Shown: one piece after another, positions 1 through 20,819 of the stretch | Numbering within the stretch: the first letter of the stretch is position 1 | How the letters are laid out: the number at the start of each line of letters is the position of its first letter | From: Planctomycetaceae bacterium | Lineage (GTDB): Bacteria; Planctomycetota; Planctomycetia; Pirellulales; DASRSE01 | Direction: 5' to 3' | DNA: 20,819 bases | NCBI GenBank assembly: GCA_043738845.1 | Contig: JAYUFG010000003.1 | Span: 1 to 20,819 of the forward strand | The notes under the pieces: model-generated | Seen by the model: only the letters and a program-made list of their open reading frames with translations | The model's database searches: none | Told to the model about the DNA's origin: nothing | Translations under genes and position numbers: made by a program

Positions 1-786
1 GGTTTTTCGTTTCGGAAGATGAAAAAATCCACTGCTAGCAACACAGCTTGAGAAATTTAGGCCAAATAAACAGGGGTTTTGACGTGCGATTGCCCTGGAA
101 TTAACGGTTCCATTTTTGTTCCACCAAAAACGACCATTAAGTTCGTCATTGTGCCTGAATTTGCGGGAAAATCGGAATTTCGCGAGTGGCACAATTCCGG
201 GGTAAACGGATTTAACCTGCAAGTCCAACTTTTTAACAGCCCAGGCCCGTCGTAATTTCACATTACTCTCAAATTGTATTTTCATTGGGCAACTAACTAT
301 ATGCGGTGAATTCGTGCTTACCCAATCTTGAGCGTGTTGAGAAACTTTTATGACGAACAACACTTTGAGGAGTTATTGTCAATTGTTGTGGATGGGATTT
401 TTTCTAGGCGGCGGATTCTTCGGGTTGGGGAACTGATTTAATTCCATCGAGGAAGGGGATACCGGCGATCACCTCGGGCAACACTTCGTGGCCGTTCAGG
501 ACGCGCCATTTCTTCTCGGCCGACTGCATCAGTTTGAAGACCATCGTAAGGCACGCATCAACTGGCAATTCAAAACGGCCGACGCCCGAATCAAACTGAA
601 ACGACTCTACCCATCATGCGACGTGTGATGGAGTACTAGGTCGTCCGTTGCGACCCGTCAATAAGTACATGCGTATATTATATTTGTCAAGATGTGTTTT
701 GGGCACTCTCTGGCCAAGCGTGGCGTTTTGACTACAATGCGGCCTGCAATAATTCCTTGATCTATCCCTATTTCACACCCACTCCC

Positions 787-2073
787 ATGCGTCACACTCC
801 GATTGCGCCGCAACTTTTTATCGACAACCGTCAACGACTGAAGGCGTTGCTCCTTCCGAATTCGGTTGCGGTCATCAACGCCAACGACATTTTGCCGACA
901 AATGCCGATGGCAGTTTAATGATGCACGCCAACAGCGATCTGTTTTATTTGTCCGGTGTAGAGCAGGAAGAATCGATTTTAGTCCTGTCGCCTGACGCGC
1001 ATGACGAAAAACTGCGGGAGGTTTTGTTTCTGCGGGAAACGAGCGATTTGATCGCGATTTGGGAAGGACATAAACTGACCAAGGCCGAAGCGATGGAAGT
1101 GACGGGCATCAAAACGATCAAGTGGCTTACCGAATTTCCCGTCGTGTTTCGGCAACTGATGTGTGACGCGGAGAATGTTTATCTCAATAGTAATGAACAC
1201 AAGCGTGCCCAGGTCGAGGTCGAAACTCGCGATGCGCGGTTCGTGCGAGAGTGTCAACGCCGTTATCCTTTGCATACGTATCATCGGCTGGCCCGTCTGA
1301 TGCATAAGCTGCGGGTGGTCAAGAGTACGGCCGAACTCGACCTGCTTAAACAGGCGGTGAAAATCACCGACGACGGTTTTCGTCGGGTGGCAAAGTTTAC
1401 CAAGCCGGGTGTCAACGAACACGAGATCGAAGCTGAGTTCGCTCACGAGTTCATTCGTCAACGAGCGAAATTCGCCTACACCCCGATCATTGCCTCGGGA
1501 AAGAATGCGTGCGTGCTGCATTACGTCGTTAATGATCAGCCGTGCAAGAAGGGCGACCTGCTACTCCTAGATGTGGCTGCGTCGTATGCGAATTACAACG
1601 CCGACCTGACACGCACCATTCCCGTCAGTGGGCGTTTTACGCGACGACAAAAACAGGTCTACAACGCCGTGTTGCGCGTTATGCAGGCGAGTATTGCCGG
1701 AGCGGTCGTTGGAAAGCTGCATCGCGATTGGCAAAAGGAATCGCAACTGATGATGAACGAGGAACTGCTCAAGCTCGACCTGATTAAACCGGCGGATGTC
1801 AAAAAACAGACGGCGGATGAACTGGCCTGCCGCAAGTATTTCATGCACGGGTTGGGACATCCCTTGGGACTGGACGTGCATGACGTAGGCTACGCGACCG
1901 AGCCATTCGCGGCGGGTTGGGTTTTGACCGTCGAGCCGGGGATTTATATTCCGGACGAAGGTTTCGGAGTGCGTCTGGAAAACGACATCATCGTCACCGA
2001 CAAGGGGCCGATCGACCTGATGGAAAAAACACCGGTCGAAACCGACGAGATCGAAGACTTGATGAATGCGTAA
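787..2073 (+). CDS. pepP: Xaa-Pro aminopeptidase (M24B family). The ORF opens at 694, but the Met at 787 (MRHTPIAPQLF...) is the more plausible start.
   Basis: The translated ORF carries the M24B metal-binding signature HGLGHPLGLDVHD together with VEPGIY and ENDIIVT in the pita-bread catalytic domain. The creatinase-like N-terminal domain precedes it. Full length is 459 aa from 694 or 429 aa from 787. Confidence 0.85.
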   Translation: MRHTPIAPQLFIDNRQRLKALLLPNSVAVINANDILPTNADGSLMMHANSDLFYLSGVEQEESILVLSPDAHDEKLREVLFLRETSDLIAIWEGHKLTKAEAMEVTGIKTIKWLTEFPVVFRQLMCDAENVYLNSNEHKRAQVEVETRDARFVRECQRRYPLHTYHRLARLMHKLRVVKSTAELDLLKQAVKITDDGFRRVAKFTKPGVNEHEIEAEFAHEFIRQRAKFAYTPIIASGKNACVLHYVVNDQPCKKGDLLLLDVAASYANYNADLTRTIPVSGRFTRRQKQVYNAVLRVMQASIAGAVVGKLHRDWQKESQLMMNEELLKLDLIKPADVKKQTADELACRKYFMHGLGHPLGLDVHDVGYATEPFAAGWVLTVEPGIYIPDEGFGVRLENDIIVTDKGPIDLMEKTPVETDEIEDLMNA

Positions 2074-2196
2074 ATGGGATAGCACGTCACCAATATCCTG
2101 CCGCGACCGTTGGTCACGAAGCGTTACACAACCTTATTGATTGCGCCGACCGTTCGTCAGCGTTCAACCCTCTTCTCATTTTTCGAGAGCCTACCC

Positions 2197-5100
2197 ATGT
2201 CACAGTCGGGATGGAAACGTCTGGTTGGTGATAATCGCTGGTTTCGTGGAGCGGGCAAGTATCCGATCACCGCCTATTCCGAGTTTATGCCGCCGCCACG
2301 ACTGGGAGCGAAACCCTACGGTGTCCCCGACCAGGTCCTCTTTGATGAAGCTGATCTTTTCGGTTGGCACATCACGGAGTACGAGGAAAGTTACGAATTA
2401 CAACCCGGCTTGCGGGACTTGGCGAAACACCTGATTGGTTCGCTGCAAAAAATGGGTCGGGGAGAATCGGCCCACGGAATTCCGCACGTCTTTCTCAGGG
2501 ACAATCCTTATTGGCCTGCGGAAGTTTCAACCAATCGTGCAGGAAAAGAAACGACCAAAGAAAAGAACTCAGGAAAAGCGAACGAACCGAAAAAAGGACC
2601 GGGGGGACACGTCCCTCACGCACCGGCCCATGAGCGATACGTGACGTTGTTGCCGTTGGCCTTGTCGCGAACGCAGGACGACAAGGGTCGCGTTCGCTGG
2701 ACGTTGTTCGGCGGCAGCGAACAAGGACCATCTCGAGCGTTTTGGCGCAGCTTTTATTCGTCGCCAACGGAAGAACGTCCGCAAGAATGGGCGTTGAATT
2801 TTTTCCGACGCTTGTTGTCGGCTGCGTATGGACTCAAGTTGGAAGAGGTCCAGAATCTACATCAAGCAGGCTTTCGCATTTTGGCCGAAGATCAAGACCC
2901 CGCCATTCCCCATTGGCACACCGACCCTTTGCCCTCCTGGACGACCGACTTCCGGTGGGAGAAGGGAAATTCGTTGGGCAAGGTGAAGTATCTACTCACC
3001 TTTCAACCCTACGCTAAATTGCCAAAGCCGGTGCGCGAGGCGTATCAAAAGGGTGCGCTGCATCTCCTTCCCTTTCCGGGCAGTCTTCTGTTTTTTGGTG
3101 CGGTGCCGCATCTGGGCTTGAATGCCGAGTTGCCCTTCGCCCTGCAAATTCCGCTGCTCCATTTGATCGAACGACATGAAGCACCCGGCGGTTTGCGAGT
3201 GCCGCAATCGGGTTGGATGCACGAGCCGAATCCCGATCATCCGACGCCTCACCATGAACATGGTGCGATTCGCAATGGTTTCACCCGCACGAATCGTTGG
3301 GCACGTGTCCACCGGCACGACGACGAAGTCAAACTGACCGCCCAAGAGGACAAGGTCGCGCACGTTCTGTTCAGCACCGCCGCCGACCATTTGGGACTGT
3401 ATGGCAAACCAATGGCCCGCAATGCGCAAATCTGGACGACCGACTATCAACTCTTGCTCGACGGACCACGGGCCACTCGAAAAGATTTGCAACTGGCGGC
3501 GGAACAGATCGCCGCCGGTGGACAATTTGGTTATCGGTTTGTCTATCCGGCGATGCGGGTCATGCGTCAGGAAATTTATTGGCAGCGACCGCTCGTCGCG
3601 TATCTTGCGCCTGACACAAATTTACCGACGGTTCTGCCCGACGCCCCGCTGGGTTATCTCACGGCGTACCCGGTTGATAAGCCCCGGCTGGAAACTCCGC
3701 TTGAGTTGTGGCCTCGATTGTTGTCGCGTGGAACGCATCGCACGAATGTTGCCGTTTTCGATTATGAACACGATGCGCGTTATCATCGCACGGCGATCAA
3801 TGTTCGCAAATTGCTCGATACGTGGCAGACGTTTGAGAACCAACCCTTGGAAGCGAGTTTCGCGCGGCAATTGTTGACGCTGCCGAAGCACGAATCGCTC
3901 GAGGATTGGCTCGCGTCTCTGGCCACCCGCTCGACCAATGATACCGCCGCGCATCTTTTGTCCGATACTCTTCGCAATTGTCTTGCCCCTCCGGTCGCGA
4001 CGACCGAGACCAAAATTCTCACTTCGCTGACCTATCGCCACACCTCGCAACGATCGTTTGAAACGAGATATTGGGACATGATCGCCGCCTTGGCGACGGG
4101 CGAATGGGTCAATAAGGACAACGCCGATTGTGTCCTCGATCCTGCGACGAAGGCCAAACTCCCGCACGACCATCGCGACCTGGAAGCGTTGGGCGATTTT
4201 ATTCTGGCCTATTACGAAAAAATCGTCGTCCAGGAGAAAATGCGTGGTAAGGCCCTCGTCGGCGAATTACCCTTTCAGTGGAAAACCGATTTTGATTATC
4301 ACTGGCAAGGTGGTTGGGCCAACAATCAGCAACAGACGACCCATGAGCGCGACCTCGTCGTTGTCATTCCTGGCAAGGATCGCAGCCGCGCTGTGATTAT
4401 GGCCGATCATTATGACACCGCGTATATGGAGGACGTTTATGGTTATGGTCACGGCGGCGGGGGTGCGCGGTTGTCCGCTGCCGGTGCGGACGACAATCAT
4501 TCCGCCACGGCCGCGATGATGCTCGCCGCGCCGATCTTTATGGAGTTAAGCCGGGCGGGAAAATTGGCCTGCGATATTTGGCTTGTCCATCTGACGGGCG
4601 AAGAATTTCCGGCCGACTGTCTGGGTGCCAGACATCTGTGCGAACGGCTTGTCGAAGGGAACCTTAAACTTGAATTGCGGAGCGGTCGTCAACACGACCT
4701 GTCGAAAGTTCGCGTGCAAGGGGTCTATGTCAGTGATATGATCGCACACAATAACGATCATGACCGCGACCTGTTTCAGATTTGTCCCGGTGCCAGTCGA
4801 GAGTCACTGTGGCTGGCTTATCAGGCCCATGTTGCCAACCGAACGTGGAACCAACTTGCGCCCGCCTGGAACCGTCGCGCAGGCCGCAAAGACAAAACTC
4901 GTGGCCAACGTTGCACCGACGGTCACACGATTCCGAACGTCGCGAAGCATTTGGAACTGAGTGGAGAAGTTCGCCCGCACTACGATCCCAAGAGCGTTCT
5001 CTACAACACCGATGGACAGATTTTTTCGGATGCGGGTGTGCCCGTCGTTCTCTTCATGGAGAACTACGACATCAATCGCAAGGGCTATCACGACACGCAC

Positions 5101-5199
5101 GACACGCTGGAAAACATCGATCTGGATTATGGTGCCGCTCTCGCTGCAATTGTGATTGAATCGGTTGCCCGCGCGGCAACGGAAACACCACCGCAGTAA
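2197..5199 (+). CDS. Large two-part protein: roughly 700 aa of unrecognised N-terminal sequence followed by a C-terminal M28 family Zn-aminopeptidase domain. The ORF opens at 2110; the Met at 2197 (MSQSGWKR) is the likely start.
   Basis: The C-terminal ~300 aa contain the full M28 ligand set in the canonical order: HYD (ADHYDTAY), GADDNHSATA (GxDDNxSG-like), HLTGEEF (EE pair), SDMIAHNND, and YHDTHDTLENID. The upstream ~700 aa show no motif I can assign. All ORFs on the opposite strand are short and fragmented. Confidence 0.7.
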   Translation: MSQSGWKRLVGDNRWFRGAGKYPITAYSEFMPPPRLGAKPYGVPDQVLFDEADLFGWHITEYEESYELQPGLRDLAKHLIGSLQKMGRGESAHGIPHVFLRDNPYWPAEVSTNRAGKETTKEKNSGKANEPKKGPGGHVPHAPAHERYVTLLPLALSRTQDDKGRVRWTLFGGSEQGPSRAFWRSFYSSPTEERPQEWALNFFRRLLSAAYGLKLEEVQNLHQAGFRILAEDQDPAIPHWHTDPLPSWTTDFRWEKGNSLGKVKYLLTFQPYAKLPKPVREAYQKGALHLLPFPGSLLFFGAVPHLGLNAELPFALQIPLLHLIERHEAPGGLRVPQSGWMHEPNPDHPTPHHEHGAIRNGFTRTNRWARVHRHDDEVKLTAQEDKVAHVLFSTAADHLGLYGKPMARNAQIWTTDYQLLLDGPRATRKDLQLAAEQIAAGGQFGYRFVYPAMRVMRQEIYWQRPLVAYLAPDTNLPTVLPDAPLGYLTAYPVDKPRLETPLELWPRLLSRGTHRTNVAVFDYEHDARYHRTAINVRKLLDTWQTFENQPLEASFARQLLTLPKHESLEDWLASLATRSTNDTAAHLLSDTLRNCLAPPVATTETKILTSLTYRHTSQRSFETRYWDMIAALATGEWVNKDNADCVLDPATKAKLPHDHRDLEALGDFILAYYEKIVVQEKMRGKALVGELPFQWKTDFDYHWQGGWANNQQQTTHERDLVVVIPGKDRSRAVIMADHYDTAYMEDVYGYGHGGGGARLSAAGADDNHSATAAMMLAAPIFMELSRAGKLACDIWLVHLTGEEFPADCLGARHLCERLVEGNLKLELRSGRQHDLSKVRVQGVYVSDMIAHNNDHDRDLFQICPGASRESLWLAYQAHVANRTWNQLAPAWNRRAGRKDKTRGQRCTDGHTIPNVAKHLELSGEVRPHYDPKSVLYNTDGQIFSDAGVPVVLFMENYDINRKGYHDTHDTLENIDLDYGAALAAIVIESVARAATETPPQ

Positions 5200-5418
5200 A
5201 ATCGGGTCCACCGCGAGCGATACACCCCAGCGGCGAGCGGGGCGTCAGACTCCATGTTTCCCACTGCGCTCTCGGTAAACTGCGTTTGTCCTCTTTAGTC
5301 CTTCCGACTTCGAAAAACGTTGGGCATTTACATTCGCAACTGAATGGGATGCCAAATATCTGCCACGAGAAAGATCGGGGAACCAAAACAACCTCTTTTT
5401 CAAAATGGCGAAGTCGTT

Positions 5419-6753
5419 CTAGATTTTTCCGGAACCAACGTCGTGTTCGACCTCTTGCAGGTCTTCCAGAGCCGGTTCGTGGCTCGGCAGAACGCTCGCA
5501 TCGAGTTGGCGATAGCGGCGTAATTCGGGCAGCAGTCGCGCGGCAACCGCCACGACGAAGATCGAGCAAAAACCACCACTGACGGCCGCAATCACAGGCG
5601 AGAACAACCAGGCGACCGCACCCGACTCGAAACTTCCTAGTTCGTTGGAGATCGTGATAAACATCCCATTGACGGCGGAGACTCGGCCCCGCATTTCGTT
5701 CGGCGTCAGCAATTGAACGAGCGTATGCCGCACGACGACACTGATGTTATCGAACGCACCGGCGAGAAATAACATCGCCAATGACAACGGAAAATAGGTC
5801 GAAAGGCCAAACACAATCGTCACGCCGCCGAATGCCGCAACGGCCCCCAGCAAGTTTCGGCCCGCGTGCTGCATCGGTGGGCGGCGAGAAAGTATGATCG
5901 ACATCACGAACGATCCAATCGCTGGAGCAGCCATCAGCCAGCCCAAGCCCGGCTTACCTACGAAGAGTACATCTTTCGCGTAATATGGCAACAACGAAAC
6001 CGCACCGCCAAACAAATAGGCGAACATGTCAAGACTCATCATCCCCAGGATCAGTCGATTCTCCCGCACGAATCGCACACCCGCCAGGAGACTTTCCCGC
6101 GTCATCGGCGTGTCGCTGGGTGCTTGCGTGTAATTGACTTGTGTCAGCAGTCCGAAATAGAGCGTGGCCACGGCGATATTGAAGTAAAAAATCAGCGTTG
6201 TTCCGCCGAGCCAAGCGATGAGCAAACCGGCTAAGGCTGGTCCCAACGACGACGCGAGATGAAACGCTCCCGCATTCCAAGTGATGGCGTTGGCAAAACG
6301 ATCACGGGGAACAAGTTGCGGCATGAGCGACGATTTGGCCGGTTGACCGAACGCACGGGCGATGGCCGTTACAAACAGGCACGAATAGATTCCGACCAAG
6401 GCCCAGGCGTCGTTTTGTATTTGGGTCGCAATCGAAAGGCCGAGTGCAGCGGTCGCGACGATGGTCAGCATGGCCATGATCACATGCTTGCGATTGACAC
6501 GATCTGCGACTTGTCCCGCCACAAGTGCCAGGAGGACGACCGGAATGACCTGAACCAGCCCGACCAAACTGACATGCAGCGTCGAACCGGTCCGATCATA
6601 GATCGTGGCCATAACGGCCGTGGTCTGCATCTGCATTCCGAACAGCGAGCAAAAATTTCCGGTCAGATACAGGCGAAAATCGCGAATTCGCATCGCCGCA
6701 TAAGGATCATGTTGTTCCGGCGGGAGATCGGCATTGGAACGGTCGTCGCTCAT
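5419..6753 (-). CDS. Major facilitator superfamily transporter (EntS/DHA-like)
   Basis: The 444-aa ORF has about 12 predicted hydrophobic helices. It has an MFS-like N-terminus (MRIRDFRLYLTGNF...) and a conserved loop GQVADRVNRK between TM2 and TM3. An alternative start is the internal Met at MRIRDF. Confidence 0.8.
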   Translation of the reverse strand: MSDDRSNADLPPEQHDPYAAMRIRDFRLYLTGNFCSLFGMQMQTTAVMATIYDRTGSTLHVSLVGLVQVIPVVLLALVAGQVADRVNRKHVIMAMLTIVATAALGLSIATQIQNDAWALVGIYSCLFVTAIARAFGQPAKSSLMPQLVPRDRFANAITWNAGAFHLASSLGPALAGLLIAWLGGTTLIFYFNIAVATLYFGLLTQVNYTQAPSDTPMTRESLLAGVRFVRENRLILGMMSLDMFAYLFGGAVSLLPYYAKDVLFVGKPGLGWLMAAPAIGSFVMSIILSRRPPMQHAGRNLLGAVAAFGGVTIVFGLSTYFPLSLAMLFLAGAFDNISVVVRHTLVQLLTPNEMRGRVSAVNGMFITISNELGSFESGAVAWLFSPVIAAVSGGFCSIFVVAVAARLLPELRRYRQLDASVLPSHEPALEDLQEVEHDVGSGKI

Positions 6754-6797
6754 GTCGGTATCGTAAAGCAGAAACCGGCTTTCATCCAGGGCCAGCG

Positions 6798-6842
6798 AAA
6801 AACAAAAAACCTCTCGACCGAGCCGACTGCCCGATCGAGAGG
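6798..6842 (-). terminator. Rho-independent terminator downstream of the minus-strand SPFH gene
   Basis: A perfect 8-bp stem (CCTCTCGA at 6810-6817 pairs with TCGAGAGG at 6835-6842) encloses a 17-nt loop. On the plus strand the stem is preceded by AAAAACAAAAAA (6798-6809). On the minus strand this reads as a stem followed by a U-rich tract UUUUUUGUUUUU. Confidence 0.5.
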
Positions 6843-6888
6843 TTTAATACAGCGATGACGGCGAAAGTTTCGCCCCATCGCAAATTGG

Positions 6889-7989
6889 TTACAACAGATT
6901 GACCACGCGGTCGGTGAGACCCTTGTCGCCCAACATGATGTTGAGCTTCGAGTTGGCTGCGATCTTTTCCAAAACTTCCAACTCCCGCAAACGCATGAGC
7001 GTTGGGTTGTCCTGGAGCAGCTTGGCCGTGTTGGCTTGGCTGCGGATGGCGGCCGTTTCCTCACGTCGAAAAATCAAGTTGGCCTCGGCCGCCTTCTTGG
7101 CCTCGGTCACCTTGTTCAACAGGTCCTTCATCTCGCCCGGCAAGATCACGTCGCGAATTCCCATCGCGAGCAGTTCCAGGCCGAGAGCTTTCGCTCGCGG
7201 TCGAACTGCTTCGGTCAGTTCGTTCGCAACGGCATCCTTGTCGCTCAAGAATGAATCAAGTTCGCGCGATCCGACGATGGCCCGCAACGCCAATTGGGCA
7301 TCGCGGTACAACGCCTGACGAACATTCTCGACCGTGCTGACCGCCTGTCGCGCGTCGATCACGCGAAACGTGACAACGGCATTCATGCGGAGCGTGACCT
7401 TGTCGAGGGTCATAATGTCCTGACCCACAACATCGAAGTTCGCCTCGCGCAGGTCTTCCTGAACGAACTTGACTTGCGCCACGTTCTTCCAGAAAGCGTA
7501 TCGTCCTGGCGGCAGCGTTTCGATAAACCGGCCGTCGATGAACAACACTCCTTCGTGATGCGGTTCGACCGTCGCAATTTCCAACACTTGGTCGGCCATT
7601 TGCGAACGAGCGATCACGGTCAGTTCCTGATGCACGAAACGAGCGGCTCGCGCGTCCACGATCTCCACCCGCACCTTGCGGTGCGTGTTCCAGTACGCAA
7701 AGCGTCCCGGCGGCAAGATGTGGCTGAACCGACCTTCGATCCAGACGAGTGCCCGCTCGTGGTCCTTCAGGTCGATGACCTCGGCACGACCCTGCAACCT
7801 GCCCGACTTGATCATCACGTCAAGCTGTTCGTGAACGAGCCACGGGTTACGTTGTGAGACAATCTCGACCTGCACCTTTCCGAACGGGTCGAAGAACCGG
7901 TGCTTACCCGGCTCGAGCAATCCGACGAACTCGCGTTCGCGGAAGTACAGGCCGATTTCGTAGCTGCGGATTTGAATGCGCTGGAACAT
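6889..7989 (-). CDS. SPFH/band-7 (slipin-like) protein. The N-terminal SPFH beta-segment is triplicated in tandem.
   Basis: The C-terminal part matches a band-7/stomatin-like domain plus coiled-coil tail (RVIDARQAVSTVENV, ELLAMGIRDVILPGEMK, EAKKAAEANLIFRREETAA). The N-terminal ~190 aa consist of three ~60-65 aa repeats of consensus h-F/W-I-D/E-GRF-x-x-LPPGR-Y/F-A-F/Y-W. Each resembles the first strands of an SPFH domain. Confidence 0.8.
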   Translation of the reverse strand: MFQRIQIRSYEIGLYFREREFVGLLEPGKHRFFDPFGKVQVEIVSQRNPWLVHEQLDVMIKSGRLQGRAEVIDLKDHERALVWIEGRFSHILPPGRFAYWNTHRKVRVEIVDARAARFVHQELTVIARSQMADQVLEIATVEPHHEGVLFIDGRFIETLPPGRYAFWKNVAQVKFVQEDLREANFDVVGQDIMTLDKVTLRMNAVVTFRVIDARQAVSTVENVRQALYRDAQLALRAIVGSRELDSFLSDKDAVANELTEAVRPRAKALGLELLAMGIRDVILPGEMKDLLNKVTEAKKAAEANLIFRREETAAIRSQANTAKLLQDNPTLMRLRELEVLEKIAANSKLNIMLGDKGLTDRVVNLL

Positions 7990-8011
7990 GGAAGGAAACG
8001 GGGGAAATGAG

Positions 8012-8043
8012 GAACGATGAATGATGAATGATGAATGATGAAT
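8012..8043. repeat. Tandem heptamer repeat (GAATGAT), about 4.5 copies
   Basis: Read directly from the sequence: gaacgat gaatgat gaatgat gaatgat gaat. It lies 23 bp upstream of the ATG of the minus-strand SPFH gene, inside an AT-rich intergenic stretch. Confidence 0.8.
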
Positions 8044-8115
8044 TTAATACAAAAAGTCAGAATGCAAAACGCAAAACTAATGCGAAGACAAATCGACATG
8101 CCGTATTTACCAAGC

Positions 8116-8131
8116 CGACGACTTGTCGTCG
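8116..8131. promoter_or_regulatory. Perfect 6-bp inverted repeat CGACGA-cttg-TCGTCG in the SPFH upstream region. It is a possible operator.
   Basis: The palindrome is seen in the sequence at 8116..8131. It sits in the AT-rich region upstream of the minus-strand SPFH gene. Its function is inferred only. Confidence 0.25.
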
Positions 8132-8532
8132 ATAGTGTTTGCGATGCGTCGCTTGTTCTCTGTTGAATGTTGATTGTTCAATGCTCACTGTTTAAAAAGG
8201 CCGTTGGAGTTGGGTTGCAACGCTCAGTCCCCTGTTGCTCGGCGGAGTTTTGTGTTCACGACTGCGGCGAAAAAGCTTCTTCCAGCGGTCGTTGACGTGT
8301 TGTGAAAAACCAAGGCTCCTCACAGACACGTCCCTTTCGCCGGGGTTCACTTTCTGTTCACAATCGCGGAATAACGCACTGCATAGCCTGCGAACATGTT
8401 GCGTCGCGAGATTTTGTTCGGTGGCGACTTTCGCCGCCCCGCGCATCGTCTTCGCAAACGCCGACTTTACGACAACCCAGCTCCTTCGGCGACAGGTTGG
8501 ACGCTTTCGCGCGCGGAGGGTTTCCAAGACCC

Positions 8533-8609
8533 TTTGCGGTACAGGATTCGAACCTGTGACAGCCAGATTAGTAGTCTGGTGCTCTATCCGTTGAGCTAAC
8601 CACTCGCAA
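8533..8609 (-). tRNA. tRNA-like gene (Arg-type D-arm, anticodon ACU) with an interrupted acceptor stem. It may be a pseudogene or an atypical tRNA.
   Basis: The minus-strand sequence has a canonical D-arm (UAGCUCAACGGAUAGAGC, A20 present) and T-arm (ACAGG-UUCGAAU-CCUGU). The anticodon stem-loop is CCAGA-CUACUAA-UCUGG, giving anticodon ACU (plus-strand 8570..8572). The variable loop is 5 nt. The 3' acceptor strand is ACCGCAA followed by A73, with no encoded CCA. The 5' strand reads UUGCG-AGUG-GU, that is, the exact complement UUGCGGU interrupted by 4 nt. Depending on register, either the two terminal or the two basal acceptor pairs are mismatched. Confidence 0.5.
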
Positions 8610-8774
8610 TTCGCCGCCAGTTTTGAACCCGTACACGGAACACCGCAAGCCAATCGTATTCACGAGGTCACAGTGCCGCCGGCCGACGACGAACAGCATT
8701 GGTTAGAGAGGACAATGGTGAGGCGAAGAAGTTCGCTGTGACCGGTGGGGAATCTCGGCTCAGATGTAAAACAG

Positions 8775-8806
8775 GTGACGCGTCACATTGGTCCGCACAG
8801 CGGACC
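8775..8806. promoter_or_regulatory. Two adjacent palindromes about 230 bp upstream of the 9031 gene: GTGACGCGTCAC and GGTCCGC-aca-GCGGACC
   Basis: A perfect 12-bp palindrome lies at 8775..8786 and a 7-bp-stem hairpin at 8790..8806. Both are seen directly in the sequence. Their function is unknown. Confidence 0.2.
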
Positions 8807-9030
8807 CTACGGTTTCAATTCATTCCCAAACGCTCACCACTGGCCACACGGACTTCCAATCGTTTGCGGCGAACTTGGCTGGGCGAGGTGGTTCTGGCCC
8901 CAAAAAATAGTTGGGGTGGAATCTGTGCGGACGGGAATAATTTGGCGGCAAGGGAGCGATTCTACGCACATGGCGAGTGACTTTGGACGCTCGACCCGGA
9001 CTGCCCATTGTTTCGCGAGGAGTTGCTGTC

Positions 9031-10635
9031 ATGGAGATGCACGATTCGGCCTTGCCGTCGGTGGTCGATGATCTTGGGCTGTCACCGCTGGCACATGTTA
9101 AACATTGGCTGCGGTATGAGGCGGCTTGGTTTTTGGCCAGCCTGACGGGCCATGTGGTGGTGCTGCTGGTCGTTCTATTGGTTCTGAGTAATTTCGGGAC
9201 GCGAAAACAGGACGAGACATTTCCGCCGGAAGAATTCGATGCAGCGATGATCGAGCCGAAAGACAATTCGGACACGTTGGTTCACATCGACGCAACCATC
9301 ATTCCATCAACGCCGGAGCCGCCACCGCCTGCGACCGATATTACGCAGTACGATCCGCCGCCGTCGATTGGTGGGGAATCGGAGTCGAATGAAACGTCGC
9401 CTAATGCCGGTGGCCGACGTGGAAAAGAAGGTGTCCTTGTCCCCGGCACAACCGGCGAACGACAGGAGGTGTCCATTGGATGTTGGGGCAATAACGATCC
9501 GTATCGATTCGGCAAGGGTAATGGACCAACTGGCCCATTGGCCGGAACGCCCTTACGTCAGCGTGGTACGCCCAGGCCGGGAACGGGAATCACCCCGCAA
9601 TCCGAACGCTCCGTCGCCGCTGCCCTGTATTGGATCAGCCGGCATCAACTGCCCGACGGACATTGGAGCCTCAGCGAGTTCGACAAAAAGTGTACCGACA
9701 AGACCTGCACAGGCCACGGAGAGTCGGAAACCGACGCGGGTGCGACGGGACTTGGACTGCTTCCGTTCCTGGCGGCGGGCTGCACAAGCGAGAAAAAAGG
9801 ACCGTATCAAGAGAACGTCGGTCGCGGAGTCTATTGGCTGGTCTCGCATCAGAATCCGAAGGATGGCGATTTGGCGGTCGGCTCGAAAGGAAACGCCCAC
9901 ATGTACGCTCATGCGATTGCCACTATCGCGCTGTGCGAAGCGTATGCGATGTCGCCGCGTGAAAAAGAAACCGGCCGCGCGGCGCAAGCGGCCATCAATT
10001 TCATTGTCGCGGCACAAAATGCCGGGACGGGTGGTTGGCGTTATGAACCGGGACAAGATGGCGATACGTCGGTCGTCGGGTGGCAGGTCATGGCTCTTAA
10101 GAGTGCCCAAATGGCGTATCTGAATGTCCCTAAGTCGGCTTTCGACGGAGCCGATAAATGGTTGAAGTCGTGTTCGTCCGGAAACTATGGCGAACAGTTT
10201 TCATATCAGCCGGGTGGCGGTGCAACGCCGACGATGTCCTCGGTCGGATTGCTTTGTAGCCAGTATTTGCACCTGCGAAAAGATGATCCGAAACTGCAAG
10301 GAGGTCTCGACTACTTGCTGAAGCATCTGCCCAACAACGGAGAACGGGACATCTATTACTGGTACTATGCGACGCAGGTCATGCACAACGTTCCAGGCCA
10401 ACAATGGGACGAATGGAATCGGGCGATGCGAAAAATTTTGACGGAATCACAAGTTCGCGAAGGGTGTGCGGCGGGAAGCTGGGATCCTGCCCGGCCGAGC
10501 AATGATCGCTGGGGTCCGGCGGGAGGGCGGCTGATGGTGACGTGCCTGTCGTGCTTGACCCTGGAGGTTTATTACCGCTATTTGCCGCTGTTTCAGCTTG
10601 ATCAGGAGGAGCGCAACCGCTCGGAGGCGAAGTGA
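9031..10635 (+). CDS. Membrane-anchored protein with an alpha-alpha-toroid domain built from prenyltransferase/squalene-oxidase (QW-like) repeats. The ORF opens at 8977; the Met at 9031 is the likely start.
   Basis: One TM helix (AAWFLASLTGHVVVLLVVLLVLSNF) is followed by a Pro-rich linker (STPEPPPPATDITQYDPPPS). Repeated Q/H-x-x-DG-x-W-type motifs follow: YWISRHQLPDGHWS, YWLVSHQNPKDGDL, VAAQNAGTGGWRYEP, LLKHLPNNGERD. These are typical of terpene-cyclase/prenyltransferase beta-subunit-like repeats. Confidence 0.7.
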   Translation: MEMHDSALPSVVDDLGLSPLAHVKHWLRYEAAWFLASLTGHVVVLLVVLLVLSNFGTRKQDETFPPEEFDAAMIEPKDNSDTLVHIDATIIPSTPEPPPPATDITQYDPPPSIGGESESNETSPNAGGRRGKEGVLVPGTTGERQEVSIGCWGNNDPYRFGKGNGPTGPLAGTPLRQRGTPRPGTGITPQSERSVAAALYWISRHQLPDGHWSLSEFDKKCTDKTCTGHGESETDAGATGLGLLPFLAAGCTSEKKGPYQENVGRGVYWLVSHQNPKDGDLAVGSKGNAHMYAHAIATIALCEAYAMSPREKETGRAAQAAINFIVAAQNAGTGGWRYEPGQDGDTSVVGWQVMALKSAQMAYLNVPKSAFDGADKWLKSCSSGNYGEQFSYQPGGGATPTMSSVGLLCSQYLHLRKDDPKLQGGLDYLLKHLPNNGERDIYYWYYATQVMHNVPGQQWDEWNRAMRKILTESQVREGCAAGSWDPARPSNDRWGPAGGRLMVTCLSCLTLEVYYRYLPLFQLDQEERNRSEAK

Positions 10636-10726
10636 GCGTGTATTCCAGGGGTTGCAACGGCCGCAGCTTTGGAGGAAATTAAGGGGAGCGTCATCACTCT
10701 CGTTCGGACTTCTATTTCGCTTCTGG

Positions 10727-13654
10727 ATGTCTATGCTCCGCCTACGTGTCAGCGCAATTTTACTGGTGATTTGTTGGCTTTCTTCGTTGGCCCCGGCTGC
10801 GGACCAAGTCGTCGATTTTGTCCACGCCCTGCAAGAGGCGGGCTACGGCGACACGGCCGTCGAGTACATGCAGCAGTTGGAAAAGCAGCAGCGCATCCCG
10901 GAGGAACTCAAGGATACGTGGGATTTGGAATTTTACAACTCGTATGAAGCTCGAGCGAGGAATGCTTTTGGCGAGAAAGAAGCGACGGCCTCTAAAGTCG
11001 AATCGAAGAAGTACCTCGACAAGTTTCTCAAAGAGCATCCGAACCATCCCGATGTCGCCAAAGCCGTCTTAGGCTCGGCACTGGCTGCGCAGCGGCGAGG
11101 ACTTGCACTGCTCGCGTCGGCCAAGATCAATCCCAATAAGGAGCAAGCAGGTAACGACACGGCGGAAGCGCGGGCCGCGTTTGAGGAAGCCAAGCCCCGC
11201 TTTCAACAGGCCCTTGAGCGGTTTAAGAAAAAACTTGATGGGCTGAAAGTCCCCGGGAAAAATGCCAAGAAAAGGGAAACCGACGAGTATGAAACAGCGG
11301 TTAGCAACTTCATTGAAACCCGCTTTCAGGTTTCACTCACCGACGTTTACATCGCCCGCACAATGGCGGATCGAAAGGATCCTATTCGCGTGAAGTTGCT
11401 GCAAGGTGCCGCGAAGGAATTCGACTCGATCTTTCAGAAAAACCGCGAAAACATTTACGGTTTGGCCGCCCACATGTGGAACGGCAAAGTCGAAGAGGAA
11501 CAAGGCAACGTCGATAAAGCCGTAGACATCTACGACGAAGTGGCCAGTTATGGCCCGAACCTGAATGAACTTAAGCCCGACGCGCCGATTGATCCGCTCT
11601 TTGCGGAACTGCATCTGGCTCGCTTGCAACTGCTGTTGAAACAGAAGAAGTTTGACGACTTCGATACCGAAGCTAAGACTTGGCTCGACGCCTACAAGAA
11701 AAGCCGTAAGAACGTCGTGCAGAATTTCTATCAGGGAATCCAGCTTGAGTACGTCAAGTTCGCAATTGTTGCCGTCGAAAAAGCCACGGGCAAGAACAAG
11801 CTCCGCTATGAAAATGATATTACAACGATGCTCAAGGACATGGTCAAAATCCGCAGCGACTATCAGCTTGAGGCATTGCAGATATTCAAAGGTCGCAATA
11901 AATCGGCCGGGCAGGATCCGAAAACAATGGAAGAAGCTTTGGCCCTGGGGGATAATTCTCTACGCACTAAGGATTGGGCCGACGCGGAAAAAATGTTCGT
12001 TTTAGCACTGTCCTTGGCTCCTAAGAATGCTCCGCCTGCCACCCTGACAGAAGTTAAGGGCAAGCTGGCCTTTGTGCGATTCAACATTGCCCGCGAATTG
12101 TATACAGAAAAAAAATATGCGCAATCACTCGAAATTGCGGAAAAGGTAGCGGTCGATCCCGACGCGGGGGACGTTGGCTCGGTGTCCTCGGCGATGAGTG
12201 TGCAAGCGGCGTTTGGTTTGTATCTCGAGGCCCATAATGCTGAGAAGCCGGACAAAGAAGCGGAAGCGACCCATCTGGCCCGTATGAACAAGAACGCCGA
12301 AACGACCATTGCCAAATGGCCCGGCAAGCCGGAGGCCGACGATTCCCGCATGTTGCTCGCGCAGGCGTATCTGGTGATGGGCAAACTGGACGAGGCGGTT
12401 AAGGCTTATGACGGGGTGAACATCAAGTCCGAAAAATACGCTGCCGCCAAACACAGTGCGGGCCGGACGTTGTGGTATCGCTATGTACAGGAAAAACAAA
12501 AGTCGGAGAGTGATCGAAATCAAGAACAAATGATCGCCGACCGGAAGAAGGGGGTCGAACTCTTGCTGGCCAGTTTCGCGGCTCAACAAAAAGCCAAGGA
12601 GCCGGGGAAGCCCTTCCCGAAAGCACTGCTCGATACGCAACTGCTCCTGGGCGAGATCGAACTCGAAGGGAACCAACCCGACAAGTCGGTGCAGTACTTA
12701 CAGTCCCTGGTTGATGTCCTCTCGACGGAAAAGTCTGACCAATTTGACTCGGCCGTCACACTCCGCGTTTTTACCGCTGCCGTGCGGGCCTACTCGGCCA
12801 AGAATGATTTGGCCAAGGCGGGCGAAGTCGGTTTGAAGATGATCGAAATGGGACCGGACACGCCGCAAGTGAATAATGTCCTCATGGAGTTCGCGAAACT
12901 CCTCGACTTAGAACGCAAAAAAGCCGTTGCCGACGTCACCACGAAACCGTCTGCTCAGTCGGAGAAAAAACTCGCCGACACCAATAAAATGCTGGGGACA
13001 ATCCTCAGTAAACTCATGGAACGCAAGCAGCTTTCGGCCGTGAGCTTGCTGCTGATTGCCGAAACATTCGCGAACATTGGCGATCTGGATCGGGCCAATC
13101 AACAATATTCATCCCTCTTGAACATCATCGAGAAAGAACCCAACTCGGAAAACGGCAAAGCCTTAGCTAAGGCTGAGGTGCGAATTCTTACCAATCAAAT
13201 TGACCTGAAACGCAATAGCGGCGATTTCGACGGCGCAAGAGAGAGTGCCAAAGCCATCATCGCCAAAAACCCCAACGCGCTGGAACCACGTTTACTTGAG
13301 TGTCGTATTCTGCAAGACAAAGCGGAAAAATCCAACGACGCAGCCGACTTCAATGCAGCGGCGACCAGTTGGGCCCAACTGCGAGCGAAGTTAGGTACGA
13401 AACGTTCGCCCGAGTATTATGAGGTTCTCTACAACTCAGCGAATTGTCTCGTCTTTGAGGCTGAACAATTGAAGGCCAAGAAAAAAGAAGATTCCGCTGC
13501 CAAGGCCCTGTTGGCGGAAAAAATGCTCAATTCCGTCTTGGCGACGGGGGCCGCCTCCGCTGGTCCCGACGTGGTTGCAAAGTACAAAGAACTCGCTGCG
13601 AAAGCGGCCCTCCTTCAAGGTCGTAAAGAGACTCCCAAGGAATCGCCCAAATAG
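10727..13654 (+). CDS. Large secreted Lys/Ala/Glu-rich alpha-helical (TPR-like) repeat protein of unknown function. The ORF opens at 10598; the Met at 10727 gives a signal peptide.
   Basis: The N-terminus MSMLRLRVSAILLVICWLSSLAPAAD is signal-peptide-like. The remaining ~950 aa have low complexity dominated by A, K, E and L, with recurrent helical hairpin-like segments. There are no catalytic motifs. The codon usage is clean and no competing ORFs are present. Confidence 0.65.
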   Translation: MSMLRLRVSAILLVICWLSSLAPAADQVVDFVHALQEAGYGDTAVEYMQQLEKQQRIPEELKDTWDLEFYNSYEARARNAFGEKEATASKVESKKYLDKFLKEHPNHPDVAKAVLGSALAAQRRGLALLASAKINPNKEQAGNDTAEARAAFEEAKPRFQQALERFKKKLDGLKVPGKNAKKRETDEYETAVSNFIETRFQVSLTDVYIARTMADRKDPIRVKLLQGAAKEFDSIFQKNRENIYGLAAHMWNGKVEEEQGNVDKAVDIYDEVASYGPNLNELKPDAPIDPLFAELHLARLQLLLKQKKFDDFDTEAKTWLDAYKKSRKNVVQNFYQGIQLEYVKFAIVAVEKATGKNKLRYENDITTMLKDMVKIRSDYQLEALQIFKGRNKSAGQDPKTMEEALALGDNSLRTKDWADAEKMFVLALSLAPKNAPPATLTEVKGKLAFVRFNIARELYTEKKYAQSLEIAEKVAVDPDAGDVGSVSSAMSVQAAFGLYLEAHNAEKPDKEAEATHLARMNKNAETTIAKWPGKPEADDSRMLLAQAYLVMGKLDEAVKAYDGVNIKSEKYAAAKHSAGRTLWYRYVQEKQKSESDRNQEQMIADRKKGVELLLASFAAQQKAKEPGKPFPKALLDTQLLLGEIELEGNQPDKSVQYLQSLVDVLSTEKSDQFDSAVTLRVFTAAVRAYSAKNDLAKAGEVGLKMIEMGPDTPQVNNVLMEFAKLLDLERKKAVADVTTKPSAQSEKKLADTNKMLGTILSKLMERKQLSAVSLLLIAETFANIGDLDRANQQYSSLLNIIEKEPNSENGKALAKAEVRILTNQIDLKRNSGDFDGARESAKAIIAKNPNALEPRLLECRILQDKAEKSNDAADFNAAATSWAQLRAKLGTKRSPEYYEVLYNSANCLVFEAEQLKAKKKEDSAAKALLAEKMLNSVLATGAASAGPDVVAKYKELAAKAALLQGRKETPKESPK

Positions 13655-13798
13655 TCGTTGACCCTTTCGTCCAAGCAGGTGTGAGAATTCAAGCGGATTG
13701 TACCGCCGACTCGACGGGGCGATTTCCAGACCGTAAACTAAGACGATCTTTCGGTCTCGACGTCGGGACTAATTTGTCGGTTCTTCAAGCGGCGGTAT

Positions 13799-15820
13799 AT
13801 GGTCGAGTTCGGGCGGTTGGCGGCGGCACACCACAAAGCACAGCGCGACCTCCTCGCCGCAGCGGATGCGCACGGCCATTGGATCGGCGAGTTGGCGAGT
13901 TCCGCCCTCTCCACCGCGACGGCCGTCAGCGCACTGTCACTCGCCGCGCGACATGCCAAACCCGACGGTTCAACACGCTGGGGGACGCCCGATGGTCGCC
14001 AGCAACTCAACGATCTGATCTTGGCGGGAATGCGTTGGTTGGCCGAACATGTGAATCCCGACGGCGGCTGGGGTGATACCGATCTCAGCACGTCGAACAT
14101 TGCAACGACGATGCTCGTCCGGGCGGCTTTTCATTTGACGGCGGTTCCCGCCAAACACGCCGACCTTCTCACGCGAGCGGCTGAGTACACGCAAGCTCAG
14201 GGAGAGATCGCAGGGCTTCGCAAGCGATATGGCAAAGACAAGACGTTCGCCGTGCCGATTTTGACGAACTGCGCCTTGGCGGGCATGGTCCCTTGGCGAG
14301 ACGTCTCGGCGTTGCCGTTTGAACTGGCTTGTTTGCCGCGTGGGTTTTTTAAGTTCCTGCGGCTGCCGGTTGTGAGCTATGCAATTCCCGCCCTCGTGGC
14401 GATTGGCCAATGTCGATTTTATCATCGACCGCCAATGAACCCGCTTATTCGTTGGATGCGTCGGCGGTCGATTGCTAAAAGCCTGCGCGTATTGAAAGAG
14501 ATGCAGCCCGACAGTGGCGGATATTTAGAGGCGACGCCGCTGACCAGTTTCGTCGTGATGAGTTTGGCAAGCATGAATCTCGTGGAAAACCCCGTGACCC
14601 TGAGCGGCCTTGATTTTTTGGTCGCGTCGGTGCGACCCGATGGAAGTTGGCCGATTGATACGAACTTGGCGACCTGGAACACGACGTTGGCGTTGAATGC
14701 ACTCGATTGTGATGTTGCGGGCGAGACCGCTGAAGCTGTGGGCAACGATAAGTCTGCGGCCTGGTACGCGAACTGTCTCGATTGGGTTGGGTCGTGTCAA
14801 CACCGGGTCGAGCATCCCTTCACGGGAGCGGCACCGGGCGGATGGGGCTGGAGCGATTTGAGTGGTGCCGTTCCCGACGCCGACGACACGGCCAGTGCGC
14901 TGCTCGCATTGGCAAAGTGGAGGGGCGTTGTGAAAACGGATAAAAACGCAACGGCAAAAAGTTCCTTCTCCGCTCGGGCCGCGATTCAATGGCTGCTCGA
15001 TTTGCAAAATCGCGATGGAGGTTGGCCGACGTTTTGTCGGGGCTGGGGGGCGTTGCCGTTTGATCGCAGTGCGGCCGATTTGACCGCCCATGCGATGCGG
15101 GCGATGTGGGCGTGGCGGGATGATTCGCTTCCGGTCGATCCGGCGTTTCAAATTCCGCGAGTAGACGAGGTTACACTTCGATCACTTCAACGATCCGCGA
15201 TTGAGCGTGGCTTTGCCTATCTGGAAAAAAAGCAACGGGCGGATGGAAGTTGGGTTCCCTTGTGGTTCGGCAATCAGCATGATCCGCAGGAAGAAAATCC
15301 GGTTTATGGAACGGCTCGCGTATTGCTGGCCTATCGCGATCTACAGCGGCTGGATGGGGTGACGGCGAAGCGGGGAATCGCTTGGCTCGTGGAACATCAA
15401 AACGCCGACGGCGGTTGGGGCGGCGGACCAAAGTTGCAACCGGCAATTTCAATAATGGCATCGCCCAAAAACGGACAGGCCTCACCGGACGAATCGAAGT
15501 CGCGTCGCATCCAGGCGGAAAAAGTCGAACCAGCGGTCGTTTCGAGCATTGAGGAGACAGCTTTGGCTCTCGAAACCTTGGCCTCGCTGGGGCCGCAGTA
15601 CGTGCCGCAAACCGTTGTGGAAAAAGGACTTGAATGGCTTGTCTCGGCGGTTGAGGGGCATCGCCACCGTGATTGCTCGCCCATCGGTTTCTACTTTGCC
15701 AAGTTGTGGTATTATGAGAGACTGTATCCTTTGACGTTTACGGTGGCCGCCCTGGGAGCCGCCGTGACCCGACTTCGCCCACCAACAAGTTCCCAGCCAA
15801 CCCCGGTCCAGCACGTATAG
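13799..15820 (+). CDS. shc: Squalene-hopene cyclase
   Basis: The protonating DxDDTA motif is present (VPDADDTASALLAL). Multiple QW repeats are present (LQNRDGGW, KKQRADGSW, EHQNADGGWG). The N-terminal region is HGHWIGEL...ALSLAA. At 673 aa the length is typical for SHC. A ~20-aa insertion follows the last GGWG relative to characterised SHCs. Confidence 0.9.
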   Translation: MVEFGRLAAAHHKAQRDLLAAADAHGHWIGELASSALSTATAVSALSLAARHAKPDGSTRWGTPDGRQQLNDLILAGMRWLAEHVNPDGGWGDTDLSTSNIATTMLVRAAFHLTAVPAKHADLLTRAAEYTQAQGEIAGLRKRYGKDKTFAVPILTNCALAGMVPWRDVSALPFELACLPRGFFKFLRLPVVSYAIPALVAIGQCRFYHRPPMNPLIRWMRRRSIAKSLRVLKEMQPDSGGYLEATPLTSFVVMSLASMNLVENPVTLSGLDFLVASVRPDGSWPIDTNLATWNTTLALNALDCDVAGETAEAVGNDKSAAWYANCLDWVGSCQHRVEHPFTGAAPGGWGWSDLSGAVPDADDTASALLALAKWRGVVKTDKNATAKSSFSARAAIQWLLDLQNRDGGWPTFCRGWGALPFDRSAADLTAHAMRAMWAWRDDSLPVDPAFQIPRVDEVTLRSLQRSAIERGFAYLEKKQRADGSWVPLWFGNQHDPQEENPVYGTARVLLAYRDLQRLDGVTAKRGIAWLVEHQNADGGWGGGPKLQPAISIMASPKNGQASPDESKSRRIQAEKVEPAVVSSIEETALALETLASLGPQYVPQTVVEKGLEWLVSAVEGHRHRDCSPIGFYFAKLWYYERLYPLTFTVAALGAAVTRLRPPTSSQPTPVQHV

Positions 15821-15953
15821 TTTTCGCGTGAGCGAAAACGACCCATTTTCCGTTGAGCGTTGTTAAATGAGAACCGTCTGAGCGCGCGAACGGGGCTAAG
15901 AACTGGCCAGCCCCGCGTTCAGCGTCACGAGCAAATCCAACCAGAGGCACACC

Positions 15954-17819
15954 TTGGCGACTGCAATCACGGAATCAAATCTGGACCAAGGGTCGGAGAT
16001 TTCCGCCCCCGTCGAGAAATCGAAACGCCGCAAGACGAGCCACTTGAAGGACGTCCCGCAAAGCCGCGCAATGCGAGAATCGCTCCGCGCAAAATGTGCG
16101 GAAGTCACGGCCAAACTCGACAAGTCTCGCCCACTCGGCAAAGACGAAATGGAAGTGGTCGCCCGCTCGATCCTGGCGGAAACGAATCAGCCAGAGGGTT
16201 ATCTCGGTTGGATCATGGTGATCTTGGCTTCGGAGTTTTGGCGGGATCAGGTGGCGGCCGCGCCTCCGTCGCGTCGGTTGCTGTTGTTGCCCCATTGTTT
16301 GAAACATGCGGAAGGTTGTCCCGCCGATTACGACGAGTTTGGACTGGACTGTCGTCAATGCGGGGCCTGTAGCATCGCCGATTTCCGCTCGATTGCCGAG
16401 GACATGGGCTACAAGGTACTCGTCGCCGAAGGCTCGCCGATTGTCTTGAAAATAATTATCAGTGGCTACGTCGATGCGATTGTCGGCGTGGCCTGTTTGA
16501 ACGTCTTGGAAAAGGCCATCGACAAAATTCTCCTGGCGGGAATTCCCTGCATGGCCGTCCCACTCCTGTCGAGCGACTGCCGCAACACGTCGGTCGATGA
16601 AGATTGGGTCGATCAAATGGTGCGGCTCGAACAAAAGGCGGCCGCCGTGGAGACGACAAGTTACGTTCACCTCATGCGGGAAGCGGCCAGTCTGTTTGAA
16701 CGCAAAAAACTCGAACGGATCGTCCCCCGACTTCGCGGCGGGCCAAGTCTGGCCGAGGCCAACGGTCACGGCGTGGGCGGTCTCGATCCGGTCGCTGGCA
16801 CGGAGGCTATCGCTTACGACTTTCTCGCCAAGGGGGGCAAGCACTCCCGTCCTTTTATCACGCTCGCCGTTTATGATGCTCTGACGGGTGGAAACGCCAC
16901 GAGTTTCGGCGGTGCGGCCCATTTAACCAGCTTGCCCGATGCGATCAAGCGTGTGGCGATGTCGATTGAGACGTTTCATAAAGCGTCGCTCGTTCACGAC
17001 GACATTGAAGACGACGACCCATTTCGTTATGGCGAGCCGACCTTGCACAAGACTTACGGTCTCTCGACGGCGATCAACGTCGGCGATTATTTGATTGGGA
17101 TGGGTTATCGCTTGGTCAGTCGCGAAATGAAAACGCTGGGAGCCGAAGTCGTCGCCGATATTTTGGACCGCTTGGCCGACGCCCACATGAAATTGTCTGA
17201 AGGACAAGGTGCCGAGTTGCTCTGGCGAGATTCGCGAGAAAAATCGCTCAAGCCGATTGACGCTTTGAAAATTTATGCCTTGAAAACCGCTCCCGCATTT
17301 GAAGCGGCGTTGTACTGCGGAGCGAGACTGGCGGGGAGCGTCGAAAAATACAGCAAACCCATCAGCCAATTTGCCCAACACCTGGGCGTTGCTTTTCAAA
17401 TTCTCAACGATCTCAAAGATTGGGACGGAGATAATCACAACAAGCTCACGGCGGGCGGAGACTTGGTCGGCGGACGGCCCACCGTGCTGTGGGCCTTAGC
17501 GTTGGAAGGTCTGTCGGCCGAAAATCGCCAAGAACTGGAAACGCTGTCGCAATTGAAACCGTTGTCGCCTGCCAATTTGCAAAACATTCGCCGCTTATAC
17601 GAACAGGCGGGCGTGTTTGAAAAGGCGGCGCGACTGGTCGATAAATATCGCGAGCGTGCCGAAGCGGTCGCCGATTCGCTTGAGCCAGAGGAGTTGCGTC
17701 GCTTATTTTACTACTTGATTGATACCGTCTTAGAGCAGCATGAAACGGCCGTCGTCCCGAAGATTGAACCGATTCCGTTGACGAAATTCGTGCCACTGAA
17801 ATCCGTTCCCACGTCGTAA
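15954..17819 (+). CDS. Fusion protein: an N-terminal Cys-rich DUF116-like domain plus a C-terminal trans-polyprenyl diphosphate synthase domain with a non-canonical second Asp-rich motif
   Basis: The N-terminal ~230 aa carry a Cys cluster (LPHCLKHAEGCPADYDEFGLDCRQCGACSI) and IISGYVDAIVGVAC, which resemble DUF116. The C-terminal ~330 aa have the first Asp-rich motif LVHDDIEDDD with small residues (A, S) at positions -5/-4, a GQ motif (LSEGQGAELL), KTAPAFEAALYCGARLAG, and a second motif FQILNDLKDWDGD. That second motif is NDxxD rather than the canonical DDxxD. Confidence 0.8.
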   Translation: MATAITESNLDQGSEISAPVEKSKRRKTSHLKDVPQSRAMRESLRAKCAEVTAKLDKSRPLGKDEMEVVARSILAETNQPEGYLGWIMVILASEFWRDQVAAAPPSRRLLLLPHCLKHAEGCPADYDEFGLDCRQCGACSIADFRSIAEDMGYKVLVAEGSPIVLKIIISGYVDAIVGVACLNVLEKAIDKILLAGIPCMAVPLLSSDCRNTSVDEDWVDQMVRLEQKAAAVETTSYVHLMREAASLFERKKLERIVPRLRGGPSLAEANGHGVGGLDPVAGTEAIAYDFLAKGGKHSRPFITLAVYDALTGGNATSFGGAAHLTSLPDAIKRVAMSIETFHKASLVHDDIEDDDPFRYGEPTLHKTYGLSTAINVGDYLIGMGYRLVSREMKTLGAEVVADILDRLADAHMKLSEGQGAELLWRDSREKSLKPIDALKIYALKTAPAFEAALYCGARLAGSVEKYSKPISQFAQHLGVAFQILNDLKDWDGDNHNKLTAGGDLVGGRPTVLWALALEGLSAENRQELETLSQLKPLSPANLQNIRRLYEQAGVFEKAARLVDKYRERAEAVADSLEPEELRRLFYYLIDTVLEQHETAVVPKIEPIPLTKFVPLKSVPTS

Positions 17820-17866
17820 ATGTTTTTGAGTGTGCCAGTGGTACCCGACGCCCTCCTTTTGCAAAT

Positions 17867-18424
17867 TTGCGTACTGTGTCCTCACCCCGCACTCGACCTG
17901 ATTTGATGACGCTGGTGCGGTTGTTTTACGACGCGCCAGAGAACCTAGGCAAATTTGCGGAGGTCCGTGCCGAGGAAATGCCCGCCCCGTTTCGCACGCT
18001 CTTGGCTCATCAAGGGCACATGACCGAGACGGTCGAGGCCTTTCATCATTCGCCGGTGGATGTGCGGGTTTTAGAAACTGAAATTGAAGATTCGCATTAC
18101 GCACGAAAAATACTGTTGGCCCGTCAAAGCGATGGCAAAGTTGTCCAGTTCGGCATCGTCCGGCTCGATTTTGCCTATGTGAGTGCCGAGGTTCGTCGCG
18201 AAATCGAATCGCAAAAAATTCCGCTCGGTCGGGTGTTAATTCAGCACAATGTTATGCGGGAAATACAGTTGACCAAGTTGTGGAAGGTTACGCCGGGGAG
18301 CGATTTGCAAAACTACTTTGGCATTTCGGCGACGGTGACGACGTTCGGTCGTACCGCATTGATAAATTGCAACGGTCAACCAGCGGTCGAACTTTTGGAA
18401 ATTGTGGCACCGATGGATGCGTAA
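17867..18424 (+). CDS. Small protein resembling the chorismate pyruvate-lyase (UbiC/DUF98) fold family. The assignment is tentative.
   Basis: The 185-aa ORF sits 48 bp after the previous gene. Its size and pattern (LLAHQGHMTETVEAF..., VRVLETEIEDSHYARKILLARQSDGKVVQFGIVRLDF, LGRVLIQHNV) are reminiscent of the UbiC-like/UTRA fold. This is similarity by eye only, with no strict motif. Confidence 0.45.
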   Translation: MRTVSSPRTRPDLMTLVRLFYDAPENLGKFAEVRAEEMPAPFRTLLAHQGHMTETVEAFHHSPVDVRVLETEIEDSHYARKILLARQSDGKVVQFGIVRLDFAYVSAEVRREIESQKIPLGRVLIQHNVMREIQLTKLWKVTPGSDLQNYFGISATVTTFGRTALINCNGQPAVELLEIVAPMDA

Positions 18425-18479
18425 AATATCGAATACTCCCGCTTAGCCCGCCCGTCCACGGTCGGCGCGGATAAACCAA

Positions 18480-19742
18480 ATGAAGACGAACGATTCTCTC
18501 ACTTTCGATTGCATAGTCATTGGCGGCGGGCCAGCGGGCACGACCGTCGCCGCGCTCGTGGCGCAGGCAGGGCATCGCGTGCTGCTCCTTGAGCGGGAGA
18601 AGTTTCCCCGCTTTCATGTGGGCGAGTCTCTCATGCCTGAGGCGTACTGGACGTTTCAACGCCTGGGCGTACTCGACAAAATGAAACAGAGCCACCATAC
18701 CAAAAAGTACAGTGTGCAATTCGTCAATCAGACGGGCAAGGAATCACAACCATTTTACTTCTTCGAGCAGTACGACCATGAGTCGTCGCAAACGTGGCAG
18801 ATTGTCCGTAGCGAATTCGATCAAATGCTGTTCGACAACGCTCGCGAAAAAGGGGCCGATTGTCGCGATCAAACTCGCGTTATGGAAGTTCTGTTTGAGG
18901 GCGACCGGGCGGTCGGTGTCAAAGCTCAAGCCGCCGATGGGACCGTTCAAGAATTTCGCAGTCGCGTGATCGTCGATGCGTCGGGGCTGGTCGCATTTAT
19001 TGCCAACCGACTAAAACTTGTCCAATCGATTCCTGAACTTCGCAAGTCGGCCATCTGGACCTATTTTAAGGGTGCCCGTCGCGAAGCCGGTTTTGACGAA
19101 GGGGCCACGCTCGTTCTGCACACCAGCGACAAGCAAGGTTGGTTTTGGTACATCCCGCTGGCCAACGACATTGTGAGCGTGGGCGTCGTCGGCAATGTTG
19201 ACTATTTGCTCAAAGGTCGCGGCACGCCCGAACAGATTTTCAACGAAGAACTCGACAACTGTGTCGCGGCCAAATCGCGTGTTGCGGTCGGCGAGCGGGT
19301 CGATGATTTTCGCGTCTTACGAGAATTTTCGTATGCCTCAAAGCAGCCCGCCGGAAATGGCTGGGTCTTGGTCGGAGATGCCTTCGCGTTTCTCGATCCG
19401 ATCTATTCGTCGGGCGTGTTTCTCGCGCTCAAGTCGGGCGAACTGGCCGCCGACTGTGTGGCCGATGCGCTGACCACGGGCGACACTTCCGCTGAACGAT
19501 TGGGCCGCTGGGTCGAGCCGTTTGCCGCCGGAATGCACTGGATTCGCAAACTGGTTTTTGCGTTCTACAACGATAATTTCAGCTTTGGCCAGTTCATGAA
19601 AGAGTTCCCGCAACACAAAGGAAATTTGACCGACCTGCTCGTCGGCAAAGTTTTTCATCCTTCGGCAGGTGAAATCTTCAAGGACATGCAACCGATACTG
19701 GACCGCATGCAAGAGGGCGAAGTTGCGGAAACGGCGAAGTAA
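18480..19742 (+). CDS. Flavin-dependent halogenase family protein (Trp_halogenase-type FAD enzyme)
   Basis: It has a GxGxxG motif (IVIGGGPAGTTVAA). The VGESLMP...HTKKYSVQFVN segment aligns to VGEATIP...SYKVAIKFIN of tryptophan halogenases, including the catalytic lysine. The WxWxIP signature is present (QGWFWYIPL). The C-terminal signature FxxPxxSxG is present (FLDPIYSSGV). Length is 420 aa. Confidence 0.75.
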   Translation: MKTNDSLTFDCIVIGGGPAGTTVAALVAQAGHRVLLLEREKFPRFHVGESLMPEAYWTFQRLGVLDKMKQSHHTKKYSVQFVNQTGKESQPFYFFEQYDHESSQTWQIVRSEFDQMLFDNAREKGADCRDQTRVMEVLFEGDRAVGVKAQAADGTVQEFRSRVIVDASGLVAFIANRLKLVQSIPELRKSAIWTYFKGARREAGFDEGATLVLHTSDKQGWFWYIPLANDIVSVGVVGNVDYLLKGRGTPEQIFNEELDNCVAAKSRVAVGERVDDFRVLREFSYASKQPAGNGWVLVGDAFAFLDPIYSSGVFLALKSGELAADCVADALTTGDTSAERLGRWVEPFAAGMHWIRKLVFAFYNDNFSFGQFMKEFPQHKGNLTDLLVGKVFHPSAGEIFKDMQPILDRMQEGEVAETAK

Positions 19743-19924
19743 TAGGTGTCAACCAACGCTCGGTATTCAACATCAGCGACGCGCAGCATTCCAGAAGTAC
19801 TTTTTCCAAATTGCTCGTTTCAAAAAAATCGGGCTTTGCTCAAATCGCCGTTCATGCGAAAATGCCCCATCGGTCGGCTCGCTTGTGAACCCGATCAAAT
19901 TGTCTCCCCGTTCAACATCGCATT

Positions 19925-20819
19925 ATGCGCCGCAAACAGGTTCTCAATTACTTGACGTATCTCGTAGTTCGCTGGTTTGTCTGTCTGATACAGGCATTGC
20001 CACTTGCGACGTGTCACCGGGCTTGCCGTTTTCTGGCGTGGTTGGCGGCCGATGTGGTCAAGCTCCGGCGGGAAGTCGTGCAGGAAAACCTCCAACACGC
20101 TTTTCCGGAAATGACCGACCGCGCTCGGGGCAAACTCATTCGTCGGATGTGGGAACATTTGTTCCTGATGGTGGTCGAGATTGCCCACGTGCCACGAAAA
20201 ATTCACGACACGAATTGGCGTGATTATTTTTCTTTTCAGAATGGTCATCGGGCGAGCGAAATCTTTTTCGATGGCCGGCCGGGGGTGGTCGTCTCGGCCC
20301 ATTTTGGTAATTTCGAATTGGGGGCGTATATCTTTGGTATTTTTCATTTTGAAACATGGTCGATCGCCCGCGAGTTGGATAATCCTTATCTGCATCGGTG
20401 GCTGAATGAATTTCGCGGCTCCAAGGGACAGTTTATTTTGCCGAAGCAAGGAAGTGCAGAAAAGGCAAATCAAGTTCTCGAGTCGGGCGGAACCCTCACG
20501 ATCTTGGCCGATCAATACGCGGGGCCAAAGGGGTGTTGGGTTGATTTTTTTGGTCGGCCCGCCAGCACGCATAAAGCGATTGCTCTGTTTTCGCTCGCAC
20601 ACAACGCACCCCTGGCGGTGATGTCGGCCCGGCGGCTCAGCAATCAACCACTCCATTATGAAATGGACGTAACGGCCGTCGCCGATCCGGCGCGGAATGA
20701 TCCCGAGACGCGCGGCGTTCGCGAACTAACGCAGTGGTACACGTCCAAACTGGAAGAGGTGATCCGCCGCTCGCCCGAACAATACTGGTGGATTCATCGT
20801 CGCTGGAAAGATCAACAAC
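19925..20819 (+). CDS. LpxL/HtrB-family (lipid A biosynthesis lauroyl/myristoyl-type) acyltransferase. It is partial and continues beyond the window end.
   Basis: Frame 2 is open from the ATG at 19925 (first ATG after an in-frame TGA at 19886) to the window end. The ORF track omits it because no stop lies in the window. The translation MRRKQVLNYLTYLVVRWF... contains the family acyltransferase motif SAHFGNFE (HxGNxE) and TILADQYAGPKG. The listed overlapping ORFs 19669..20223(+) and 19895..20656(-) are in other frames and probably spurious. Confidence 0.75.
   Translation, partial: MRRKQVLNYLTYLVVRWFVCLIQALPLATCHRACRFLAWLAADVVKLRREVVQENLQHAFPEMTDRARGKLIRRMWEHLFLMVVEIAHVPRKIHDTNWRDYFSFQNGHRASEIFFDGRPGVVVSAHFGNFELGAYIFGIFHFETWSIARELDNPYLHRWLNEFRGSKGQFILPKQGSAEKANQVLESGGTLTILADQYAGPKGCWVDFFGRPASTHKAIALFSLAHNAPLAVMSARRLSNQPLHYEMDVTAVADPARNDPETRGVRELTQWYTSKLEEVIRRSPEQYWWIHRRWKDQQ

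Follow-up and report, generated by a model that had tools for sequence, protein, structure and literature searches.

In 2016, Burroughs and Aravind reportedly ascribed the role of scaffolding cofactors in RNA repair to 'SPFH/Band-7 modules' and 'a novel tRNA-like molecule'. In some bacteria, RtcB adjoins a Band-7 protein and a predicted non-coding RNA termed b7a-tRNA (Wang et al., 10.1101/312249), whose prediction (Burroughs and Aravind, Nucleic Acids Res 2016) is cited in the relevant passage of that work together with the strong resemblance of the molecule to tRNA. It was proposed that b7a-tRNA and YrlA, a Y RNA resembling tRNA, are functionally redundant or interchangeable, and b7a-tRNA was, as of the same report, without experimental validation (10.1101/312249). 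YrlA is a tRNA-like bacterial Y RNA that is bound by Rsr/Ro60 and encoded in rsr-yrlBA-rtcBA operons. Other described systems that resemble the locus investigated here in part are GOLLD and ROOL, which are large multi-domain bacterial RNAs located near tRNA islands or arrays, with GOLLD being composed of 5' and 3' regions and sometimes carrying tRNAs in the linker, and the tRNA L-arrays (2021, PMC8421152), in whose published description neither a tRNA mimic at the terminus nor a Band-7 gene nor any structured RNA is mentioned. Finally, tRNA-shaped modules that act as recognition handles within longer RNAs and not as decoders are also found in mascRNA/MALAT1-type transcripts and in viral tRNA-like structures. 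These are of eukaryotic or viral origin and are defined by RNase P cleavage or the aminoacylation of an intact acceptor end, whereas the acceptor of the family described in the following is degenerate.

The subject of our study is a tRNA-like element contained in a contiguous stretch of 20,819 nucleotides from a Planctomycetaceae bacterium, which belongs to a metagenome contig of the Pirellulales (phylum Planctomycetota) and which we refer to as the window. An earlier note, made from the letters of this stretch, had described the element as a tRNA-like gene with an Arg-type body, the anticodon ACU and an interrupted acceptor stem. Our comparative analysis leads us to a different assignment, in which the element would probably be a non-decoding tRNA mimic that is part of an RNA of ~490 nt and that serves as partner or regulator of a Band-7 protein in an Rtc-type damage response.

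In a search with ARAGORN, the element is the only tRNA-like gene found in the whole window. It is located on the minus strand at positions 8533..8605, where it is predicted to fold into a cloverleaf and called a tRNA-Ser with the anticodon ACT. When compared to the Rfam tRNA model RF00005, it scores 52.8 bits (E 5.5e-09, gathering score 29 bits) in an alignment that is limited to model positions 3-68. Both searches bear out the location assigned to the element in the earlier note, which had left the strand unstated, and ARAGORN returns the same anticodon triplet. Read along its own strand, the sequence starts with GAGUGGU UA GCUC AACGGAUA GAGC A CCAGA CUACUAA UCUGG and continues with CUGUC ACAGG UUCGAAU CCUGU ACCGCAA A. 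The D- and T-arms, the anticodon loop CUACUAA, the nucleotides A20 and C35 and the short variable loop, which comprises 5 nt and lacks a class II arm, are all present as previously described. In its canonical register, the window copy contains five acceptor pairs (3-70 to 7-66), including a U-G pair, as well as terminal mismatches at G1/A72 and A2/A71, and CCA is not encoded at its 3' end. Alternatively, the bases of the acceptor can be split into UUGCG (8609-8605), AGUG (8604-8601) and GU (8600-8599), which face ACCGCAA. This arrangement had been correctly recognized, and its wording as a 4-nt insertion describes the same acceptor bases in another register.

We became interested in the distribution of the element and carried out a protein-led scan, which, at one genome per species, identified 80 slipin loci. 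In 57 of these, a profile of the element detects a homologue on the same strand 260-680 nt upstream of the slipin gene (nhmmer), and a covariance model adds two further loci (L049 and L081), resulting in about 59 species-level genomes. The remaining slipin loci mostly end before the respective upstream region, and others encode distant slipins (48-52% identity) from other phyla. Across the homologous loci, the neighbouring slipins share 36-78% identity. Within the Planctomycetota, carriers include Pirellulales, Gemmataceae, Thermoguttaceae and others, and beyond this phylum we find the element in Acidobacteriota, Myxococcota (Archangium, Myxococcus), Hydrogenedentes and Riflebacteria. Cultured carriers include Adhaeretor mobilis HG15A2 (L021), Blastopirellula marina DSM 3645 (L040) and Bythopirellula polymerisocia Pla144 (L026), which offer systems for tests of expression, processing and slipin binding. 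The locus of A. mobilis is located at about 3.0466-3.0637 Mb of NZ_CP036263.1. In the relatives examined first, the last tRNA-like unit preceding the slipin gene is the same element with a different 'anticodon', as illustrated by the loops CCAUGAA, AUUAAAAC and CUUUGCA compared to CUACUAA in the window. An RNA-led pattern search of metagenomes turned out to be too permissive, with about 100 of the 120 returned loci being genuine tRNA-Val, and after filtering 23 copies of the element were retained. A slipin gene is found 424-600 nt downstream in each of the 17 metagenome copies with enough downstream DNA, and among the hits with ample sequence only one departs from this pattern, a defective tRNA-like element on a phage contig (L089). 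Taken over all searches, more than 75 independent assemblies show the architecture of the element.

In many Pirellulales, the element constitutes the last unit of an array that is made up of 30-40 tRNA genes in the same orientation, with a gene for an HNH endonuclease in its interior. These orthologous loci, which in places also contain RtcB, match the tRNA L-arrays (PMC8421152). Unlike the L-array loci, the window does not contain a tRNA array, and the constant partner of the element is therefore the slipin, whose start is located 543 nt downstream on the same strand. The pairing of RNA and slipin is kept in the window although the upstream neighbour is an unrelated, divergent prenyltransferase-like gene, for which an exact look-up of the encoded 552-aa protein returned no match.

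The conservation of the element is manifested in an alignment of 61 copies with 77 columns (alignment A2). Across these copies, the fraction of paired positions amounts to 100% in the D stem, 99.7% in the anticodon stem and 100% in the T stem. Changes on both sides are found at 17 of the 21 stem pairs and in 167 cells, compared to 45 expected, a value that is not reached in any of 500 shuffles. Whereas the relatedness of the sequences possibly inflates the shuffle controls, slide controls are also clean, both for the module and for the 5' and 3' domains described below. The Levitt pair between positions 15 and 48 covaries as well, with G-C found 37 times, A-U 11 times and U-A three times (0 of 500 shuffles), and the residues U8, A14, G46 and the bases of the T-loop are invariant or nearly so. 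The tRNA body, including the D arm, the anticodon stem, the T arm, the nucleotides of the elbow and the tertiary pair 15-48, is thus kept, and the pairing of the stems, their covariation, the Levitt pair and the near-invariant elbow bases together place the L-shaped fold and its elbow under selection.

Conversely, the parts of a tRNA that engage in charging and decoding do not show comparable constraints. Among the 57 loops of seven nucleotides, positions 34-36 accommodate 20 different triplets. U33 is retained in 30 of these loops and absent in 27, and C32, a purine at position 37 and A38 are mostly retained. At the acceptor positions 1-72, 2-71 and 3-70, pairing is absent from 38-49 of the 61 copies, and just 3-5 contiguous acceptor pairs remain in 57 of them. 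Copies from Myxococcota form an exception in that they contain a near-complete acceptor, which is followed by ACCA or ACCG. The presence of A20 and C35 in the window is not conserved in homologues, and in pairwise comparisons the body of the element shows an identity of 60-70% to Ile, Lys, Cys, Glu, Val and other tRNAs of related genomes, without being nearer to tRNA-Arg than to a dozen others. In light of a triplet that evolves freely and an acceptor that is reduced to 3-5 pairs, we consider it very unlikely that the element of the window would be charged or read codons.

The earlier note had named a decaying tRNA-Arg pseudogene, an assembly artefact or a non-canonical tRNA-like RNA as candidates and had also raised the possibility of a tRNA of Arg identity that decodes the Ser codon AGU. 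A functional missense or ambiguous decoder, which would accept Arg or Ser and, with the anticodon ACU (or ICU), read AGU or AGY, would imply a deliberate Ser-to-Arg mistranslation in case of the Arg-identity tRNA(ACU). The window copy does contain U33, C35, U36, A37 and A20, which are compatible with the identity rules of ArgRS. Still, its pairs 1-72 and 2-71 are mismatched and its 3' end is devoid of an encoded CCA, the orthologous copies of this locus contain AUG, GUG, AAG, UUA, GAU, UUU, AUC, CAU and other triplets besides the frequent loss of U33, and the triplet already differs in the nearest relatives, whose slipins are 73-78% identical. A seven-pair acceptor, a conserved anticodon with U33 and a Ser or Arg identity are not found, as the class II arm typical for Ser is absent and the body is not Arg-like. 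Arg ancestry, which we had considered in a comparison with the true tRNAs of the arrays, does not find support either, since the identities show no preference for Arg, and the Arg-type body ascribed to the element is thus not borne out. The comparative data exclude a deliberate mistranslation and, as judged from the sequences of the family, the decoder is refuted at this level, leaving it with a probability close to nil. Similarly, a broken acceptor and an unusual anticodon may, when encountered in a single sequence, suggest a decaying pseudogene or an assembly artefact. Such an origin is at odds with more than 75 independent assemblies, in which three stems and one tertiary pair have undergone compensatory substitutions, and the 99.7-100% pairing would not be expected under neutral decay at 36-78% slipin identity. 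A cloverleaf that is under strong purifying selection across several phyla argues against decay and a short acceptor that is a trait of the family against an error in the assembly, and we regard the chance of either as negligible. It is the variability of the triplet, the loss of U33, the degenerate acceptor and the non-Arg body that exclude decoder, pseudogene and artefact. Of the proposals of the earlier note, the non-canonical tRNA-like RNA was right in kind, in that we find a covarying cloverleaf within a larger RNA that is tied to a Band-7 gene, and its caution with respect to the broken acceptor stem was justified. The link to the larger RNA and to the downstream Band-7 gene was not visible to its author.

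Conservation is not confined to the tRNA-like module. The flanking regions are conserved in blocks, which begin ~80 nt ahead of the module and reach as far as a run of U located ~100-200 nt before the start codon of the slipin, and in the window they delimit a predicted structured RNA of about 490 nt on the minus strand (about 8684..8194). Its 5' domain (8625..8684, GGCCGGCGGCAC ... GUGUUCCGUGUACGGGUUC) corresponds to a block that is conserved across phyla and that is predicted by RNAalifold, from 39 sequences, to form an irregular hairpin with 89.6% of its cells paired. In this hairpin, 79 cells are changed on both sides, a score that is reached by none of 500 shuffles. Directly following the module, the hairpin H1 (8517..8533, AGGGU CUUGGAA ACCCU) is found in the minimum free energy (MFE) fold, and at the same position homologues contain a hairpin that differs in sequence and is often capped by a GNRA-type loop (such as GCGAGU-GCAA-ACUCGC in L002). 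It precedes the hairpin H2 (8500..8514, GCGCGC GAAA GCGUC), which is capped by a GAAA tetraloop and whose motif CG.GAAAGCG is conserved in many homologues.

The 3' domain encompasses roughly 300 nt. In an RNAalifold prediction from 41 downstream regions, the GC-rich long-range helix P1 closes the domain around the inner helices P2-P5, with 91.6% of the cells being paired, changes on both sides in 30 of 35 pairs and none of 500 shuffles reaching the observed value. The 5' strand of P1 (8478..8490, GCCGAAGGAGCUG) and its 3' strand (8194..8212, CAACUCCAACGGC) correspond to columns 97-110 and 589-603 of alignment A3, which are about 91-93% paired and display compensatory changes. The 3' strand is followed by a run of U, which is, as counted by eye, found in approximately two thirds of the sequences in A3, and positions 8194..8212 likely define either the 3' terminus of this RNA or an attenuator. 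The most conserved core of the domain (8365..8388, GGCUAUGCAGUGCGUUAUUCCGCG; family consensus GCC.UG.AGUGCG.GGAUACCGC) is part of the covarying helices P4 and P5 and also seen in copies from Acidobacteriota and Riflebacteria. The 3' partner of the core helices is contained in a conserved ACUCCGC block (8241..8249), where columns 544-559 of A3 pair with columns 317-332 at 93-96%. All of these features reside on the minus strand. When folded as a single sequence, the RNA of the window has a z of -2.9, and the D, anticodon and T arms, H1 and P1 are recovered in its MFE structure. As far as can be concluded from sequence covariation, a structured RNA of ~490 nt has the tRNA mimic as its central module in this lineage.

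Other assignments of the region were considered and rejected. A protein-coding role, including an open reading frame of 153 aa at 8192..8653 on the minus strand, is disfavoured by the covariation and by inserts of variable length inside helices, which favour an RNA. Across 37 regions homologous to it, the length of the longest open frame ranges from 52 to 174 codons, a comparison that is uninformative in G+C-rich DNA. A hammerhead at the conserved upstream block CUGACGAAGG was dismissed, as its core varies (CUAACGA, CUGCAGA and, in the window, CAAAACU), and Rfam does not detect a ribozyme at this block. There is also no Rfam match that would indicate membership in the GOLLD, ROOL, Y RNA, tmRNA or T-box families. 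In the window and in three related loci (L002, L005 and L006), tRNA is the only Rfam model with a match, and none of the families in Rfam 15 covers the flanking RNA or the class as such, to which only the tRNA model applies. Finally, we find no indication of a partner of the anticodon loop in cis, since complements of the loop (4- to 7-mers) are not enriched in its own flanks compared to controls in which loops were permuted among loci (p = 0.24-0.98).

The gene located downstream of the RNA (6889..7989, minus strand) encodes a slipin of 366 aa with a Band-7 (SPFH) domain (Pfam Band_7, E 9e-25), which is identified in a profile search as homologue of stomatin (E 1e-29). The protein lacks a membrane segment. 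Its AlphaFold (AF2) model, with a pLDDT of 84, shows three N-terminal beta repeats of five strands each, an SPFH domain and a long helix. PADLOC does not assign either the slipin or its neighbours to anti-phage defence. Although the 20.8-kb window contains neither RtcB nor RtcA, a clustering of neighbours places one or both of them immediately beside the slipin in about 12 homologous loci, which belong to several phyla. These include L006, L013, L020, L030, L180 and L208 in Planctomycetota (with RtcB in L180 and L208), L052 and L055 in Acidobacteriota, L060 in Riflebacteria, L051 in a Desulfocapsa bin and L041. Most homologous loci do not contain RtcB or RtcA within the flanks examined and the link to repair is thus found in a minority of loci. 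Among the gene neighbours, the families that recur are slipin, HNH, RtcB and RtcA, and a Ro-like cluster was not observed.

A search of the literature on tRNA-like RNAs in combination with SPFH, slipin or Planctomycetes did not retrieve anything relevant, whereas the combination of RtcB and Band-7 led to b7a-tRNA. The family shares with this class the resemblance to tRNA, which is reflected in the Rfam score, the cloverleaf and the covariation of three stems and the Levitt pair in 61 homologues, and the adjacency to a Band-7 gene, which is found in the window, in about 59 loci and on 17 of 17 metagenome contigs. The third feature, the proximity of RtcB 'in certain bacteria', distinguishes the context of b7a-tRNA from the window and is observed in the family, and we have treated it as contextual and not as obligatory. 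Based on tRNA resemblance, Band-7 adjacency and the RtcB context within the family, we have filed the element as b7a-tRNA, an assignment that follows the description of the class in 10.1101/312249 and not a sequence comparison with the published set. The family goes beyond this description in that the tRNA mimic is placed between covarying 5' and 3' domains in ~490 nt and closes giant tRNA arrays in Pirellulales. A computationally predicted b7a-tRNA class is already known, and the architecture of ~490 nt, the location at the terminus of tRNA arrays and a vault-like partner protein are possibly new. The testable anatomy added by our analysis comprises the ~490-nt RNA with its covarying helices, the conserved tRNA elbow, the free anticodon and a probable 3' end.

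As member of the b7a-tRNA class, the element would be a predicted RNA partner of Band-7 scaffolds in RNA repair, in parallel to the relationship between Ro and Y RNA. With YrlA the family shares the properties of a non-decoding tRNA mimic that has kept the elbow between D- and T-loop and the Levitt pair, and whose gene adjoins a scaffold protein that forms, or in case of the slipin may form, a ring or cage, in some of the loci together with RtcB/RtcA. Both differ in their protein partner, which is a Band-7 protein in the family and Ro in case of YrlA, and in the module itself, which in YrlA is closed by the Ro-binding stem and is devoid of an ordinary anticodon hairpin, whereas the family contains an anticodon stem of 5 bp and a loop of 7 nt. 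Searches with Y-RNA models of Rfam did not result in a match in either the window, L002, L005 or L006, and the element is thus not classified as Y RNA. With GOLLD, the family shares a layout in which a 5' domain is followed by a tRNA or tRNA-like module and a conserved 3' domain, located where a tRNA array ends. Unlike GOLLD and ROOL, the RNA of the family is about 0.5 kb long, tied to one protein family and not to prophages, and contains an embedded tRNA that is non-decoding. The Rfam models of GOLLD and ROOL do not match the region 7850-8950 of the window at E values up to 10, nor three related loci at E values up to 1. Gene neighbourhoods and the Ro/Y-RNA precedent suggest that the RNA may act as cognate partner of the Band-7 scaffold or as its regulator, that the pair of RNA and slipin could take part in an Rtc-type response to damage of RNA or tRNA, and that the conserved elbow and body of the tRNA would provide a handle for the binding by tRNA-recognising factors.

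The same arrangement could also be read in terms of regulation in cis, with the 490-nt RNA being the 5' leader of the slipin mRNA, where P1 and the U-run terminate transcription and a factor bound to the tRNA module decides on read-through. With respect to the nature of the element, this proposal agrees with the tRNA mimic favoured here and differs in the mode of action only, and where rtcBA is present, read-through would extend into these genes. In linked loci the RNA is located on the same strand immediately upstream of slipin, a sigma-70-like promoter was not found between both in the window, and the sequence of a GC-rich P1 and a U-run in about two thirds of the sequences is suited for a cis-acting attenuator as well as for an independent RNA gene. 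However, the U-run after P1 is missing in about a third of the members, a long spacer without conservation precedes the start codon (comprising 200 nt with a simple repeat in the window), an enclosed segment of about 270 nt would be unusual for a terminator stem, and the precedents of Ro/Y-RNA and OLE/OapA illustrate that gene-adjacent RNAs can be trans-acting partners. We thus consider a leader unlikely, while granting it a real chance. A far smaller one is assigned to the possibility that the fold would merely serve as site for the cleavage by RNase P and RNase Z, which separates the transcript of the tRNA array from the downstream RNA or mRNA in a similar manner as in mascRNA/MALAT1. The position of the element at the end of an array of 30-40 tRNA genes in many Pirellulales would suit this role, as would the near-complete acceptor followed by ACCA or ACCG in Myxococcota. 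In Planctomycetota, the element is expected to be a poor substrate for RNase P, as it keeps only 3-5 acceptor pairs with positions 1-3 being mostly unpaired, and the excision of a tRNA-sized piece, while plausible in Myxococcota, is unlikely in this phylum. Moreover, the window and many other loci keep the element without an upstream array, and the anticodon stem, the 7-nt length of its loop and the Levitt pair are conserved though needless for cleavage. A processing signal is for these reasons highly improbable.

Irrespective of the mode of action of the non-decoding mimic, elements of this kind should not be counted in genome annotations as tRNA-Ser, -His, -Leu and the like, which are the labels assigned by ARAGORN. 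An extended version of the proposed partnership concerns the structure of the slipin. In a search with Foldseek, its best match is stomatin, which covers about 230 columns, and the only alignments that extend over about 400 columns and include the repeats are to chains of the major vault protein, with E values of about 4e-10 and low TM-scores. Pfam does not detect a vault repeat in the slipin. The match that extends over its full length would predict a barrel. The likeness between both predicted and known structures may reflect homology, for which it offers a lead and not a demonstration. On this basis, one could envisage a bacterial vault-like ribonucleoprotein, in which a previously undescribed ornate RNA of ~0.5 kb that terminates L-arrays combines with a soluble Band-7 protein resembling a small version of the major vault protein, and in which the exposed, freely evolving anticodon loop would act as bait or sensor for anticodon nucleases that feeds into Rtc repair, a scenario that we view as speculative and unlikely. 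Its parts would consist of the 5' hairpin, the tRNA mimic and the 3' domain on the side of the RNA and of three beta repeats, an SPFH shoulder and a cap helix on the side of the protein. In such an assembly, b7a-tRNA would be the middle module of a larger RNA, rather than a free-standing gene of the size of a tRNA.

Among matches of the RNA search pattern with ample downstream DNA, the linkage to slipin, the Band-7/SPFH gene that follows the structured RNA on the same strand, is broken only in L089, a phage-like contig from IMG/VR. The related tRNA-like sequence of this locus (6354-6428, minus strand) has a defective anticodon loop and is surrounded by three DUF6353 paralogues, with slipin being absent. 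In L064, a locus from Planctomycetota, the best match of the covariance model built from copies of the tRNA-shaped element (7655-7726) is located on the strand opposite to slipin. The search pattern also picked up a widespread gene for tRNA-Val(GAC), whose anticodon loop UCGACAA carries a C instead of a U at position 33; among the metagenome loci L090-L209, about 83 contain it.

In some lineages, one or two added tRNA-like units or T-arms are found directly 5' of the element. Such additions are located at about 7470-7540 in locus L045, at 7363-7520 in L061 and just upstream of the element in L052, L055 and L069. The extra unit of L045 contains a complete acceptor stem of 7 bp, yet its anticodon loop encompasses 5 nt.

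Further upstream, about 1-7 kb from slipin, several loci (L007, L012, L018, L021, L026, L043, L047, L062 and others) contain giant tRNA arrays of 30-40 co-oriented genes, whose order is mostly kept between loci and which include a gene coding for an HNH endonuclease. Unusual isoacceptors are assigned in them by ARAGORN, namely Arg(GCG) in most of the arrays, Pro(AGG) in L063, and Gly(ACC) in four loci (L018, L037, L062 and L086). In the metagenome-assembled genome MFD00082.bin.2.49, the loci L018 and L047 constitute two separate contigs, each containing a tRNA array, the RNA and slipin, with the two arrays being near-identical; the whole unit is thus duplicated within one genome.

The slipin protein encoded in the window (6889-7989, minus strand) carries three N-terminal five-strand beta repeats ahead of its SPFH domain and does not contain a membrane segment. 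Among solved structures, only chains of the major vault protein align with it over its full length (about 400 columns). Just upstream of its start codon, a spacer that is elsewhere unconserved contains 5.4 copies of the 7-nt tandem repeat AATGATG (8006-8043). Just downstream of slipin in L005, a Planctomycete contig of 6.9 Mb, the group I intron model RF00028 matches below its threshold (7246-7577, minus strand; 45 bits compared to a gathering score of 50, E-value 1.8e-08).

On the divergent side of the window, a gene cluster on the plus strand (8977-17819) encodes proteins that resemble squalene-hopene cyclases or prenyltransferases, together with a large TPR protein and a fusion of DUF116 with a polyprenyl synthetase, the latter of which was cut into two genes by the gene caller in locus L001.
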